Shown: one piece after another, positions 1-64,000 of the stretch
Position numbering within the stretch: the first letter of the stretch is position 1
Layout: each line of letters begins with the position of its first letter
Assembly: GCA_020184695.1 (NCBI GenBank)
Contig: JAANOX010000275.1
Coordinates: 124,001-188,000, forward strand
From: Histomonas meleagridis 2922-C6/04-290x
Lineage: Eukaryota > Protista > Parabasalia
Direction: 5' to 3'
Length of the DNA stretch: 64,000 nucleotides
Made by a program: the position numbers and the translations under genes
The notes under the pieces: model-generated
Database searches by the model: none
What the model was told of the DNA's origin: nothing
Seen by the model: the letters and a program-made list of their open reading frames with translations, nothing else

Positions 1-8
1 AAAGGAAA

Positions 9-1016
9 ATGTTTTTTGTGTTCTTTTGTTTGATATTTTCTTGGGATATACCACCGGAACCTGACATTACTCAATACACTTCTTTCAATAATCGAGTTGT
101 ATATGAAAGTTCAGTGACAATTACTAATTGTATTTTTGAATCGATAATTTCAAGTTCACCAGGAACTGCTATTTGTTTAGTCAATTCCAACATGAATGCT
201 TATATTTGTTATTCATCATTTATCAATTGTCGAAATACAAATTTAAATTATGAATTTTTACCGACAATTTATTTATCGACTAACGATCTTGTCATATATT
301 CAAGTTACTGTGGTAATTGTACTAGTGAAGCTGTTGGTTCATTTCTTGCTGCAGAATCTATAAATCCAACCATCATCAATTATACATCCATGTATTCATG
401 CCACGCTATTGATTCCAACATCTGTAGAATATATGTCTCACACACAATAAATTTTTTAAATTGCAATTTCACATCTAATTTTGCAACTCAATCTTCGGTA
501 TTTTCACATTTTGAATCTAAAACCATTTCATTTTGTTATTTTACTAATAATTCGGGTTCAACGTTGATAACAATGACAGGTAATCAAAATCCATTTGAAG
601 ATTTTTCATATTGCGCGTTTTATAAAAACACTATAATCCAAGAGCCTGGGAGCTTATGTGGAATATTTAGGTTGGGAGTCTTTATAGATACGCAACTTTA
701 TAATTGCATATTTCAACATAATAATTTAGTAGATAGTGGAATGAGTTCGAGCTCGTCAATAAGTTTAATTCATTGCGTATATGATAAAGACATCGAATAT
801 ATATCCGTTGGAAATATTTATTTGGTAAACTGTACTCAAAATGATGAAACAGTTCCATTGCCGAGTTGGCCAATGGAACCTTTGTATCCTTTGCCGATAA
901 TGACTTACTATGGATACAAAAGAATATATAAGCAAAGGTACAGAATTTACGAGTTTTTGGGATTCAAATACGCTGAAATTGTTGATGATGAAAATGATTT
1001 CGAAAAAGAAATTTAA
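9..1016 (+). CDS. Putative secreted/surface protein with Asn/Cys/Phe-rich beta-helix-like (Pmp/pectin-lyase-like) repeats
   Basis: 335-aa ORF with hydrophobic N-terminus (MFFVFFCLIFS) and recurring FxNC/NCxF/FxNN-type motifs; fold call is by pattern only. Confidence 0.55.
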   Translation: MFFVFFCLIFSWDIPPEPDITQYTSFNNRVVYESSVTITNCIFESIISSSPGTAICLVNSNMNAYICYSSFINCRNTNLNYEFLPTIYLSTNDLVIYSSYCGNCTSEAVGSFLAAESINPTIINYTSMYSCHAIDSNICRIYVSHTINFLNCNFTSNFATQSSVFSHFESKTISFCYFTNNSGSTLITMTGNQNPFEDFSYCAFYKNTIIQEPGSLCGIFRLGVFIDTQLYNCIFQHNNLVDSGMSSSSSISLIHCVYDKDIEYISVGNIYLVNCTQNDETVPLPSWPMEPLYPLPIMTYYGYKRIYKQRYRIYEFLGFKYAEIVDDENDFEKEI

Positions 1017-1351
1017 ATAGAAATGTGTTTGTGAATAAATGCTATAATAAATTACCTGATTTTATTTTTATTTATTGGGGATGTTTTGATATTTAATTGT
1101 TCATTTATAAATTAAATCGTTTGAATTTATTATATAAATTTTCTTAAATTAATTTCTTTGATAAATAAATTAATTACTCTAAAATAATAAGCATTTAGAA
1201 TTTTACATGAAAAATAAGAATTGGCCAATCGATCTTGTTTATGAAATGGTGTTCTTTTGGAATTTAAAATCTTTCTTTTTTCATTGTCGAAGATAGAAAT
1301 TTCAGAAGAATTTGGTGAATTGACTTTTGAATGACTCAAATTTGAATAGAT

Positions 1352-1379
1352 AACGGTTATTTTAATTGTGATAACCGTT
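1352..1379. promoter_or_regulatory. Inverted pair of M3/Myb-recognition-like elements upstream of the alpha-amylase
   Basis: aacggttat (1352-1360) and ataaccgtt (1371-1379) are exact reverse complements with a 10-nt spacer. Confidence 0.35.
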
Positions 1380-1451
1380 TTCTCTTAAATCCTACCTCCC
1401 TCCTTTCAAATGAAAGAAATCACATCACCTTCCTACCTGACTTCATTTATC

Positions 1452-3068
1452 ATGGAGGAAATCCAAAATGAGCCTCTTCTGAGTTCAAAGGATATTGGAT
1501 CCCATAAAGAAGTCAAACCAAAGAGATGGTTTTATTGGTTTGCGGCTTTATGTGTAGGAATTGGTTTAGTTGTTGGAACTACAATTGGGTATATTTCATT
1601 CCATAAAACAACTTCTACAACACAAACAACAATAGATACAACTACAGTTGGATCATCAAATGGATTAAACACAGATTTCAACTCACTTACAATTTATCAA
1701 ATTATGGTTTCATCATTCCAAGGTGATGGTTCATCATGTTATTGCACAGGTTATGGTCCAAGTAGTCATAGAGGTAATCTTAAAGGTATCATTAATGCAC
1801 TTGATTATATTAAAGGTCTTAATGTTAATGCAATTTGGCTTACACCAGTATTTGATTCAACAGGTGGAACTGGTGGTTCATTACTTCAATCAACTGGTTA
1901 CTTTGCAACTGATTATTTCAACGTTGATCCAAAATTCGGTTCTAATAATGATCTTCGTAATCTTATCAAAGGTTGTCATGATCGTGGAATGTATATCTTT
2001 TTAGATGGTGTTTTCGGTCATCATGGAGGTAATGTTAAAGGATCACCAAGCGGTAAATATCCACAAGGTGGAAGTAATCCAGTTTCATATCCAGGTAGCT
2101 TAGATTTTTATAAAGAAGTCGCAACATATTGGATCCGTGAATATGAAATTGATGGTTGGCGTCTTGATCAATGCTATCAAGTTTATCAAAATGGTCATAA
2201 CTATTGGCATGAAATTCGTGAAGCTGTTCAAAGTGTTTGTAATGAACGTAAGAGCCAAGGTAAACAATGGGGTACACTTGGTTATATGGTTGGTGAACAT
2301 TGGAGTGGTGCTAGTGAAATCCAATCACAAACATATTCACAAGATGGTCTTAAATCAGCATTTGATTTCCCATCACGTTATAACCTTGTTCAAGTTATTG
2401 CACAAGAAGAAAGTGGTGCTGGTGGTTATGGTGTTGGTACACTTACAAATATATTTAAGTCACCAAGTGAAAAAGGATATTCTTCAGATGTTTATCCAAA
2501 TCTTTTCATTACAAACCATGATGTTTGGAGATTTGGTAACTTAATCCGTAACAAATATGGTTATGATAGAAGTAATCCTTCATATTGGAAACGTTATAAG
2601 ATCGCTTTAGGTTGTTTAGCTGCTTATACTGGTCCAATTACAATTTATTATGGTGATGAAGTTGGTGATATAGCAGACTGCTGGCAATCTTATGGATGTG
2701 GTGGTAATACAGCTGGTGATAATGTTGCACGTACTGATGGACATATCTCAGGATTTAACAATAACGAACAAGATTTGCATGATTATACTGCTAAGATAAT
2801 GAACATACGTCAAAATTATCCAGCAATGTGGAGAGGTTCTAACAGTGTTTCAACTAAAGATGGTGCACTTATTAATGTTAAATGGGATTCTCAAACACAA
2901 ACAAAGATCGTCTTTGTTGTTAATACAGGAACAATGCCAACAACAGTATATGTTAATTGTGGTGGTTCATACTTCAAAGATCTCATATCAGGCCAACAAT
3001 ACAGCGGTAATGGTGGATTCAACTTGAATTGTGATCCACTTACATGCTACATATTTGAGGCTAAATAA
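1452..3068 (+). CDS. Membrane-anchored alpha-amylase, glycoside hydrolase family 13
   Basis: GH13 motifs GNLKGIINALDYIKGLNVNAIWLTPVF, DGVFGH, GWRLDQ (nucleophile Asp), VGEHW (acid/base Glu), ITNHD; N-terminal TM helix WFAALCVGIGLVVGTTIGYISF plus Thr-rich stalk; Inr TCATTT at 1443-1448 favours ATG 1452 (ORF track starts at 1410). Confidence 0.9.
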   Translation: MEEIQNEPLLSSKDIGSHKEVKPKRWFYWFAALCVGIGLVVGTTIGYISFHKTTSTTQTTIDTTTVGSSNGLNTDFNSLTIYQIMVSSFQGDGSSCYCTGYGPSSHRGNLKGIINALDYIKGLNVNAIWLTPVFDSTGGTGGSLLQSTGYFATDYFNVDPKFGSNNDLRNLIKGCHDRGMYIFLDGVFGHHGGNVKGSPSGKYPQGGSNPVSYPGSLDFYKEVATYWIREYEIDGWRLDQCYQVYQNGHNYWHEIREAVQSVCNERKSQGKQWGTLGYMVGEHWSGASEIQSQTYSQDGLKSAFDFPSRYNLVQVIAQEESGAGGYGVGTLTNIFKSPSEKGYSSDVYPNLFITNHDVWRFGNLIRNKYGYDRSNPSYWKRYKIALGCLAAYTGPITIYYGDEVGDIADCWQSYGCGGNTAGDNVARTDGHISGFNNNEQDLHDYTAKIMNIRQNYPAMWRGSNSVSTKDGALINVKWDSQTQTKIVFVVNTGTMPTTVYVNCGGSYFKDLISGQQYSGNGGFNLNCDPLTCYIFEAK

Positions 3069-3578
3069 AAATTTACCTCTTCATTTTGATATCAAATTTT
3101 GCTTAAATGATATAATGTTTTTTTTATTATGTTCAAAAATATAAAATATTTTACAATAAGAAAACAATTTATCATAAAATAAAAAATCAAAATAAAAAAA
3201 AAATTTGTGATATATTTATCCTCAAAATTTATGAACATTTATAATTGAATGCAAAATTAAATCACAAATATATTATTTATTTAAACAAAAATTATATTTG
3301 TTTTATGAATTTACCTTATTTAATATCAGCATGAAATGATCTTATCCGGATATTCGTAGCAGAAATTCTCGTTATAAATGTTTTTGTTGTTTCATTTTCA
3401 TTTTGTATTTCTGAATCATCGTTATTGTTAGTTTCTTCTTTTTCACTTCGAATTTGTACCAATCAAGCAATAAGTAATAACAACAACTACTACACAAACA
3501 ATAACAATATTGTTATTTGTATGAGATTCATTTGTGAAAAATATTGGCGAATAAATAATAATTGTTCAGTCATAAAAA

Positions 3579-3950
3579 ATAAATTCCGTATCAATACAAA
3601 TATTTGACGAATTACTTCCAAGCAATGAAAATGATTTTGTTTGTATTCCACAAACAGTTAAAGAATATGATTTAGTGAATGAATTAATTTGTTTTGGAGT
3701 TATAGGTAAACAAGAAAATTCTGAATGTATTATCGAAATCATCATTCAATATGTATTTTTAATTGTTTAATTATCCATCATTAAAATAGCTTAACATTTT
3801 GTATTTTGCAACAAGCCAAATAATTTTTTTCATATGACTGGTGCACATGAAATAGAAAAAGAAACACTTAATCAATTTTTTGAAATTTGAAAATTATTTC
3901 CATCTAAAGTTGAGGTTATACTTGACTACTTAGAATTAAAAACATAACAT
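3579..3950 (+). pseudogene. Possible decayed coding remnant
   Basis: 64 stop-free codons with host-like usage and no ATG (INSVSIQIFDELLPSNENDFVCIPQ..., 3579-3770), followed by a stop-interrupted fragment MTGAHEIEKETLNQFFEI*KLFPSK; no family recognised. Confidence 0.25.
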
Positions 3951-4199
3951 AGTCATTTTGTTTCTTCTTTCAACTGGAAGAAAGTTTAATTATTTCTTCA
4001 GTATTAATATTTATTACCCACTATGAATAAACAGTTTAATTATCATTTTCAACATTTAACATTGTTGATAAGGAATTCATTTCTTCAAGTTAAATGGTAA
4101 TTTTGTTTTTGTAAGGGAATTTCTTGGTCCACCCTGATTTTTAATCGGTCAACATTCAAAAATTCACTTAAACTGCCTTATACCAAAAGTGCGAATAAA

Positions 4200-4219
4200 A
4201 ACGGTTTTGGTCGGCCTTT
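4200..4219 (+). promoter_or_regulatory. Trichomonad M3 + M5 core promoter of RPS18
   Basis: AACGGTTT (4200-4207) and CCTTT (4215-4219), 6 nt before ATG 4226; matches the M3/M5 elements known from Trichomonas vaginalis ribosomal-protein genes. Confidence 0.75.
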
Positions 4220-4225
4220 GTTCAA

Positions 4226-4690
4226 ATGCCTTTGGAAGTAACAGATCCATCAGCATTCCGTGATATGGTCCGTATGCTCTCAACAAACGTAGATGGTCGC
4301 AAGCCACTTTACTTGGCACTTACAGCTATTGCTGGTCTTGGCCGTAGATTTGCTCATGCTGTTGCACGTCGTGCTGGTCTTGATCCACTCAAACGCGCTG
4401 GTACCCTTACATCACAAGAAGAAGAACGTATTGTTGCAATCATTCAAAACCCAGTTGAAAATGGAATTCCAGTCTGGATGCTCAACCGTAGAAATGACCG
4501 TGCAACTGGCAAGAACCTTCAATGGGCTTCAACTGATCTTTCATCTAACCACCGTAACGAAATCGAACGTATGAAGAAGATGAGGATGAAGCGTGGTATC
4601 CGTCATAGCCTTGGTCTTAAGGTTCGTGGTCAATGCACTAAATCAACTGGTCGTCGTGGCGTTGCAGTTGGTGTTGAACGTAAGAAATAA
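4226..4690 (+). CDS. RPS18: 40S ribosomal protein S18 (uS13)
   Basis: LTAIAGLGRRFA, IPVWMLNRRND, RGIRHSLGLKVRGQCTKSTGRRG are diagnostic uS13 motifs; strongly biased codon usage. Confidence 0.97.
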   Translation: MPLEVTDPSAFRDMVRMLSTNVDGRKPLYLALTAIAGLGRRFAHAVARRAGLDPLKRAGTLTSQEEERIVAIIQNPVENGIPVWMLNRRNDRATGKNLQWASTDLSSNHRNEIERMKKMRMKRGIRHSLGLKVRGQCTKSTGRRGVAVGVERKK

Positions 4691-4922
4691 ACATAATTAT
4701 CAACATCTCGTCAAATACATTTATTCCCACGCAACTATAATATTTCATCATAATCATCATAAGAATAATTTATACATAGGTAGTGATCTAACCTACGAAA
4801 AGATTCAAATTTTGTTCTTTTATAATACTAGTAGAAGTATTTTTGACGTTAAGGTTATTTCTTGAAGAAGAAAAATGATTTTGCTTGTTTTTCATTTCTT
4901 TTTACACGCAAAAACGAAGCAA

Positions 4923-5252
4923 ATGGAAGTCAATCTGATGGATGTTTCAAGTGAAATTTCAAGTAATATTTTTAATCAAGCAAAAACACATATTTCAAAT
5001 TTCATTGATTATCTAGATAAAATTTCAAAGCCATTTTTGGATTGTATGAAAAGGATACGCAAAAATATGGTGATGCATAATAAGAAAGTCTATAATTATT
5101 TATCATCCATTTATCAAGATCATATAAAAAATGTTGATGAAGTTCGAAAACAATGGAAACAAGAAGCACTACAAAGAAAGAAAAATGACAATTTGGATTT
5201 TAGTAAGCTAACAAAAAAAATTGAAGAAATCGAATACAAGTTCATTCATTAA
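4923..5252 (+). CDS. Hypothetical small coiled-coil protein
   Basis: Helical Lys/Glu-rich ORF; second ATG (4923, MEVNL) is the likelier start than 4875. Confidence 0.5.
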   Translation: MEVNLMDVSSEISSNIFNQAKTHISNFIDYLDKISKPFLDCMKRIRKNMVMHNKKVYNYLSSIYQDHIKNVDEVRKQWKQEALQRKKNDNLDFSKLTKKIEEIEYKFIH

Positions 5253-5372
5253 TTGCAGACAAAAAATGTATCATTTGGTGACTAAGGACAGAAGTGAATC
5301 CAAAGAATCATGTAAAAAAATTTTTTGGGAGATCGAAATGTAAATAAAACTAAATTTAAATTATTGGGCTGT

Positions 5373-5933
5373 TTAAACGTGGTATAACCTGGACTTCCTG
5401 CGGCCACGAGCCATTTCGAATTTACGGCCATGAGCACGAACCTTTGGACGTGTCTTGCTATTATCATCACCTGGGGCAGCTCCGAAGTGGCGGCAAGCTT
5501 CACGGCGTTTGCGATCACCTTCAAGAAGGAGGCATTTTTCACCTGTTGGGCGGAGTTGTGCAAGTTGATCGAATGTGATAATTTCACCACCAGCAGCGAG
5601 GATACGAGCACGAGCTGTTTCTGAGAATCTGAGAGCAGCTACCTTCATCTTTGGAACAATTAAAAGGCGTTCATCATTAACAATCTTTGAAACAACAACT
5701 GCGATTGTATCATCTTCCTTACCTTGAAGAGCAACAGCAAGGCGTGAAAGTGAGTATGGACGGCGGTTTGTGTTGGAAAGGCACATGCGGTGAGCGATCT
5801 TCTTGTTGAAATCATTTCCAGTGCGTTGAGCAAGGTAGCTGTAAAGCCTGAAGAGCATATTTAATTGAACATTCTTTGACTTTGGTGTCTTCCTTGACTT
5901 GCGGGAAACACGATGATCTATATCAACACCCAT
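5373..5933 (-). CDS. RPL18: 60S ribosomal protein L18 (eL18)
   Basis: MGVDIDH, PKSKNVQLNMLFRLYSYL, LRFSETARARILAAGGE, TFDQLA, KFEMARGRRKSR; true ATG at 5933 (track start 5972 is TTG). Confidence 0.96.
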   Translation of the reverse strand: MGVDIDHRVSRKSRKTPKSKNVQLNMLFRLYSYLAQRTGNDFNKKIAHRMCLSNTNRRPYSLSRLAVALQGKEDDTIAVVVSKIVNDERLLIVPKMKVAALRFSETARARILAAGGEIITFDQLAQLRPTGEKCLLLEGDRKRREACRHFGAAPGDDNSKTRPKVRAHGRKFEMARGRRKSRLYHV

Positions 5934-5938
5934 TCGAA

Positions 5939-5964
5939 AAAGGCTCGGCCAAACCAAAACCGTT
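5939..5964 (-). promoter_or_regulatory. M3 + M5 core promoter of RPL18
   Basis: Minus strand reads AACGGTTT-tggtttggccgag-CCTTT-ttcga-ATG. Confidence 0.75.
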
Positions 5965-6035
5965 TCATTCAATTAGTTAACGTGCGATGTCGGCGGTTTT
6001 GGAGGACGTTATGAAAAGAACGTTAAAGAAAAAAA

Positions 6036-6914
6036 ATGGAAAAACTTCCAGATCCTATTGGGCCCTACAAATTCGAACAACAATTCGATCAAAAATCTGT
6101 AGACCTTTACCTGTGTTTTAATACTCTAAATAATAGGCGTCAATTTTGTATGACAATTGATTATTCTTATTTTATTCATGAAAGTGTATTTAAAAAATAT
6201 CTAAAGTTTTGGCACCCAAATTTGTTTCAATTTACTGATATCCAATTTTCATTTTCCACCCGTAAATTTTATCTCTTTTTTCCTTATTCTGCGCAAACCA
6301 TGGAAGAAACTTTAATTCAACTTAGTGGGGCACCAGTTGAATCTAATCTTATATATTTTAAACAGTTTATGCTTGCTCTTAAATATTTACATGATCATGA
6401 TTTTCCACATAAGAACATTACTATTTCTTCAATGCGTATTGATAGTAATGGTATTCTTATCCTTTATGGCGCTAGCATTTTCCCAGCTCTTACTGCCGAA
6501 TCTAACATCACCGAATACATGGCACCTGAATGTTTTACTGGCGAACCTTATGACGAAAAGAAAGCAGACATTTGGTCGGCTGGAATTTGTCTTTATGCCA
6601 TGTTATATAATCACCTTCCTTGGATGATCGATGAAAACGAAGAAGATTATGATGGAGCTCTTGTTCAACAGATACAATCAGGAGAAGTTATTTATGAAGA
6701 TTTCCTTGGTAGCCCATATATTGAATTGATTTCAAGCATGTTAAGATTAAATCCCGACGATCGACCAACAGCAACTGAAGTCCTTGAAAATCCAATTTTA
6801 AGTGCTTTGGAAATAGAAAGATATCATAACGACGAAACTGATACTGATGGAAGTATTATAGCTCTTTTCGATGCAATTATTGCAAATGCTCAAGATATAA
6901 TTTCTGACGAATAA
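6036..6914 (+). CDS. Protein kinase-fold protein (CAMK-like C-lobe), probable pseudokinase
   Basis: YMAPE, DIWSAGICLYAML, LPW and RPTATEVLENP are present, but HRD is replaced by HKN, DFG by YGA, and no VAIK or Gly-loop is recognisable. Confidence 0.8.
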   Translation: MEKLPDPIGPYKFEQQFDQKSVDLYLCFNTLNNRRQFCMTIDYSYFIHESVFKKYLKFWHPNLFQFTDIQFSFSTRKFYLFFPYSAQTMEETLIQLSGAPVESNLIYFKQFMLALKYLHDHDFPHKNITISSMRIDSNGILILYGASIFPALTAESNITEYMAPECFTGEPYDEKKADIWSAGICLYAMLYNHLPWMIDENEEDYDGALVQQIQSGEVIYEDFLGSPYIELISSMLRLNPDDRPTATEVLENPILSALEIERYHNDETDTDGSIIALFDAIIANAQDIISDE

Positions 6915-7187
6915 ATTCTATGTTTTTATAAAAATGTGGTAATTTACTAAACAAACTTAATGTAAAATTTTTTGTATATCTTAATCCTGTGTGTATTGGT
7001 GTTTAAATCGCTTCTGTAAAAATAAACGCAAATAAACGGTATTCAGCAAATGTGAGCAAAATTTCTGTTTTGTCATAAGAAATTTCTGATCGGATTTAAA
7101 AGTCTGTTATTTTATTCAATTTGGAACATAAAAGTGTCAATTAAAGGTGCCTCATATTTTAAACGTTCGATAATATTCAAAATTTCC

Positions 7188-10100
7188 ATGGATACACTTC
7201 CATTGGTAACTCCTACACCAGATATAGATACATGGTTTGATGTTATTTCACAAATAATCGAGAATCCTATAAATTTAAAAGGTTATCTAAATGACATACA
7301 AGATGTTTTTCAATCAATTATAAATAACAAAGACATCAAAAAACTTTATATGATTAAAGAACATAGTTTGCTTAATAAGCTAAATCATTACATTCTACAA
7401 AAAATAATATGTTTTAATAAGTTAAGTAAGGAAGATTCCGAAATTGTCGTTACTCTCTTAACATTTTTTGTAGATTTGATACCAAAGTGTATTGTAACCC
7501 AAGATGAAAAATTAATATCAATTATTAACACAATTTTTGAAAGCTCTTCATTATATCAATCAAACCCAGAAATCTTTAAATCTGTTTGTAATTATTTTAT
7601 AAAAGCAGAGTATTACAAAGAAATTGAAGAAGCTCTAACAATTGATCTCACAAATTCTGATTATCTCATATCAATTACCAAACCTATATTTCTAAGTCTT
7701 TCAATAAAAAATTTCATTGATTTCAACAGCTTTACTGATTCTTATACGAAAGCCTTTAACACCATATTCACAACTTCACCAGAGAAAAACTTGACAATTT
7801 TATTTCAAAACTTATTTAATGAAATCAAACGCCAAAAAATCAAAGCGAACGAATTTCTATTAAAATGGTTCGACTTAATATTTAATTACATTAATTATCA
7901 AAGTATTAATCAAAGCTTTTTTTCATTAAAAGCGTTATATTATTTTTTGACCAATGACTTTTACATGAAACAAATTTTAACTTATATAAATAATGATAAA
8001 AAACTTATCCACAAAATTCTTAAAATACCAATTCGTGAAGAGCATAGCCAATATTTATCCAAAATATATGAAATTCTTATTAAAAATTCAATAATTACAA
8101 TGACTGAAATCGAGCAATTATGGAATTTACATTCGACACAACACATAAGTTTGCTTCCAAGTTATTATAATGTATTTAATGGTATTAGTTATGGAATATT
8201 AGAAAACCAAATCAAGAATTATGAAGAGTTAATATTTAATCCTAAAACTAAAACTAAAGAATGGTTAAACTTTATCATTAACACTGGAAATATATTTCTA
8301 AAACGAGAATTTGATACAAAACCATTTTTAAATGTACTGAAGATTATAACAAAAGAAAATAATTCCGAACTAAAAACAATTTCTAATAAATCGTTACCAA
8401 ATTTTATTGCTTATTCAATGACTATTGAAGAATGCAAAGAATTTTTAAGTGAATTTGAAAAGAAATTATCGAAAAAGAAAGTCGATTCATCAAGTTTTAA
8501 AATATTTAATATAATTTATGAACAAAAAAATGTAAAAGATTTTAATTATCAAAATTTGGTTCCATTATTATTTAGTTTTTTAGGGAAAAATTGTAATTTT
8601 GATATAATCATTTCAACAATTAAAAAGATTATAACAAACGAAACAAATATAACTAAATCAATGATAAAGAAATTAATAAAAAACGAAACTTATTCCAATA
8701 AATGTTATCAATTGTTACGATATTTAATTAAAAATAATTATATTGATATTAATATCTTCTTAAATATTATAAAACCAGATGATTTAACTGCAGATTTTTA
8801 TGATTTAATCAAAGAAATTATTTTCGATTCTAATCCAAGTTGTAAAGAACATAAAATAGATAAATATCCACTTGAAAAAGAAGACATTATATGGCATTTT
8901 GCTTTATATTCGAAAGCTAAAAATAGATTCCAATATTTGTTATCTAGAATTTATACTTGGAATCAATGTGATGATCATGAAATGATTTTAAAATTTTATA
9001 ATCAATGGAAATCTTTATTTATTAAAGCAACTGATAATCAAATTAAAGATTACTTGATTTCACTTTTAGAGAAGTTTATCGAAAAGTACGAGTTTTTAAT
9101 TGATGTTCCTTTTGAACGACATAGATTTTTAAATGAATACAACAAAATTAATATTAAAGTTAATAATAAAATTTATACAGTTGATTGCGAAAATTCAATT
9201 TCATCTTTAGCACAAAAAATTTCACCAAATCAACGAATTAATTTAATGTATAAAAAACAAATTTTAGATCCGAAAAGTATAATTAAAAGTAATTTTAAAA
9301 ATTATTATGAGAAAGAAATCGAATTAACATCTATAAAATGTTATGATAAAGATAATGATATTAAAGAAAGAACTTCATTTCCTTCATTAGTTTTTGGTGA
9401 ATTAAATCTTTATGAATTAATATTTAATTCGCCAACTTCTAAAACAATTGAACTATTAAATCTTTTACCAACTTATGATGAAACTATAACATCATTAAAT
9501 AACTTAAATTTCGAATTAGATAAATTCTTTCCTTATAATAACACAACATTATTTTTATATAACTTCCAAACTTTTATGATATTTTATAATAAATCAATGG
9601 ATGTAAAACTTCAAGAAATTGATATTTTACATTATTTAATTACATGTGGTTTATCTACACGTAATTTAACATTATTAGAAAACATATTAGAATTTATTAA
9701 TAACTTTTATGATGATCAAATCTTAGATAAATATCCATTCTTTTCCAATCAAATCATTGATATTATTCAAGAATATTCAACTAAAGCAGAGACATCAGCA
9801 AAGAAATTATTCCAAAAAATATTTAATTTAGGATCAAAACTCAGAAATTTCCAAATTAACTTAAATATTCTTGAGATTTTGTTATTAAATGATGATGATG
9901 ACTTTACTAAAAATGCATCGAAATTCTTAAAAAATATAAATGTTCCATTAGATTTATATGTTAAAGCTTATGATAATTCTGAATATGATCCGAATTCTAA
10001 TTTTTATGAATCATTAAGTCATCATATAACTCAAGAACGTAATAAAAGAGTTACAAATATTTCATTACTTAATTTTAATAGGAAAAAATGTGGATGTTCA

Positions 10101-11918
10101 ATAGGCCATATAAAATGTATTAAAAAATTAATAATAAATAAATGTTTACAAGAAAATGAAATTGAAGGAATTATTAATACATTTAAAACAATTTTATTTA
10201 AATCTGATCTTGAGTTTTTAGAATCGAAATCATTTAATTATTTTATAAAATTAATTTCTGTTTTTTATGAAATCGATTTAACTATTTTAAATAAAATTAA
10301 TAAACATTTACGAAAATATCCAATAAACTATGGTTATCCTATTAATGGTGATACAATACAATTTCGAAATAAATATGGTTGCGGCCTAAAGAACTTAAGT
10401 AATACATGTTATATAAATGCTGTATTACAACAACTTTTTTATATTAATGATTTTAAAAACGAAATTTTTGCTGCTGATTCAAATAATTTAATAGTAAAAG
10501 AATTAAAATTATTATTTACGCAAATGGAATTTTCTTGTCTTAAATCAATTGATACAACGGATTTAATTGAAGCTATAGGTGATATTGATATAAATGTTCA
10601 AATGGATTCTTGTGAATTCTTAATTAATTTAATCGATAAAGTTAACTCCAAAGTTTTCGATGGTGAATTTAAACATATAATTTCGAATACAGATGAAACT
10701 ATTGAAAGAAGTTCATTCGAACCTTTTGTAGTTTTACCTCTTGTCGTAAAAAATTTAAGTAAAATGGATGAATCTTTAGAACAATTAAGTTCTATTGATT
10801 ATGTAAAATATAAATTTAATGATGACGAACCATTACAAGACGCGAAGAAATGGTGTACAATTAATAAGACATCAAATCATTTAATTGTTCAATTAAAGCG
10901 ATTTGAATACAATTATGAAAATTATACAAAAGAAAAAGTTAACTCTTATTTCGCTTATCCAGATGTTTTATTTGATGATTATAATTTAACAGGAATAATT
11001 GTACATTATGGAAATGTGAATTCGGGTCATTACTTTTCTTATATTAAAAAAAATGAGAAATGGTTCGAATTTAATGATAGTTATGTTTCCAAAGTTTCGA
11101 GTAAAGAAGTAAAGAAAAGAACTTATGGAGATTCTAAAACAAATGCTTATTTATTGTTTTATACTAAAAGTGATTCCGAATTCATTAATAATGATGAAGA
11201 ATGTAAAGAAATTATTGAAAACAAAAATAATTTCTTTAAATCAAGTAAAATATTTTTATCGGCCGCATTTTTCAATGTTTTACTCGATATTACAAAAAGT
11301 GACAGTATGTTGGCCGTTAAAACCGCAATTTTTTACTTTTTTAAAACAAGCTTTTTTTGCGTTGATAAAGAATTTATATCGAAATTCAACAAAATTATTA
11401 AAGACCAATTGGAATGTAATGAAAATCTATGTAAATATATTGTATTAAATTGGGATGAATTTCAGATACAAAATTCATTATTATATCCAAAACCAAAAAT
11501 TACAAGAACAACAACATTAGAAATCTTGAAAATTGTTGTTGATTATGATGTTCCACATTGTTATCAAAAAGTATCGGAATTATTTAGATTTGAACCTTAT
11601 TGGAGTCGATACTCAAATCAATTTGATCAAATGTTCGAATTGTTTTATTATTGCATATGTCAATCAGATGAATTTGTTAACTATGTGATCGAATATAACT
11701 TAAGGGATAAGTTAGAAAATTATGTTGTGAACGAATTTACAATTGACGAAAATTATAAAGAAATTTGTTTGGATCATATCTTCTTGACGTTGTCGCTGAT
11801 GAAATCGTCAAACAATTTGTTGAAATGCGTAAAAGATAAAAAGTTCTTAAACAGAGTGTACCACTCAAAGACTTCGGCAGTTGCAATAACGAAACTAATT
11901 GAATCTTTTGATGAATGA
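7188..11918 (+). CDS. Large ubiquitin carboxyl-terminal hydrolase (USP/C19; USP9/24/34-like architecture)
   Basis: Cys box GLKNLSNTCYINAVLQQL, QMDSCEF, QLKRFEY, His box HYGNVNSGHY, WFEFNDS; first ATG at 7188. Confidence 0.9.
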   Translation: MDTLPLVTPTPDIDTWFDVISQIIENPINLKGYLNDIQDVFQSIINNKDIKKLYMIKEHSLLNKLNHYILQKIICFNKLSKEDSEIVVTLLTFFVDLIPKCIVTQDEKLISIINTIFESSSLYQSNPEIFKSVCNYFIKAEYYKEIEEALTIDLTNSDYLISITKPIFLSLSIKNFIDFNSFTDSYTKAFNTIFTTSPEKNLTILFQNLFNEIKRQKIKANEFLLKWFDLIFNYINYQSINQSFFSLKALYYFLTNDFYMKQILTYINNDKKLIHKILKIPIREEHSQYLSKIYEILIKNSIITMTEIEQLWNLHSTQHISLLPSYYNVFNGISYGILENQIKNYEELIFNPKTKTKEWLNFIINTGNIFLKREFDTKPFLNVLKIITKENNSELKTISNKSLPNFIAYSMTIEECKEFLSEFEKKLSKKKVDSSSFKIFNIIYEQKNVKDFNYQNLVPLLFSFLGKNCNFDIIISTIKKIITNETNITKSMIKKLIKNETYSNKCYQLLRYLIKNNYIDINIFLNIIKPDDLTADFYDLIKEIIFDSNPSCKEHKIDKYPLEKEDIIWHFALYSKAKNRFQYLLSRIYTWNQCDDHEMILKFYNQWKSLFIKATDNQIKDYLISLLEKFIEKYEFLIDVPFERHRFLNEYNKINIKVNNKIYTVDCENSISSLAQKISPNQRINLMYKKQILDPKSIIKSNFKNYYEKEIELTSIKCYDKDNDIKERTSFPSLVFGELNLYELIFNSPTSKTIELLNLLPTYDETITSLNNLNFELDKFFPYNNTTLFLYNFQTFMIFYNKSMDVKLQEIDILHYLITCGLSTRNLTLLENILEFINNFYDDQILDKYPFFSNQIIDIIQEYSTKAETSAKKLFQKIFNLGSKLRNFQINLNILEILLLNDDDDFTKNASKFLKNINVPLDLYVKAYDNSEYDPNSNFYESLSHHITQERNKRVTNISLLNFNRKKCGCSIGHIKCIKKLIINKCLQENEIEGIINTFKTILFKSDLEFLESKSFNYFIKLISVFYEIDLTILNKINKHLRKYPINYGYPINGDTIQFRNKYGCGLKNLSNTCYINAVLQQLFYINDFKNEIFAADSNNLIVKELKLLFTQMEFSCLKSIDTTDLIEAIGDIDINVQMDSCEFLINLIDKVNSKVFDGEFKHIISNTDETIERSSFEPFVVLPLVVKNLSKMDESLEQLSSIDYVKYKFNDDEPLQDAKKWCTINKTSNHLIVQLKRFEYNYENYTKEKVNSYFAYPDVLFDDYNLTGIIVHYGNVNSGHYFSYIKKNEKWFEFNDSYVSKVSSKEVKKRTYGDSKTNAYLLFYTKSDSEFINNDEECKEIIENKNNFFKSSKIFLSAAFFNVLLDITKSDSMLAVKTAIFYFFKTSFFCVDKEFISKFNKIIKDQLECNENLCKYIVLNWDEFQIQNSLLYPKPKITRTTTLEILKIVVDYDVPHCYQKVSELFRFEPYWSRYSNQFDQMFELFYYCICQSDEFVNYVIEYNLRDKLENYVVNEFTIDENYKEICLDHIFLTLSLMKSSNNLLKCVKDKKFLNRVYHSKTSAVAITKLIESFDE

Positions 11919-12149
11919 TAAATTGATATGCATAAAATATTAAATTATATATAATTAATTATCATTTTTTTAATGAATTTTTTCGTTTTGGTTATAAAAA
12001 CCTTTGAATATAGAATTGTGGTTTTTCTCATTAGGTTTAAATTTGATTACATGTGAGATTAATTTTATTATGTTTGGATTTTTTCAAGATACCGGTTGGT
12101 TTCCTTAATGCTTTATTTATTTTAATTATACATTCAAGAAAATATTTCA

Positions 12150-12609
12150 CTTTCATGCAAATATTATATTGTTGATTGCAAGATGCTCCTTTTGTATGTT
12201 TATATCTATGTATCCATTTTTTCCAAAATAAGATTTATTTTTTCTGGTAAGGGGTTTTAGTTGAATATGGTAGAAAAAGAGTGATTACAAGGAACAGGTT
12301 CACTACTACAAAGGAATAGATGAGCTAAGATTTATGAAAACTTTACACGTTGAATGAATCAAGACATAAAACATTCCGTTAATTGTGAAATTTCATACTT
12401 AATGAAAATTGAGGAACTATTACAAAATGTGAATATGCATAGTGATTGGGGAAAAGTTGATTATAATGCATTTACCCACAAATGTCAAACGTTTGTTTCC
12501 AAAGTGCGTTAAAATACTTGGAGCATATAGTAAAACATTTCGAACAAGAACATTTAGCAAAGTATTTATTCCTTTTACTATTATTGCAGTCTTCGAAAAA
12601 AATGAATGA
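12150..12609 (+). pseudogene. Frameshifted remnant resembling a permuted papain-like (PPPDE/LRAT-type) peptidase
   Basis: Fragments GFLVEYG, MKIEELLQNVNMHSDWGKVDYNAFTHKCQTFVSK (from 12402), then a +1 shift to CVKILGAY...EKNE*; W..xxYN..THxCQxFV resembles the catalytic-Cys motif; 5' boundary approximate. Confidence 0.3.
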
Positions 12610-12722
12610 AAAAAGAACTTCTTGAGCAAAGTTTGTTATTGTTTTCGTAGCCAAATTCCAACAAGTAATAAATAATGCAGAAATTCTCTTCAAAATACCA
12701 ACGAAACAAATATTTTTTTTAT

Positions 12723-15281
12723 TTATGCCCAACTATTTACCACTCTCTTGTCATACTTACCACACAGCCTCACCAAATATCCCACCGCCGAAGGCAACAG
12801 CGCCAACAAACTGATTTCATCGGACGACATAAATTTATCCAAGAAATTACCCGACAACAAGAAGTGCTGTATGAACTTACTGAGCAAATAAATGTGTTTC
12901 ATTTTCGGCGTTACTATAGTCCACAGCAAACATCCGTCGAAGCTTAACTCCCTACAGTTCTTGCATAACGTTTGGACCAATTCCACAGCTTCGATGACGT
13001 AATAAACTATGACAGATATACCCGAATTTGACCGAATGTGTCCCAACAAGTCCGCTGCTCTTTGTAAGTAATGGATGTTACTATCGAACGAAGGCGGCTG
13101 ATCTTCTTTCGCGGCGGAAATGATTTCGTCGAATTTGCTTTCCAAAATTTTCGACACTATAACACTTCTCTTCCATACAACTGCATCACTTTGCATGTAC
13201 CGACGGAATGTTACATGTTCAGTCATTTTAAAGAACAAAATTCGATAAATTTGTTTTGATGTTGTTTCATCTATTTTCCGGAGACTTAATTCTCTTTTAG
13301 CGCTTTGTATAACTTCTGTTACGACTTTATGAAACTCATTTAAGTCAGTGATAAATGTGTGGCTATGATGCATAGCTTCGATGAATTGTTGACATAAGAT
13401 ATCATGCGCAAAACATTCGGAAAGTTCTAAGTTCAAATGACTTTGTAAGTTCTTTCGTATGCTTTTAACAATATAAACATAATTCTCGATTCGTTCTTTC
13501 TGAGTACGTAATGAAGAAGTTCGATCAGCGCAATTCATAGATTGTTCATCACGTTCATTTACAACTTTATTAATACGTTTTAATAATTTGTCTTCGTTTT
13601 TAAGTTGTGTCGATGCATACCATAATACACAATTCGCTTGATGAATATTTTTCTCGGGAACAAAAAATGACGTAACTAAACTCATTTGTTGGAAGTATTG
13701 ATTCATTGATTTAGAACCGAATTGTTTTGGCGAAGGCATTAAACAAATCGTATTACAAAAGAACTCAGCATAAGGATCCGATAATTTGTTATTATTATTA
13801 TCTAATGAATTTATATTCGGATCAGAACTTATCCGAAACAATGAAAAACTCGGCTTACGACTTGACGTAAGTTCAATGAAACTGTTTCTATTTGCTTGTC
13901 GTGTGATAACTATACGAAAATGCAAATTTGTGTTTTCATCTTTTTTAGGGATATCGCCCATGTTTTGTAATATCTTTTCGAGCGCTTCATTCTTTTCAGC
14001 GAATGATATTGAAGCGCGATGTAATAAAGAGATATCTCCCAAAGTGATTAATAACTCTTTAGGAAATGATGGATTAGTCGACAAAAGTTCGGCTTCACTA
14101 ATCATATAAGACACTGGTGAATCCGATGGTAATATTAATAAATCCAAAAATTCTTCAATGTTAATTTCCGAATATTCTGGTAATATACTTAAGATTCTCT
14201 CTAAACAACTTAAATGTTTAGATGGTAATGATTTTAATGATTTGGTTCGAAAGATATCAGCAATATCTTTCGATGGATTCCAATTATTATGTGATGGATG
14301 CCATGATAATAAGCCTAAGACTGCAGGACTATCTAAGGCACGATTTATAAACGCTTCAAAAAACACTAAAAATAAATCAACATTAAGCGACTTAAGATAT
14401 GCCATTAATCCAAAAGTAGATGGCGGTAATAATGGCAAACATTGTTCTAAGGATTGTAAAACTTGTTTGGAATACATTAGAATCACTTTCCAATAACTAA
14501 AATTGGCAAGTGATACTGTTTGAACATTTTCTAATGTTTCAAATGTCGTTCGCAAATCATATAAATATGATAAGGAATGAAGTTTTAAGATGATGGGGGA
14601 TAACGAGGTTTGAAGATATGCAAATGATGCACCATTAAAGAGATATGACGTGGAAAATGTGATAAATGGTAAATATTTAGCGACTGCTGCGTCACTTGTA
14701 TCAAGAGAATATTTAAGTTGACGTGGTGGATATGGTTTTAAATCAACGAGATGAGTTTGATGTGCTTTTTCTTCAACAGAAAATTGAAGATCTGCCATGC
14801 AGGTTAATACTTCAAATAACATATGATCTTCTTCAATGCACCAGCCCTGTTGATGTAATGATAAAAAAACGGAATATGCTATTTTGGTTGTCTTAAGAGG
14901 ATTTTTAATGCAATATTCAAATAAAACTTTTGCAAAAATTTCTGGATTTTTACGCATAAAGGTACAAAAATATGTATAATGATTACATAAGTTTGGATCT
15001 ATAAATGGCGGGAAATATTCCATCTTTGAAAATTGTAAACCTTGAAATGTTGGTGAAGAAATAATCTTATCCGCTGAACGAATTTTATTCATAATGATCT
15101 TGGCTCTTACTAAAGAAAGAAGTCTTAATTCACTTGTAAGTTCTTTAGATCCTTTGACAAGTAAATCAGAAATATCTTTCTGACTATTAGTTTGAAACGA
15201 AATAAGCTGAGCAATTGAGATAAGACGTTCTTGTTCTTCAGCTAATATTTCAAGTTTTGATTTAGAATTTGTTTTTTTCAT
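12723..15281 (-). CDS. RasGAP-like + VPS9-like protein (GAPVD1/RME-6-like, divergent)
   Basis: N-terminal FMRKNPEIFAKVL, RasGAP-like FFEAFINRALDSPAVLG and a C-terminal helical VPS9-like segment (AADLLGHI...DGCLLWTIV); recognised by pattern only. Confidence 0.5.
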   Translation of the reverse strand: MKKTNSKSKLEILAEEQERLISIAQLISFQTNSQKDISDLLVKGSKELTSELRLLSLVRAKIIMNKIRSADKIISSPTFQGLQFSKMEYFPPFIDPNLCNHYTYFCTFMRKNPEIFAKVLFEYCIKNPLKTTKIAYSVFLSLHQQGWCIEEDHMLFEVLTCMADLQFSVEEKAHQTHLVDLKPYPPRQLKYSLDTSDAAVAKYLPFITFSTSYLFNGASFAYLQTSLSPIILKLHSLSYLYDLRTTFETLENVQTVSLANFSYWKVILMYSKQVLQSLEQCLPLLPPSTFGLMAYLKSLNVDLFLVFFEAFINRALDSPAVLGLLSWHPSHNNWNPSKDIADIFRTKSLKSLPSKHLSCLERILSILPEYSEINIEEFLDLLILPSDSPVSYMISEAELLSTNPSFPKELLITLGDISLLHRASISFAEKNEALEKILQNMGDIPKKDENTNLHFRIVITRQANRNSFIELTSSRKPSFSLFRISSDPNINSLDNNNNKLSDPYAEFFCNTICLMPSPKQFGSKSMNQYFQQMSLVTSFFVPEKNIHQANCVLWYASTQLKNEDKLLKRINKVVNERDEQSMNCADRTSSLRTQKERIENYVYIVKSIRKNLQSHLNLELSECFAHDILCQQFIEAMHHSHTFITDLNEFHKVVTEVIQSAKRELSLRKIDETTSKQIYRILFFKMTEHVTFRRYMQSDAVVWKRSVIVSKILESKFDEIISAAKEDQPPSFDSNIHYLQRAADLLGHIRSNSGISVIVYYVIEAVELVQTLCKNCRELSFDGCLLWTIVTPKMKHIYLLSKFIQHFLLSGNFLDKFMSSDEISLLALLPSAVGYLVRLCGKYDKRVVNSWA

Positions 15282-15689
15282 TTTTTTTCTTGCAAACTGG
15301 GGGGTTATGAAATCGATAAACTGTAAAGTATTCTAAAAGTCATTTTTTCAAAGCACAGAAACCAATCAATAGGAAAATAAATGTCATTATATATGTCTAA
15401 TTTCTCTAGAAAAAACTTATATGATTTGTGAAATTGAAAACAAAACCAAAAATGGTGGTCCAACTCTAGTAAAAGAAGATTTTATTAAATTTGACATTTA
15501 ATTATCAAATTTAATTAATAGGTAATCCAATTTATATTTACTTTTATCTTAAAGTAAGAACTTGGATATGTCTTTGAAAACACAGATGAAAAAAAGTAAT
15601 GTAAAACAAAAAAGTGATTTTATTTGTTGAGATAAAATAAATTCCTGGAATGTATTAAATACCATTTGAAATATTCATGTTGAACATGT

Positions 15690-16106
15690 TTAATCATTTT
15701 CATGTTGATTGCTTTGACCAAGAGCTTTTTTAATAAATTCATCTCCAATTGATTCTGTTAACTTATGTCTTTTTTTAATCACCTCAACAATGGAATACTG
15801 GTAATATTCATTACAGCGATCTGAAATTGATTTTGTTGAATTTTCATCTAATGTTATTAAACGAACATCTAATGGTAAATTAAGAGTAGGTGGGAAATCA
15901 ACTTTCTCTGTCGATAGCAATAGTTGACCTTTTGTCTCCATATCGGCATTGTTTGAATCTCGTTCAATTTCCAATGAAAGATGAAGAATTGTTGGGGCTG
16001 ATAGGGTATGGATAAATGGCATCCTGGATTCAAGTTTGTTTGCAATTGTTAAGATATCATCAAGAAAAGATTCTGGATTTATTGCACCAAATACTTCTAA
16101 ATCCAT
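15690..16106 (-). CDS. Hypothetical protein, possibly Mis12/Mtw1-like kinetochore subunit
   Basis: 138-aa ORF; N-terminus EVFGAINPESFLDDILTIANKL resembles the Mis12/Mtw1 N-terminal motif. Confidence 0.4.
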   Translation of the reverse strand: MDLEVFGAINPESFLDDILTIANKLESRMPFIHTLSAPTILHLSLEIERDSNNADMETKGQLLLSTEKVDFPPTLNLPLDVRLITLDENSTKSISDRCNEYYQYSIVEVIKKRHKLTESIGDEFIKKALGQSNQHEND

Positions 16107-16472
16107 TTGTCACTTTTTTCATAAAGGCTGGTCCAATTTTTTCTTCTTTAATTCTTCTTTTTTATAACTTATTTTATTTTTTTTAAATAACTTTGTTTGT
16201 GTATGGATACCTATAGTATTCATGTTTTTTTGAAATACTGTAACGATATTCATGAAAATTAATCAACATCGAAATTTAGGTTAAATAAATGTATAGAAAT
16301 AACAATAGATTTTCTGTATTTCTTTCTATTTTATATAGTACATAGACGTTAGGAGATCTGTGCATTTACAATTTTTTTTGCTTGATATTTTATATATGAA
16401 CGATAGACTGAATTTTTTTAAAAATGTCATTGAAATTTCAATGAAAATTGAAGTGCCTACCAATCAGAGCAA

Positions 16473-19400
16473 ATGAAAAAGAATTCAGATTTAATTATTG
16501 AGAAATTAATTGAAATTATTACATACTTCCAACAGCCTAAATATATGGAATTTTATAGTTACGAAAATAGCAATGTTTATAATTTCCCATTACTCGAGAA
16601 ACAATTTTTTTCGCAATTTTTAGGTAACAAAAGGCCAACATTCGAAGAAATAATTCAGCTTTTATATTCCAATTTTCCTTTTGATCCAGCTTTTATTAAT
16701 GGTTGCATTGCTGAACAATTTTCAATTATTGAACAAGAATTTGGTTTAATTTCAAATTCACTTGGCTGGATTTCTTCTCCATCATTTTTTTCTACAGATT
16801 ATTTTTGTCTTTTGTTAACAGCTATTATAGATTTAATGCATTATATCAACGAAGTACAACTTCTAAATTGTATTTACATTATTATTATCATTTTCACTGA
16901 GGTTGAAACTATTGATTCCAAAAATATAATCTCTTTAACAGAGTTTCTTGTTTCAAATCCTCAAGAACCAACTGTCTCAATTCCAATACTTCAACTCCTT
17001 CTTGAACAATCATATATTATACAAGACCACAATTCCATTTCGAAAGTTATTCAAGCTATTAACAGACTTATCATAATGTCAGATAAATCCATTTTTAGAA
17101 TTGATTTAACAGCCACACTTTTTCTTTGCTCTGATCGTATCTATAAACTTGATTTAGAATCTCTTTCATTGTTAGCCACTGTTTCTGATTTTTTTGGTGC
17201 GTCCAATTCAATTTTACCAATATATACAAAACTTGCTTCTGTTGCAATTTCTTTTATCAAAGAATATCAAACCGATGGGAAAATAAATTTTCCAGAGCCT
17301 ATAGATCCTAATAAAGTCCCAAAACTTCAAAATGATGTAAAATTGAATCAAGAACTATTCAAAGATTTACCAAAATTAAACCCTATGAATAGTGACATTT
17401 ATTATTCTCAAGTTAAAATCGATGATATTCTTAATGAGAAATTGTTTTCCATTTTTAATATATTTCAATCCTTACTTCATCGAAAGACATCAACGATTCC
17501 ATCAACATTTTTATTAGAATTTACAAATCTATTAAGGTTAAATTATAATAGTAAATGTTTTATTGAAATATACACATTTTTTATATCAATTTTAAATAGT
17601 TTTGTTGATGTTTCATTACCAAAAGCATTAATAAAAACAATTCAACAATCGCCTGTTTTTTCATCAAATTATTTATTATTTTTTGATGAAAATAATTTTA
17701 AAATATTGAATTTCCTTAGAAACTTAACATTTCAAACAATAATGACAAATTGGCCAGATGATATTCCTTTTTTCTTGTTAGAATCTGAATCAGATCCATT
17801 TTTATTTGCAGAACATATTGGTAGAATTAATTCCGTTATTCCATATTCCAACATTTCTTTATTTTTAGTAAATCCTTTAATTGAAGAGTTAGCAAAAATT
17901 TTGAAATATTTCATTTGTTTAGTTAATGAAAATAAAGATAATTCTTTGATTTTTTCGGCTTATTCAACTGTTTTTATCTTCGTATTAAATCTAACTGAAG
18001 ATGATGAAGCAACAAAAATTGCTTTTTCTTCAAGTTCTTTTGTAGAAATTTATTTAGCGCATATTTTTTATGATTCATTATGCCCAATAATATTAAATCT
18101 AGTTCGTAATTTTTTGACTAAATCTTTTAATGAAGTAGCATTAAATAATATAATATCATATTTAATTATATTATTTAATAGTAATAATTTACCACTTAAA
18201 ATTGCAATTAATTTACTTGAATATATTGAAGATATAATTTTACTTAATCAAGAAATAGTTAAATATTTCATACAATTTGTTTCTTCTGTTTTAAATTATT
18301 TTAATAAAAACCCATCAAAAGAATTATTCAAATCATTGTTATCAATATTATTAGTTATGGTATGTAATATTGATAATTTCCATATGTCTAATAAAGAAAT
18401 GATTGATTTTGGTAGTAAAATCAAAGAAATGGAAAATGGAAATTGTTCTAAATCAACTTTTTATATATTATTAGCATTACTTTCAGGAAATAAATTAACA
18501 AGTTCAATGACATTTTTAGTTAAAAACCCATATTTTATTATCCTTTTATTATCAAATTCGTCAAATGATTATCGAAAATTATTAAAAAAGTTTATGAAAT
18601 TATGTAAATATTCGATTTATAATATTATTCAACTTCATAATGGTGGATTAGATTTGTTCTTAATTGAATTAATTAGAACATATCCAAATGATTTTCAATA
18701 TTTATCTATTAATTTTAAACAAGTTTTATCCGAAAAGGAATTGGATGAAATTGTTTATCCATTGTTAAAATTAATATTTTCATATAAATCTTCTTTTGTT
18801 TCTATTGAAAGATTAATATCAACAATTTTACCCGACTTAAATGAAAATTTTCCGAAATTTACAAATAAAACAATTGATTTTTTATTAAATATGTCTGTAT
18901 CTAAAAACAAATTAAATCCTGAAATTAAATATATATATCATCCTAAATCAGAAAGTATTACTCAAAAATTGGAAAATTTTGATATTAATAAAGGATTTAC
19001 TTTTGCTTGTATTTTATTATTAGATCACCCTTCTTTAACTACATCAAATCCTTTAATAGTCAAATTTAATGATGGAAGTTCTTCAATGGTTTTTTATTTA
19101 AATGGTTTAACACTTAATTGCGAAATTGTAACAAAAACAAAAATTTCTTCTGCACCTGTAATAATGGCATTGCCTTCATGTAATTGGATATATTTATCTA
19201 TAATGACAAAAATATTAAAAGATACAAATGAAATCAATTTTTTATTTATGTTAAGCAAAGAACAATCTTATGCTTTTACTGCTCCAAATCCAAATTTTGA
19301 TACAAAAAATTTAACAATTACTTATGGAGGATTTAAAAATGTTGATAAAAAATCAAAGGGAATAAATTGTTTTTTAGGAGATATTTATCTTTTTTCGAAG

Positions 19401-22400
19401 ATATTTACTATATCTGAAATTAGTTCATTGTTTTCAGCTGGTATAGGGACAAATATTAATTTAATTGCTAAGCAATTAGTTAATAAATCTGGTTATATAC
19501 AAACATTTAAAGATGTTTTTGATCGATATAAATTTTCAGATACAATAATACAATTTTTTAAGTTTACTGCTACATCTCCTCCTCAATTCATTGAAAAAAT
19601 TATTGATATATGTCAATTATTTCATGATAAAACTGTTTTTGATTTTATTCCTTATTATTTATTACAATTCGATAATTCGTTTTTAGTTTATTCTTTATAT
19701 TTAAGGTTTTATACTTTGTTTACATTAACAAATTATGAATCTATATTCGAAAAATTATTATTTAATTTTAAGGTTTGGACTTCAGCTAAATCCGATCATT
19801 TAAAAAGAATTGTTAAACATTGGTGTAATGTTTTATTCCCAACTTATTCGACATTTTTCATAAAATATTTTCCTTTTCATGAAATCTTAGCACAAATTCG
19901 ATTATTTTTCTATTTTTCTGAAGAAGATTCTGATTTTGTAGAAATACATGACATAAACAAAGAAATTAAAACTTGTCGAATACATTTAAATAAGTTATTA
20001 TATCAATATGCTTCAATACAACTTACTGATAATGATGTTGAATATTTAATATCACATATTTATACGTGTAATGATATCGAACAGAAATGTATGTTTTTAT
20101 CTTTATTAAATGAGATTTCTGATTTTATAAAAGATAAAAAATCCGCAGCTAATCAATTAAATCCATTATTTTTAAGTTCAAATATTAATGTTTTTATTTT
20201 AACAGTTCAAGTTATATTAAGTTTAAAAGAATTTTCACAAATAGAATATTTATCATTTCATTTAGAAAAAATCAAAATGACAAAAGATTTGTTTGATAAT
20301 ATTATTTTATTAATTAATGATCATCCAGAATTGTTATCAATTGCAATACAAATTTCATTAAATTGTAATTGCGAATCAATAATTAATGAAAAACTTTCTG
20401 ATAAAAATTTTGTTGTTCAAAATTCATTACGTTTTGTTTCATATAATACTTGGTATATTTATCCATTTCTAACTTTTGTATCATATCCTGAAATCGAAGA
20501 AAATATTTTATATTTCTTTTCTTATATATTTCTTACAAAAAACTTCATTGGATTTAATGAATTGTTTTGTTTAATTGATATTTTGCAAACTAAATTAAAA
20601 ATTGATTTATATAAATATAAATTATTAATGTTAAAATCATTGTTAGAAAATGATCTTATTGAAGGACATGAAAAAGAAGTAATGGAATTATGTTTTCGTT
20701 ATTTAATGTTTTCTTTTGATTATCAACTTCATTCAGATTCATTACTTAATGAATATTTTAATTCATGTTTTAATAATAATGAAATATATCAAAGAAATAA
20801 TATAAATTTAAATGTAATTCATCAATTTATTGAATTAGATTTAACAAATATTAACTTAATATTTAGAGTTAATATAAATTCTGATCTAATACCAGAATTT
20901 AATGATATAATTCATTTAATTATAAAATTAAGCTCAAAAATTAAAAGCCAAAAAGAATATTTATTAAATTTTTTTGTTATTTTTCTAAACAAAATCATAA
21001 ATCATGATACAAAAGTAAAAATAGAAAATGTCGAAAACTTTTCAATTATTTTTTTACAATTATCAATTCAATGTTTAAATTCATTACAATCACATTTAAG
21101 AAATACATGTAATCATTCAATAGAACTATTATCTATATCATCAAATATCCAACTTAGTTTAAATTCATTACATTCACAACAAATAATGCTTGAAGTAAAT
21201 GATTGCAACATGATGAACAAAGAAAACATTAACAATTTTCAATGTTTAACTCCATATTCGATTTGGAAATCATTTTCACATCCATCAAATAAAGAAATAT
21301 TACCACGAAAAATGAGCAAAAACTTCCAAAAATTACGATTAAAACCATTTATTAAAAAGATTGGAATTCCACCAAATAAATTTACATTAAATATATCAAA
21401 TTTATTTCATTGTAACTCAATATATATCCAATTAAACAAACAAATGAAATGTAAATTTATAATTTCAGGAACTCAAATAATAATATTATCTTCAACAATA
21501 TATAAAGTAATTGAATTTAATGATATAAGTTATATATTAACAAGAGAAAATTATATTATCGAAATAATTACCAAAAATTTTGTTCCGTATTGTTTCCAAT
21601 TCATTGAAAATGATTTTCCAATTGTAATATCACAAATTAAACCAAGTTTCTTTAAGCAAACTTATACGTTACAAAAAAATACATTTTCACAATTTATTTC
21701 GCAAATGAATTTAACTAAAGATTGGATCGATGATAAAATATCAAACTTAAATTATATTTTAGCTCTAAATATATTCGGAGGAAGAAGTTATGAAATTATT
21801 GATAAATATCCTATCTTACCTTTCATTAGAGATTTTAATGATAACTCTATTGGTTATGTTTCGAAGCCTTCTGTTTGGCTCGAGTTTTTCCCGATTGGTG
21901 AAAACATATCAAATACTAATTCAAAGGAATTTAATCAATTATTCCAACAAGAAAAATATGAATTAACACCGGAATTTTACTTGATTCCAGAATGTTTTGA
22001 TTCACTCGTGGATGACCCTATAAAATTTGTTTATAACATGAGAGTTAAACTTGAATCAGAAGAAGTTTCAAAACAATTAAATATTTGGATCGATAACACT
22101 TTTGGTATAAATCATAGAATTGACACGCCACAACTTTTTAACGTTCCTCATCCAAGAAAACAATTTGTTCCTAACTCTTTACGTAAAAAGAAAAGAAGAA
22201 CATCTTTTGATAATATAAATGATAGACATAAGTTTGATGAAATAGTTAGCTCAGGAAATCGGAGAGTTTCTTATTATGAAGATTCGAAATTCGAAGGTTC
22301 TAATGTACCTTTATTTGTTCAAATTCCATTTCGTGAAATTAAATCATCGAATGTTAGTTTTATTAATGATGATATTATTTTACGATTCATTTCAACAACA

Positions 22401-23195
22401 GGAAAATTTATTGAAGGATTTATAGACTTCAATAACTTATCAATAATATCTGTTTTTGAAACAGATGTTGATATTTCACATTCTCTCATTTGTGATTCAA
22501 ATCGTGGTTTTACTCTAATTGATCCTCTTGAATCAGAGATGACTACTCTACGCAAGAACCAAATAAAAACAATGAAAATCGAGTCGTATGACAAAACAGG
22601 AACTATTTTTGATGGAAAAGATATTGTTTCTTATTCGAATGAAGGAACTTCACTTGTGATTTCAGAAGAAACCGGCAAAATAACCGCAATATGTCACGTT
22701 TCTCCTGAAATTCCTAATTGTGTATGTGCATCTAACAAATTCGATCTAATAGTTGTTGGTGTTGAAAGTGGGAAAATAATATTCTTTGATAAAAAAGAAG
22801 GAAAATATATAAGATCAATTAATGTTGATGCAACACCACTTAAAATTATGATAACTAATGAATGGGGATTTGTTTTGGTTCATTGTGATGATAGCTTTCT
22901 AAAAATGTATACTATAAATGGAAGAAAAATTGGCGAATGGGGTTTAGGAATTAAAATACAATGTTGGAGTTGTTGGAGTTCTGTAAAAGGATTTGATTAT
23001 GTTATAATTGCTGATGATTCAAACAAGGTGTATATGTTTGAAGCTCTAAGATTTGAAACATTTAAGATATTGATTCAAGTAGATAGTAAAGTCATATCAA
23101 TAACACCATTTCCAAAGTTCCCTGGTGTAGTAGTCATTACACAGAATGGAAAAGTCTCTTTTGTTCCTTTTGAATTGCCTGCTATGGATGTGTAA
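16473..23195 (+). CDS. BEACH-domain protein (ARM-like, ConA-like, PH, shortened BEACH, WD40)
   Basis: ISNLNYILALNIFGGRSYEIIDKYPILP, TPEFY, LESEEVSKQLNIWIDNTFG, then PQLF..PHP and a C-terminal beta-propeller. Confidence 0.85.
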   Translation: MKKNSDLIIEKLIEIITYFQQPKYMEFYSYENSNVYNFPLLEKQFFSQFLGNKRPTFEEIIQLLYSNFPFDPAFINGCIAEQFSIIEQEFGLISNSLGWISSPSFFSTDYFCLLLTAIIDLMHYINEVQLLNCIYIIIIIFTEVETIDSKNIISLTEFLVSNPQEPTVSIPILQLLLEQSYIIQDHNSISKVIQAINRLIIMSDKSIFRIDLTATLFLCSDRIYKLDLESLSLLATVSDFFGASNSILPIYTKLASVAISFIKEYQTDGKINFPEPIDPNKVPKLQNDVKLNQELFKDLPKLNPMNSDIYYSQVKIDDILNEKLFSIFNIFQSLLHRKTSTIPSTFLLEFTNLLRLNYNSKCFIEIYTFFISILNSFVDVSLPKALIKTIQQSPVFSSNYLLFFDENNFKILNFLRNLTFQTIMTNWPDDIPFFLLESESDPFLFAEHIGRINSVIPYSNISLFLVNPLIEELAKILKYFICLVNENKDNSLIFSAYSTVFIFVLNLTEDDEATKIAFSSSSFVEIYLAHIFYDSLCPIILNLVRNFLTKSFNEVALNNIISYLIILFNSNNLPLKIAINLLEYIEDIILLNQEIVKYFIQFVSSVLNYFNKNPSKELFKSLLSILLVMVCNIDNFHMSNKEMIDFGSKIKEMENGNCSKSTFYILLALLSGNKLTSSMTFLVKNPYFIILLLSNSSNDYRKLLKKFMKLCKYSIYNIIQLHNGGLDLFLIELIRTYPNDFQYLSINFKQVLSEKELDEIVYPLLKLIFSYKSSFVSIERLISTILPDLNENFPKFTNKTIDFLLNMSVSKNKLNPEIKYIYHPKSESITQKLENFDINKGFTFACILLLDHPSLTTSNPLIVKFNDGSSSMVFYLNGLTLNCEIVTKTKISSAPVIMALPSCNWIYLSIMTKILKDTNEINFLFMLSKEQSYAFTAPNPNFDTKNLTITYGGFKNVDKKSKGINCFLGDIYLFSKIFTISEISSLFSAGIGTNINLIAKQLVNKSGYIQTFKDVFDRYKFSDTIIQFFKFTATSPPQFIEKIIDICQLFHDKTVFDFIPYYLLQFDNSFLVYSLYLRFYTLFTLTNYESIFEKLLFNFKVWTSAKSDHLKRIVKHWCNVLFPTYSTFFIKYFPFHEILAQIRLFFYFSEEDSDFVEIHDINKEIKTCRIHLNKLLYQYASIQLTDNDVEYLISHIYTCNDIEQKCMFLSLLNEISDFIKDKKSAANQLNPLFLSSNINVFILTVQVILSLKEFSQIEYLSFHLEKIKMTKDLFDNIILLINDHPELLSIAIQISLNCNCESIINEKLSDKNFVVQNSLRFVSYNTWYIYPFLTFVSYPEIEENILYFFSYIFLTKNFIGFNELFCLIDILQTKLKIDLYKYKLLMLKSLLENDLIEGHEKEVMELCFRYLMFSFDYQLHSDSLLNEYFNSCFNNNEIYQRNNINLNVIHQFIELDLTNINLIFRVNINSDLIPEFNDIIHLIIKLSSKIKSQKEYLLNFFVIFLNKIINHDTKVKIENVENFSIIFLQLSIQCLNSLQSHLRNTCNHSIELLSISSNIQLSLNSLHSQQIMLEVNDCNMMNKENINNFQCLTPYSIWKSFSHPSNKEILPRKMSKNFQKLRLKPFIKKIGIPPNKFTLNISNLFHCNSIYIQLNKQMKCKFIISGTQIIILSSTIYKVIEFNDISYILTRENYIIEIITKNFVPYCFQFIENDFPIVISQIKPSFFKQTYTLQKNTFSQFISQMNLTKDWIDDKISNLNYILALNIFGGRSYEIIDKYPILPFIRDFNDNSIGYVSKPSVWLEFFPIGENISNTNSKEFNQLFQQEKYELTPEFYLIPECFDSLVDDPIKFVYNMRVKLESEEVSKQLNIWIDNTFGINHRIDTPQLFNVPHPRKQFVPNSLRKKKRRTSFDNINDRHKFDEIVSSGNRRVSYYEDSKFEGSNVPLFVQIPFREIKSSNVSFINDDIILRFISTTGKFIEGFIDFNNLSIISVFETDVDISHSLICDSNRGFTLIDPLESEMTTLRKNQIKTMKIESYDKTGTIFDGKDIVSYSNEGTSLVISEETGKITAICHVSPEIPNCVCASNKFDLIVVGVESGKIIFFDKKEGKYIRSINVDATPLKIMITNEWGFVLVHCDDSFLKMYTINGRKIGEWGLGIKIQCWSCWSSVKGFDYVIIADDSNKVYMFEALRFETFKILIQVDSKVISITPFPKFPGVVVITQNGKVSFVPFELPAMDV

Positions 23196-23247
23196 AAAAT
23201 CGGATTTTTATTAACGGTCTTTTTAAACGTGTCCAATTTTTTTTGTG

Positions 23248-23940
23248 ATGTCTTCTGCATCTGAAATAAATAGACAAAGAAATAATCAATCGCATTTGTT
23301 TGGTGACGAACCACAGCAAAAACGTTATGAGTTACCGCAAGAAACATATCAAGGATTAGAAGCAGCTAATCAAAATAGAGCAAGAAACTTAGAATCAAAT
23401 ATATTTTCTAACCAATCAAAGCCAGCAAACACACAAAAATATGCATCTCCTACAATACCTTCATCAATTCGACAAAGACAACAATTTAATTCGAATGAAT
23501 CTTATTCTCCTTCAAGAAATCAAGAACCACAAATGAATCAAAGACATGAAACCCCCGATTATTACAATTCTACTGAAAATAATTTAATTCAACTTCGAAA
23601 TCATAAATCTTCTTTTCAAAATATGCAAGTTTCTCCTGCTAGCTTACCATCTATTGATTCTTCTTATATTCAAAGTTCACAAGTACCTCAATTATCAGCC
23701 TTTCCCGAAATTAATTTTACAAATGAAGAATTTAACACTAATATACAATTTCAAATAAAACCACCAACATCACAAAGCGATTGTAATAAGAAAAAACTTA
23801 ATTTTGTCGTTAGTCATGATATCCAAAATCTTCGGGATGAGGTTACAAGAGATACTCAACAACTTGAGCAAAAAATACAACAGATGAATCACATTGAAGT
23901 TCAAACTCCATCACGCCCAATTACAGCTCTTAAAGATTGA
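23248..23940 (+). CDS. Hypothetical Gln/Asn/Ser-rich disordered protein with C-terminal coiled coil
   Basis: 231-codon ORF with host codon usage; no known domain recognised. Confidence 0.6.
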   Translation: MSSASEINRQRNNQSHLFGDEPQQKRYELPQETYQGLEAANQNRARNLESNIFSNQSKPANTQKYASPTIPSSIRQRQQFNSNESYSPSRNQEPQMNQRHETPDYYNSTENNLIQLRNHKSSFQNMQVSPASLPSIDSSYIQSSQVPQLSAFPEINFTNEEFNTNIQFQIKPPTSQSDCNKKKLNFVVSHDIQNLRDEVTRDTQQLEQKIQQMNHIEVQTPSRPITALKD

Positions 23941-24062
23941 AGTTTTCATCGTCGTAAAAATAAACCGAAATATAAATCTGAAAACGCCACAAAAAGTGTA
24001 ATGTATAATAACTTTTTCAATCGTGAATGACGGTTATTTTTATTGGAAAATTCTTCACAAAA

Positions 24063-24668
24063 ATGAACGCCCAAACTGGATTCGAGAATGCGCCAAATAT
24101 TAAACTTGTCCTTTTAGGACAGTCTACTGTGGGTAAAACTAGCATTGTAAATGTTGTACATGGCGGTGAATTTATTCCAGATCAAACAGCAACAATCGGC
24201 GCTTGTTTCCATATCAAAAAGATGAAAGTTAATGATGTAGCTTTGAAACTTCACATATGGGATACCGCTGGACAAGAAAGATTTCGTTCTCTTGCACCAA
24301 TGTATTATCGTGACGCCCAATTTGCTTTATTAGTTTATGCGATTGATAACCCTGATAGTTTTAATGCAATCGATACTTGGTATAGAGGCCTTTGCGATGA
24401 TTGTCCAGAAATGCCACACGTAGTTTTAATCGCAAATAAAAATGATTTGGTTGATAATCGGCAAGTTACAACTGAACAAGGAAAAGAACTTGCAGCTAAA
24501 CTCAACAGTAAGTTTTATGAAGTTAGTGCTAAAGAAGACCCTGAATCAATCAACCGAATGATTGAAGAAATTGCTGAAGTTGCATCTAAGGATTTATCCC
24601 CAAATGCAGGTTCACCAAATACAATTGAAAAAGTATCAGAAAAAGAGCGAAAGAATAAATGCTGTTAA
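24063..24668 (+). CDS. Rab-family small GTPase
   Basis: GQSTVGKTS, WDTAGQERFRSLAPMYYR, NKND, EVSAK, C-terminal CC; the upstream ATG 24027 overlaps an M3-like GACGGTT, and Inr TCACA at 24055 favours ATG 24063. Confidence 0.93.
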   Translation: MNAQTGFENAPNIKLVLLGQSTVGKTSIVNVVHGGEFIPDQTATIGACFHIKKMKVNDVALKLHIWDTAGQERFRSLAPMYYRDAQFALLVYAIDNPDSFNAIDTWYRGLCDDCPEMPHVVLIANKNDLVDNRQVTTEQGKELAAKLNSKFYEVSAKEDPESINRMIEEIAEVASKDLSPNAGSPNTIEKVSEKERKNKCC

Positions 24669-25197
24669 CTTCCAATTTATTATTTCTCTAGGAATTAATT
24701 CCTTAAAATAATCCTTAGCTTTAAAGTCATTTTTTCTCTATTGTAATATTGTTAATTAATATATGGATGAAACAAAAATCTCCCATAAAATGCTTACAAA
24801 TTTGATTGAAGCAAAACGACATTTATTTTATATGGCTATTTAAATAATCAAAAAGTTATAGCTGATTTAACTGAGTTTGTTTATTAACACATATCGTTTT
24901 GAGGTTCTGACGAACATATTGTGGGTTTAGTGACTTACTATAAAATTTATATTTAAAAGAAATTCTATAAGATAGATCGTTAATTAACCTCGTCCTCATT
25001 ATAATTTGGAACATAATGCAGAAACTCCTATTTCCTGATCAGATTTTTTGAACGATAGCAAATTCAAATTTTAAAGTCGTTGGTTTTGACAACTTTTTCC
25101 GCCAAAGTATGCGTTTGAGAATTTATTTTCGCTCAAAATTCATTAGGCCCGAAAACCGTTAATTTAATTCAGATTAAAACAGGTCAACAAAATAGTG

Positions 25198-28059
25198 ATG
25201 GAAATGCCCAACACAAAAGAAGAAAATTTTTTTTGTGCAAATTTTGGCTACATCACCGGATACACAGTCCCAATTATATTATTTATATCAACGATTATAT
25301 CAATTACACAAATTTTTCCAAATGATATTGATGGATTCGTTTTAAGGAGGACAAAATCTATTTACCCTCATAATTTAGCTCTCATGTATGAACATGCTAA
25401 ATATAAATTTCCTGTTCTTTATGTTCCTACAAATGATAGTCATAGCTTTTTCTCAGTTAATTTCAAAACAATACCCACAGATGATCTATATGCACTACGG
25501 CATTTAATTACTTTTAGTTCTGAGAACTATCAAATCAAGAATCTTTTTTATCATCTCAAAAACATTTCATTTGCAACAAAATTAGAATCGGAATTTCATG
25601 ATACCTATACCACTTATTATTTTTCTACAACCAACAAAAATGATTTTTTCAATATTTTTCCAATTTTTTTTGATGCAATCTTCCATCCACTTATAAATAC
25701 CAATACAGTTTCGAGTGAATGTTTTCGTCTTGAATATGATCCAACACAATCAGAGCCATTACAATTTAATGGCACCATTTATAATGAATTAAAAAATTAC
25801 ATCAGTCAACCCGAGACAATCTTTACTGAAGCATTACACAAAGACTTATTTTCATATAAAACCGAGCATAGTATTTCTAATGTCACAGTCAACAAATTAA
25901 AAGAAATTCATCAACAATATTATCGACCCGAAAACATGTATATCTTTTATTATGGCACAATACCAGCTAAAACCATCTTAAACAAGTTAACAAGTGTCAT
26001 AAGTAATGTCTCATTTAACCACAGTAAACCATTGAATATTGAAGAACTCAAAATCAAGAAACTTAATCGATCTAAAACTGATGCCATTTATGTACCAGCA
26101 AAGAATGGCCTAGTTCGCTCATTATCATGGGTTACCGGTGATTTACATAACACATCAGATTACTTTGATTTTAATTTTTTATTATTACATTTATCTAATT
26201 TTTATCCACATCATAATCGCACCATTAAACTTCGTCATTTTGGTACACAAATATTCTTAACAATAACAACAAATGAAGAAATTCATATTGGCATTACACA
26301 ATATTTAAATAATTTAATAACAAAAGGCTTTGATAACATATTAATTTTTCAGTTATTAAATCAATATGAAATAAATTTAATGATTAATGATGAAATTCAA
26401 GGATATAAAATATGGAAACGTATCATTAATGGATGGGTGAATGACATTGATCCATTTAAATTAATTGATCCTATTTGGGAGATTGAGCGCTTGCGACAAA
26501 TGATAACTATATATCCGCATTATTTACAAGAGCTTTTGCAACAACGAATTATTAATAATCCGATAAAATTAGAATTAATATTAATTGAAAATGAAAACCA
26601 AATAAATTATCAACAAGAAAACGAAAAGAAATTAATTACTTATATTAAAGATTCACTTTCTAAAAATGATATTCGAAACATTCAAATGTTATCAAATATA
26701 ATCGAAAAATATTCCACTTCGAAAGATGACTTAAATTTAATTAATGAAAACCAAATAAAAATTACTGACTTTAAAGATCCTCCAAGAAATATTAATATAA
26801 AAACTATAAATAATGATAATGATGATATTAAAATTATACCAATTGATAATAAAGAAATGTTTTCATTAGAAATTAAATGTAAATTACCATTAGATTCAAT
26901 ATATATAGAATATGTTCCACTGTTGAAAGGTTTATTCGAAAGTGTCAATGAAAATAATTTTATTTCAGAAATTTTAACTTCTCAAGAAATTAGTTTAACT
27001 AGTGGAATCATTTGTAATTTACATACACAACAAGATGATATTAATAATACTGTTAATGGTTATTTTACTATACGTTCATCAGCACAATTAAAAAATGCGA
27101 TTTTATTATTTTCGATATTCGAGAAAATGTTTTTAAAAGAAAATTTTTTTGATAATGAACAAATCTTAAAATCGATAAAAGAATTAAACTTTAACTTAAA
27201 CAAAGATAGTGATAATAATAAAGTTGAGTTTAATTCTCGATTAGCATCATCCGATTTTACAAATTCGACAATATTAAATGAAATATGGAATGGTTATTCA
27301 TCGATTAATAAGATTAAAAAGTTATTAGATAATAATGATGATGAAACTATATTAGAAATCTTTAAGAAAACGTATAAAAAAGTATTTTTAAGATCGAATT
27401 TTAGTTTGTCAATACATTGTCATCAAAGTTTATCAAAAGTTTTAAATGAATATGGAACCAATTTAATAAACAAATTAAATAATTATAAAATTGGAAATTC
27501 CGAAAAATATAATAAAAACTTTTGGAATGAAATCAAAAATAATTTGGTAACAAACTCAAAAGAAAACAATTATTCAACTTTAGCCATTTTATTAAATACG
27601 AAAAGTATTAATTTATTGTTGGCAACAAATTTGGTTACAAATATATTAAATGATTATTATATAATTCCATTATTAAAAAGTAATAATTTAAATGTAAATT
27701 TGTCAACAAATGTTTACATAGAAGAAAAAATTGTTACTTTCACTATAAGAAATACAAATGAGCCGAAAATGATATTCCAAATGATTAATGAATCTATAGA
27801 TAAAATAATTAATGATAAAGTTGACGACGAAATTATTAAGTTCGAAATAATTAACTTAATGAGAGAAATAGATAAACCGATGAAAGAATTCGATTACGGA
27901 AGAAAGGAATTTATCTTTAATTTGAATTATGACGAGGAAATAAAAAGAAGAAAAATTATTTTGAACTTGAAAAAAGAAAATGTAACAAAAGGTGCAATTT
28001 TGCTGAAAAACGGAAAAAGAAAATATATAATTAACGGTAAAAAAGTGTCCAATGTTTGA
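25198..28059 (+). CDS. M16C (presequence protease/PreP-like) peptidase homolog with degenerate active site
   Basis: FSVNFKTIP, FSSENYQIKNLF, TYTTYYFSTTNKNDFFN, FFDAIFHP, FNGTIYNELK, QQYYRPEN mirror PreP/Cym1; HxxEH motif absent (YALRHL). Confidence 0.75.
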   Translation: MEMPNTKEENFFCANFGYITGYTVPIILFISTIISITQIFPNDIDGFVLRRTKSIYPHNLALMYEHAKYKFPVLYVPTNDSHSFFSVNFKTIPTDDLYALRHLITFSSENYQIKNLFYHLKNISFATKLESEFHDTYTTYYFSTTNKNDFFNIFPIFFDAIFHPLINTNTVSSECFRLEYDPTQSEPLQFNGTIYNELKNYISQPETIFTEALHKDLFSYKTEHSISNVTVNKLKEIHQQYYRPENMYIFYYGTIPAKTILNKLTSVISNVSFNHSKPLNIEELKIKKLNRSKTDAIYVPAKNGLVRSLSWVTGDLHNTSDYFDFNFLLLHLSNFYPHHNRTIKLRHFGTQIFLTITTNEEIHIGITQYLNNLITKGFDNILIFQLLNQYEINLMINDEIQGYKIWKRIINGWVNDIDPFKLIDPIWEIERLRQMITIYPHYLQELLQQRIINNPIKLELILIENENQINYQQENEKKLITYIKDSLSKNDIRNIQMLSNIIEKYSTSKDDLNLINENQIKITDFKDPPRNINIKTINNDNDDIKIIPIDNKEMFSLEIKCKLPLDSIYIEYVPLLKGLFESVNENNFISEILTSQEISLTSGIICNLHTQQDDINNTVNGYFTIRSSAQLKNAILLFSIFEKMFLKENFFDNEQILKSIKELNFNLNKDSDNNKVEFNSRLASSDFTNSTILNEIWNGYSSINKIKKLLDNNDDETILEIFKKTYKKVFLRSNFSLSIHCHQSLSKVLNEYGTNLINKLNNYKIGNSEKYNKNFWNEIKNNLVTNSKENNYSTLAILLNTKSINLLLATNLVTNILNDYYIIPLLKSNNLNVNLSTNVYIEEKIVTFTIRNTNEPKMIFQMINESIDKIINDKVDDEIIKFEIINLMREIDKPMKEFDYGRKEFIFNLNYDEEIKRRKIILNLKKENVTKGAILLKNGKRKYIINGKKVSNV

Positions 28060-28693
28060 TAAAGATTGTGTTAATGCGATATATAAAATGTAATTTAATT
28101 TGTAAATGTTTTTTATCTTTTTTATTTGTTGAAATAATTTGTAATTGTAATGGGATTCTACAATTTAGATTAAAGAAGTTATCATTATGAATGTGCACAT
28201 TTTTCTTACTCAAATTTACAATTTTTATAAAGTCAATAATCATTTCCATGGAAACATTACTGTTTTTAATTGTCAACAATTTTTAATAGCTCTTCTTTCG
28301 TCTTCACACCTTATAATTATCATGGGTATAATAAAAATCAAAAGACACAGTGCGTACATATTGCTCTTGATAAATTTTAGTTTGATTAAATTTTCGAAAA
28401 TTTATTTAAAATTATTTTGATGGTGAATAAGGTTTGTATTGATGTATTAAAACACAAATAAATTTTTGCTGAAATTCTTTCCTTTTGAATTCGAAATAGT
28501 TGTTAGTAAATATTTCTTTTGCTAATAGATTTCAATCAGCACCAAATAGTGGCTTAAAATTGTTTTTTCCAATAGCTTTCATTAATTTATGAAAAACACA
28601 AAGCCTGAAGAGGTGATGAAAGAGGAATCGATTTCGACTCAAATGATCTTATCGGCGTACCAAAAAATTGAATAATAAATAATCGTTTTAATA

Positions 28694-30373
28694 ATGCTGA
28701 TTTTATTATGCTATGCATATTGGGAATCAACAGCGCCATGGAAAGAATCAATATTAATGAAAGACCCTAACTATCTTCCAGTGCCACCTATGTTTGTTCT
28801 TAATAAATCAAAATATTATTCAAAACCTGTTTTCCAAGATTATCTCACAGAAATTGAAGATAATGATTCCAATGACTTCAATGGATCATACTATATATCT
28901 AATTTAAATCAAAAAATAAATATTACAGATAACATCAATCAATTAATTTCTCTTTGTAATCAAAACATTACAAAAGCGTGTTTAATAATTGGAAGAATTT
29001 ATGAATTTGGAAGTTATAATATTACACAGGACATTCCCTTATCATATGAATATTATAAGAAAGCAAATTCATCAGCATCACTATCATTTTTAAATAGACA
29101 TTATTTCAACAACCACAACTTATCCATTGCCCAAGCAGATTCTACCCAAGAGTTTATTGAATCATCACTTTCAACTGCTTTTCAATACAATTCAGGAATT
29201 CTTCGATCTGAATCATGTTCATTATCAAGCAATATTCTTCTTCCAATTGGGAAAGCTATTTCACGTATGATAAAGCGTGAAATTAAGTTGAATCCAGAGC
29301 CTTTTAATGAGTCAAATGCACGCTCACTTCATAACCAAGCATTATTCATTTTATCACAACCTTATATTTCTAGTACTGAAATAAGTACTGCCAGATCTCT
29401 TCTAGAGAATGCAATTTTACAAAATTTTCATGAATCTGTAACTCCGTTTGTTCGTCTTCATCTTGAAGGCTATGTTGAATACGATAACATAACTGAAATT
29501 ATTATGTATTTACAACCAGGACTTGAGTTACAAGATTCAGATGCCCAGCTTCTTATGTCGGAATACTATTCTTTAGACGATCCATCAGTTTCAAACCCAA
29601 AGCTTTCTATAGCTTATCTGAAAAGTGCATCAAGACAGGGGAACCCCGAAGCTATCCACCGTTTAGCTACATATATTAGATATGGATTATTAGGGATTAA
29701 AAAAGATGAAAAAAAGGCATTTATCCAATATAAAAGGGCTGCAGCTCTTGGATATCTTCCTTCTATTTATAAGGTTGGTAAGTTATATATTGAAGGAATT
29801 GGAACAAAGCAAGATTGTGAAAAAGGGAATGAAATGCTAAGAAGAGTTTTAAACTTTGCTCCATGGTCTATTATATTCAACAGATATGTTTCTAAAGGAT
29901 CTATCCATTCTTTTATCAAGATGATTGACATGAATTTATTATCAACAAATTGGTACAATATCGATCCTAAAGAGCACGAACTTGCTTACAATATGTCTCT
30001 TAATTCTTTCAAACAAAACTTTACCAACAATTACACACAATCTTTAAATCGAACAAAAGGTGCAATGTCTGGGGATGGCGCATCAATGATGTGGATGGCT
30101 TTCACATCTCCTCTTGAGGACGCAATGGAATGGCTGAATATGCTAAAACTCACTTCACCACTTTTTGCATTGCTCGAACCAATGATAAAACATATAATAA
30201 TTATCAAAAATACAATTTTGTTTATCAAAGGGAAATTGTCATTAAGCGAAAAGAAGATATTTCACAATGTATCAATGCAAATGTTGGAAAAACATTTGAT
30301 TTTCATTACATTTATTTGTTTGTTGTATTTCATATATATTCGTGTTAGATTAACATATCCAAAATTTAAATAA
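28694..30373 (+). CDS. SEL1-repeat membrane protein (SEL1L/Hrd3-like)
   Basis: Signal peptide, SEL1 repeats (YLKSASRQGNPEAIHRLATY, YKRAAALGYLPSIYKVGKLYIEGIGTKQD) and a C-terminal TM helix. Confidence 0.8.
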   Translation: MLILLCYAYWESTAPWKESILMKDPNYLPVPPMFVLNKSKYYSKPVFQDYLTEIEDNDSNDFNGSYYISNLNQKINITDNINQLISLCNQNITKACLIIGRIYEFGSYNITQDIPLSYEYYKKANSSASLSFLNRHYFNNHNLSIAQADSTQEFIESSLSTAFQYNSGILRSESCSLSSNILLPIGKAISRMIKREIKLNPEPFNESNARSLHNQALFILSQPYISSTEISTARSLLENAILQNFHESVTPFVRLHLEGYVEYDNITEIIMYLQPGLELQDSDAQLLMSEYYSLDDPSVSNPKLSIAYLKSASRQGNPEAIHRLATYIRYGLLGIKKDEKKAFIQYKRAAALGYLPSIYKVGKLYIEGIGTKQDCEKGNEMLRRVLNFAPWSIIFNRYVSKGSIHSFIKMIDMNLLSTNWYNIDPKEHELAYNMSLNSFKQNFTNNYTQSLNRTKGAMSGDGASMMWMAFTSPLEDAMEWLNMLKLTSPLFALLEPMIKHIIIIKNTILFIKGKLSLSEKKIFHNVSMQMLEKHLIFITFICLLYFIYIRVRLTYPKFK

Positions 30374-30587
30374 TTTTTTAGAAATAAATATTTGTTTTAA
30401 ACAATTATTTTGTTTTTGTAATTTTAAATTAAAAAAAGAATTAATTTTTCCTTTACGTAAAATGGATCCAACATGATCAATATTAATAAAAATGATGCTT
30501 CTGTTTTGACACTTTTTTATTTTGAATACTTTCTTTCCTTAACACATAAACGGCCCCCAGACTTCCACTTTTTATACAAGGAACAAA

Positions 30588-31514
30588 ATGGAACAAACAG
30601 AAACACCCAGAACAGTACTCAAACCAAATGACATTGTTCCTTTTTTTATCAATGTTGTTAATGATAGTCAGCGCCTTTATGAAATTGTTCAAGTTCCATT
30701 AAACGAAGCCAATCCTACACAAATAGCTAATAATCTTGTAGAAGACTTTGGTATTAGTCGAGGTTTTATTGAACCAATTTTATCTCTTGTTGAAACCCAA
30801 TATGATGATTTCAACAAAGTTAGTACTCAAATTCCAACAACAGAATGGGCTATCAACGGAAGTGCAGTACACATTCTCACCATTGAAGTAGGCATAGATG
30901 CTGTTGTTTATGGTGACATGATTGAATGGGATATCTTCGATGAATCAGCAGATCCAGATGAGTTTGCTCGCCAAACAGTCAAAGAACTAGCACTTCCGGT
31001 AGAATTTTCCAATGTCATATCAGCTCAAATACGGTGGCAAGTTATTCGCTTACGTGCAATGCATTGTTATCCAGAAAGATTTCAACAATACATTCAAGAA
31101 AATCGAATTGCCGCACCACAAGTTCAAAAAGGTCTTCGTTCTGGGTCTGACTTACTTGATGCTTCCCCTGTTGTTGGTTTAGTTCCAGGTGTCACAGAGA
31201 AAAAAGCAATTTCATCTCGTGATCGCCATGCAAGACATCTTAAAAGACAAGGTCACACTGTTTCACGTGGCGCTTTGCAACCAGATGAAGATAAGGGCGT
31301 TATCCCAGTCAAGCTAGTTCCCGTAGTGAGAGGGATGCCGATGCCCGAGGATAGCCCATCAATCAATTTGGCTGCAGTCCCATCAATGTTGAATGACGAT
31401 GCGTACGATAGCCCAGATCTCGTTGAAAAAGTGGCGCGGAAATTCAATTCACCTCTTTTATTATCACATGCTCATGGATTAAATGATTCGGGATCTGATT
31501 CTGGAAGTGATTAA
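30588..31514 (+). CDS. SNF5: SNF5/SMARCB1-family chromatin-remodelling subunit
   Basis: SNF5 repeats: PTQIANNLVEDF and DMIEWDIFDESADPDEFARQTVKELALPVEFSNVISAQIRWQ. Confidence 0.8.
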   Translation: MEQTETPRTVLKPNDIVPFFINVVNDSQRLYEIVQVPLNEANPTQIANNLVEDFGISRGFIEPILSLVETQYDDFNKVSTQIPTTEWAINGSAVHILTIEVGIDAVVYGDMIEWDIFDESADPDEFARQTVKELALPVEFSNVISAQIRWQVIRLRAMHCYPERFQQYIQENRIAAPQVQKGLRSGSDLLDASPVVGLVPGVTEKKAISSRDRHARHLKRQGHTVSRGALQPDEDKGVIPVKLVPVVRGMPMPEDSPSINLAAVPSMLNDDAYDSPDLVEKVARKFNSPLLLSHAHGLNDSGSDSGSD

Positions 31515-31857
31515 TCAGAAAAAAATAAACTTTTATAGAAATTGTAAATTAATCCTTTTTCATCACTATTCATTAATACTGAAATAATAACCAGAGATAA
31601 AGAAATTGTTTTGGCTTTTATAAAAGATGTTGTTTTAAGTTTTTATCATTGACTTGAATTCATGATTAATTTCAGATTAAAAAAATCCTGAAAATGAAAA
31701 AAAAGTAATTCATTATTTCAAGGGAGAGTTTTTCTAGAAAATTCATCATGACATAGAACAAAGTTTGATATACTGAGTTAAGTGCTCTAAATTTTCGTGA
31801 AATGTAATTTAGGGCACCCCCTTTTCATGGTCAGCTAAAATTTAAAAATATTTCCTT

Positions 31858-33072
31858 ATGTCACTAGAAAGTATTGTCTTTGGTACAAAGCATTTCACAG
31901 ATAATCAAAAACAAAAAGCACCAGAAGCACCAATTAAAAAGGCTCCAGCTTGGGTTGATCCAGACGATTTATCTTTAATTTCTAAACCAAACGAAGATTC
32001 TCTTCAAGAAAAATATTTAAAAACAGTTCAACATGCAGATGTTTCTTGGTCCACAAAAGAATCAAATCCAAAAGAAGTTGTTGATGCGGTTGATTTGTTC
32101 TCTGAATCTCCAGATCGGATTCCATCAGATAATCTTTTAATTGAAAGAGTTGCAGATTTATATACACCATCTACTCGTTCTTCTGTTTTAGGATTAGTCT
32201 TTAACCCATGCGAACCACTTGCAGCATTATTAGATTCCAGAGGTATAGTTCATGTTATTTCCGTCAATGGCAAAAATAATAAAGTTCAATATTCTATACC
32301 ATTTCCAAAACAAGCACAACGTCATTGCCTTTGTTATTCATCTGGCGGTGAATTAATCTTTGTAGGTTGTTCAAAAGGAACTTTTCATACAATAGATTGT
32401 CGAACTCAAACATCATTACTTACAAAGATCCCTAGCTCACAAGAAAACATCACAGCAGCATATTGTTCTCCAAACAACAAACTCCTTGTTCTCATTGCAC
32501 AAAACAGAGTTCACTTCATTGAAACTTCGAACAGAATTCTGTTGAAAACCGTTCCAACCTCCGATGAACTTCACTGCGGAACCTTTGATGACACTGGAGA
32601 CTTCTTTATTGCAGCCGGACAGAGTGGTCATGGCATTATCTTTGACTGTGCAACCTTCACTGCTATAAACAGATTTCAAGAACCTGAAATGCAATTTATT
32701 CATGCAATTGCATTTTCACATAACAGAGTTGCAATCGGTACAGATGCAGGAGTTCTTCATGTCTTTGACTTCCAGAGCTTAAAGGAAAGACATCCAAGGC
32801 CTTTGTTCACAAAGTTGAACTTATCGACAAAAGTCGATACAGTCAAGTTCAATCCAACAGGCGAATTGATTGTATTTGCTTCGTCAGCAAAGAACAATTC
32901 ATTAAGGATATTACATTTGGCATCACAGAAAGTATTTTCTAATTGGCCAACGCAAAAAGCACCACTTTCAGAAGTAAAAGATGCGGCGTTTGATGCAACA
33001 GGGCAATATCTGGCAATTGGAAATGAAAAAGGAAAGGCAACAATGTGGGAATTATCGTTTTATAAAAAATAA
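31858..33072 (+). CDS. UTP18: U3 snoRNP WD40 protein UTP18-like
   Basis: PAWVDPDD N-terminal motif; C-terminal KLNLSTKVDTVKFNPTGELIVFASSAKNNSLRILHL..VFSNWP and LAIGNEKGK. Confidence 0.8.
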   Translation: MSLESIVFGTKHFTDNQKQKAPEAPIKKAPAWVDPDDLSLISKPNEDSLQEKYLKTVQHADVSWSTKESNPKEVVDAVDLFSESPDRIPSDNLLIERVADLYTPSTRSSVLGLVFNPCEPLAALLDSRGIVHVISVNGKNNKVQYSIPFPKQAQRHCLCYSSGGELIFVGCSKGTFHTIDCRTQTSLLTKIPSSQENITAAYCSPNNKLLVLIAQNRVHFIETSNRILLKTVPTSDELHCGTFDDTGDFFIAAGQSGHGIIFDCATFTAINRFQEPEMQFIHAIAFSHNRVAIGTDAGVLHVFDFQSLKERHPRPLFTKLNLSTKVDTVKFNPTGELIVFASSAKNNSLRILHLASQKVFSNWPTQKAPLSEVKDAAFDATGQYLAIGNEKGKATMWELSFYKK

Positions 33073-33659
33073 ACATATTATCAATCATTACTCAATTTTT
33101 ATATTATAATTGGAGTAATATTTCGTTATCAATTTTTTTTATTGAGTATTTTAATATTTACAAAGATCTTCGTATAATGTAATGCATTGGAGATTGAAGA
33201 ATTTATCGTTTTATGTGATATAACATAATATTTATATATCAATTTGATATAAAGGATTCCCTCATATTAAACATTGTTAGATCTGTTTTTCATATTAAAC
33301 TTTTGTTTAAATTCAACCATTATTAATGTTTTGAAAACATCAAATAAAGATGATTCTAAAAAAGATTGAGACACTCTAGTCTTGAAAATAGAAATATATG
33401 CATCAAAGCTTCACAATTGATACGTCTCCATCATTCAATGAAATATTGCAAACTTGGTTGCATGTTTCCCCAGAGCTCTTCTGTTCATCACAAATATTAT
33501 CAGTACTAACCAAATGAAAAAACCTTGCATTATACATATAAAAATCCAGTACATTCACTCAGTGAATTAATAATTTTTTGTATTTACTAGTGTAATTAGA
33601 TTTGAGATTTTTTTTTTCTGATTGCGGCTTTTGTCCGTTAACAATTTGTGTCATTTTCG

Positions 33660-34184
33660 ATGAAGAGAACTAGCACTGGAACACCTAAATCATATGTAAA
33701 GTCATCACGTCGTACAGGACGGCAGCCACGTTTTGAACTTACAGAAGATCAAATGCTTGAAATTCAAGAGGCTTTTGATATATTTGACTCTGATAAAAGT
33801 GGTACAATTGATCGACATGAACTAAGGGTTGCCATGCGCGCCATGGGTTTTGACGTTTCAAAAAATGAAATTCTAGAAATTATGGAAGCAAAAGATCCAG
33901 ATAACACAGGAACGATCAATTTTGCTGCTTTTCAAGATGTTGTTGGTGAAAAAATTGCACAGAGGGATCCGCTAGAGGAAATACGGAAAGCTTTTGTACT
34001 TTTTGATGACGATCATACTGGAAAAATTAGCTTGAAAAATCTTCGTCGTGTTGCTCGAGAACTTGGCGAATCAATGACAGATGATGAGCTTCAAGCAATG
34101 ATTGATGAATTTGATACTGATCACGATGGTCAAATCAGTGAAGCAGAATTTATCGCAATTATGGATCCATCTCAATCATTTTGA
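33660..34184 (+). CDS. Centrin (caltractin)
   Basis: [67 protein letters not shown]; Inr TCATTT at 33651. Confidence 0.93.
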
Positions 34185-34297
34185 TATATAATTAGTAAAG
34201 GAAAAAATATATTTCATATAAGTAGTCATATTGAGCGTTTTCATGAAAAGTTTTACAAAAAAGCGTAAAAAAAGATAACTCGTTACCGGATTTTTTA

Positions 34298-35740
34298 ATG
34301 AAAGGAAATCGATCTACAAAGACACCAAAAAGAAAAACCGAGTCTGTATCAACTTCTTCTGATTCCAGTTATGATCAGGATTCTACTAGTAATTCATCAT
34401 CAGAGAATCATGATAATTCAAATCAACATAATACAGTGAATTCAAATTCTCACAAAGAAATCGCATCCACCTCCACTAAAAAGCCAGGCCCACAAACAAC
34501 CAAGTCATCTAAAATAAAAAAATCCAAACCTCATAACAAATCATCTGAATCTTCATCCAATAAATCACATCCAAACCACAAAAAACATTCCAAAACCCAT
34601 CGGTCTAAGCCAGAAAACATTTCCAATGAATCAACTAATCATCAAAATCATCAATCCAAACCAGAGCCTAATAATCAAAACCAATCCAACGCATCCAATA
34701 ATCAGCAAACCGAGCACCCACAAGTACCACCTACTTCTCCACCAAATGAAGAAAGCTCTTCTCGTAAAGTCGATCGTTATGGCTGGTACATTAAGCCCAA
34801 AGCTGTCTCCAAATATGATCAGAAACTTACCACTGCCGAAAGCGCCAAAGAAATGTCACGTTCACTGAAATGGAAAAACATGTTAGACCATTGGGATCAA
34901 TGGATGCCCAAACGATATAGTAAAGTTGCATCTCGTCTTCGTAAGGGCATTCCCGATTGCATTCGTTCTCAAGCTTGGATGAAGATTCTTCATTCTGATT
35001 TAATTCGTTCACAATTTACCACCCCAATGGACGAATTATTGCAGCGCCCACCACACGTAACATATTCCACGATTGATGACGATCTTAATCGTACATTTCC
35101 GCAAGTTGGATATTTTTCTCATAATAATTTTATTGAATCACTTCGACGTGTTCTTCGTTGCTATAGTCAAATCGACACTGAATTAGGCTATACGCAAGGT
35201 ATGAATTTTATTGCTGGAATGTTTTTGAGTTACATGGATGAAGAAAATGCGTTTTATTGTTTTGCAAGTGTTTTTCAAAGCCCAAAGATTTATCATCGCG
35301 GATATGTAATTGATCAATTTCCACGACTAATAGCTGCGAATAATATGTTAACGAAGTTAATGAAAAAGAAATGTCCGAAAGCTTTAAGGAATATCGAAAA
35401 AGAAGGAATCGAAATTAAAATGTTTTCGACAAGATGGTTCATAACTGCGTTTCAAGCTTATAATTGGGAAGCCGAATTTCAAATGAGAATATTCGAACGA
35501 TTTTTGTTTTATGGAACAAGAGGACTTCTTTCGTTTGCGTTGTTAATCGTTTTGATTCATCAAGATATTATTGAAAAAAGTCCAATCGAAATAATATTGA
35601 AGTACTTGCAGCACCCTGACGAATCAGAGAGAATGGTGAATTGGCATAAAATATTGGAAAAATGGGACGACAGTTTGCTATCAAGGAAAAATTATATAAA
35701 TTTGGTAAAATCTGTCGGTGAAAATCCGGAGCCTTTGTGA
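34298..35740 (+). CDS. TBC-domain Rab GTPase-activating protein
   Basis: LRKGIPDCIRSQAW, IDDDLNRTF (Arg finger), GYTQGMNFIA (Gln finger); Ser/Asn/His-rich disordered N-terminus. Confidence 0.92.
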   Translation: MKGNRSTKTPKRKTESVSTSSDSSYDQDSTSNSSSENHDNSNQHNTVNSNSHKEIASTSTKKPGPQTTKSSKIKKSKPHNKSSESSSNKSHPNHKKHSKTHRSKPENISNESTNHQNHQSKPEPNNQNQSNASNNQQTEHPQVPPTSPPNEESSSRKVDRYGWYIKPKAVSKYDQKLTTAESAKEMSRSLKWKNMLDHWDQWMPKRYSKVASRLRKGIPDCIRSQAWMKILHSDLIRSQFTTPMDELLQRPPHVTYSTIDDDLNRTFPQVGYFSHNNFIESLRRVLRCYSQIDTELGYTQGMNFIAGMFLSYMDEENAFYCFASVFQSPKIYHRGYVIDQFPRLIAANNMLTKLMKKKCPKALRNIEKEGIEIKMFSTRWFITAFQAYNWEAEFQMRIFERFLFYGTRGLLSFALLIVLIHQDIIEKSPIEIILKYLQHPDESERMVNWHKILEKWDDSLLSRKNYINLVKSVGENPEPL

Positions 35741-36141
35741 TTAAAAACAGGATTCTTTGTTTTGTTTTTTTATAAAGGAGTTGAGGGTGAGCAATCAAAT
35801 TATAAAAATGAAAAATTTAAATTAAAATAAATTAATACACATACCCTTATTTATCAAAATTTAATTTCAATATAATAATGATGATATGATTATATATTAC
35901 AGGGAAATGAAGGGAGTTGAAACAATTTACAATCAATCAAAAATCAATGAAAATTATAAATTCCAGAAATACGAAAAAACATTTTTTCATGGAAAGACTA
36001 AGTATAATTTAGTTTTTTATTATATTTTATAATTTCGATACCAGAAAAAATCATAAAATGGAATAATAGTTAGGCAACCCAAAATGTGATTCTCAACATG
36101 ACCAAAATTGTTTCGAAGGGATGCAAGGAATATCGAGCTTC

Positions 36142-36200
36142 TGGATCAACTTGAAAAGTTTTTAGAAAACACATCACATACCTTCTAAAAAGTTGATCCA
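36142..36200. repeat. Imperfect inverted repeat in a 1.3-kb intergenic region
   Basis: tggatcaac[ttgaaaag]tttttagaa ... ttctaaaaagttgatcca: two 9-bp complementary blocks with an 8-nt insertion in the left arm. Confidence 0.4.
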
Positions 36201-37026
36201 AAAATAACCACAAATCGAAATGAAATTTCTTATAAATCTGATTACTATCAAAGCAATTATAGATTTATATATCCTGAATAAAAAAATCGTACAGAGGGAA
36301 ATCTTGGAATATTTCATTTAATGAAAATGTAATCATAAAAAAAAATTTTTTGACTCAGAGAAATATATAGACTATTTGTTGAAATTTAATTTCAATATGC
36401 TAATGAAAAAATGATCTTTATACATATGCATAATGTAATTTAGCAAAATTTCACATAATAATTGTGAAAATATTTCATTTAAATTTTGATTTTCCATATA
36501 TGGGAAAAAGATTAATTCGTTTAAAAAAATTAAGAAGTTAAGTTATTTCACATTGTCTGTCTCTTTTTAACGACAATAAACGACCTTTCGTCGATTAAAA
36601 AGCACACAAAGACGATCGAAAAAATTCGATAATTTCAATTTTTCTTATACCCGGACGGTTGCTTCACCAAACCCCCTTTTTACACCCTATCGTAAAATAA
36701 GGTACTGAAAAGTCAATCTTATAAGTTCGCTCAATGTCATCATTAATTATAGTAACCAGCTCACGATTTGTTATAACTTCGAAGAATAATGTCCCCTTGT
36801 CATTCAAAATATGTTGCATGCATATGCTAGTTATTAAAAACCAGGAAAGACAAATCAATGAAATTGTGCATTACAACTGTAAATAATCGATACGTTCAAA
36901 AAGTCGTTTTTAAAAATTCAAATTTTTTTTCTGTACACGTTCATAGGCCGTTAAAACGAAACGTTGCCCTTAAAAATTAACCATCATCACTTTTTGAATT
37001 ATCTTTATTAACAGAAAAGTTTTAAA

Positions 37027-40000
37027 ATGACCTCCTGGAAAAATAAAGAAGGAATTGCTGTTATAACCCATACATATATTGAAAGAGGACCACATCAAAT
37101 AACTGTCCTTGTTGGCGATCATTTTCATGTTGTTGAAGGAACAAATGGTTGGCTTCGTGGGCGAAATTTATATACCAATCAAATAGGAATTTTTCCAGAA
37201 GTATGTTGTGATTTCTATGAATGTGCCAATTTTAAAGATATGCGGATATCATTACTTTCCAAACCTGACGATATTTTATTTTTAGAATCATCACTTACAG
37301 TCAAATATGCGTTAAATGTTTTTCTTAGCTCACCACCTCAAACTGCCATTCAAATTAGCGACCGTATTATTGATGTTGTTAAACAAACTGAATTATGTCA
37401 AAAACATGCAGGATCTCATACGTTAGCATCACATGATACTTTATCATCGAATGTTGATAACCTTCGACAAGCTCTTCAATTACCCCGTAGTTCACGTTCA
37501 TTTTTCTCATCGTTAACAACATTATCAACATGGGGCCGAGATGTATTTGATTTATCAGTCCAAGCGAACACTGCGACCACCAACAAAAACAGTTCCATTG
37601 TTATTCACATCAAGATTAATGCCAAAATGCTTAAGATTCCAGTTGTCTGTCGCTTTATATTATATAATCCTAAGAAGGAAACGTTTATCAGTTCGTCAGT
37701 TTCTGTTTTTTTATCACCATCTTATTCCATCTGTGATTTATTATTTGAGCAACTTGACAAACGAGATTTAAGTAACAAAATTTTCCTCTGTATTTATACA
37801 TATGAATTATTATCACATTTAGAGAATGTATCAGATGAACGTAAGTTTTTATCATTTGCATTTATGGAGATAGAACCGATTCAAGAAGAAAACATTGGTA
37901 AAAGTACAACAACAGAAATCCAATCTATGAATTCCAAAGGTGTTTACAGACATATTTTACATAAGATAATGACACAAGATACAATACCACCACAAATCGA
38001 GAAAACTATTACAAGATCGATACCATATTTCCAAGTTGTTGTTACACCACATTTTGGGTTAACATCTGATATTATTAATAGTCAAAACTTAGAGATATAT
38101 AATATTGTACCACCATTAACATTACCGACATCAATATCACTTAAAGAAAAGCGGTCAATATTAAATATAAATTTAAGTAATTTAATGTTAAAAGTTCGAC
38201 ATTCAAAAACACGATTTATATTACGTTTAGTCGATACAACATCAATGACATTTGTTCAAGGGTTTGAAAGTATTATGAAGATGTCATATGATAGTATTAT
38301 ATGGTGTTCTCCTCTTTTTAATGGGAAGCATGATGAAAATGTATTTGAAACAACAGCAATTGATTTGACAGTAACTGATTCACCACTTGTTTCATTATTC
38401 TTATTAATACAAGTGGATAAAATTAGTTTTGCTGAAAGAGGTTTTACTCCATGTGCTTATGGAGTTTTACATATTACAAATGAAATAGGAAGTTTTACAT
38501 TAGAAACTAATTCATCAATTAAATTATATCCTTTTGTAGGTTCTAAAAACATTAAAGCGACAGATTTCAATTTGTTTCCACCTGAAAATGCTAAAACAGT
38601 TGGAACAATTGATTATAAATTATTTTATGCATCGACATTACAAACACAAGATGCGACATTATTTAAATTATTAAATTATAAGTTATATAAAACGGAATTA
38701 AAAGAAAACATATCAAATTTCATGTTTTGTGGAATGAGTGAATTAGCAAAGTTTTCACCCGAAATTACATTAGTTTTATGTGAAATCATATCAACAATAC
38801 CGAATTGTGCACATGATGCATTTAATGCATTAATCTCAATGTACACTGAATTATTATCTCGAGCAGGATCTGAATATTCGACAGCAATGGAAGAAATTAT
38901 TAATTCTAAATTCGACACAAAAGAGAATTGTGAATCCCTAAAAAATCTTGCCGAAATAATGTTACAATTAATTATCGAATCATTAGAAAAAGATCATTCA
39001 TCACAAGAATATCGGAATTTAATTCGTACATTACCATATTTATTAAACTTAGCAGGACATTCATATCAATTAAATCCGAAAGTAGAAACAGTTGTAAAAA
39101 TTAAAGAAATATTTGATCAATTATGTATTATAATATCAGAAAATAATTCGACAGATAAAGTTAAAAATTCTTATACAACATTAAATCAAAAACTTTTATT
39201 ACAACATTTCTCAATGCTTGTTGATATGTTAATAATGTTTTTCACATCTAAAGAAGTTATTAATGTTGTTTGTAAATTTATTACATCGATTAATACACAA
39301 AATGAAACACTTATTGAAGATAAAATGAAATTATTATTAGTATTAAGTGGTAAAGGTTTATGGGAATCAGATAATGATAGTAAATTAAAGAACTTATATT
39401 CAAATGTAATTTTAGAATCATTAAAAAGTAAACAACATATTGATTATGTATTCCAAACTTTAACGTCGATATTATTTTCGACAAATTCTGATACTATTAA
39501 ATCATCTATACCAGAATTATTAGAAATTGATGATTTAATTGTTAGTGATTTAATATTAGCTATAGCTTATTATCATCCAAAATCATTTTCATTAAAACAT
39601 TTAACACAATTATATAAAAGAGAAGATATTACATCAATCCAAAAATTATTTGTATGTTTAATTATTATAAAAGAAAATTCAAATTCAATTGCAAATGATT
39701 TATTAAATGAACCAAATCACAAAAAATATAATTTGTTTTTAAATATATTACGTTTAGTTGAGAAATGTAAAGTTACAATAGTTTCACCTTTAGATGATCA
39801 AATTTATTCATATATTTATTCGATTAATTTAGATTTTTCTATTCTATTAAATTTATATCAAAAATTACCAATAAAATACCGATTAAATTATAAAATGATA
39901 TATCCAATTCTTAAGACTTATTTAATATTTAATTCTAATTCTTTAATTGATTGGTATTATTCAATCCTTAGTGATGATTTTGCTTCTAATAAAAATACAA

Positions 40001-41466
40001 TTGAAACTCAAAGAATTACTTTAGATGCATTATGGAGAATATCAAAAATATCAAATTTCGAAATATTATCCAATAAATTTTCGGAAAAAACTTCAACAGG
40101 TATCGAAAATAAAGCACCAGATAATCCTAAAATTGTTGAACATTTATCAACAATACGAAAACTTGAAATGAGTGTATTAAATCAAGATGAAATTAATGAA
40201 TCATTAATATATTTATTAAACATTTCTACCAAATATAACAATGAACAAAAACAAATGAAAATTCTTATGAAAATTATCACATTAAATAAAACATGTAATA
40301 ATGAATTAGAATTAGCAGTCTCATTACAAAACGTATTAAAACTTATACCTTGTAATAATAATCGTATTAAGAAATTCCTTCATTATGATGCAAATTGTGG
40401 ACGTGAATTACATTCACAAATATTATTTGATATTGTTGAACTTTATATAAAAAATGATTTCGATGAATATGCATTACCTTTATTACAACAAATCATTGAT
40501 ACATGTATTAAACCTTTTCAACATATAGAGTTATATATACGAGTAAAACAATTACAATCTAAAATCCATAAAAGATTTGTAACTGTTAAAAAAGAATTTT
40601 CACATTATTTCCTTTGCGCATTTTATGGTAATTTATTTCCTTCAGCATTTCGTAATCGTAAATTTATATATCGAAAAGATAAAATGGCGACAATTGGTAA
40701 TGTAATTTATGATTTCCAAAAGAAGTTTACTGAAGCTACAATTAAACAAACACAACCAACACCCGAAGAATTACAAGATCCAAACTTAATGTATATTCAT
40801 GTATCATATGTTTATGTAGCGTTAGAAGAAGAAATTAATGATATTTATTATCATATCAATGAAAACCAACCAAAATATATCATCGAAAAAATCGAAAATG
40901 AAGAATCAATAATATTTCGACGAGAAGAAAATATTACAAATGAACCGAAGCCAGGTTTAAATAGTTATACATCAATTGAAGCTAAACAATATTTCTTTAA
41001 AATCAAAAAACCATTTCCAACAATGGAACGTCGTCAAGAAATTATATATGAAACTAAACCTAAAGAAATTAAATGTGTCGAATGTGCTTCATTAAATATC
41101 GCAAGGAAAAATCATCAATTATTATCTGCTAAAAATTGGGTCCAAAATGAATATAAGAAAAATGGTGTTAAACCTGATAAAGTCGTCATTCAACAGATAC
41201 AAGAAAATATTTCAAAGATAATTACAACGGGAACTATGGTGAAGAATTATTGTGCTGCTTTCTTTAATGATACATTCGCAAAGGAATATTCGGATCAATT
41301 AAAGAAAGTCCAAAAGTTACGAAATTTGTTGATGGAACATTACCGAATTTTGAGGGATAGCGATAACTTCTTAATGGAAACAACTGACAGTGAGAAGACA
41401 ACAACAAAAGAAACTTTGCTCCAAGTGAAAGAAGAGCTGTCAAAGTATATGGATTTGCCGGATTAA
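37027..41466 (+). CDS. DOCK-family Rho GEF (SH3, C2/DHR-1, DHR-2)
   Basis: SH3-like N-terminus (VGDHFHVVEGTNGWLRG..GIFP), C2-like region (FTPCAYGVL), DHR-2 motif FYGNLFPSAFRNRKFIYR. Confidence 0.8.
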   Translation: MTSWKNKEGIAVITHTYIERGPHQITVLVGDHFHVVEGTNGWLRGRNLYTNQIGIFPEVCCDFYECANFKDMRISLLSKPDDILFLESSLTVKYALNVFLSSPPQTAIQISDRIIDVVKQTELCQKHAGSHTLASHDTLSSNVDNLRQALQLPRSSRSFFSSLTTLSTWGRDVFDLSVQANTATTNKNSSIVIHIKINAKMLKIPVVCRFILYNPKKETFISSSVSVFLSPSYSICDLLFEQLDKRDLSNKIFLCIYTYELLSHLENVSDERKFLSFAFMEIEPIQEENIGKSTTTEIQSMNSKGVYRHILHKIMTQDTIPPQIEKTITRSIPYFQVVVTPHFGLTSDIINSQNLEIYNIVPPLTLPTSISLKEKRSILNINLSNLMLKVRHSKTRFILRLVDTTSMTFVQGFESIMKMSYDSIIWCSPLFNGKHDENVFETTAIDLTVTDSPLVSLFLLIQVDKISFAERGFTPCAYGVLHITNEIGSFTLETNSSIKLYPFVGSKNIKATDFNLFPPENAKTVGTIDYKLFYASTLQTQDATLFKLLNYKLYKTELKENISNFMFCGMSELAKFSPEITLVLCEIISTIPNCAHDAFNALISMYTELLSRAGSEYSTAMEEIINSKFDTKENCESLKNLAEIMLQLIIESLEKDHSSQEYRNLIRTLPYLLNLAGHSYQLNPKVETVVKIKEIFDQLCIIISENNSTDKVKNSYTTLNQKLLLQHFSMLVDMLIMFFTSKEVINVVCKFITSINTQNETLIEDKMKLLLVLSGKGLWESDNDSKLKNLYSNVILESLKSKQHIDYVFQTLTSILFSTNSDTIKSSIPELLEIDDLIVSDLILAIAYYHPKSFSLKHLTQLYKREDITSIQKLFVCLIIIKENSNSIANDLLNEPNHKKYNLFLNILRLVEKCKVTIVSPLDDQIYSYIYSINLDFSILLNLYQKLPIKYRLNYKMIYPILKTYLIFNSNSLIDWYYSILSDDFASNKNTIETQRITLDALWRISKISNFEILSNKFSEKTSTGIENKAPDNPKIVEHLSTIRKLEMSVLNQDEINESLIYLLNISTKYNNEQKQMKILMKIITLNKTCNNELELAVSLQNVLKLIPCNNNRIKKFLHYDANCGRELHSQILFDIVELYIKNDFDEYALPLLQQIIDTCIKPFQHIELYIRVKQLQSKIHKRFVTVKKEFSHYFLCAFYGNLFPSAFRNRKFIYRKDKMATIGNVIYDFQKKFTEATIKQTQPTPEELQDPNLMYIHVSYVYVALEEEINDIYYHINENQPKYIIEKIENEESIIFRREENITNEPKPGLNSYTSIEAKQYFFKIKKPFPTMERRQEIIYETKPKEIKCVECASLNIARKNHQLLSAKNWVQNEYKKNGVKPDKVVIQQIQENISKIITTGTMVKNYCAAFFNDTFAKEYSDQLKKVQKLRNLLMEHYRILRDSDNFLMETTDSEKTTTKETLLQVKEELSKYMDLPD

Positions 41467-41954
41467 TAAAACAAAATATATATTAAATCTTTTGGTGTAA
41501 ATTCTCATAATGAAATACATAAAATTAATTTGTAATTAGAAGCAAATTATAGTCATTCTACACATAATGTTTAATAATTATAAATTTATGACATAATACT
41601 GTTTCACTGATTCTTCTTTCATTATTGATCTCTTTGAAATAATTAATTTTTTATATAATTAATTAATATTGTGTGAAATTGGATTAATTAATTATATAAA
41701 TTGTACATATCGATCTAAGTTTTGATTTTTAAAAACATAAATTTACTTATTCAATTGAATATTGAGAAATCTTAAAAGAATTTTATGTTGATGAATTGAA
41801 ATCAAAAAAATCATTAAATTTTATGTAACTTAACATTGGCGCCAAAAGGTCACTTTTGCAAATAATCATAACGTACTTAATTCAATAAACGAACAAAGTT
41901 TTCTCAAATTTGTGATTGCAATCAAAAGTGACAAAGGCAAAAAGCCATAAAACG

Positions 41955-43430
41955 ATGTTCTTTTGGAATCTTTCCCCTGCATTGAACACAATTAGCGAGC
42001 TGCTCAAAAAAGACGATGTTACCCTGACTGAAATCCTCGATGATAGTTCTCTTCCAACTGCTTTACGTAACTCTCTTCAAGAATTAATGGAGTATGTTCA
42101 AAGACCTCAAATCATTGATGAACTCTTTGAATGGGCTTTAACGAAAAAGTTTAAAGATTATCCAAAAGGACAAAAGTACTCTCGTTCTTCAGTGTCAATA
42201 TTTACAAATTGTTCACCAACAATGCAACAAAACTTCCTTCAAAATGAAAAATTTATAGAGAAGTTGAAGGAGTATACTACGAGTAATCAAACTGACTTGG
42301 AACCATTTATTGTCGGCAATTTCCAAAGAATAATTGAAACATATACAAGGCTAACAAATGGTACTTTTCTAGAAAAATTCCCAGAAATATTCGACTTCTT
42401 GATGAGAAATATCTCTTATCTAGGTGTTTTCGAGTTGTTCATTTATTTGGTCACTGAATCTCCATTTAGGAATACAATAAGTGAGGAATCCTGGAAACAG
42501 TATGTAGAATTGTCAAACTCAAGTTCTGGTTATTATATTATTTTCTCTATTCACCAAGCTATTGATAAATGTGATGATTTGAAACCAATCTTTCAAACCG
42601 ATGAAATACTAGAAATTTTATTGAAAACAGCTACAACTACAACCAACAAGCTTTTAGCTGCAGAAACATTTAATCTTATATATGCACTTTTCTCCCAAAA
42701 TCTTGATAACCCTAAGATTCATGAATATGCTTCAAGTTATAACTACCAGAACGATTGTTCTCTTTCATGCGCAATTCATGTTTTCCGTGATCTTAAACCA
42801 GAAGTAATTAATTTCATATTCACTTTCCCAATTAGCACTTTTGTTATCGAAGCGGTTGAAAGTGCTTTTCAATCCAAAACCGTCGAAGAGCAGTCAAATA
42901 TCATCAAAGAAAATGACCTTCTTCATAAACTTGTAGAGAACTCTCTGAAGCACAGATCAGAAGGACGTCTTGCTGACTTTGCAGAAACTATATCAAAGAT
43001 CGAAGGTATTCCAACGTCAGAAGAATGGGAAGCATTTTGTAAAAATGAACTTCAAGATTATATAACAAAAAGAGACTCAAGCTATGGAGGAAGCCTTCCA
43101 ACAGGAATTGATAACTTGTATGATGATGACGAAGATGAAGATCTTGAAGAATCAATGGACGGAAGTGATTCAGATGACATCCTTGATTCAAAAATCGACA
43201 TCCCCTCCTTTTCATCATCTGATAGTGATAGCCTTGATCATGATTATTCTGACGATGCAATCGATAACGAATTTGCACCAGTTCCTCCGTTAGAATTACC
43301 TAAGAAAGAAGAAGAATTGAGTGACCTCCCACCTCCGTTATCTTCTCCAAACACTATATCAACAGATGATACTCAAGCAGAATCTCCAACAAAAAAGATC
43401 GACGATGAAGATATCATTGATACAATATAA
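41955..43430 (+). CDS. SIT4/PP6 phosphatase-associated (SAPS) protein
   Basis: MFFWN...ISELLKKDDVTLTEILDD is the typical SAPS N-terminus; long acidic C-terminal tail. Confidence 0.75.
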   Translation: MFFWNLSPALNTISELLKKDDVTLTEILDDSSLPTALRNSLQELMEYVQRPQIIDELFEWALTKKFKDYPKGQKYSRSSVSIFTNCSPTMQQNFLQNEKFIEKLKEYTTSNQTDLEPFIVGNFQRIIETYTRLTNGTFLEKFPEIFDFLMRNISYLGVFELFIYLVTESPFRNTISEESWKQYVELSNSSSGYYIIFSIHQAIDKCDDLKPIFQTDEILEILLKTATTTTNKLLAAETFNLIYALFSQNLDNPKIHEYASSYNYQNDCSLSCAIHVFRDLKPEVINFIFTFPISTFVIEAVESAFQSKTVEEQSNIIKENDLLHKLVENSLKHRSEGRLADFAETISKIEGIPTSEEWEAFCKNELQDYITKRDSSYGGSLPTGIDNLYDDDEDEDLEESMDGSDSDDILDSKIDIPSFSSSDSDSLDHDYSDDAIDNEFAPVPPLELPKKEEELSDLPPPLSSPNTISTDDTQAESPTKKIDDEDIIDTI

Positions 43431-43908
43431 CTGAGCAATTCTTTCACTAAAGTTTGGTTAATTTCCTTCTGTATTGTTTTTAAAATAAATATGTGATGAG
43501 ATCATTATCCTTCCAATGAAATTCATTTAAATTTGCTTGTTTTGGAATGGTTACCTTGCAGTTTAATCAGAAGTACATTAATATGAAAATGTTAAATTAT
43601 CTGAAAAATATTAAATTAAAAATTTTTACATCTAAATGATATTCCTTTTAAACTTTTAATGGTTTTAAGGATAGTTAAAGAAAGTGAACCATAAATTATA
43701 GATTTGAGTCTCTCTGACATTAATGTGAATCAAAATCATAAAAACATAGAACAGAAATTAGAACATTCATCCAAAAACAAAAGTCAAATTCTTTAATGTA
43801 TATCATGAATGCAGCAAAAAAAAAGTTGAATGAAATTGCAATTTTAAATGATTTAATTATTTATACGTTTAGAAAATTCCTGAAGTATTTTGGACATATG
43901 TTTGTTCT

Positions 43909-44799
43909 TTAAAGAAGAAGAGTCGTTAATGAAACAATTAGAATTAGAATAAGTTTCTTTGGAAGAAAACTTGAAGATCCACCATATATGCCTTCTGGAA
44001 TGCAGTTTCCACCCGGTACCTCGTCTTCTTCTGATGGTGCATGGACAATTGACATAAATTCTTCAACTCCCATTCCTTTAGGAACAATTGTGAAAAGTTC
44101 ACCAGTTATGTCCGAGTAATATGCAAAGCGACACTCGCGATAAATCTTTAGTGCATATGATCGACAAAGTGGAAAAGATCGAACAATAGTTATATGATTC
44201 GGATCATTTTGATTTATATTTACAGGAAAGGCCATTTCGCTGATATTGGCGTGACATATTGCGCATGGAAGTTTTTGAATTAAATTGAGGCATCGTGGAT
44301 ATTGCTTGAATTTGTAACTATTTAGTTCTGCTTCAAGAGTGGCACTTTCTCTGGAAGATGAGTCAGAGGATTCATTGATTACGGTTCCTGCGTTGATAGC
44401 TTCAGTATTATAATCACTTGGGAAAACAGATTTGATTTGGGAATAATTGATACTAAAAATTGCATTACAGCACCCTTCAATAGCGTTATCCCCAGCGTAC
44501 ATTGGGCATATCTCGTGTAAATGTGGTACTCGTTCATCATGCCAAATTGAGGAATAATATGGATTCCGTGAGTAATCAAAAGACTCTACCACTTCCCCCT
44601 CTTCATTCGTTGTGTAAGCCCAAAAATGGTCATGTATATATAATATTGGCAAAATAAATGTATGAGGATTTTTATATTGGTAATATGCTAATGGCGAAAC
44701 AAAAGTAAATGATTGACTACTTAAATCATAAGCTGCGTCAATATCTCCAAGAGCTGAGCATCTTCCTGCTGAAACTGAGCCAAACAGCAAAGAAAGCAT
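43909..44799 (-). CDS. Cys-rich, putatively GPI-anchored surface protein (folate-receptor/NPC1-NTD/Fz-like domain)
   Basis: Signal peptide, CP...CC, CLNLIQKLPCAICH and PLCRSYALKIYREC cysteine spacing; hydrophobic C-terminus after SSS. Confidence 0.6.
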   Translation of the reverse strand: MLSLLFGSVSAGRCSALGDIDAAYDLSSQSFTFVSPLAYYQYKNPHTFILPILYIHDHFWAYTTNEEGEVVESFDYSRNPYYSSIWHDERVPHLHEICPMYAGDNAIEGCCNAIFSINYSQIKSVFPSDYNTEAINAGTVINESSDSSSRESATLEAELNSYKFKQYPRCLNLIQKLPCAICHANISEMAFPVNINQNDPNHITIVRSFPLCRSYALKIYRECRFAYYSDITGELFTIVPKGMGVEEFMSIVHAPSEEDEVPGGNCIPEGIYGGSSSFLPKKLILILIVSLTTLLL

Positions 44800-45076
44800 T
44801 TGTAAAGTTTTTCACATAAACCGTTTTGATCAGTGGATTATTTTGTAAATTATTCAAAAATATGGAACTGTAAACCGTGTATAACCATTCGAACCGCAGA
44901 ACGTTAACGTTTTTGCTAACGCTGATTGCCGAACGGAAATTCCATTTGAAACATAAAATTTTATATTTGACATTTTTTATAAAATTTTATACAAAGAACA
45001 TTTGACACGATCAAATTTATAAATGCCCATAAAAATATGCAAAATGATTTCAAATTATTTTTATTTCAATCAATAT

Positions 45077-46288
45077 TTAAGTGTAACCACTTACATAATA
45101 TAATTTCGGTATTTCTTTTTTGTTTGAAAAGAATGCTTTATTATAACCAGTGGCCACGTAATAACCTTTTCCGTCTTCTTCCAATTGTAATGCAGTTATT
45201 GGGTCTTGAAATTTATGAGGTGCTGGATCTTTAAAAGACAAGAATCTTGGTTCGTTTTTGAGATCAAACCTTACCACAGCATAATGTTTTTCACTGACAG
45301 TAGTTGCACCGCCAACTTTACATCCGACTAATGCATAATCGCGACATATTGCAACTGCATCAATTGGTTCAACTGCTTTTGTATTTGATTGATTTGGATA
45401 GAAATGCGTTTTCTTATTTTTAATATTGTCTTTAAATATTTCAAGACATCCTCCTCCTGTTCCGATGATATATTTAAGGGGATTAGCTCTTGTAATTGAA
45501 AAGCATGTTATCATTTGGCCTTCTTTTGTCGTATTATCACTGATCGCTAACATTGTGGACTTTTCGACACCACTTGGCGCAGATGGACTACGTATATCAA
45601 ATCGATGGACTTTAAATTTGTCAGTGGCAACACATATTGAGTTCTGTGTTACATTAAGTCCAATGCAACGTTCTTCTGATCCACATTCATGTAATAAACA
45701 TAAACGATTATTGGCACCATGGCGTATGTCCCAAATACACACTTTACCATCAAGAGAACATGATGCTATATGGCTGTTGTTAAAGATTTTGAGTCCTGTG
45801 ATTAAATGACTATGTGTGCCAATGTCATCATCTTTGACTTTATCGGTGAGTCTGTCAGTGGACTTAATATATCCGCTGATAGTGGCAAAAAATAGAGCAT
45901 TGTCACCAAGCGCACAGCGGGAAATACCTAAAAAATCATCATATGGATTATCAATGGAAACAATTGCTTTGAATGGCTCAGTACTTTGATGTACATACGA
46001 CGTCGTAGTTGTTTTATTCTTTTCAAAAATATATAATTGATTGTTCCATGTAGATATAGCTATTTTATCACGATTGATTGAAATATCGGAAATTGAATCG
46101 CAAGCAATTGGATCCTTAAGCTTAATCTCTACTTTACCTTTTTGATAATTTTGATTTTGAGAAAAAGTACTTCCAGTACCGTTTGGATTTGCAGAACCAA
46201 AACCAGTTCCAGCATTATTCACACCAAAAGAACCGGAAGTACTCCCAAATGCATTTGTTTGTGGCCAACCTGTTCCATAGGTGTTCAT
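45077..46288 (-). CDS. WD40 protein of the Rae1/Gle2/Bub3 type with an FG-rich N-terminal tail
   Basis: DSISDISI, STWNNQLYIF, SCSLDGKVCIWDIR; N-terminus AFGSTSGSFG..GTGFGS. Confidence 0.6.
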   Translation of the reverse strand: MNTYGTGWPQTNAFGSTSGSFGVNNAGTGFGSANPNGTGSTFSQNQNYQKGKVEIKLKDPIACDSISDISINRDKIAISTWNNQLYIFEKNKTTTTSYVHQSTEPFKAIVSIDNPYDDFLGISRCALGDNALFFATISGYIKSTDRLTDKVKDDDIGTHSHLITGLKIFNNSHIASCSLDGKVCIWDIRHGANNRLCLLHECGSEERCIGLNVTQNSICVATDKFKVHRFDIRSPSAPSGVEKSTMLAISDNTTKEGQMITCFSITRANPLKYIIGTGGGCLEIFKDNIKNKKTHFYPNQSNTKAVEPIDAVAICRDYALVGCKVGGATTVSEKHYAVVRFDLKNEPRFLSFKDPAPHKFQDPITALQLEEDGKGYYVATGYNKAFFSNKKEIPKLYYVSGYT

Positions 46289-46350
46289 TGATCGATTTTT
46301 TTATTTGTCTTTTCTTTTTCTGATGAAATAAAAATGTCAATAACGTTTTT

Positions 46351-47349
46351 ATGTCTAGATTAAGCACAAAACAATCACAAATTCTTCCAACAATTCCTGA
46401 ATTTTACTATGAGCAGAAAATTCTTGACTCTCAGGAAACCAATAATGCTATTTATGAAGTTATAGACAAAATTATAAATGATTGTTCGGAAATTATTTAC
46501 AAAAAATACATCCAAACTCAATTGATTCCATACGCATCGCGCACTATAGCTGAAGAGTTGTTAGTTAATGCATCATGGACAATGATTCCAATTTATGATG
46601 AAAATATTAATGCAGAACCTGATGAAGATCTTGAACTCCCACCAATTGATGAATGGGCAGGCGGTGTACTACCAATTCGAGAACAATCTGATCTCACTTG
46701 TTTAAGGTGTTCTGTTACACCACAACGAGATACACGCAAAACACCTCGGACAATTCATTCAACACGAACTCAAAGCGGACAACCATTTCCTGAGAAGCTT
46801 ACGTCCAAAGATATCAACAAGACGCCACTTACATTTACATCCAGATCTTTTCAGAAAAAGGATTCGTCGCATACAAAAACTGAAACCAAGCCACATCTTA
46901 CTGAAGCACAAATCATCACAAAGGCATTCGAAGAAGCCAAAAAGAAAACCAAATCACCAATGAAATCAATTACTGTTGATTCTAACTTTTCCGTAATACA
47001 AATAAACGAACCTAAAACACTTCCACCCACAATCATTGTTCCGAAAGTATCGATTACTAAGCCAGTAAAGCCAACTCAAGCAATTCATGCAAATAGACAT
47101 TCAACCCAACAACGTGAAAAACCTATGAAAAGAAGGAAATCCCAAACAAAATTGCTTGAACAAGATAATCCTGTGTTTGATGAAGAAATTACAGATATAC
47201 CTTTTGACCATAAATTTGTTTGCTCGCCAGGCGTTACACTCAAGGATGGAAACTTTGTGAAAAGCAAGGCACCACAAGCAAATAATTTGCAGCTCACAAG
47301 AGCCCAGTTTGAACAATATTTGGATGAAATGAAAAAAAATGATAATTAA
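46351..47349 (+). CDS. Hypothetical protein (Thr/Lys/Pro-rich C-terminal half)
   Basis: 332-aa ORF divergent from the WD40 gene; no domain recognised. Confidence 0.6.
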   Translation: MSRLSTKQSQILPTIPEFYYEQKILDSQETNNAIYEVIDKIINDCSEIIYKKYIQTQLIPYASRTIAEELLVNASWTMIPIYDENINAEPDEDLELPPIDEWAGGVLPIREQSDLTCLRCSVTPQRDTRKTPRTIHSTRTQSGQPFPEKLTSKDINKTPLTFTSRSFQKKDSSHTKTETKPHLTEAQIITKAFEEAKKKTKSPMKSITVDSNFSVIQINEPKTLPPTIIVPKVSITKPVKPTQAIHANRHSTQQREKPMKRRKSQTKLLEQDNPVFDEEITDIPFDHKFVCSPGVTLKDGNFVKSKAPQANNLQLTRAQFEQYLDEMKKNDN

Positions 47350-47800
47350 CAAATTCTGTTTTTATAAACTTTAATAATAAACGGTAAAAGAATAAATTAA
47401 CTGTTTCATTGTCATGAAAAATATGAAATGTATTGCAGAAAATTAATATTGAGAAATGTGAAAATGGTGACGAGATTAAAACATGTTTGTTGATTTCTTT
47501 GAGGTAATGCAATTGTGAAAATGATGATAAAAATACAAGTGAATTTTGGTGGAATTTAACACCATTACAAAATATTTTTCCTTTGACAAAAAAAAAATAA
47601 AATAAAATTGTAGAAACCTGAAGGAGAGAAGGATTTACAAAATATTAGAACTAATATTTATTTAGTTGGCGAGTAAAAGTGTTTTCAAGTTATGAACAAA
47701 TAACAAGTGAAAAAGCACACTTTTCATGATTAAGTAAAGCTATCAAAACTTGTGTTGTTTTTGCTGATAAAATAACCGTCATTCAACTGTTTCAACAACC

Positions 47801-49279
47801 ATGATTTCCCAAAAGAGTTCGGATCGAACAATTTTTTATTTATTCACGTCAAGCAAAGGAAAGAACTATTTCCATGATCCTGTCAAAAACGAAGTTTTTT
47901 GGGATGTTCCTTATAATTCCATTATTTATGATGGTAAAACAAATCAACAAATCAACTATGAACAAGCTAATCCCAATGGCCCAAAGATATCATCACCAAG
48001 TGGACATAATAAACTTCCACCAATGCCTTCATTAAATCGTCGTGCTGGTTCACAGCCAAAACTTACACCAGTCCGACGCCGCCAACGAAAAGCAACTCTC
48101 TTTTCATGTGAGACCAAAGTCACATCAGATTTACCTCCATATTTACCACCCTCAATTCTAACTGATAAAGATACAGTACCTTTCCAAGATTTTGCACAAA
48201 AGAATTTCCGAAAAACTGGCAAAAAGAAATCACGGTCCGATCTATTCGTATACGATGAAAATACAAATTTAATACCATTATTAGATATCACTGATTCCAA
48301 ACTCGTCAAAAAAAGTGTATCTATTTTTACCTTTATAGTCCATTATATGAATGATTCCGAATCCACACCAATATCACAACTTATTCATATTGTTAATGAG
48401 TCTTCAATATTAATTGATGAGATATATGTTCAACTACTAAGACAGGTTTATAGCTGTAAATCCAATGATGCTATATATCGAGGATGGGATTTAATACTTG
48501 TAATGTGTACATTGCTTATTCCAACCCCAAAAGTTCAATCCTTAGTTCGTTCGTTTCTTTCCACGTATTCATTTGACAACAACAAAGTCGTTGCGCGTAT
48601 ATCACGTCTGTCATATCTTCGTTTTGTCTCACTCATCAAAGGAAAACCTCCGCGTGAAGTGAACGATACGTACATTGATACAATTATTGAGAACAAATTG
48701 AGACATTTATTTGGATCGTCTTTATATGAAATCTTATATGTCCAAAACATATATTCATATAATAACTCACCATTACCAGTATTTTTACAAACACTTTGTG
48801 ACGCATTGATTTCGCGCGATGTATTTCATACCGATGGTATCTTCCAAGTTACAATTGAAGCAAAAAGATTAAATTCTTTAGTGTTTGATATCGAATCAGG
48901 GAAAGATGTATTGCAATATGCAACTGTTTTGGAGTTGGGATCATTGCTAAAGAAATTCATAAGCGAACTACAGCCTCCACTAATTTCGATTGCTGATGTG
49001 AAAGATGTACCAATAGATGACGTGCCAAAAGTCGCAGATAACTTACCAAAGGTCCAAAAAGACGCTTTGGCATATTTGGTACAATTCATTCGAAGGTTTT
49101 GTACAGAAGGAAACAAAGATGTAGAGCCGTACGCAATGCTGTTCGGATCAAACATTTTGCAAACAAGAGATTTGGCAAGCGACTGCATGAAGGAATACGT
49201 CCAATTGGCAAAGTCTACAATGCAAAAACTAATCGCAGATTGGGACGTGGGATTCCTGAATAGTAATAAAGAAAAGTGA
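47801..49279 (+). CDS. WW-MyTH4-RhoGAP protein (ARHGAP39-like architecture)
   Basis: WW (KGKNYFHDPVKNEVFWDVP), MyTH4 (DEIYVQLLRQ..GWDLIL), RhoGAP (LPVFLQTLCD..TDGIFQV, LLKKFISELQPPLI). Confidence 0.8.
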   Translation: MISQKSSDRTIFYLFTSSKGKNYFHDPVKNEVFWDVPYNSIIYDGKTNQQINYEQANPNGPKISSPSGHNKLPPMPSLNRRAGSQPKLTPVRRRQRKATLFSCETKVTSDLPPYLPPSILTDKDTVPFQDFAQKNFRKTGKKKSRSDLFVYDENTNLIPLLDITDSKLVKKSVSIFTFIVHYMNDSESTPISQLIHIVNESSILIDEIYVQLLRQVYSCKSNDAIYRGWDLILVMCTLLIPTPKVQSLVRSFLSTYSFDNNKVVARISRLSYLRFVSLIKGKPPREVNDTYIDTIIENKLRHLFGSSLYEILYVQNIYSYNNSPLPVFLQTLCDALISRDVFHTDGIFQVTIEAKRLNSLVFDIESGKDVLQYATVLELGSLLKKFISELQPPLISIADVKDVPIDDVPKVADNLPKVQKDALAYLVQFIRRFCTEGNKDVEPYAMLFGSNILQTRDLASDCMKEYVQLAKSTMQKLIADWDVGFLNSNKEK

Positions 49280-49947
49280 TTGTCATCGACTTTTGTACTA
49301 AATGCGAATTTGTGATTATAAAGTAAGAAGAATTTTGGATGTTGCGCTCTTTGGTGTCGGTAAATCCCATTTTATTAGACATGAAATGATGCTGAATAAA
49401 TTCATTTTAATAAAAAAATTGAAATTTTTTAACATTGTTGTGACTTAATTAAGAAAATCATTCATTGTACAATTTTTTAATATTTTTTATTATAATATTT
49501 TTATCTGTATTTGTTGTTAGATAAAATTTAGATATTATGTTAGCAAAATGTGGCATCTACTTGTTCCTTAATAGTTATAAAGAAAAATGATTGTCATTGA
49601 TTTTTGCGTCGTAAAAATTTGATTTGTGATGAAGTTAAAAAAGTTGGAATTAGATATGGTGGAATGCTGACCGATAATGAACTGCTTTGTGAGTGGGGGG
49701 CTTGTTTAATACGATGTGTTTTCAAAGAAATGCTGTTCTCAAGGTTAACTATAAATAAGATTGATTAATTGTCCATTTTGATAAAAAAGTAAAGGTTTCC
49801 TCGGAGATTTTTGTTTTCGGGTATTAATGAATTTCATACTTTGGAACATTAAACTAAAATCACTAAGATAAAATGAGCATTTACAACAAAATGAATAATT
49901 GCAATAATAAATCGAAATATGCATCAACATCAAAATGAATAAGTATC

Positions 49948-50395
49948 AAATTCACATTCACAACAAATAAATAATTGTAATAGTCAAAATTCACATTCAC
50001 AACAAATAAATAAATATCAAATTCACATTTACAACAAATAAATATTTGTAATAGTCAAAATTCACATTCACAACAAATAAATAATTATCAAATTCACATT
50101 CACAACAAATAAATAATTATCAAATTCACATTCACAACAAATAAATAAATATCAAATTCACATTCACAACAAATAAATAAATATCAAATTCACATTCACA
50201 ACAAATAAATAAATATCAAATTCACATTCACAACAAATAAATAATCGTAATAGTCAAAATTCACATTCACAACAAATAAATAATTATCAAATTCACATTC
50301 ACAACAAATAAATAAATATCAAATTCACATTCACAACAAATAAATAATTGTAATAATAAGACAAAATTCACATTCACAACAAATAAATAATTATC
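49948..50395. repeat. Minisatellite of 13 units with 32-bp and 39/43-bp variants
   Basis: Near-constant core aaattcacattcacaacaaataaataa followed by linker (a/t)tatc (32-bp unit) or (t/c)gtaatagtca (39-bp unit); unit order B A B A A A A A B A A B' A. Confidence 0.95.
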
Positions 50396-50459
50396 AAATC
50401 CATTTTCATGTTTGCAACTCCAAATTTCCATTTTTATTATGTTATATTTTTCTTACATT

Positions 50460-52940
50460 TCAGTTCCAATTTTTGTGCGACGATGCGCTCAATTGCCTGA
50501 TCCAAATTTTCCTTTCGTTGTTTAGCCACGAGAACTTATGGTTTAGCAGAATCTTCTTCAGTTCCTTCTGTGCGTCCTTATCGTTTATGTTATAAGGGTT
50601 GATCAACTTTGCGAAGTTTTCGTTACCGAAGTTTGTTTTAATGTTATGTTTTTCGAACAAGCTGAATCCATTCAGCAACAAAATGTATTGAATCTTTGCT
50701 GTTTTCATTACGTTCATATGATCCATCACTTTCTTTAATTGGATTTGCATTTGTTTATTTTTATCGATAAATTTATATAAGTTTTGATCCCATAAAACCC
50801 ATTCTCTAAATATTGTCCATGAGCTATTTAACAAACTATCATTATCAGATAACATCATATTAAATAAAATCGGCAAGAAACGATTCATGAAATCTTCCGA
50901 ATCATTTTTCACATAGATAGAAAACAATGAACAAACAGCTCGAAGTAACTTTGATTTTAAGTCGTCATTAATATTTGGTGTATAAAACATTGTTAATATC
51001 GATTGTTTAAATATTGGGAAATGTTCAATGAAACCTTTATCTTTTTTACGTGATTTAAACACTATAACTTTACATATTGATGATAATAATGATATTATTA
51101 AAGTCGACTTCATTGGTACATATTGCATTAAATGAAACATCGCAGTTTGACAATCAGTATAATTAACTTTAAGTCGTGACACTTGGAAATCAATTAATAA
51201 TGATAATAATGGAAATGAATTTAATTCGATGATATATTCATCAGTTGATATTGCATTAGGAGAACTAAAATAATCTTCGACAATAATACGTGAAATATTT
51301 GTATGATATAATAAGAAACTTGAAATTCGTGAAAATGCAAATGAATTATAAAGTTTAAGTTTTCCAATGAATAAATAAAATGGATGGAATTTATTATGAA
51401 TATGTTTTATAAATAATTTTGCATCATTTAAACTTAAGATTATAAAGACTGAAGTATGTAAATCTAATGATTCTTTTGTAATTGATTTATTATATGACAT
51501 AAATATTTCTTGTGAATTGTTCTCAAAGATTAATGACTTCTCGAAATTAAACGCGTTTTTATATGCTTTAATTTGTTCATTAACTTTATTATTAGATCCA
51601 AATTCACGTGATAATACTTCAATAAATTGTAATGAAAATGCAATGTATGTTAACTTCTCAAATATTGGATTCTCTTCTTTAGATTTATAATATGGTTGAC
51701 ATGAATATTGATTCTCACTAAATGTACATATAACATACGTCGAAAATGATACTGATTCGACATCTGAGAAGAATAATGATAAAATTGCTTCTGGTCGGAC
51801 AAGCATAATCTCTTCTAGAAATACATATATACGTGAGATGATTCGTATGTCTTGATAATTCCATTGATGGATTAAGGTGTTAAATTCTTGTAATAACTTA
51901 AATAATAATGGCGTGTTTGTATTGGCTTGGAAATTAATTAATGCTTTAAATTGACTTGGTGATAAATCACTTAAAAATGATATATCATTAACATTAGATA
52001 GTTCTGGTCCAATCCGATTAATATGTGAAAATTCGTTCCGTGAATATCGAATGGCTGATCGATAAAAACTAAAAATCATGTCTTTGTTGTCAATAGATTC
52101 AAAGTTATCGGTAAACCGTTGGATGATGTGTTGTTTCTCAACTTTGATACGGTTAAGTGATTCAATTAGCGGTTTCTGCGACGGTTGCTTCCGGGGGGGT
52201 GCAAGTATGATGGTGTTAATGTCAATAAATAATGTTTGAAGATGTTTATCAGATGGAATGGTTAATGGATCAGCATCTTTGTATTTGTCAGGATCAAATA
52301 CATTGTTGTTTGGTGTTCGTGGTAATTGCGAATTGGTCGATTGTTCAATAGGATTGGGCCTATTAGCTGGAATTTCAACACAACCACCGATTTCGCGAGG
52401 ATGAATAAGAAATTGTTTTCGAGTTTCTAAGTTGCTTTTCCAATTTGACATCGCTTCTAAATATTCTTCATAAGTGTCATAATATAATGGATTAGGTTCT
52501 TGCAGGAACAATTCAGATCCCCAATGCTTTTTTTCTTGGATATATGCACTCATAGGAACTGACTGATTATCAAATGTTGATTGTATTGAAATATTTTTAA
52601 AATCATGACCTAAAACCATCGCCTCATGCATAAGTAAGTTGGCAGAAGGAAATGGGGGATTTTGTTGATAATTGATTCGAAATTTAAAACCTTTTCTAAT
52701 AGGAATGAAATGTGGTACTGGGCGTCTGACACTAATTGATAATGGAAGTGGGAGAGAAATTCCATCTGATAGTGCTGTAACTTCTTCTTCCCATTCTTGA
52801 CATTTTAACATATAATCTTTTTCACTTTTGAAATCATTTGGCAAAGGAAAGAGGGAATACTCGGGCGGTTGCACATGGCTTTCTGTCTTATAATCAGGAT
52901 CTAATATTTTCCCATCGAAATCGCCATGGCAAGAGATCAT
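50460..52940 (-). CDS. Hypothetical protein with twin PxP..[FY].[ST]..[DE]Y......W motifs and a helical/ARM-like C-terminus
   Basis: 826-codon ORF from ATG 52940; motifs PLPNDFKSEKDYMLKCQEW and PNPLYYDTYEEYLEAMSNW. Confidence 0.65.
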   Translation of the reverse strand: MISCHGDFDGKILDPDYKTESHVQPPEYSLFPLPNDFKSEKDYMLKCQEWEEEVTALSDGISLPLPLSISVRRPVPHFIPIRKGFKFRINYQQNPPFPSANLLMHEAMVLGHDFKNISIQSTFDNQSVPMSAYIQEKKHWGSELFLQEPNPLYYDTYEEYLEAMSNWKSNLETRKQFLIHPREIGGCVEIPANRPNPIEQSTNSQLPRTPNNNVFDPDKYKDADPLTIPSDKHLQTLFIDINTIILAPPRKQPSQKPLIESLNRIKVEKQHIIQRFTDNFESIDNKDMIFSFYRSAIRYSRNEFSHINRIGPELSNVNDISFLSDLSPSQFKALINFQANTNTPLLFKLLQEFNTLIHQWNYQDIRIISRIYVFLEEIMLVRPEAILSLFFSDVESVSFSTYVICTFSENQYSCQPYYKSKEENPIFEKLTYIAFSLQFIEVLSREFGSNNKVNEQIKAYKNAFNFEKSLIFENNSQEIFMSYNKSITKESLDLHTSVFIILSLNDAKLFIKHIHNKFHPFYLFIGKLKLYNSFAFSRISSFLLYHTNISRIIVEDYFSSPNAISTDEYIIELNSFPLLSLLIDFQVSRLKVNYTDCQTAMFHLMQYVPMKSTLIISLLSSICKVIVFKSRKKDKGFIEHFPIFKQSILTMFYTPNINDDLKSKLLRAVCSLFSIYVKNDSEDFMNRFLPILFNMMLSDNDSLLNSSWTIFREWVLWDQNLYKFIDKNKQMQIQLKKVMDHMNVMKTAKIQYILLLNGFSLFEKHNIKTNFGNENFAKLINPYNINDKDAQKELKKILLNHKFSWLNNERKIWIRQLSASSHKNWN

Positions 52941-54177
52941 ACGCTGTAAAAACCGTTTATACACGGTTAAAACGGTTATGCTATAAAATTATTTTACAGT
53001 TCAACTCAACTTATTAAAGGAACTTCACGATGATTGAAGTGTTTTACAAAATCATTCTGCATTAATTTATTTTTTCTTGTTTAATTTTGAAATTAAATGT
53101 GATTTTCTTGGATTTCCCATCCATTGCAATGATGATAAAATTTTTTTACGATATCTGGTGGTAATTCATTACAAAGTTGAAAAAATGCTTCCCTTTTTTT
53201 CTCTGGTGTTGAAGAATTCATTTTTTGCAGTCTTGATTATAAGAACTGTCACATACAGATCCTAATTTTGCTCCTTGCGGTGGAAAAAAAGAAACATTTT
53301 ACGTGATGTGATTCGAAATTAATCTGAATAGATTTGTTCGCATGACTTCTAAGGCGATCCATTAATTAATATTTTTGATTGTGTGATGAATCAAATTAAA
53401 TATATAAAATGAATAAAATATTATTAACACATCTTCCTTATGTTCGCATACATATCTACGATAAATAAAAAATAACCAGTCCTATATTGAAATATGCTCG
53501 AAATTCAATTTTCGATTAATTTCACTTTTTCTCGAAAAAATTAAATCAAATGAATAGCAAATTTGATATTGTAAATAATAAGAAAGCATATTGTATCTAT
53601 TATTTATAAAAATATTGAAAATTTAAATTTTGCCTGCGCTTCTTATGTGTATAACAAAACACTATTTTCAAATTCAGGAATTGATTAAAAATTATAGGAT
53701 ATAAACTCTATTCCTTTTTAAATTATGAATAATTTGCATGCCTGAATGATGAATAATTTTTTTTCCTTTTCCTCCTTGAATCAAAACATGTATTTTTTTC
53801 TATACTTTATGATAGCATTTTATAAACGTTATAGTTGTAAATTTGTTTATTTGAAAATTAATTTGTAATTTACTAAAATAATATATCAGCATCAACCAAA
53901 AAATATTATGTTTTTTATTATATTTCAAAATCAATACTTGTGATCTTTTTAATAAATATTCTTGATAATGCAACAAATTAATTTTCTATGAGATCTATCA
54001 AAGTATTCAAAAAGTTTGAGAGTACCCCGAAAAACAAAGTTAAAAAGTGCTTTCTACTAGATTCCAGGACTTGAACGATCATTGTCACATAACAATTCAT
54101 AAACACCCTGTTTATTCTATGGTTTATTTCCATAGAAATATCTGCTTTTTTGAGATAAATGCAATCAGTTTACAAAG

Positions 54178-54618
54178 ATGTCGTTGACCGTTGAAGATGC
54201 TGAAAAAATGAGAGAAATGTTCAACAAATTCGATACTGATGGTAATGGATCTCTTGACATCGAAGAATTCAAGGTATTCTTGACTGAAATGGATGAAGAA
54301 TTTGATGATGAAGAAGTTGCTGAAGTTTACGCTGTATTTGATCACGACCATGATGGAGCCCTCAAGTTTGAAGAATTCGTTGAATATGTCAAATGTATTC
54401 AAGATGGAGATGATACACTTATTCTTCAACATCGCTTCAACGCCATTGACCTTGATCACAATGGTACTCTTGATGCAAGTGAAATCCAAAAGTTCCAGGA
54501 ACTTTGTGGAAACAGGATTTCTATTGAAGAAGCCGAACAATTAATTAAAGAAATGGATACTGATGGAGATGGCTTGCTAACCCTTGATGATTTCATCAGA
54601 TACAAACAAGAGCACTAA
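54178..54618 (+). CDS. Four-EF-hand calcium-binding protein (calmodulin-like)
   Basis: Loops DTDGNGSLDIEE, DHDHDGALKFEE, DLDHNGTLDASE, DTDGDGLLTLDD. Confidence 0.92.
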   Translation: MSLTVEDAEKMREMFNKFDTDGNGSLDIEEFKVFLTEMDEEFDDEEVAEVYAVFDHDHDGALKFEEFVEYVKCIQDGDDTLILQHRFNAIDLDHNGTLDASEIQKFQELCGNRISIEEAEQLIKEMDTDGDGLLTLDDFIRYKQEH

Positions 54619-54907
54619 AAATAATTCAAATTATTTTGTTTTTATACTATTTTAGAGCTAAACTCATTTGTCGTAACGTACAGGGCACTCAATTTTTCTA
54701 TTAGGTCATAGAATTTCTAAAAGTGTTTTTGCACCTGGTGCGACTTCCAGTTGAACAACTTAATTTCAACAAGTTGATGAAAACTTGATTATAATTTCTT
54801 CTGTAAAAACGTAACAATACTATTTGGTAATTATTTAATGCTTAATGGGTACAGAAAAATGTTTTCTAAAAAACCGGAATTCGGGGTGGTCTTTAGCCTA
54901 TTGGCTA

Positions 54908-55495
54908 ATGACAAGCAATCTTTCATTAAAAGTTGTTGTTATTGGTGATTCTAGCGTTGGCAAGACATGTATTTCACTTCGTTACCTCACAGATGAATTT
55001 TCAACCCAAACACGCCCCACAATTGCAGCAGGTTTTTGCAATGCCAAAGTAAAGATTGGAAAAACTGATATTGATCTTTTGATTTGGGATACGGCTGGGC
55101 AAGAGGCATACCGTGGGCTTACTTCTCAATACTACCGAGATGCCAAAATTGCACTTATCATATTCGATTTAACAAATCCAGCAACACTAAATTCCGTAAC
55201 GGAATGGAACAAGAGACTCACTGATGTAAACTCAAGCTCCGTTGTTGTATGTCTTGTTGGAAATAAATCTGATTTAGAAAACCGACAAGTTTCAAAAGAA
55301 CAAGGTGAAGCTGTTGCTGCTGAAATAAATGCATTATACAGAGAAACTAGTGCACTGACAGGTAAGGGAATTAGTGAAGTTTTTGAAGATGTTTGCGAAG
55401 AATATTTAAAACAGAATCCAAACGCACTTAACGACAACCGTAATAAAGCAGTTAACCTTAAAGCAAACGAAGGAGAAAAGGGATGTTGCTCATAA
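54908..55495 (+). CDS. Rab-family small GTPase
   Basis: GDSSVGKT, WDTAGQEAYRGL, GNKSD, ETSA, C-terminal GCCS; likely start ATG 54908. Confidence 0.93.
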   Translation: MTSNLSLKVVVIGDSSVGKTCISLRYLTDEFSTQTRPTIAAGFCNAKVKIGKTDIDLLIWDTAGQEAYRGLTSQYYRDAKIALIIFDLTNPATLNSVTEWNKRLTDVNSSSVVVCLVGNKSDLENRQVSKEQGEAVAAEINALYRETSALTGKGISEVFEDVCEEYLKQNPNALNDNRNKAVNLKANEGEKGCCS

Positions 55496-55760
55496 TTCAA
55501 TAAATTTAATTTTGATAGTTCTTTTATAAAAATGTTTTTCACTTCAAATATTTGTGGAAACAAAGTGCTAAATGTTATCGATAATAGGGAAAGCTTTCCT
55601 GTGTGTGTCCATTTCCATTTTTAGGGAATTCCTTAGTCGCACGTTACCATGTCGTTCACATTCAAATAAACTGGTACAAATAAATCGAGAGTACGATAGA
55701 TTGAAAATTAAAAAAATGTTTTGTAAACTTATCAAAATTGAATAAAGGATTATTTCACGA

Positions 55761-55825
55761 ATAATAAAGGCAACTTTTTAAGACGATGAACTTTGGTCAT
55801 CGTCTTAAAAAGTTGCCTTTATTAT
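55761..55825. repeat. Perfect inverted repeat, 29-bp arms with a 7-bp asymmetric spacer (candidate recombinase site or element end)
   Basis: ataataaaggcaactttttaagacgatga-actttgg-tcatcgtcttaaaaagttgcctttattat; arms checked base by base; 106 bp upstream of the tyrosine recombinase ATG. Confidence 0.95.
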
Positions 55826-55931
55826 GTGTAATTCTCATCGACACTTTTTGAAATGAAAATATTAAAAAAAGTAATTTCGCTCACAATTTTCAATATTGTT
55901 TTTAAGTTTCTTTTTATTAATCATATTTAAA

Positions 55932-56837
55932 ATGTCATTGATGGAGCAATTACTTGCTGAAGCTGATACAATATCAGCTGCAAATGTTTCAGCAGGAACG
56001 AAAAGTACATATGATAGGCTGATTCATGCTTATGCCAAAGTGATGATAAATCTAATACACGAAGAACCATTTCCTATTACTCATGACAAAATGGTTGCAT
56101 TCATTATATTTAAAAAGAATCAGAATATGAAATGTTGTACGTTACTAGCTTACATTAATAGTTCTACACATTATTTTCAACAAAATGACTTGGAAATATT
56201 AACACATTCAATAAAATTCAAAATATTTATATGTGGAATAAGGAGGTCACTATATTCAGGTTTTTGTCCGAATGCAAAGTTACCGTTTGATCCAAAATGG
56301 TTTTCGAAAATAATTGAAAAATTTCCATTGACAAATATTGATAATTTGAAGTTTATATTTTTGATATCGTTAATGTTTGCAGCATTTCTCAGAATAAGTG
56401 AAGCGCTAAACCTTAAAAAAAGCGATATTGTAATTGAAGGCGAAAACTTAATAAAACTAAACATACAGACTTCTAAAACAGATCAATTCGGGAATGGTAC
56501 GTTTACATATATTTATGATAATAAGACAAATTATAGCCCATTCCGATTTATAAAATATTTGAACTTAATTTCTAGTAATGATCACATAGAATCTCGAACT
56601 CAATCCACACTCAGAGCTCATCTTCTTTATGTACTTAGGACTATTGGAGTTGAAGAATATCAAAATTATGGATTTCATTGTTTTCGTAGAGGAGCAGCAT
56701 ATTATGTTTCACTAAAAAATGTTAATAATTGTATCATAAAAGCCCATGGAAGGTGGAAAAGTTCTGCATATACTCGATATGTTTCAGTAGACATGAACAG
56801 AGCTGGTATTGAAATTTCAGAGGCACTTTCTATATAA
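55932..56837 (+). CDS. Intact tyrosine recombinase, DIRS/Crypton-type (stand-alone)
   Basis: Catalytic residues R (FLRISE), K (SKTDQ), H-x-x-R (HCFRRG), W (HGRWKS), Y (AYTRY); N-terminal T..TY SAM-like core-binding domain; Inr-like TCATA at 55921. Confidence 0.9.
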   Translation: MSLMEQLLAEADTISAANVSAGTKSTYDRLIHAYAKVMINLIHEEPFPITHDKMVAFIIFKKNQNMKCCTLLAYINSSTHYFQQNDLEILTHSIKFKIFICGIRRSLYSGFCPNAKLPFDPKWFSKIIEKFPLTNIDNLKFIFLISLMFAAFLRISEALNLKKSDIVIEGENLIKLNIQTSKTDQFGNGTFTYIYDNKTNYSPFRFIKYLNLISSNDHIESRTQSTLRAHLLYVLRTIGVEEYQNYGFHCFRRGAAYYVSLKNVNNCIIKAHGRWKSSAYTRYVSVDMNRAGIEISEALSI

Positions 56838-56959
56838 ACAATAAAATTTTTGCGATTTTTAAATTGAATTGAATTTTGTGAACGAAATTATTTTTTTTAA
56901 TTTTTTCATTTTGAAAAGTGGCTTGATAAGATTTTCGATTTTTTAGCAAAAGTCTCTTC

Positions 56960-58207
56960 CTAATTCAAATTATTTATTAAATTTTTTAATCTTTCTTCTA
57001 TAAGTTTTTTTTCGTCGAATCTTAATATACAGAACCATCGACCTTTACATTGTACAGGACGACTGTTTTGCAAACATTTGGAAATATTTCCACATTGATG
57101 ACCAAATTTGCAAATCATATCGTATAGAACTTTATCTTCTCCTTCTGACCAAGGACAGTATGTTCTCATGTTAGATAGAATTTTTTTAAATTCCTATTCT
57201 AAACCTAAAAACCTTGAAATTGAACCTCCATTCATTTCAAGACAAAGCCGTGAACGGTCTCCAAAACCCAAACAAAGATTGTTAATTAATGAAATGTCCA
57301 AATTGTCCCATGTTTGTTCCAAGATCAATTTCAACTCTTCCAGATCTTTTGGGGACCTCTTGTAAATTATTTGCTTCATTATAGCCCAGAGCAACTCGAT
57401 TGGGTTTAGGTCAGGCGAGTTGGCCGGCCAATCATTTATTACATCGACACGATCCTCAAGCCACTCCATAGATTGTACTGAAGTATGGCACCGAGCCCCA
57501 TCCTGAACATAAATCCAATCAAGCTTACCATGGGTTTTGTTCATATCCTCAATAAAATTGGAAGCTTCCATGTTTTGTATATATTGTCCTGAGTCAATTG
57601 ATTTATCTACAATTACTAATTTGCTCTTGTACCCAAAAGATATCACACCATAGATCATTACAGATTTTGAAAATTTGGCCTTTTTTATTATTGTTTCTTC
57701 GACATACTCGCCTTTTCTCATTCACATCCATTCATTATCTTTTCCCAAGACAAATCGCGATTCATCAGAGAAAGCGATCTTGTCAAGATATGATTTTTGT
57801 GTGAGTATTTTTTTTACAAATTCGATTCTTGCTTCTATTTGTTGATGCGTTAAATCTTGTTCTACCTTACAAGGTCTATAACGAAATTTCATTTCGTTTC
57901 TGACCTTTGTAACAGATTGATGGGAAATCGATAAATGAAAACATTCTTCAATTTTATCCGCTAATTCTTTTGAAGATAATGTTGGTTCAAGAAGGGTCTT
58001 TAATTCTATAAATTCTCTAATTTTATTTGTAATAACAACTGATCTTCCTCTTATTGTTGCATCAGGTACTTGACCAGTATTGGTGTATGCTTTAATTGTA
58101 CTGCTTATCCTGTTAGTACCTACATGAAGGGTATTTGCTATTGTTTGATAGTTGTGCCCTAATTTGTACATTTCTATTATTGACTGTTCTTTGTTCCACG
58201 AGGTCAT
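56960..58207 (-). mobile_element. Tc1/IS630-family (DD34E) transposase pseudogene fused in frame to a C-terminal Myb domain (copy 1)
   Basis: Three track ORFs share one frame, split by TGA (57722-57724) and TAG (57194-57196): HTH, FSDESRF, VQDGARCH, WPANSPDLNPIE (34 aa between D and E), then Myb WSEGEDKVL...QCKGRW. Confidence 0.85.
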
Positions 58208-58308
58208 CTGATTTAAATTAATAAACGGTGTTCATTGAAAAAATTCAATATGTTCTCTCAAGCTCGAATTATTTGTACCAGTTTAGAAATTAAACATTTT
58301 CTCTGCAA

Positions 58309-60492
58309 ATGGCGAAATTCTTTAATGGCGAGATCAAAGGAGAGATTTTTCAGCTCCGGAATGAACTGGATGGTAATGATCCAGCAGTTCGAAAGGATGC
58401 TGCCAAACGAGTTGTTAATTTAATGCGAAGTGGCGAAAATGTTCAATCTTTATTTTCCTCTATGCTTCGCTGTGTCAAAACAGACGATCTTGAACTTAAA
58501 AAACTTGTATATCTTTATCTCATCAATTATTCAACACAAGAACCTGAGCAAGCAATTATGGCAGTTAATACATTTATCAAAGATTCCGAAGACAATAACC
58601 CACTTGTTCGTGCCCTTGCTGTTCGTACAATGTGTAGAATTAAGCTTCATAGTGTTGCTGAATACATGGTTATTCCATTAAAAAAATGCCTTCATGATGA
58701 TTCACCATATGTACGCAAGACAGCTGTTTTTGGTGTTACCAAACTTTATGATGTTATTCCCGAAGCCGTTGAGAATGCTCAACTTTTTGAAGATTTATTA
58801 CAATCACTTCAAGACGAGAATCCTATGGTCGTTTCAAACGCGACAGCAGCCATTGCAGAGATAAATGAAAAACGGTCCACACCCATTTTTACACTTAATT
58901 CCCAATCAATCACACCAATATTATCAGCCACCACAAGTTGCACCGAATGGTGTCAAACTATTCTATACGATGCCATCAGTCGATACAAACCCGAGTCTGC
59001 TGACGATGCCGACTTTTTAATCGATCGATTAATTCCATATCTCAAACACAAAAACCCGTCAGTTGTTATAGGTTCCTTCAAGTGTATCTTTTTATTTATG
59101 CCATATTCACATAAGAAAAACGCCGAAATATTCCCACAAATTATACCACCATTTATCACATTAGTCACATCTGCAGAACCTGAAATCCAATACGTAATAC
59201 TTCGAACACTTTCATTGTTCGTACAAAAGTACCCGAAGTCATTAACGCGTGAAATTCGTGTGTTCTTTTGTAATTATAATGATCCATCATATATCAAAAT
59301 GGAGAAATTAGAAATTATTGTAACAATTTGTGGTCCTCAAAACACTCAAATTGTACTCGATGAGTTTTCTGAGTATTGTAACGAAATCGATGTAATGTTT
59401 GTCCGAAAGACAATTAGATGCATTGGAAAAATTGCGATAAAAATCGAAGCATCTGTTCGTAGATGTGTTGATATACTTATAAGGCTCGTTGCAGGTAAAG
59501 CTGATTATGCTATAGAAGAATCAGTGATAGTATTATGTGACATATTACGGAGATTTCCTGGATCTTTCGAATCTACAATAGAAACTATTTGCGGTTCGAT
59601 TGAGCGTCTAAAAGATGCGCGCGCACGTGCTGCTGGAATTTGGATTTTAGGTGAATATTGCGATGTGATAAAAAATGTCGACATATTGTTAGACCCATTT
59701 TTAGATACATTTGGCGATGAACAACCATATGTACAGTTACAGTTGTTAACTGCGTTCGTCAAAGTATATTTGAAAAATCCGGAAAGTTCGAAAGACCAAT
59801 TACAATTCATTTTAAATGAAGCTGTTAAGGATAAATATGTTCCGGATGTTGTTAACAGAGCTTTAATTTATTGGAGATTATTATCTACAGATCAAGACTT
59901 CTCTAAGGAAATTGTCTTTTTCGGCAAGGACAAAATTCAATACGAAAACCAAAAATTTGACGGCGAAGTTTTGACAGAATTAATTCAGAACATGGGAACG
60001 GTTTCCGGGGTGCTCCATGTTGTACCTTCTGATTTTGTAAGAAAGAATCGATTTGTTCCTGAAGCAAACGATGATATCGGGTTTGATAATGAAAACTTAA
60101 GAAATTGGAATAAGGTTAATTTGGATAATGAAAAAATTATAGATATGTTCATTGATTTTGATGAAAATAATTTATACTTACGAATAGCAAATAAATCAAA
60201 TTCAAGTTTGAGCCAATTAGCATTGGCCATAAACGTAAATAAAATAGGCTTAGTAATGAAAGAAAATCCATCTTTTCCAGATGCAATTGAATCTGGAGAA
60301 ATTATAGAAGTTGTAACTCCGATCGAATTTGATCAAAGTAAAGCAGGAAACTATGATAAAAATGAATTGCAAATTGCGTTGAGAACGAACGCTGGAAATA
60401 TATTTGGAATGTGCAATATTCCATCACAAACACAAACTTCACAGACTAAACAACAAGTTAGTGATCAGTTGGTTGATGACTTGTTGATTTAA
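58309..60492 (+). CDS. AP-1/AP-2/AP-4-type adaptor complex beta subunit (beta-adaptin)
   Basis: KGEIFQLRNEL, LELKKLVYLYL, NPLVRALAVRTM, PYVRKTA, IFFCNYNDPSYIKMEKLE-like trunk, WILGEY, VVNRALIYWRLL, Ig-like appendage. Confidence 0.93.
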   Translation: MAKFFNGEIKGEIFQLRNELDGNDPAVRKDAAKRVVNLMRSGENVQSLFSSMLRCVKTDDLELKKLVYLYLINYSTQEPEQAIMAVNTFIKDSEDNNPLVRALAVRTMCRIKLHSVAEYMVIPLKKCLHDDSPYVRKTAVFGVTKLYDVIPEAVENAQLFEDLLQSLQDENPMVVSNATAAIAEINEKRSTPIFTLNSQSITPILSATTSCTEWCQTILYDAISRYKPESADDADFLIDRLIPYLKHKNPSVVIGSFKCIFLFMPYSHKKNAEIFPQIIPPFITLVTSAEPEIQYVILRTLSLFVQKYPKSLTREIRVFFCNYNDPSYIKMEKLEIIVTICGPQNTQIVLDEFSEYCNEIDVMFVRKTIRCIGKIAIKIEASVRRCVDILIRLVAGKADYAIEESVIVLCDILRRFPGSFESTIETICGSIERLKDARARAAGIWILGEYCDVIKNVDILLDPFLDTFGDEQPYVQLQLLTAFVKVYLKNPESSKDQLQFILNEAVKDKYVPDVVNRALIYWRLLSTDQDFSKEIVFFGKDKIQYENQKFDGEVLTELIQNMGTVSGVLHVVPSDFVRKNRFVPEANDDIGFDNENLRNWNKVNLDNEKIIDMFIDFDENNLYLRIANKSNSSLSQLALAINVNKIGLVMKENPSFPDAIESGEIIEVVTPIEFDQSKAGNYDKNELQIALRTNAGNIFGMCNIPSQTQTSQTKQQVSDQLVDDLLI

Positions 60493-61000
60493 ATAATTTC
60501 AGTCTTTCAATAAATTTTTTTTAAATAACTGTTTTATACTGAAGTAACGATCAAATTATATAAAAAAAACATCGTGTTAGAGATATTACATTGAAGTTAT
60601 GCTACATCTGTATCAGTGAAATTATGATATTAAAATATGAAGATGTATAGATTCAAAATGATAGACGTTTTGAAAATAACAAAAATAAAAGTTGATCGTA
60701 ATGGTACTGACAATTTATAAGAGTGACAAAATTTTCTCGAGTTTTGATTGGATCATATAGATAAACTGGAAATCAAAATTGGTAAGTGGATTGCATTCAT
60801 TTCTACGGTTTATTAACTTTTTTATAGCATCATCGCTTTTAGTTTATTTCAAATATATTTGTAAAGCATTCAATTTACTTTCCAATTTTGAATCAAGGAA
60901 CAATTGTTCAATTAAGTCAGCTCAAGAAGTGTCCAATTGCCAAAAACAGAACTCGGATCGAAGGGGAGTTGATCAATGCTTGGGAGAGAAACAACAGATC

Positions 61001-62143
61001 TCAATCTATCATGTTTTTCCTTTGACTGAGATTTTGAAATCGATTTTTAACATCTGTTTTGTCTCTTCCTAGGCGTTCCCCAATCAGTTTCCATTTGTTT
61101 CCGAACTCTGCTTGAAGATTGATCAAATTCACATCTTCATCGATTTTCCACATTTTACCTTCATTTATAGCCACTTTGTTTTTTACCTCATTAATGTGGC
61201 TGGTAAGGTACTGCAAAGCACTTCCTCCTCCAAGATCCCTGACAAGTTCACATCTCCTGATGAAATCGGCTATGAGAGCGTCCATAAACTTGCTATCAAT
61301 GGAAAACCAAATTCTATTCAGCACAGAATAAATCGAATCACCTTATCTCCATTCATATTTTTTGATTTTTCTTTTCATGATCGCCCAAATATTTTCGATA
61401 GAAATAAGGTCGGGCGAGTTTGGTGGCCAGCCAGGAACCACAATTGCTTTATCAGATAGCCACTTTATTGTTTGTGATGCATTATGGCAAGGAGCGCCAT
61501 CTTGCATAAAACACCACTTAAATTGACCATATTTCATGACACATGTCTGAATTACTTTGCTATATTTTATAATTCTTTGTTATTCTCCTGCATCAACGAA
61601 ACCTGAGCATCTCATCAATGGCGACCGATAACCAATCCCAATTGCTCCCCAAACCATAGCTCCAGGATTGAAATTGGTTTTTTCAGCAAAATATGTATCA
61701 TTCCGATGGCCGCGCTTTATCCTTCTCCAGCAATTGTTGGGCCCTCTTTCAAATCTGCATTCATCAGCAAAAACTATATTGCTGACTTGGGATTGGTTAT
61801 CAAGTACTTATTGACAAAACTCTAATCGCATATGTTTTTGTACTTCTGTGACTTCTTGCTTGATATATGGCGACCTGTAAATAAAACCCTGCTTTCTTCT
61901 TGCTCTAACAATTGTGGACTTTGAGATACTTGTTGCATATATTTTATTTACAGCTGAGGCAATGTCTCCATCTGTAAGCCTAGCATTAGCATAAGAAAGC
62001 ATCTCAATATAATCTGACATCGATTCAGTTAAACAAGGAGGTCGTCCAACTCTGTGATTCATTTTCACTCTCTTCTTTATTGCAGAAATCCTCCTGGAGC
62101 TGATGTTCAGGATTGTAATCTTATGATTGTTTTTCTGGTTAAC
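61001..62143 (-). mobile_element. Tc1/IS630-family (DD34E) transposase pseudogene fused in frame to a C-terminal Myb domain (copy 2, divergent family)
   Basis: Manual translation gives one frame with TAA at 61808-10, 61580-82 and 61343-45: GRPP HTH, IVFADECRF, AMVWGAIG, MQDGAPCH, WPPNSPDLISIE (DD34E), transposase tail IWFSID..GGGS, then Myb WKIDEDVNL..FGNKWKLIGERLGR..VKNRF. Confidence 0.85.
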
Positions 62144-62248
62144 TTATTTTTTTTTTTTTTAGACTCAGCACATAGTGACGATAACAAAGTTTGTTCACTC
62201 AATGGGCAATCTATTTTTTTCTTTTTTTCTTTTTCTTTAATCCAAGGT

Positions 62249-62385
62249 ACCCCCTCCCCCAAAAGAAGCCCTAATGGCGAATGAGTGCATTTATCACGAG
62301 CTGGCCGTAGCCCGACCTCGCGGAGCCCTTTTTTATATAAGGGCGGAGACAGGTGATCAGTATAAAGTGTACTAGGGGAGGGGGT
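62249..62385. other. GC-rich nested inverted-repeat island downstream of Rep (candidate origin or element terminus)
   Basis: Outer 11-bp IR accccctcccc (62249-59)/ggggagggggt (62375-85); inner hairpin gccctt-ttttatat-aagggc (62325-62344); CTAG at 62372-75. Confidence 0.6.
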
Positions 62386-62704
62386 TAGGCACTTTTTTTA
62401 ATTTGATTTTTGCCCGTTATTTGAGAACGTTAAAAATAAAAATTTTAGGCTCAGGACCCATATTTCGAAAAACGTTAACTGGTACCTCCTTTCAAGATCA
62501 TGTTACCCTGACCTAAATATGAATTTTCGTCCCAATTTAATGAAAAACGGACACCAGATTTGAATACTTTATTTGCAAATTCAATTCATTTTGATCGTCT
62601 TTCGACCGATAGGATTTTTGTCCCATTCATATATTTGTGTCACTTTTGCTGTCAATTTTGGTACCTTCAATAAAATTTAAGGATAAAATTGTCAAATGAA
62701 TTGT

Positions 62705-63664
62705 TTATTGATTTAACGGTTCCAGGTCCCTTTGTAAATTCAAATCCTCAGGCCCTTTCACCTCAATTTCTTTAAATCTTCGTCTTATTGCCAGTCCATC
62801 GTCCCCCGGAAATACTGTATCAATAGAGTAATTGCTTGTAACGATCAGGTTAAAAGTGCCAGGATCGATCATAACTTCTCCGTTCTTAACTTCTCCTATG
62901 AACGAGTAACGGTCGCTCCATATTTTCATGAGCTGCGCAAACGGTCTCCCATCAGATGGAAAGTCTTCGAATATGACCAGTGTATGTTCTCCGGGCCTAA
63001 AACTGTCCCACCACTTGTTGCACATTTTAGGATAAATCTGGGACAACGGTTTTTTAGTTCTAGCCCAATGACTTTTTCCTGTACCAGGGGGTCCCCAGAT
63101 CCAATAGTTCTTTTTCTCCAATTGACCTGGCCAATCATTATGTACTTTCATGTGACTTATTTTATAGTTCTCCAATCTCTTCTGATGATAAAACGCTTGA
63201 ATTGGATATTTATCTTCAAATTGTTCCCATTTCATAGTCATAACATTCGATAACATTTGTTTCATTTTATCTTCTTTGGATTTATATAACTGAGTCTCCA
63301 TAGTCATTTCTCCATATTCATAATGTTCTCCACCATATTTAGTACAATATTTATAATTGTCTAGTTCACTGCCTCTAGCAATGTCCCAGAAACAATTAGT
63401 TTTGGCCATTAAAGTATTCTTATAAACTCTTTCATCAAATCGAATGTAACCTTGTATATGCTTCGTTCCTGTACTTGGTGCAAACTCTACTTCAGCAATC
63501 ATGTAACTAACCATTGAGAAACTTTCTAATGTTTCTTTCCATGTATCTGGGGGGTTATTCCATGTGAATACCCAACGCTTTGCTCTCGGATTGACTATTG
63601 TTCTTCTTGGTGGCTCCACTGGTAACCTTGTAGCGTCCTTTCTGATTCCTCTCTTTGCTCCCAT
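62705..63664 (-). CDS. rep: CRESS-DNA-virus-type rolling-circle replication initiator Rep (HUH endonuclease + SF3 helicase); endogenous viral element
   Basis: RCR motif I WVFTWNN, II HIQGY, III YCTK; Walker A GPPGTGKS, Walker B VIFEDF, motif C IVTSN, Arg finger IRRRF; uninterrupted; ATG 63664 favoured (track start 63700 is TTG). Confidence 0.93.
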   Translation of the reverse strand: MGAKRGIRKDATRLPVEPPRRTIVNPRAKRWVFTWNNPPDTWKETLESFSMVSYMIAEVEFAPSTGTKHIQGYIRFDERVYKNTLMAKTNCFWDIARGSELDNYKYCTKYGGEHYEYGEMTMETQLYKSKEDKMKQMLSNVMTMKWEQFEDKYPIQAFYHQKRLENYKISHMKVHNDWPGQLEKKNYWIWGPPGTGKSHWARTKKPLSQIYPKMCNKWWDSFRPGEHTLVIFEDFPSDGRPFAQLMKIWSDRYSFIGEVKNGEVMIDPGTFNLIVTSNYSIDTVFPGDDGLAIRRRFKEIEVKGPEDLNLQRDLEPLNQ

Positions 63665-63674
63665 AATTTTTATT

Positions 63675-63680
63675 AAGTGA
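63675..63680 (-). promoter_or_regulatory. Host-type initiator (Inr) element of rep
   Basis: Minus strand TCACTT, 10 nt upstream of ATG 63664. Confidence 0.55.
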
Positions 63681-63898
63681 TCTAAATATTTCATGATCAA
63701 TCACGACATTCAATATTTTTCTATAATGATTATTCCCATACATTTTGAAAGTTTCGGTTCAGAATTCAATCAAAATATTTGATCGTAAATAAAGTATTCA
63801 ATGCAGTGTTGTAATTGTCAAAGTTTTTAATGAATTAAGGAAAAAGTAAATTCCTTCTTGTCACTGATGTGGGAATATCATTTTTATTTTTTAGTCAA

Positions 63899-63994
63899 AT
63901 GGAATATGAAGATACATTTGATAATTTTGGCTTTGATGACAATTCTTTTGATTTTAGTAATGTTTGTCCCGATGCCCTTCAATCTGACGATTAA
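63899..63994 (+). CDS. Small acidic ORF (31 aa) divergent from rep
   Basis: MEYEDTFDNFGFDDNSFDFSNVCPDALQSDD*; Inr TCATTT at 63878-83; may be a fragment of a disrupted gene. Confidence 0.3.
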   Translation: MEYEDTFDNFGFDDNSFDFSNVCPDALQSDD

Positions 63995-64000
63995 GAAAAA

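Follow-up and report, generated by a model that had tools for sequence, protein, structure and literature searches.

Crypton DNA transposons, whose sole enzyme is a tyrosine recombinase (YR), were reportedly described by Goodwin et al. in 2003. They are usually several kb long, and many of them carry extra domains such as GCR1_C or DUF3504. As YR-only class II elements, they end in terminal direct repeats of 4–6 bp, which are taken to be the substrate of recombination (Kojima and Jurka 2011, PMC3212892; PMC13465315), and they have been described as being without terminal inverted or long repeats (PMC3212892, PMC13465315). Cryptons remain poorly understood: their ends are hard to define and their requirements in cis are not known. 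Recombination sites that are used in a folded form have precedents in bacteria, namely the attC sites of integrons and the attP site of the CTX phage.

We analysed a stretch of 64,000 nucleotides from Histomonas meleagridis (hereafter the window), in which an initial annotation, made from the sequence alone, had singled out a perfect palindrome upstream of a YR gene as the candidate recombination site of the encoded enzyme. Like a Crypton, the element found there has a YR as its only gene, with neither a reverse transcriptase nor a DDE transposase; it carries 4-bp direct repeats at both termini, fitting a crossover core, and its insertion is site-selective. The catalytic R-K-H-R-(H/W)-Y set that characterizes Cryptons is present in its recombinase. 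Unlike Cryptons, it contains inverted repeats (about 90 bp, their tip conserved) and, at one end, a 65-bp perfect palindrome; it measures only 1.18 kb, and it carries no extra domain. The 1179-bp unit holds one sense-strand ORF, the sole other ORF of at least 80 aa being one of 95 aa that runs antisense inside the gene. We have filed the element as one that works like a Crypton but has an end architecture of its own, an assignment made by gene content and ends.

Full-text searches, whose coverage of the literature was incomplete, brought up no account of a recombinase-only transposon from Trichomonas, Tritrichomonas or any other parabasalid, and none of a Crypton that has inverted repeats or hairpins. 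They turned up no publication at odds with the suggestion that such a system is new for parabasalids.

Results

The window encodes an intact, Cre-like tyrosine recombinase

The features of the locus are collected in Table 1. In alignments of the YR family, the catalytic residues R154, K182 (in SKTDQ), H249 and R252 (HCFRRG), H272 and W275 (HGRW) and Y283 are invariant or nearly so. The match of the protein to Pfam PF00589 (Phage_integrase) is weak (E = 0.0019, under the curated cut-off). An AlphaFold model, built on 23 homologues (mean pLDDT 87.8), superposes on Cre over both domains (TM 0.6–0.68, E ~3e-9), and its top full-length structural matches were Cre, followed by XerH, XerA and Flp. 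With a full catalytic set, an ORF of 301 aa and a Cre-like model, the recombinase can indeed be called intact, as had been claimed.

A search of PDB sequences with this protein gave no match, and nothing was on record in an exact-protein look-up. A word-indexed protein search retrieved 39 relatives, mostly stand-alone proteins of about 260–310 aa and nearly all from short (1–4 kb) metagenome-assembled contigs; one of them, TRFO_04238 (32% identity), is from Tritrichomonas foetus. When 1.84 billion cluster representatives were searched with a profile, 150 matches were listed at E ~1e-30 or better, the full-length ones being mostly about 300 aa long. A scan of JGI metagenomes returned distant recombinases only (18–53% local identity) and no close relatives. 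The feature-based nearest neighbours in the ESM Atlas were mostly eukaryotic stand-alone recombinases (from molluscs, sponges, oomycetes and basidiomycetes), and one bacterial integrase cluster was among the top matches. The YR family occurs in trichomonad-type protists.

A perfect palindrome precedes the recombinase gene

The palindrome is the longest perfect inverted repeat of the window, the runner-up in the repeat search being an A/T-only perfect repeat of 18 nt (41650–41700). Even with up to 3 mismatches allowed, the arm sequence was found at two sites only in the window, and none of 100 shuffles contained a match. Folded as single-stranded DNA, the palindrome reached −32.3 kcal/mol (z = −12.1), with values of about −32 and z-scores of about −12 for either strand. 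The gap between the palindrome and the recombinase ATG, at 55932, is 106 nt. The initial annotation was therefore accurate in reporting 29-7-29 perfect arms around the spacer ACTTTGG, in finding no other long perfect inverted repeat and in placing the ATG 106 bp away.

We considered the possibility that the palindrome had arisen by chance or was a fold-back artefact of the assembly, the latter being a concern that the annotation itself had raised. Yet the palindrome is covered by contigs from separate DNA runs of the same organism, and equivalent palindromes are carried by homologous elements assembled from several separate metagenome samples; it is therefore not an assembly artefact of this record. 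Considering also the shuffles and the fold z-score of −12, we give chance or artefact practically no weight as an explanation.

The window holds one further repeated structure, a tandem array of about 13 copies of 32-nt and 39-nt units at 49916–50408, just upstream of an 834-aa minus-strand ORF (50460–52964).

Table 1. Features of the recombinase locus (positions in the window)
Feature	Position	Strand	Evidence or remark
Host Tc1/mariner-type transposon, in which the YR element is nested	55667–58285	-	~1440 bp without the insert
Mobile unit of 1179 bp (palindrome, left inverted repeat, YR gene, right inverted repeat)	55752–56930	+	Empty-site joints, depth
ATTT, left copy of the 4-bp direct repeat (presumed crossover core or target duplication)	55752–55755	.	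Junction comparison
Left palindrome arm	55761–55789	+	29 nt, 100% complementary to the right arm
Motif CAACTTTTT in the left arm (putative recombinase-binding motif, S1)	55771–55779	+	Pattern search, alignment
Asymmetric palindrome centre ACTTTGG	55790–55796	+	7 nt
Right palindrome arm	55797–55825	+	29 nt
Motif CAACTTTTT in the right arm (S2)	55807–55815	-	Pattern search, alignment
Left inverted repeat, tip starting with AATTCTC	55830–55918	+	Alignment with the reverse complement of the downstream region
Motif CACTTTTTGA in the left repeat tip (S3)	55842–55851	+	
Tyrosine recombinase gene, intact	55932–56837	+	301 aa; ORF, alignments, model
Right inverted repeat	56840–56933	-	Same alignment and blastn
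Motif CCACTTTTC (minus strand) in the right repeat (S4)	56913–56921	-	
ATTT, right copy of the 4-bp direct repeat	56931–56934	.	Junction comparison

The palindrome is part of the inserted unit

Contigs of two DNA runs (X1 and X2) and of two RNA runs from the same organism were mapped onto 54700–58400. In both X1 and X2, there are DNA contigs in which 55751 is followed directly by 56931, so that 1179 bp are missing (3 letters at the joint fit either side); the mobile unit was therefore delimited as 55752–56930. A further joint, from 55756 to 56936, is also present in X1 and X2 and again skips 1179 bp; the depth of the two joints is 350–560. ATTT stands at both outer junctions and occurs once in the predicted empty site. 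In other lineages, the junction repeat is AATT (P0006) or TTCA (P0001). In the latter case, the repeated target recurs without interruption further along contig L001, and this paralogue represents an empty site (L001:1527–1931).

The sequence that surrounds the unit is a Tc1/mariner-type transposon, with inverted repeats of 23 nt (55667–55689 and 58263–58285, 22 of the 23 positions being identical) and with DDE_3 transposase ORFs on the minus strand (57194–58207; about 337 aa, with one in-frame stop after residue 161). Hence, the joining contigs represent empty sites: they are paralogous copies of the mariner without the insert. Contigs diverge at 55666 and 58282, the bounds of this host transposon, which has a depth of about 1,000–2,600, some 15–30 times that of unique sequence.

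Comparison with the empty sites places the whole palindrome inside the 1179-bp insert. The initial annotation had envisaged an att- or lox-like site; however, the sequence shared by the junctions is the ATTT at the outer edges, not the 7-bp spacer, and the palindrome is intact in the inserted unit instead of being split between the junctions, so that it is not an att-type integration crossover. Neither is it the joined ends of a circle, since it persists intact in integrated copies, nor a hairpin terminus, since mariner DNA lies on both sides of it. What this comparison upheld was the idea that palindrome and recombinase form a compact mobile system, the 1179-bp unit having inserted into a mariner copy. 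It is the whole unit, from S1 to S4, that inserts, and we infer that the crossover site is the outer ATTT-type core and not the palindrome. An attB or landing-pad role of the palindrome was rejected, the empty site being devoid of it.

The summed contig depth amounts to about 70–90 in the unique flank versus 2,400–28,000 inside ~55752–56930, which indicates that this genome contains tens to hundreds of copies of the YR element; these numbers are rough because the runs consist of contigs, in which rare forms (circles, flips at one locus, excision) are invisible. No contig spanning a circle junction was seen among the run contigs, a material from which rare forms drop out. The ends of the element are 3–6 times deeper than its middle (56188–56559), and internally deleted derivatives thus keep both ends. 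A contig of an RNA run joins 56174 to 56782, skipping 607 nt without GT..AG ends, and loose ends of DNA contigs at 56179 run on with sequence from near 56789. These contigs indicate an internally deleted, non-autonomous derivative that is transcribed at a low level. The YR family is a high-copy and apparently recently active component of the genome.

A dispersed MITE unrelated to the recombinase was also considered. There is no second copy of the palindrome in the window, and its depth (14,223 at 55816 in X1) compares with 20,279 in the next bin, which covers the left inverted repeat. As its depth, by the rough measure that contigs provide, is no higher than that of the adjoining repeat, the palindrome is not an independent MITE.

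Insertion into repeated DNA was also seen elsewhere. Elements of the P0001 lineage (in L001, and also upstream in L005 and L006) are found inside a repeated A/T-rich spacer between coding repeats, and loose contig ends suggest that many copies in the genome of the window lie in the same type of target. In L102 (2411–3559), the YR element of another lineage is situated about 1 kb from a DDE_1/DDE_3 transposase gene, an arrangement that may reflect repeated nesting among transposons. Tandem elements occur in L013 (1737–2006) and L016 (1233–1424), where a second palindrome, together with the left repeat of another, diverged element, comes 0–6 nt after a right end.

A shared motif in the palindrome arms and the inverted repeats

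The left and right inverted repeats are 86.8% identical over 53 nt by blastn and about 80–87% alike overall. The motif of the palindrome arms, CAACTTTTT, is close to the motif of both inverted-repeat tips, and the element contains four copies of a CA(A/C)CTTTTT-type motif, arranged as S1 forward, S2 reverse, S3 forward, gene and S4 reverse. In a ten-sequence alignment, the TTTTT run of the arm motif is invariant and its remaining letters are nearly so. The 9-mer by itself is frequent in the A/T-rich window (13 matches versus 4.4 expected). Since it is common in such DNA, it is the recurrent placement that carries weight and not the number of motifs.

Across lineages, the conserved tip reads AATTCTC, then 3 variable letters, then GACACTTTTTGA, with P0002 and P0020 departing from it by 1–2 letters. 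Among the fetched homologue loci, 19 contain the exact tip pattern; the window contains it once. A match to it in IMG/VR was dismissed as due to chance, being in a phage-like contig with no palindrome alongside.

In the region 55896–55931, within the left inverted repeat, an initiator-like TCATA precedes the recombinase ATG by about 12 nt, so that the element may bring along a short promoter of its own. Leaders in trichomonads are very short. Given these distances, a promoter role seems unlikely for the palindrome itself, which in the family lies 82–158 nt before the ATG.

Placement and pairing of the palindrome are conserved between lineages

DNA around YR homologues was compared from eight lineages. 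The protein identity to the YR of the window is 73% for P0001, 64% for P0002, 48% for P0006, 46% for both P0008 and P0005, and 42% for P0020. Seven lineages, that of the window included (39–73% protein identity), share the same layout and have a palindrome at the same place. In these lineages, the YR gene is situated between imperfect inverted repeats of about 60–110 nt, and the palindrome stands directly outside the left AATTCTC-type tip (GATTGTC in P0020). In none of them is it found alone 3′ of the gene; its place is always on the 5′ side. This recurrent position, together with the compensatory changes in the arms described below, supports the original proposal that the palindrome is cognate to the recombinase.

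Not every copy has it: the L011 copy is without a palindrome, L104 retains one arm only, and no clean palindrome was found in the distant T. foetus relative (TRFO_04238). Because of L011 and L104, the palindrome may be dispensable. In T. foetus (L019:2050–3320, MLAK01000616.1), TRFO_04238 is accompanied by 43-nt inverted repeats bearing CACTTTTTCAG, and the left repeat holds an extra inverted CAAAAAGTTG. Lacking a clean palindrome, this layout is different and possibly older.

In the ten-sequence alignment, 92% of the cells are paired, and changes on both sides are observed in 17 of the 30 pairs. None of 500 shuffles reached these values, and sliding the partner columns reduced pairing to 36–47%. 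As judged from the aligned sequences, the arms differ between lineages but stay self-complementary by compensatory change. When the window is compared with P0001, 24 of 28 positions of the outer arm and 34 of 34 of the repeat tip are conserved; the inner stems of the two have neither sequence nor length in common, but each is perfectly paired. The outer arm looks like a protein-binding sequence, and in the inner part it is the pairing itself that has been kept. The distance between the two conserved arm motifs is 11, 13, 22 or 27 nt depending on the lineage, and the centre measures 3–16 nt.

The centres of the other lineages are GAA, GCGAAGC and CCGAAGG, and also ACGAAGT. Six of the seven lineages are centred on C-GAA-G, GCGAAGC or CCGAAGG, the lineage of the window having ACTTTGG. 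GAA-type centres form extraordinarily stable DNA mini-hairpins (Tm 76.5 °C), and CCGAAGG is found in the ssiA priming signal (PMC13037366). They are on the gene-sense strand in 19 palindromes and flipped in 3, the sense-strand orientation being found in all six GAA lineages. Flipped centres occur in L004, L005 and L018, where the imperfect outer arms keep their orientation; such flips show that fold-back structures form in vivo.

L001 and L003 are at different insertion sites and share the same arm mismatch. Both arms must therefore be inherited as duplex, and a model in which the palindrome is rebuilt from one arm at each transposition, by unfolding of a hairpin, was rejected on this ground.

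Two contigs show unusual structures at the palindrome centre. In L016 (1–357), the palindrome loop is the centre of a head-to-head duplication that comprises the left repeat and the YR gene's first 40 nt, with arms of 173 nt that differ by one mismatch. This is either a real inverted dimer or a graph artefact that arises where both loop orientations coexist. In L003 (108–152), a left arm with its CCGAAGG centre is joined to an inverted flank of the repeated target, without a right arm, about 330 nt upstream of a complete element. The joint may represent a rearrangement at the palindrome centre or a scaffolding error.

Discussion

Comparison with other tyrosine recombinase systems

The site resembles loxP and FRT in that the palindrome consists of two inverted arms around a short asymmetric centre, and the model of the enzyme superposes on Cre. 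(Native FRT contains an additional, third binding element with an accessory role.) A centre of 7 bp, within the fixed 6–8 bp overlap of a lox-type core, can be delimited, but the motifs of the family are 11–27 nt apart, the letters adjoining the centre vary freely, and the integration crossover is outside the palindrome. With a variable motif distance and a centre of 3–16 nt, the palindrome does not readily fit a fixed lox-type spacer.

With integron attC and the CTX attP used by XerCD, the element shares a YR associated with a long hairpin-forming repeat, the conservation of pairing rather than of sequence, and a strand preference. The bacterial sites, however, have imperfect stems, each with two binding boxes and with extrahelical bases, and they recombine in the hairpin, whereas the stem described here is perfect, has one conserved motif per arm and has the insertion junction at its base. 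As with the telomere resolvases TelN, TelK and ResT, a perfect palindrome is found beside a gene of the YR superfamily, and its centre occurs in both orientations among copies; yet the enzyme does not have the size and architecture of a protelomerase, and the palindrome is internal to chromosomal DNA and inserted whole. DIRS elements also combine a eukaryotic recombinase of a related kind with inverted terminal repeats, and the internal S2-AATT-S3 junction resembles joined ends, as does the internal complementary region of DIRS. They differ from the 1.18-kb element, which has no reverse transcriptase, RNase H or methyltransferase. On these defining features, the element belongs to neither the protelomerase nor the DIRS-like group, and membership of the attC-like group is doubtful.

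Proposed role of the palindrome

We propose, as the reading that we hold to be probable though far from certain, that the palindrome is a structure-forming cis module at the left end of a Crypton-like, YR-only transposon in which the crossover takes place at the outer 4-bp A/T core. The recombinase would bind the putative CA(A/C)CTTTTT-type motifs, and the outer 4-bp cores would be where crossover takes place in excision and integration, a circular intermediate being probable by analogy with what has been proposed for Cryptons. Binding and cleavage by the YR are predictions from sequence. The palindrome would act as an accessory module of the left end, whether by providing an extra pair of binding sites or by being extruded as a hairpin or cruciform. 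In this way it would load or orient the recombinase and render the two ends unequal. If it provided duplex accessory sites alone, the perfect pairing of the non-conserved inner stem and the sense-strand preference of the GAA-type centres would remain unexplained.

That preference is what makes one consider a hairpin of single-stranded DNA, formed on a sense-strand intermediate in transposition or repair, where the long hairpin would serve as a priming signal for the complementary strand or as a folded recombination site. The covariation of the whole stem and the presence of C-GAA-G, GCGAAGC or CCGAAGG on the gene-sense strand in 6 of 6 GAA lineages (19 versus 3 flipped) speak for it, as would the GA/GA mismatches beside GCGAAGC, which are expected to stack on the sense strand only. 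Yet ACTTTGG, the centre of the window's own high-copy lineage, forms no GNA loop, there is no sign of single-stranded circles, no replication-type protein is encoded, and the strand bias concerns six lineages only, within which the copies share ancestry. We regard this explanation as possible but unlikely. Somewhat more doubtful is a role of the palindrome centre as a symmetric, lox-like crossover in a reaction other than integration, such as dimer resolution, inversion, or protelomerase-like resolution of a cruciform to hairpin caps. Several lineages allow a 7-bp centre to be delimited (ACTTTGG, CCGAAGG, ACGAAGT, GCGAAGC), and the flipped centres between fixed, imperfect outer arms (L004, L005, L018), the 173-nt head-to-head copy in L016 and the arm joined to an inverted flank in L003 are what such a crossover might leave behind. 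However, spontaneous loop flipping is a known event at any hairpin-forming repeat, and the two contigs may be assembly artefacts, since de Bruijn graphs can generate fold-back contigs where loop orientations coexist. Furthermore, integration uses the outer ATTT and not the palindrome; the letters adjoining the centre are not conserved even at 73% protein identity and bear no resemblance to the inverted-repeat tips; and a protelomerase-like reaction would have to be carried out by a 301-aa Cre-like enzyme without protelomerase additions, on a palindrome internal to chromosomal DNA.

The palindrome could also be a passenger, a miniature non-autonomous element made of two end-like motifs that inserted in tandem at a shared AATT and renders no service to the YR element. 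Its arms are laid out like element ends (an A/T core, 14–15 nt, then the motif), AATT is present between the palindrome and the left tip, tandem arrays exist (L013, L016), and so does a palindrome-free copy (L011). It would then be hard to see why it is always 5′ of the gene and never alone 3′ of it in seven lineages, why the depth shows no excess of solo copies, why its arms are perfectly paired while the element's own inverted repeats are only about 80–87% alike, and why its inner stem is unrelated to the repeats of the partner element. We consider this explanation improbable.

A further idea is that there are eukaryotic YR transposons in which one end provides a structure-specific substrate, i.e. 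a GAA-capped sense-strand hairpin or the four-way junction of an extruded cruciform. Such a substrate would serve in end recognition, in strand-specific priming of replication or in hairpin-capped cleavage. We know of this route so far only from bacterial systems (integron attC, the CTX phage, the protelomerases), and we put the idea forward tentatively, as an unlikely but conceivable one.

Significance

The family represented in the window offers a very small element with sharp ends, filled and empty sites, conserved putative binding motifs and a perfectly paired end module, and a 301-aa enzyme together with about 150 bp of DNA would suffice to test its mechanism. Tool builders, too, could take an interest in a recombinase this compact whose site is defined. 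Since it is present at high copy number in a trichomonad genome and in related gut protists of metagenomes, the YR family matters for the annotation of repeat-rich genomes. If the hairpin is used as a structure, recombination of folded DNA, so far a bacterial theme, would reach eukaryotes.

Follow-up and report, generated by a model that had tools for sequence, protein, structure and literature searches.

Organization of the locus

The window, by which we mean the whole 64,000-nucleotide stretch of DNA from the poultry parasite Histomonas meleagridis analyzed here, contains a Tc1-type element (copy 1) on the minus strand at 55669-58283, with a TA target-site duplication on each side. The duplication lies at 55667..55668 on the 3' side and at 58284..58285 on the 5' side, and at both ends the TA abuts the terminal AACTGGTAC; the 5' end of the element runs from TA directly into AACTGGTAC, with the terminal base at 58283. 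The main body of copy 1 (56931..58283, minus strand) comprises the 5' terminal inverted repeat (TIR), the 5' UTR, the transposase frame and the start of the 3' UTR. When the H. meleagridis assembly (281 contigs, 43,133,364 bases) was searched at the DNA level, two sister copies matched window 56931-58285 at 95-96% nucleotide identity, C78:7189-8542 and C61:412322-413674.

The 5' TIR of about 24 bp (58260..58283, minus strand) is an inverted match of 55669-55692, which places the other end of the element well beyond the main body. This detached 3' terminal segment (55669..55756, minus strand) holds the 3' TIR, at about 55669-55692, and a conserved subterminal block in which ACGATA/TATCGT occupies 55693-55698. 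The final 89 bp of the C78 sister match window 55754-55666 at 93%. A copy truncated at 56931 was considered and rejected, as its last 89 bp sit at 55669-55756, past a nested element and in the same orientation.

The nested element spans 1,174 bp on the plus strand (55757..56930) within the 3' UTR of copy 1, having entered about 25 bp past the transposase stop codon, and is foreign to Tc1. Its ORF at 55896-56837 encodes a 313-aa tyrosine-recombinase-like protein with a weak Pfam match to Phage_integrase (2.1e-3), and a perfect palindrome lies near its left end. Junction alignment found the sister Tc1 copies uninterrupted at the insertion point. Because it lies in the Tc1 3' UTR, the nested element must have arrived after the Tc1 insertion. 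ATTT(C/T) borders it at 55752-55756 and 56931-56935, which indicates that it has a defined target site. Elsewhere in the genome it is present as full-length copies (L064 and L068, 95-96% identity) and as internally deleted copies of about 580 bp.

On its 5' side copy 1 adjoins an intact 727-aa beta-adaptin-like ORF with its ATG at 58309. The first-pass annotation had put the element 101 bp from this ATG; that distance is true of the transposase ATG, but the tip of the element at 58283 is only 25 bp away. Window 58284-58308 represents 25 bp of non-transposon DNA between the Tc1 tip and the adaptin ATG, so any upstream adaptin promoter element beyond 25 bp is now transposon DNA. The practical consequence for Histomonas is small: the family is extinct in the assembly, and copy 1 supplies all of the adaptin upstream sequence but these 25 bp.

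Coding content of copy 1

Translation of the minus strand from 58207 to 56960 gives a single 416-codon frame with exactly two internal nonsense codons and a terminal stop at 56960-56962, reproducing the earlier observation that three ORFs in the annotation track belong to one frame. Along this frame the order of domains is a paired-like HTH, a DD34E catalytic core and one Myb repeat. The N-terminal paired-like bipartite HTH region covers 161 codons (57725..58207, minus strand) and has weak Pfam matches to HTH_Tnp_Tc3_2 (1.1e-3) and PAX (2.2e-3). It is followed by a TGA at 57722-57724, after NEWM, and by the catalytic region at 57197..57721 (minus strand; Pfam DDE_3, 3.6e-14). The first catalytic Asp lies just upstream of this interval, in the preceding HTH piece. 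In the copy 1 translation 34 residues separate the second Asp (QDGARCH) from the Glu (NPIE), a spacing that identifies a DD34E enzyme.

The second nonsense codon, a TAG at 57194-57196 after GLE, stands between the catalytic region and a single damaged Myb repeat at 57017..57163 (minus strand), which a family-specific Myb HMM detects at 3.9e-14. Pfam Myb_DNA-binding (PF00249) scores this repeat at 1.9e-4 and 21.9 bits, against a gathering score of 24.4 bits. At the second conserved Myb Trp three codons of copy 1 are scrambled, reading HQCGN against HQWKY in the C78 sister; the sub-threshold score is due to this scrambling and the loss of the second Trp. The repeat had been described as starting 8 codons past the TAG, and this needs correction: the first Myb Trp comes 15 codons after the TAG, and what lies 8 codons past the TAG is merely the ATG that opens the third track ORF.

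Both sister copies carry TGG (Trp) at the position of the TGA and AAG (Lys) at the position of the TAG, so both stops are private to copy 1. The suggestion that Trp fits at the TGA was borne out, as TGG is present in both sisters and Trp is kept in all homologues. The TGA at a Trp position would also suit a reading in which both stops are read through or recoded and copy 1 still makes a full-length protein. We consider this highly improbable, since the sister codons are ordinary TGG and AAG, copy 1 has also lost a conserved Myb Trp and carries the nested insertion, and other copies show all three stop types and frameshifts at unrelated places, a pattern of decay rather than recoding. Copy 1 is dead: it has two private nonsense codons, a scrambled Myb Trp and a nested 1.17-kb tyrosine-recombinase element. 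An autonomous element would combine an uninterrupted transposase ORF with two intact ends, and copy 1 is not one.

The Myb tail in other genomic copies

The two sister copies have defects of their own, including a 1-bp deletion in the DDE region. More diverged copies in the genome share 46-65% protein identity in the DDE region and include subfamily B (C279, C99, C251, C207 and C58), subfamily C (C26, C156 and C87), a subfamily D copy (C69) and further diverged copies (C75, C33 and C233). In four or more diverged subfamilies the Myb repeat directly follows the DDE domain, and shares its frame except in frameshifted copies. One locus (L004:1180-2232) retains an uninterrupted 351-aa ORF across both domains, with matches to DDE_3 (1.2e-14) and Myb (3.6e-13), and the C26 copy is interrupted by just one stop over about 430 codons. 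The Myb repeats of sister and cousin copies match Pfam PF00249 at 1e-10 to 1e-13. In the C87 copy (L009, C87:42601-46107) an insert of about 600 bp separates the DDE domain from the Myb repeat.

Self-comparison of subfamilies A, B and C showed one transposase gene enclosed by TIRs of about 18-29 bp, and uninterrupted relatives are about 1.43-1.44 kb long. Reconstruction of the element ends, proposed in the first-pass annotation, yielded the TIRs of about 24 bp and the TA on both sides of copy 1 described above, and the TA-element-TA arrangement was present in 8/8 copies checked. Copy 1 and its family thus display the catalytic triad spacing, TA duplication, TIRs, paired-like HTH and catalytic fold of DD34E Tc1 elements.

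In copy 1 the Myb repeat comes after the TAG and has its own ATG, as it might if a Tc1 element had come to lie beside a host Myb exon, or if Myb were a separate second gene and the single frame a coincidence. Such a chance juxtaposition has very little probability in our estimation: the TAG is AAG in both sister copies, the Myb repeat lies inside the TIRs in every copy, and subfamilies B, C and D, like dozens of intact metagenome proteins with identities as low as about 31%, have it in frame.

A second, distant Myb-tailed Tc1 was found in the window by tblastn and one-frame translation (61001..62068, minus strand). It is 27-31% identical to copy 1, carries three in-frame stops and has a Myb tail with a Pfam match of 1.6e-9; in the DDE tree described below it groups with the metagenomic protein P0019 and the genome copy C233 (L016).

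A search of the assembly with the intact homologue P0001 found no full-length open copy, and the best genome copies still carry one or two stops, or a frameshift in Myb. With no intact copy in the genome, activity here cannot be claimed.

Intact homologues, phylogeny and selection

A word-based protein search recovered many intact proteins of 404-463 aa with both DDE_3 and PF00249 from ENA, Logan and JGI metagenomes (P0001-3, 5-7, 10, 14, 16, 18, 19, 21 and P0131), at identities to the query from 61% down to about 31%. None of the intact Myb-tailed homologues came from NCBI or UniRef. Their Myb repeats are stronger than that of copy 1, with family members scoring 41-56 bits against the Pfam cut-off of 24.4, and the intact P0131 has an HTH_Tnp_Tc3_2 match of 7.3e-8, also stronger than in copy 1. 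The D, D and E catalytic columns are invariant in 29 homologues. Across ten intact members the recognition-helix Lys is invariant, as are the first and second Myb Trp, and the third Myb Trp and the recognition-helix Arg are at least 90% conserved (the helix-3 K-x-R-W motif). Lower-ranked relatives, which are ordinary Tc1/IS630 enzymes of 320-360 aa, stop within a few residues of the DDE domain. A scan of metagenome DNA with the family alignment returned generic Tc1 relatives only, none covering Myb, and a scan of viral contigs found nothing.

These results uphold the proposal of the first-pass annotation that the locus belongs to a Tc1 lineage with an appended C-terminal Myb domain, given the private stops, the in-frame Myb in the subfamilies and the intact 404-463 aa homologues. 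The uninterrupted DDE-Myb copies that it suggested looking for are present in metagenomes, but no full-length example was found in this genome. Because the sisters have AAG at the TAG position, the subfamilies are in frame and the metagenome proteins are intact, the converse case, in which intact members end at the TAG and Myb is absent from other copies, does not hold; the subfamilies and the intact proteins keep the repeat. One genomic lineage is tied closely to an intact protein: the subfamily D copy (C69, L011) is nearly identical in the DDE domain to the ENA metagenome protein P0009, at a path length of about 0.1, and the P0009 cluster includes the intact 406-aa member P0131. An open subfamily D copy thus exists in some sampled population, perhaps of Histomonas or a close relative.

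A tree of 97 rows was built from the DDE domain, with the Myb columns left out. The Myb-bearing enzymes group together in this tree, as a 17-row core clade with SH-aLRT support of 99 within a wider 33-row group with support of 82, and their sister group consists of five Histomonas Tc1 elements that lack Myb. Of the members classed as having only a C-terminal extension, some have weak or diverged Myb matches (P0022 and P0026) and others no detectable match (P0017 and P0025). The simplest reading of the tree is that the Myb tail had one origin followed by occasional loss, although support at the deepest node is moderate (SH-aLRT 82).

Selection on the tail was assessed among subfamilies A to D. 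In 6/6 pairs the Myb repeat had pN below pS (pN 0.30-0.48, pS 0.61-0.94), a qualitative comparison of pN with pS only, as synonymous sites between the subfamilies are saturated. The N-terminal DNA-binding region likewise had pN below pS, and the linker and the extreme C-terminus look neutral. The sequence comparisons thus show that the Myb tail is ancestral in this Tc1 clade and maintained by selection as part of the enzyme, and not an accident of copy 1.

Predicted structure of the transposase and its tail

The AlphaFold2 model was computed for the intact homologue P0001 with 29 aligned homologues, rather than for the broken copy 1, and has a mean pLDDT of 82.8. It contains two N-terminal three-helix bundles followed by an RNase-H-like core, a disordered linker at residues 333-345, and a confident Myb helical bundle (351-364, 368-373 and 380-389) with a terminal helix after it. 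Foldseek matched the model to the Mos1 transpososome (2e-12), to the catalytic domain of Sleeping Beauty (1.6e-11, TM 0.73-0.76 on target) and to SETMAR (TM 0.84); the matched chains have lengths of 197-342 residues and correspond to the N-terminal region and the catalytic core. Foldseek also matched the paired domains of PAX6 and Prd. For the tail, the best sequence matches in the PDB were c-Myb (2e-21) and the Mybs of Trichomonas vaginalis, with tvMyb2 (3osf) at 8e-19 and tvMyb3 (3zqc) at 1.5e-12, along with 2k9n. The closest solved relatives of the tail are DNA-binding Mybs and not chromatin SANT domains.

The transposase is composed of a paired-like HTH, an RNase-H-fold DDE core, a flexible linker of about 15-20 residues and one c-Myb-type repeat. 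By its sequence, this repeat is predicted to provide a second, sequence-specific DNA-binding module. We consider it very likely that copy 1 is a dead copy of a DD34E Tc1 element in which the Myb tail is an ancestral feature of the clade and, we infer, such a second module. Fusions of transposases with DNA-binding domains are often domesticated, as in SETMAR, whose transposase domain is a structural match here, and the family might on that precedent be a host gene encoding a transposase-derived Myb transcription factor. The TIRs and TA duplications, the multiple dispersed copies diverged by 4-5% within subfamilies and the broken state of every genome copy argue against domestication, which we regard as very unlikely.

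Comparison with known transposase systems

The transposases of the Tc1/mariner superfamily, on which tools such as Sleeping Beauty are based, are the standard example of a minimal cut-and-paste enzyme. They are generally credited with a single DNA-binding region and with hardly any choice of target other than TA. The Myb-tailed elements share with the Tc1 family (Tc1, Tc3 and Sleeping Beauty) a paired-like bipartite HTH, DD34E, a TA duplication, short TIRs and a length of about 1.4 kb, and the catalytic fold of the P0001 model matches Sleeping Beauty and Mos1. Tc1-family transposases, however, are about 340-360 aa long and end just after the catalytic domain, whereas the Myb-tailed clade has 65-100 extra residues that form the linker and the Myb repeat and are conserved in the clade. 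We found no description of a Myb-tailed Tc1/mariner transposase in the full-text literature searched, a search whose scope did not extend to Repbase and most subscription journals.

Other transposons combine comparable parts in different ways. PIF/Harbinger elements also place a Myb-type DNA-binding module alongside a DDE transposase, and the transposase of Harbinger is recruited by its Myb protein, which attaches to the ends of the transposon. In PIF/Harbinger, however, a gene of its own encodes the Myb protein, the DDE domain belongs to the PIF/IS5 type and the target duplication is 3 bp; the element described here has its Myb repeat in frame with a DDE_3/Tc1-type transposase and a TA duplication, and falls outside the PIF/Harbinger group. 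The pogo/Tigger transposases and SETMAR are likewise enzymes of the Tc1/mariner superfamily bearing extra domains, but the extra DNA-binding module of pogo is N-terminal and of CENP-B type, and SETMAR is a domesticated mariner fused to a host gene. To our knowledge, a C-terminal Myb inside a mobile element occurs in neither pogo/Tigger nor SETMAR. The tail resembles c-Myb R2R3 and T. vaginalis tvMyb1/2/3 in its three spaced Trp and its K-N-x-W recognition helix, and differs in that one repeat is attached to an enzyme here while these host factors use two or three.

The clade retains a second, Myb-type predicted DNA-binding domain under purifying selection across lineages that are about 31% identical. 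It offers a natural experiment in giving a Tc1/mariner enzyme added DNA specificity. If the tail reads transposon ends, the model of how the synaptic complex assembles would change for these elements; if it reads host promoter motifs, it would be a natural targeting module.

Conserved motifs and candidate targets of the Myb tail

Alignment of the ends of subfamilies A, A2, B and C, which are about 67% identical in coding DNA, identified three conserved features: the TIR of about 24 bp, a CCGTTT motif and a block beside the 3' TIR. The TIR is common to all four with variation. CCGTTT (ACCGTTTAT) is invariant in the four subfamilies and lies 15-25 bp before the transposase ATG. The block beside the 3' TIR contains TATCGT and is conserved across subfamilies A, B and C. 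In copy 1 the first motif appears as the M3-type AAACGGT at 58223..58229 on the plus strand, or ACCGTTT on the transposase strand, 16-22 bp before the ATG. The first-pass annotation had reported a Myb-like AAACGGT site beside the adaptin gene; the site exists at 58223-58229, but it belongs to the 5' region of the element and not to the adaptin promoter.

Related motifs occur upstream of other genes in the window. AAC(C/G)GTT is found within 80 nt upstream of about 7/20 long window ORFs, where the background rate is 0.08 per 80 nt, and in Histomonas it probably corresponds to the M3 core promoter element of T. vaginalis. In that species the Myb-like protein M3BP binds motif 3, a core promoter element that resembles a Myb recognition site (PMC4693282). 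The MRE-2 core that tvMyb1 and tvMyb2 read has the sequence TATCGT/ACGATA (PMC3203581). The AAACGGT of the element lies inside it, is retained from one subfamily to another and corresponds to a motif that often precedes host genes, so that it probably serves as the promoter of the element itself. Individual sites of the form AAC(C/G)GTT(T/A), often paired, were observed 17-78 nt upstream of the ORFs at 1410, 6036, 25198, 44799 and 52940, with weaker examples upstream of the ORFs starting at 30588 and 47801.

The likeliest candidate role for the tail, which we put forward tentatively, is that it reads the element's own ACCGTTT in the 5' subterminal or promoter region together with the TATCGT block by the 3' TIR. 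Binding at these motifs would aid end recognition or synapsis, or would feed back on the element's own promoter. Both conserved motifs are short, and they might just as well represent an ordinary promoter and a signal for 3' processing. A second possibility, less likely than recognition of the element's own motifs, is that the tail tethers integration to host promoters with Myb sites of M3 type, for which the chromodomain targeting of chromoviruses is an analogue. In its specific form, where the tail recognizes the host-promoter AAC(C/G)GTT that is also present in the element's 5' region and so tethers the transposase to promoter DNA, we consider this unlikely; if it were true, reading of AAC(C/G)GTT would give a Tc1/mariner element its own module for targeting integration or for regulating itself.

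The first-pass annotation went further and proposed that the tail could steer insertion to promoters or that the family could seed the expansion of host Mybs. Steering to Myb/M3-site promoters draws on the position of the copy 1 tip, 25 bp from the adaptin ATG, on the frequency of AAC(C/G)GTT upstream of host genes and on the c-Myb/tvMyb-type DNA-binding repeat that the tail sequence encodes. However, the AAACGGT cited for the adaptin promoter sits within the element, and in seven other copies, a small sample, the distance to the end of the nearest ORF of 100 aa or more is 174-527 bp, with starts and stops about equal. M3-like motifs are absent within 150 bp at 5/8 copies; over all eight, again a small sample, 8 such motifs were counted against 2.4 expected, mostly from one locus. 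Neither the ORF distances nor the M3-like motifs give a consistent signal of promoter targeting by the Myb tail. These small samples lend the idea no support and do not disprove it, and a weak preference may exist.

Seeding of the host Myb expansion fared no better. The host Myb matches are two-repeat ORFs of about 170-230 aa that are at most 37% identical to the tail. In a Myb-repeat tree of 48 columns, which is poorly resolved, the transposon repeats fall apart from the host repeats, and a single transposon Myb clade is not rejected (p-AU 0.26). With the host Mybs two-repeat, this dissimilar and clustered apart, and with the integration sites mixed as described, the combined proposal of steering and seeding appears improbable. 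Elsewhere in the window, positions 49916-50379 hold about 10 overlapping direct-repeat copies with a spacing of 32/39 nt.

What the first reader, a model, noticed from the sequence alone, without database searches (positions are those of the whole stretch)
61001..62143. Second, independently diverged Tc1-Myb fusion confirms the architecture (copy 2)
Seen: 381 codons in one frame with three TAA stops and no frameshift. The transposase tail (IWFSID..RCELVRDLGGGS) runs without interruption into an R3-like Myb repeat within ORF 61001-61324. The sequence is clearly divergent from copy 1 yet has the same DD34E spacing and domain order. Inference: the fusion is an ancestral family trait, not a chance juxtaposition.
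Basis: partly seen in the sequence, partly recalled or inferred. Interest (0 to 1): 0.75.

Follow-up and report, generated by a model that had tools for sequence, protein, structure and literature searches.

The report
Dead Tc1 transposon with Myb tail
This is a broken, front-truncated copy of a jumping gene in the poultry parasite Histomonas meleagridis whose cut-and-paste enzyme ends in an extra Myb-type DNA-reading domain, and that extra domain is a built-in feature of a large, apparently undescribed branch of the Tc1 transposon family.

Summary
Observation confirmed. Window 61001-62143, minus strand, is one frame of 381 codons with three in-frame TAA stops. It holds an HTH_Tnp_Tc3_2 remnant and a DD34E DDE_3 core. 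An R3-type Myb repeat lies in the same stop-free ORF as the transposase tail.

- Intact single ORFs with DDE_3 plus Myb exist in other Histomonas meleagridis copies and in many 400-465-aa metagenome proteins; 68 of 87 full-length ones pass Pfam Myb.
- Where a motif search found it, the Myb nearly always starts 85-96 residues after the conserved NSPDL motif that holds the catalytic E.
- On a tree of the transposase core alone, all Myb-bearing proteins form one clade (99/98). Copies 1 and 2 sit in separate subclades, and a Myb-less Histomonas Tc1 is sister.
- Myb-only trees are too short to prove a single capture but do not reject it (AU p 0.39).

Copy 2 is dead: 148 bp of its 5' end are missing and only the 3' inverted repeat remains. 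Myb-bearing elements end in TA|AAC...; the Myb-less sister ends in canonical TA|CAGTG.

I found no paper describing this architecture. The scan had already noted this family on other DNA of this genome (s1-326064, s1-356796). What the Myb does is untested.

The parts
60762..60763 (.). TA dinucleotide flanking the 3' terminus (target-site duplication half)
   Evidence: The sibling C261 copy and relatives L014, L034 and L158/L023 have TA on both sides of their termini.
60764..60789 (-). 3' terminal inverted repeat. Read from outside it is AACTGGAAATCAAAATTGG...
   Evidence: Matches the 5' TIR of the sibling deletion copy on C261 over the first 16 bases. The same terminus occurs in L014.
60863..60891 (-). 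Inner inverted copy of the TIR binding-site sequence. It pairs with 60773-60801.
   Evidence: the repeat finder I1: 29 nt, 79% complementary. The same arrangement, with compensating base changes, occurs in L014 at 1929-1953/2025-2049.
61001..61003 (-). Terminal stop codon (TGA) of the transposase-Myb frame
61028..61153 (-). R3-type Myb repeat (W-x18-W-x17-F), C-terminal domain of the transposase
   Evidence: Pfam Myb_DNA-binding, E 1.8e-9, 38 bits. The homologous domain of P0021 matches c-Myb R3 and T. vaginalis Myb R3 structures. The transposon-Myb HMM scores host R3 repeats highest.
61154..61342 (-). Last helices of the catalytic domain plus the linker to the Myb, in the same frame with no stop before the Myb
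   Evidence: Aligned with intact relatives.
61343..61345 (-). In-frame stop 3 (TAA)
   Evidence: Relatives have an arginine here.
61346..61579 (-). C-terminal half of the DDE_3 catalytic core, with the second D (61499-61501) and the E (61394-61396); DD34E spacing
   Evidence: Pfam DDE_3, E 9e-10. Residues checked.
61580..61582 (-). In-frame stop 2 (TAA)
   Evidence: Relatives have a tyrosine here.
61583..61807 (-). N-terminal half of the catalytic core, with the first D (61763-61765)
   Evidence: 52-57% identical to P0021/P0022. Residue checked.
61808..61810 (-). In-frame stop 1 (TAA)
   Evidence: The sibling on C261 has TGG (Trp) at this codon.
61811..62113 (-). Second helix-turn-helix (HTH_Tnp_Tc3_2) and the remnant of the first HTH
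   Evidence: Pfam, E 4e-6, below cut-off. Aligns with residues 27-127 of P0021 at 46% identity.
62114..62114 (-). 5' truncation point. 148 bp are missing, comprising the 5' TIR and about 24 codons.
   Evidence: Similarity to the C261 sibling stops here while the sibling runs on to its own 5' TIR. The missing piece is not found elsewhere in the genome.

Best explanation
Window 60764-62114 (minus strand) is a dead, 5'-truncated copy of a Tc1-like DD34E cut-and-paste transposon, about 1.5 kb when complete. Its genome matches the published Histomonas meleagridis assembly.

The transposase has an N-terminal paired-type double helix-turn-helix, an RNase-H-fold DDE core, and a single R3-type Myb repeat in the same polypeptide. 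The Myb starts about 90 residues after the catalytic E motif. It was acquired once, before the split of the two clades represented by copy 1 and copy 2, and has been kept in active elements since.

Shown here:
- the domain order;
- the single-ORF fusion in intact relatives;
- one clade of Myb-bearing transposases;
- TIRs and TA duplications;
- decay of this copy by three point-mutation stops and loss of 148 bp at the 5' end.

Inferred: the element moves like Tc1 or Sleeping Beauty, with the HTH domains binding the inverted repeats and the DDE core cutting and joining. The Myb would be a third DNA-reading module. It is basic and keeps the Lys-Asn of the recognition helix. It either helps recognise the element's own ends, which begin TA|AAC in every Myb-bearing subfamily examined but TA|CAGTG in the Myb-less sister, or steers the choice of target DNA.
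For: Domains and frame:
- Pfam domains and frame of copy 2.

Fusion in intact proteins:
- Intact fused ORFs in the same genome.
- 87 full-length relatives: 87 with DDE_3, 68 with Myb.
- Near-constant position of the Myb where a motif search found it.

Single origin:
- Core-only ML tree puts all long-tail proteins in one clade (99/98), with copies 1 and 2 in separate subclades (100/98 and 98/96) and the Myb-less L040 as sister.

Fold and domain type:
- The catalytic part matches Sleeping Beauty 5cr4 (E 6.5e-20) and Mos1 by fold.
- The Myb matches c-Myb R3 and T. vaginalis Myb R3 and scores host R3 repeats at 42-64 bits (most above 50), above R2 in all but three of the host proteins.
- AF2 model of P0021: pLDDT 91.2, with three Myb helices at 352-402 and block pLDDT of 96-98 over residues 351-400.
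- Median pI of the Myb is 9.3; for copy 2 it is 9.7.

Transposon behaviour:
- TIRs and TA flanks in siblings and relatives, and a 713-bp internal-deletion derivative on C261.
- About 18 Myb-bearing loci among roughly 100 Tc1-like matches in the genome, all with stops or frameshifts.
- Termini are AAC(T/C)(T/G)G in Myb-bearing subfamilies and CAGTG in the Myb-less sister.
Against: - No fully intact copy exists in this assembly, so activity in Histomonas today is not shown.
- The Myb-only tree does not itself recover one transposon-Myb clade, and one small group of transposon Mybs sits with host R3 repeats at 97 SH-aLRT in a quick tree.
- DNA binding by the Myb, and its site, are untested.
- The link between termini and Myb rests on one Myb-less subfamily against four or five Myb-bearing ones.
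- Copy 2's own HTH match is below Pfam's cut-off.
Confidence: 0.85

Rival explanations
1. Independent captures: the copy 1 clade and the copy 2 clade each picked up a host Myb repeat separately, and the shared architecture is convergent.
For: The host has a very large Myb family to draw from (at least 150 matches, 544 candidates). Over the Myb alone, copy 2 is 37-45% identical to several host repeats. It is 22-30% identical to clade-A copies over the whole tail plus Myb. In the Myb-only tree clade-A Mybs are not joined to clade B.
Against: Every full-length member of the clade has the long tail, so the common ancestor of both subclades had it by parsimony. The Myb begins at the same distance from the catalytic E motif in both clades, after a homologous linker. 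Holding all transposon Mybs in one clade costs only 3.6 lnL units (AU p 0.388).
Confidence: 0.07
2. The element encodes two proteins, as PIF/Harbinger does: a transposase and a separate Myb protein. The single frame in copy 2 would then be accidental, or the result of read-through.
For: Copy 1 has a stop exactly between the tail and the Myb. Harbinger elements need a separate Myb-like protein (PMC9710019).
Against: Siblings of copy 1 have Lys or Ala at that codon and read straight through (L036, L034). Copy 2 and 87 intact relatives carry tail and Myb in one ORF with no start codon or spacer between them.
Confidence: 0.03
3. The fused proteins are domesticated host transcription factors derived from a transposase, not transposon genes.
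For: Transposase-derived DNA-binding proteins are common in eukaryotes, and many metagenome ORFs are intact.
Against: In Histomonas the copies lie between TIRs with TA flanks, occur at many unrelated sites, are mostly decayed, and include an internal-deletion derivative. The DDE triad is conserved across the family: the alignment has invariant D143 and E266 and nearly invariant D231. Clusters have several near-identical members on short contigs, as repeats do.
Confidence: 0.03

Closest known systems
Tc1 family of the Tc1/mariner (IS630-Tc1-mariner) superfamily, e.g. Tc1, Tc3, Sleeping Beauty (DD34E)
   Same: Paired-type N-terminal HTHs, a DDE_3 core with DD34E spacing, TIRs of about 25-45 bp, TA target duplication and a size near 1.5 kb. 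The catalytic domain matches the SB100X structure 5cr4 (E 6.5e-20), and the fold matches the Mos1 transpososome.
   Different: It carries an extra C-terminal R3-type Myb repeat of about 50 residues after a linker, giving proteins of 400-465 aa instead of about 340. The termini begin AAC(T/C)(T/G)G instead of the canonical CAGTG, which the Myb-less sister element in the same genome keeps. Copy 2's 3' end carries a second, inverted copy of the TIR site.
PIF/Harbinger transposons with their Myb-like ORF1 protein
   Same: A Myb/SANT-type DNA-binding module works alongside a DDE transposase. In Harbinger3_DR it binds a 9-bp subterminal motif and is needed for nuclear localisation of the transposase (as summarised in PMC9710019 and PMC3158080).
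   Different: In Harbinger the Myb is a separate protein and the transposase belongs to another superfamily. Here the Myb is covalently fused to a Tc1-type transposase and is a canonical R3-type repeat, not a trihelix/MADF type.
Parabasalid R2R3 / R1R2R3 Myb transcription factors (e.g. T. vaginalis Myb1/Myb2/Myb3; PDB 3osf, 2k9n, 3zqc)
   Same: The transposon domain is most like their last (R3) repeat: three helices, spaced tryptophans and the KN(R/H)W recognition helix.
   Different: The transposon has one repeat only, attached to a transposase. In clade B the third aromatic is Phe and the second spacer is one residue shorter.
Host fusions of Tc1/mariner/pogo transposases (SETMAR, CENP-B, and POGK-type genes)
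   Same: A Tc1/mariner-type transposase in one polypeptide with another chromatin or DNA-binding module.
   Different: Those are single-copy domesticated host genes. This one is carried inside mobile elements with TIRs and many decayed copies.

Membership tests
Tc1/mariner superfamily, Tc1-like DD34E | DDE catalytic triad with 34 residues between the second D and the E | tested here: met
   D 61763-65, D 61499-501, E 61394-96, with the E 35 positions after the second D. Pfam DDE_3 scores 39 bits against a 28.6-bit cut-off.
Tc1/mariner superfamily, Tc1-like DD34E | N-terminal bipartite (paired-like) helix-turn-helix DNA-binding region | tested here: inconclusive
   In copy 2 the second HTH scores 27.4 bits, below the 31.5-bit cut-off, and most of the first HTH is deleted. 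In intact relatives HTH_Tnp_Tc3_2 is found in 51 of 87, and the AF2 model shows two three-helix bundles at residues 4-39 and 56-100.
Tc1/mariner superfamily, Tc1-like DD34E | Terminal inverted repeats | tested here: met
   Copy 2 keeps only the 3' TIR. The C261 sibling has both, and L014, L033, L034, L036 and L158/L023 have both.
Tc1/mariner superfamily, Tc1-like DD34E | TA target-site duplication | tested here: met
   TA lies on both sides in C261, L014, L034 and L158/L023, and at the one surviving end of copy 2 and of copy 1.
Tc1/mariner superfamily, Tc1-like DD34E | RNase-H-like catalytic fold resembling solved Tc1/mariner transposases | tested here: met
   phmmer to 5cr4 gives E 6.5e-20. 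Foldseek to Mos1 (4u7b, 5hoo, 3hos) and to SB gives E 1e-11 to 4e-10. Tested on the intact relative P0021, not on copy 2 itself.
Tc1/mariner superfamily, Tc1-like DD34E | Canonical CAGTG termini (typical of Tc1-like elements, not strictly defining) | tested here: not met
   Termini read TA|AACTGG (copy 2, C261, copy 1), TA|AACTTG and TA|AACCGG in other Myb-bearing subfamilies. The Myb-less L040/L039 has TA|CAGTG.
Myb DNA-binding repeat, R3 type | Pfam Myb_DNA-binding match above the curated cut-off | tested here: met
   38 bits against 24.4 bits for copy 2. 68 of 87 relatives match at E<=0.001.
Myb DNA-binding repeat, R3 type | Three regularly spaced aromatic residues and a three-helix fold | tested here: met
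   Copy 2 has W-x18-W-x17-F and clade A has W-x18-W-x18-W. The AF2 model of P0021 has helices at 352-365, 369-376 and 380-402, with block pLDDT of 96-98 over residues 351-400.
Myb DNA-binding repeat, R3 type | Closer to R3 than to R1 or R2 | tested here: met
   The best PDB matches fall on the R3 part of c-Myb (1h88_C 107-155, 1gv2 53-101, 1idy) and of T. vaginalis Mybs. The transposon-Myb HMM scores the last (R3) repeat of host proteins at 42-64 bits, most above 50. R2 scores 15-51 bits, mostly 27-46, and R1 8-40 bits. R3 scores highest in all but three of the host proteins.
Myb DNA-binding repeat, R3 type | Sequence-specific DNA binding | not testable with these tools
   Indirect evidence only: basic pI (median 9.3) and retention of the Lys-Asn pair of the recognition helix. 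The role of those residues is from my knowledge of c-Myb.
PIF/Harbinger two-protein transposon | PIF-type transposase plus a separate Myb-like ORF | tested here: not met
   The transposase is DDE_3/Tc1-type, and the Myb is in the same ORF.

The most novel reading that the evidence does not exclude
The C-terminal Myb makes this a naturally 'addressed' Tc1 transposase. On this reading it reads a specific DNA word. That word is either the AAC-containing termini that replaced the canonical CAGTG ends when the Myb was gained, or Myb-type promoter elements in the host. The second option would bias insertion next to genes; copy 1's end lies 24 bp upstream of a start codon. The C-terminal slot would then be modular, since one relative carries an HMG box there.
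Probability: 0.25. Interest if true: 0.7.

Novelty: new variant of a known kind. Interest (0 to 1): 0.5.

Why it matters
Tc1/mariner transposases are the textbook minimal design: two HTHs plus a DDE core. They are also the basis of gene-transfer tools such as Sleeping Beauty. A large, old and diverse natural clade that has kept a third sequence-reading domain fused to the C-terminus shows that this end tolerates a DNA-binding module and can benefit from one. It also offers a natural model for how a transposase gains extra end recognition or target selection.

For parabasalid genomics there is a practical point. Some genes annotated as Myb-like or as 'Tc3 transposase' fragments are pieces of these elements. 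The published Histomonas repeat annotation (RepeatMasker with a Trichomonas library, PMC8529796) is unlikely to have captured them.

This particular locus is a dead copy with no function of its own.

Tried and rejected
- Genetic-code reassignment as the reason for three TAA stops: rejected. The neighbouring gene ends in TAA, long ORFs are intact, and the sibling has TGG at stop 1.
- The missing 5' end displaced by the neighbouring insertion: rejected. The sibling's 157-bp 5' end matches nothing else in the genome.
- TIRs flanking copy 2 in the window: none found, because the 5' end is gone.
- The listing of cluster members gave no accessions for them.
- The one metagenome-contig scan used generic NSPDL/NPIE patterns and returned only ordinary Tc1/IS630 relatives whose matches end at about residue 325. 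It was useless for the Myb question.
- The ESM Atlas returned only ordinary Tc1 clusters at 0.86-0.87 and no DDE_3+Myb cluster. That search covers only clusters of 50 or more members.
- The Myb-only phylogeny was too short to resolve.
- Eight literature searches and four papers checked found no description of a Tc1/mariner transposase with a C-terminal Myb (searches; papers). Subscription journals and Repbase Reports are not covered.
- The large HMMER representative search was not run, because the claim does not rest on absence of relatives.

Full report
THE OBSERVATION. On the minus strand, window 61001-62143 translates as 381 codons in one frame. There are three internal stops, all TAA, at 61808-10, 61580-82 and 61343-45. 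The frame ends in TGA at 61001-03. TAA is an ordinary stop here: the adjacent adaptin gene ends in TAA, and ORFs of up to 2240 aa are uninterrupted.

Pfam on the four stop-free pieces gives three matches. HTH_Tnp_Tc3_2 scores E 4e-6, which is below its cut-off. DDE_3 scores E 9e-10, above its cut-off. Myb_DNA-binding scores E 1.8e-9, at 38 bits against a 24.4-bit cut-off. The last ORF (61001-61324) holds the end of the transposase and the Myb with no stop between them. The triad is D 61763-65, D 61499-501 and E 61394-96, which is DD34E.

Copy 1 (56960-58207, minus strand) has the same order and two stops. It is 24-44% identical to copy 2 over the three transposase pieces; the tail-plus-Myb piece gives no significant match (21%, E 9.4).

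WHAT THE LOCUS IS. The genome is Histomonas meleagridis. An ORF from the same assembly is 100% identical to NCBI protein KAH0785246.1, 'transposable element tc3 transposase [Histomonas meleagridis]'. The assembly size of 43,133,364 bp agrees with the size given for one of the two assemblies in PMC8529796, as far as the excerpt shows it.

A DNA search of the genome found a sibling of copy 2 on contig C261, 91-93% identical. It is a 713-bp internal-deletion derivative that keeps both ends. Comparing the two copies fixes the 3' terminus of copy 2 at window 60764 (...CCAGTT), followed by TA. It also shows that copy 2 stops being transposon at 62114, whereas the sibling runs on for 148 bp through about 24 more codons to a 5' inverted repeat (AACTGGAAATCAAAA...) preceded by TA. 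Protein homology to intact relatives begins at the same point, at residue 11 of the frame.

The missing 5' piece is nowhere else in the genome. Just upstream, a many-copy repeat ends at 62129. Earlier notes of the scan assign that region to an endogenous kirkovirus-like copy.

Copy 2 is therefore a 1351-bp remnant (60764-62114) of an element of about 1.5 kb, inactivated by 5' truncation and three point-mutation stops. At stop 1 the sibling has TGG. At stops 2 and 3 relatives have Tyr and Arg.

IS THE FUSION REAL AND ANCESTRAL? Searching the genome with the DDE piece and with the tail-plus-Myb piece shows the two lying colinear at many loci. Three of these have uninterrupted ORFs that run from the catalytic core through the tail into the Myb: L034:1144-2046, L026:1447-2142 and L036:1564-2070. 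Pfam finds both DDE_3 and Myb_DNA-binding in each single ORF. The stop between tail and Myb in copy 1 is Lys or Ala in its siblings.

Outside this genome, the word search returned 107 relatives of a clade-A ORF, and 278 relatives of P0021 at E<=1e-5, of which the best 120 were listed. Most listed proteins of 400-465 aa carry PF13358 plus PF00249. Of 87 full-length ones scanned afresh, 87 have DDE_3 and 68 have Myb_DNA-binding at E<=0.001.

Copy 2's nearest relative is P0021 (438 aa), at 46-60% identity over all four pieces including the Myb.

Ordinary Tc1/IS630 proteins end about 70 residues after the start of the NSPDLNPIE motif. In this family the tail is 137-200 residues. A strict motif search found the Myb in 51 of 117 full-length proteins, and in 47 of those 51 its first Trp lies 85-96 residues after the motif, in both clades.

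A careful ML tree of the transposase core with the linker and Myb removed puts all 22 long-tail proteins in one clade, supported at 99/98. Two clearly truncated proteins fall in the same clade. Copy 1 falls in a 14-member subclade (100/98) and copy 2 in a 7-member subclade (98/96). The Myb-less 338-aa H. meleagridis Tc1 (L040) is sister (100/98) (quick tree). By parsimony the common ancestor of both copies already carried the Myb.

The host has at least 150 Myb matches. An HMM of the transposon Mybs scores the last (R3) repeat of host proteins at 42-64 bits, most above 50. R2 scores mostly 27-46 bits and R1 8-40 bits, and R3 scores highest in all but three of the host proteins, so 'R3-like' is right. 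This agrees with the PDB matches to c-Myb R3 and to T. vaginalis Myb R3.

In a tree of the roughly 55 Myb columns, clade-B Mybs form one clade (99 SH-aLRT) and copy 2 sits inside it. Clade-A Mybs lie in an unresolved bush with host R3 repeats. Forcing all transposon Mybs together costs 3.6 log-likelihood units (AU p 0.388). The Myb alone neither proves nor rejects one capture. The core tree and the fixed position of the domain carry the argument.

HOW IT MOST LIKELY WORKS. Shown: the catalytic part is Tc1-type. It matches Sleeping Beauty 5cr4 at E 6.5e-20 and matches Mos1 transpososome chains by fold. An AF2 model of P0021 is confident (pLDDT 91.2, pTM 0.77). It shows two N-terminal helical bundles, the RNase-H core and a three-helix Myb at 352-402, with block pLDDT of 96-98 over residues 351-400. 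Elements have TIRs of about 25-45 bp and TA flanks.

Inferred: cut-and-paste transposition as in Tc1 or Sleeping Beauty, with the Myb as a third DNA-reading module. It is basic (median pI 9.3; copy 2 9.7). It keeps the Lys-Asn of the recognition helix across proteins only about 30% identical. The role of those residues is from my knowledge of c-Myb. Such conservation in a mobile element implies selection for transposition.

One new correlate: every Myb-bearing subfamily whose ends I could define begins TA|AAC(T/C)(T/G)G. These are the copy 1 group, C279/C99, C26/C156, and copy 2/C261 and L014. The ends of the C233/C215 pair, read by eye, look similar. The Myb-less sister keeps the canonical TA|CAGTG. 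AAC is the core read by Myb R3 (my knowledge). With one Myb-less subfamily as the only contrast, this is a lead and not a result.

The closest functional analogue is the separate Myb-like protein of PIF/Harbinger. It binds a subterminal 9-bp motif and escorts the transposase into the nucleus (PMC9710019, PMC3158080).

KNOWN OR NEW. Eight full-text searches and four papers read found no Tc1/mariner transposase with a C-terminal Myb (searches; papers). The Histomonas genome paper annotated repeats only with RepeatMasker and a Trichomonas library. The proteins themselves are in public databases under generic names. Repbase and subscription journals were not searchable. I therefore rate this a new variant of a known kind, not categorically new.

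The scan had already met this family on other pieces of this genome, and two follow-up agents reached the same reading (s1-326064, s1-356796). I treat that as agreement, not as independent evidence.

LIMITS. No copy in this assembly is fully intact. No named Trichomonas or Tritrichomonas protein appeared among the listed hits, but the word search is not exhaustive. The neighbouring virus-like region was only observed, not analysed or reconstructed.

Noticed in passing
window 62129-62446: A repeat present in at least 35 places in the genome at 74-94% identity ends 15 bp from the truncation point of copy 2. Earlier notes assign this region to an endogenous kirkovirus-like copy. Its arrival, or an associated deletion, probably removed the 5' end of the transposon.
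   Followed up: partly
window 58285 (copy 1, 56931-58285, minus strand): Copy 1 keeps its 5' terminus (TA|AACTGGTAC...) only 24 bp upstream of the ATG of the beta-adaptin-like gene (58309), in divergent orientation. Its 3' end is truncated at 56931. The two Tc1-Myb remnants flank this one gene.
   Followed up: partly
L002 (G000:C261:22409-23142): A 713-bp internal-deletion derivative of the copy 2 subfamily keeps both TIRs and TA flanks. Its 5' 466 bp are joined directly to the last roughly 250 bp. It looks like a MITE-type non-autonomous copy.
   Followed up: partly
window 60773-60801 / 60863-60891; L014:1929-1953 / 2025-2049: The 3' end of clade-B elements carries a second, inverted copy of the TIR site about 60-70 bp inside the terminus. 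Both arms have changed together between copy 2 and L014, so it is a conserved feature. It could be an extra transposase-binding site or a hairpin.
   Followed up: partly
L040:787-1984 and L039 (G000:C265, C206): The Myb-less sister Tc1 of the same genome is a compact element of about 1.2 kb with 33-bp TIRs and canonical TA|CAGTG termini. L040 encodes an uninterrupted 338-aa ORF.
   Followed up: partly
protein P0223 (metagenome, 464 aa): A relative of the clade (37% identical to P0021) has an HMG box (E 1.2e-11) at residues 385-434, downstream of the DDE core. This may be another DNA-binding domain in the C-terminal slot, or a gene-calling fusion on a 2-kb contig.
   Followed up: no
L014:540-581: About 25 bp upstream of the 5' TIR of this clade-B copy lies an inverted stretch (TTTTCCCAGTTT) that looks like a solitary 3' terminus of the same kind of element. 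If so, two ends abut.
   Followed up: no
whole genome G000: The host Myb family is very large: 150 scored matches to PF00249, all at E below 2e-13, out of 544 candidates. Most are R2R3 or R1R2R3 proteins of 170-360 aa.
   Followed up: no

Follow-up and report, generated by a model that had tools for sequence, protein, structure and literature searches.

Histomonas meleagridis is a parabasalid parasite of poultry, and the 64,000-nucleotide stretch of its genome analysed here (the window) carries near one end an intact Rep gene of the cressdnavirus type. This raises the question of whether the gene belongs to an endogenous viral element (EVE), has been domesticated by the parasite, or drives a rolling-circle transposon, the three readings offered by a first-pass annotation that had noted host-like expression signals and no capsid gene. 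Our analysis indicates that Rep is very probably part of an EVE, namely a linear, slightly sub-genomic copy of a kirkovirus-type ssDNA virus in the H. meleagridis nuclear genome. Thus, the endogenous, Kirkoviridae-type part of that three-way inference stands, whereas the transposon, the capsid-less premise and the host-signal premise do not.

The Rep gene encodes both cressdnavirus domains

The span originally annotated, 62705–63680, runs from the Rep stop codon through a TCACTT motif, and contains two features:

62705–63664, minus strand: intact Rep gene (319 codons plus stop), HUH endonuclease plus SF3 helicase
63675–63680, minus strand: TCACTT initiator-like motif, 10 nt upstream of the Rep ATG

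The frame is uninterrupted on the minus strand from a TTG at 63700 to 62705, and its best-supported ATG, at 63664, gives a protein of 319 amino acids. The product is exactly the protein encoded on the 259-kb contig JAANOX010000275.1 of assembly GCA_020184695.1, and is one amino acid apart from NCBI ‘Rep [Histomonas meleagridis]’ (KAH0797972.1) of the sister assembly. As in other Reps of the Cressdnaviricota, the N-terminal half is an HUH domain, identified by a Pfam Viral_Rep match (1.2e-11, residues 41–121 in a 331-residue reading of the frame) and by the motif II His and motif III Tyr/Lys, and the C-terminal half is an SF3 helicase, identified by a Pfam RNA_helicase match (8e-6), by structural alignment and by the Walker A, motif C and Arg residues. 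Among solved structures, full-length porcine circovirus 2 Rep (7lar, E = 1.1e-19) matches best; it aligns over residues 40–291 and shares the two-domain HUH and SF3 layout, although it belongs to a different family, the Circoviridae, and its similarity to the histomonad Rep is low. Circoviruses have two major ORFs in a genome of 1.7–2 kb. All alignment columns that are invariant in a comparison with 25–26 relatives are retained in Rep, including the HUH His, the YxxK Tyr and Lys, the Walker A G-x-x-GTGK, the motif C Asn and the Arg finger. The claim that the HUH and SF3 motifs are intact is therefore borne out by Pfam, by the 7lar match and by the invariant columns. The stop codon is directly followed by an A, giving the TAAA context that had also been reported.

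A capsid gene lies just beyond the window

A 21-kb section of JAANOX010000275.1 around Rep, designated L001 (window position = 73665 minus L001 position, with no mismatch), covers the sequence past the window end. There, an intact capsid ORF of 170 amino acids occupies L001 8881–9393, equivalent to window positions 64272–64784; it begins 272 bases past the window end and 608 bp upstream of Rep, points away from Rep on the opposite strand, and encodes a protein whose N-terminus is rich in Arg. The sequence of this protein matches NCBI ‘Cap protein [Histomonas meleagridis]’ at 100% identity. The 165-residue ORF of the nearest free circular genomes aligns with it from end to end at 58% identity, and ‘Capsid protein, Po-Circo-like virus’ (P0335, E = 2.9e-28) aligns at 45% identity with 100% query coverage, a homology that links the H. 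meleagridis protein to the founding members of the Kirkoviridae. The AlphaFold model of the protein, built with 58 homologues, is an eight-stranded beta sandwich, or jelly roll (pLDDT 85.6, pTM 0.77); its best PDB match is the nanovirus capsid 6s44 (E = 2e-5), with further matches to satellite virus, geminivirus and circovirus capsids. The statement that no capsid accompanies Rep thus holds for the window itself only because the window ends where it does. The first-pass annotation had itself proposed looking beyond position 64000, reasoning that an adjacent capsid would reduce the locus to an ordinary whole-virus integration; the capsid is adjacent, the premise that set this Rep apart fails, and by that reasoning an ordinary whole-virus integration is what remains.

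Extent, gene order and state of the element

The integrated element spans L001 8654–11536 (window 62129 to window-equivalent about 65011), or about 2.88 kb, and is therefore about 0.5 kb shorter than one genome unit of roughly 3.3–3.4 kb. The gene order along the chromosome is ORF4 start, cap, ORF3, intergenic region, Rep and 3′ non-coding region, so that three further parts of the element fall inside the window:

62129–62704, minus strand: viral 3′ non-coding region, 67–75% nucleotide identity to the free genomes L003/L005 and 87% to the H. meleagridis copy L007
63665–63898, no strand assigned: intergenic region between Rep and the divergent ORF3/cap/ORF4 block, 84% identical to its counterpart in the H. 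meleagridis copy L006
63899–64000, plus strand: start of a broken ORF3 homologue that continues past the window end, found by tblastn with the L002 ORF

Of the four genes, Rep and cap have open frames, a single in-frame stop interrupts ORF3, and ORF4 is truncated once, at the element edge. ORF3 is about 120 codons long in relatives; a tblastn search with the 123/124-residue L002 ORF covered L001 9410–9766 in a single frame at 53% identity, and no open ORF of ORF3 length is listed over that interval. Only the first 67 codons of ORF4, its first third, are present in L001, and the rest was absent from the 21 kb at relaxed thresholds with the free-genome ORF4 and the open ORF4 of L007 as queries, the latter copy keeping an open ORF4 of 210 amino acids. 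Across L001 8732 to 11536 the DNA of the element is 67–75% identical to free circular genomes. At the other side of Rep, homology extends for 576 bp downstream of the stop codon and ends at L001 11536, which marks window position 62129 as the right-hand edge. The stretch 62129–62704 had been read as host DNA; its homology to the conserved non-coding region of free viral genomes contradicts this.

The element sits between a Tc1/mariner relic, which adjoins the right-hand edge, and an unannotated repeat-like stretch. The relic is in pieces, with HTH_Tnp_Tc3_2 and DDE_3 matches split over separate ORFs and an additional Myb-like fragment, in line with the earlier description of a decayed Tc1 neighbour. 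Terminal inverted repeats, sought in order to place the Tc1 insertion before or after that of the element, were not found for this relic. In the left flank, an ORF of 399 amino acids gave only a sub-threshold rve match and one of 310 amino acids gave no Pfam match, and neither had a meaningful PDB relative.

Free circular relatives place the element in the Kirkoviridae

The closest relatives of Rep are 51–54% identical and are encoded on gut-metagenome contigs of 3.4–4.5 kb. The nearest of these have unit lengths of 3382 and 3317 nt, and their terminal redundancy indicates that they are circular genomes. In such circles, one strand encodes Rep and the opposite strand three ORFs of about 124, 165 and 180–218 amino acids; the element has counterparts of all four ORFs and of the non-coding region, arranged in the same order, with protein identities of 51–58%. 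The nearest relative is the 3382-nt circle (L002–L005; Rep = P0002), in which the gene order is identical and identity is 51% for Rep, 58% for cap, 53–61% for ORF3, 53% for the N-terminus of ORF4 and 67–75% at the nucleotide level for the non-coding region. Whereas this circle is complete with all four ORFs open, the element is linear, chromosomal, about 0.5 kb short and damaged in two ORFs. Bo-Circo-like virus (L011, 3912 nt) and Human fecal virus Jorvi2 (L010 = P0164, 3925 nt) are more distant, with Rep 38–44% and cap 45–48% identical and genomes about 0.5 kb larger. Like the element, Jorvi2 has ORF3 and ORF4 homologues and a C-tract/G-tract pair downstream of rep; Bo-Circo-like virus, in contrast, lacks this pair and has a stem-loop of different sequence.

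We then placed Rep in a neighbour-joining tree of 40 Reps, a quick method applied here with few named references that are not ICTV exemplars. In this tree, Rep falls within a clade of 14 taxa (100/100 bootstraps) together with Bo-Circo-like virus, Jorvi2 and other H. meleagridis Reps, as sister to the Rep of the 3382-nt circle, and the 26 other IMG/VR cressdnavirus Reps lie outside. Rep thus groups with recognised members of the Kirkoviridae, now an ICTV family in the order Rohanvirales. Kirkoviridae genomes are described as encoding rep, a capsid gene and further ORFs (3–5 in all) and as larger than those of circoviruses (PMC12892396, PMC10654594); the element agrees with this description, having Rep, cap, ORF3 and ORF4 in the order seen in Jorvi2 and in the free relatives of 3.3–3.9 kb. 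Taken together, the Rep clade, the capsid homology and the Histomonas contig bear out both the family and the host group of the proposed Kirkoviridae-type EVE in a parabasalid.

A conserved non-coding region contains a candidate origin

Two features nested within the 3′ non-coding region stand out:

62250–62384, minus strand: inverted repeat of a C-tract and a G-tract with arms of 10–11 bp, enclosing about 115 nt with internal hairpins; candidate origin
62325–62344, minus strand: 6-bp GC-rich stem with an 8-nt A/T loop; candidate Rep nick hairpin, from single-sequence and consensus folds

The C-tract and G-tract arms are invariant in L001, L007, the free genomes L003 and L008, and Jorvi2 (L010), and the GC-rich hairpins between them vary in sequence from lineage to lineage. 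As DNA, the region folds with a predicted energy of -25.7 kcal/mol (z = -2.8), and none of 200 shuffled sequences was as stable. A stem-loop has been published for Bo-Circo-like virus AH20-1 (PMC10654594), and an exact match to it is found in L011 about 400 nt past the Rep stop; the candidate nick hairpin lies, like that stem-loop, in the non-coding region downstream of rep. The canonical NANTATTAC nonanucleotide has no match inside the element and occurs across L001 at the level expected by chance, and Rfam gave no match at E ≤ 1 in L001 8000–12000. Short inverted repeats in the Rep-proximal intergenic region were also considered as an origin and were rejected, as they are not conserved across L001, L003 and L008. 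We infer that the region downstream of rep with the C/G-tract pair is the likely origin region.

By extrapolation from the families involved, Rep of the free virus would nick a hairpin in this region, the nick would prime rolling-circle replication while the SF3 helicase unwinds the DNA, and the 170-residue jelly-roll protein would build the capsid. The candidate origin is complete and internal to the chromosomal copy, so that neither junction falls at it, and this favours end-joining over Rep-mediated integration; integration therefore most likely proceeded by illegitimate end-joining of the double-stranded replicative form, rather than through nicking by Rep.

The initiator-like motif is virus-borne

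With about one TCACTT motif per 2.2 kb on each strand of the window, the chance of finding one within 25 nt of a given ATG is near 1%; both strands of the window together hold 58 copies, as compared with 43 ± 6 in shuffled sequence. The motif is also found 11–16 nt before the Rep ATG in the H. meleagridis copies L006 and L007 and in the free genome L008, and in this free circle it precedes all four ORFs (Rep, ORF3, cap and ORF4). In Bo-Circo-like virus (L011), a TCAYW sequence lies at -12 of the Rep ATG. Three flanking host genes on L001, including the adaptin gene inside the window, have no such motif within 45 nt of their ATG. Since TCACTT is also present in free relatives, it was borne by the virus rather than acquired from the host. 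The motif reported 10 nt upstream of the Rep ATG is therefore real, but its interpretation as a host signal does not hold. Its presence fits a virus adapted to parabasalid transcription and says nothing on co-option by the host; together with the TAAA at the stop codon, it represents the virus’s own set of signals, adapted to a parabasalid host.

The element is integrated in two assemblies

The contig that carries Rep also contains kinase, adaptin and Arf genes in the regions flanking the element. In the independent sister assembly GCA_020186115.1, contig WSYJ01000177.1 (243 kb) contains the same 21 kb in collinear arrangement at 99.6% identity, with both junctions and the flanking genes reproduced and with the Cap protein (KAH0797971.1) bearing the accession next to that of Rep. 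Viral DNA is thus contiguous with host DNA on both sides in two assemblies, which derive from one clonal strain. The assemblies differ at 79 positions over the 21 kb, and 61 of these fall in a single stretch of about 600–780 bp comprising the 3′ end of Rep and the non-coding region, where divergence is about 8%; over the remainder of the 21 kb it is about 0.1%, with zero differences in cap, ORF3, the intergenic region, the right junction and the Tc1 relic. Rep itself has 12 nucleotide differences, 11 of them synonymous, and a pattern in which 12 changes alter one amino acid is not that of random error. The alternative version of the divergent segment is not closer to L006 or to L007.

The sequence of this segment is not settled in one or both assemblies. 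Heterozygous haplotypes, cross-talk between paralogues during polishing, or gene conversion may lie behind the 8% difference; Palmieri et al. 2021 counted 2,933 heterozygous SNPs in the genome, and their genome paper makes no mention of viruses or capsids. It is also conceivable, though we consider it improbable, that the locus is still exchanging sequence with a second, close kirkovirus-type sequence in the same cells. If so, the exchange partner would be either another chromosomal copy, acting through gene conversion, or a resident replicating virus, and the open Rep and cap, expressed from virus-borne Inr promoters, would be relevant to the exchange with that partner.

Other copies in the genome show the pattern of independent insertions

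We compared the element with other copies in the H. meleagridis genome. The copy L007 (JAANOX010000265.1) retains the point at which the non-coding region meets ORF4 and is cut near ORF3, L006 lies at a contig end, and L090 is a rearranged tandem array. A comparison of flanks, as the first-pass annotation had advised, shows that the junctions differ among L001, L006 and L007, and flank homology was not found among these three and L090. At the protein level, the Rep next most similar to the one studied here is 48% identical. Between L001 and L007, cap identity is 87% at the DNA level and 92% at the protein level, with a dN/dS of 0.064 and with 51 of 66 differences at third codon positions; the non-coding regions of the two copies are also 87% identical, although dS is 0.62. 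The low dN/dS and the bias to third positions imply that this divergence arose under viral-type constraint before insertion. The pattern among the copies is one of repeated independent insertions of circular genomes, and not that of a transposon with fixed ends.

A young viral insertion is more probable than a domesticated gene, a transposon or an artefact

The alternative that survives best, though we give it little credence, is that the parasite has kept Rep, and perhaps cap, under purifying selection, for example to interfere with incoming kirkoviruses, with transcription starting from the Inr-like motif. Rep and cap are indeed open in an element whose ORF3 and ORF4 are damaged, yet the damage to ORF4 is merely the edge of the integration, and the neighbouring viral genes and cis-elements are still present, unlike the situation expected after an old exaptation. 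The surroundings of Rep offer a plausible promoter and poly(A) context, but the promoter motif was brought in by the virus. Full-length Rep ORFs exist at three or more loci of the H. meleagridis genome, and only one of the 12 nucleotide differences in Rep between the assemblies alters the protein; the selective signature between copies is nonetheless that of independent insertions of circulating viruses. The openness of Rep can also be set against chance. Single substitutions create a stop in 5.9% of cases, so that Rep would escape a stop with a probability of 0.57 at 1% neutral divergence and of 0.32 at 2%, and the ceiling for neutral change since insertion, taken from a dN of 0.04, is at most about 2% per lineage. 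A 960-nt frame that remains open by chance with a probability of 0.3–0.6, at neutral divergence of 1–2% or less, needs no host selection to explain its intactness. The remainder of the virus is largely undecayed, an observation that argues against domestication and comes from one strain (two assemblies). We find no positive evidence for a domesticated gene, a reading that we consider unlikely, and we infer that the youth of the insertion, rather than any demonstrable need of the host, explains the open state of Rep and cap.

A Rep-driven rolling-circle transposon, that is, a cellular element copying itself by means of an HUH and helicase Rep, is far less credible still. Reps of this type have repeatedly been captured by transposons, dozens of Rep-like copies and a tandem array exist in the H. 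meleagridis genome, and the element lies amid other mobile-element remains, all of which might seem to favour such an origin. Against this, its gene content and order are those of free, capsid-encoding circles of 3.3–3.9 kb from many gut samples, and instead of the fixed termini and missing capsid of a rolling-circle transposon it has an adjacent capsid gene and no termini in common with the other copies, each of which is cut at a different point of the circle and flanked by unrelated sequence. The 48% identity to the closest other genomic Rep likewise speaks against a recent burst of Rep, and a search with the helicase half alone returned fragments on short metagenome contigs only, with no Histomonas kin. 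Replitron transposases lack a helicase, whereas Rep has an SF3 helicase. The suggestion of a Rep-driven transposon is therefore abandoned on the grounds of layout, junctions and flanks.

An assembly artefact, in which a host contig would have incorporated reads of a contaminating or episomal virus, can be dismissed with similar assurance: the 8% difference in the Rep 3′ and non-coding segment does show that reads from more than one related sequence shaped the consensus there, but the element lies inside contigs of 259 kb and 243 kb whose junctions agree, a sub-unit copy with a truncated ORF4 is not expected from a mis-joined episome, all Cap-bearing contigs of H. meleagridis are between 83 kb and 1.37 Mb with none of genome size, and Kinsella et al. 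2022 reached the same conclusion from scaffold homology in their account of such elements (PMC9615429). The element is thus a genuine and fairly young endogenous viral element.

Relation to published elements and implications

Endogenous elements of this class have been described before. In the sections of their article that deal with these elements, Kinsella et al. 2022 (Virus Evol 8:veac087; PMC9615429) report searching exactly the two assemblies considered here, GCA_020184695.1 and GCA_020186115.1, and finding a total of 145 EVEs, split into 104 Rep-like and 41 Cap-like ones; a maximum-likelihood analysis placed 102 of the 104 Rep-like EVEs in the Kirkoviridae. The authors used these EVEs to confirm parabasalids as the hosts of kirkoviruses, concluding that kirkoviruses infect parabasalids and not the livestock or people whose faeces contain them (PMC9615429). 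The assemblies, the kinds of element (Rep-like and Cap-like) and the family assignment are the same as for the element described here, and those sections give counts rather than the anatomy of individual loci (PMC9615429). Both genes also already have names at NCBI, as ‘Rep’ (KAH0797972.1 / XP_067770603.1) and ‘Cap protein’ (KAH0785550.1 / KAH0797971.1). The locus is accordingly a correct rediscovery of a published class, with genes that are already annotated in GenBank and RefSeq.

As such, the locus adds little that is new, and its value is that of a clean, nearly complete example with defined edges. What it contributes beyond those sections of the 2022 text are the bounds of the element, the state of ORF3 and ORF4, the conserved non-coding element and the virus-borne Inr. 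The strongly conserved non-coding element downstream of rep provides a pointer to the likely origin of this virus group, and the presence of parabasalid-type initiator motifs in free kirkovirus-like genomes offers independent support for the assignment of these viruses to protist hosts.

Copies of the element in the H. meleagridis genome

Besides the window's element, two further loci carry sequence of this kind:

L007 (JAANOX010000265.1), 6001-8937: second H. meleagridis copy
L090 (GCA_020186115.1, WSYJ01000075.1), 946021-966533: tandem array of rearranged kirkovirus-like units

The second copy, in which ORF4 is open (210 aa), shares 87% DNA identity with the window element across cap, ORF3, ORF4 and the non-coding region, whereas the two Reps are just 40% identical at the protein level. 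This disparity in sequence similarity suggests that modular recombination has taken place between rep and the structural block. The L090 array has a period of 6,724 bp; it contains several open cap genes of 170 aa as well as Rep copies that are broken, and WSYJ01000075.1 carries four NCBI Cap accessions in consecutive order.

We also compared the 21 kb around Rep (L001) with the same locus in the sister assembly (L009), the two assemblies representing one clonal strain. A single segment covering the 3' end of Rep and the non-coding region (window about 62265-62865; L001 10800-11400) diverges by ~8%, as against only ~0.1% across the rest of the 21 kb, and just one of the 12 differences in Rep alters the protein sequence.

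Neighbours of the element

Two features precede the element in the window:

58309-60492, plus strand: intact beta-adaptin-like host gene (Adaptin_N), 727 aa
61001-62068, minus strand: Tc1/mariner transposase relic, split across at least three ORFs

The former is the closest ordinary host gene to the viral element. The relic, whose first coding ORF starts 61 bp from the element's edge, comprises in order HTH_Tnp_Tc3_2, DDE_3 and a Myb-like DNA-binding fragment, and terminal inverted repeats were not detectable in it. On the far side, L001 5339-7919 (window-equivalent 65746-68326) holds two long unannotated ORFs, together with a small cluster of inter-assembly differences. The 399 aa ORF gave a sub-threshold integrase-core (rve) match and a search for relatives of the 310 aa ORF found none; both may be part of another mobile element.

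A candidate origin and the likely host

Downstream of rep, the non-coding region of kirkovirus-like genomes contains an invariant C-tract/G-tract inverted repeat that flanks variable GC-rich hairpins:

Window element: 62250-62384
L007: 7252-7386
L003 (free circular genome, 3382 nt): 1804-1937
L008 (free circular genome, 3317 nt): 3230-3355
L010 (Human fecal virus Jorvi2): 1300-1439

This region, which has neither an Rfam match nor a canonical nonanucleotide, is a candidate origin for these genomes.

Finally, each of the four ORFs in the free genome L008 has the parabasalid-type initiator hexamer TCACTT ahead of it, 11-27 nt before the start codon, and in L007 and a further H. meleagridis locus (L006) the hexamer occurs upstream of Rep. 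Its placement before the start codons of a free viral genome provides sequence-level support for a parabasalid host.
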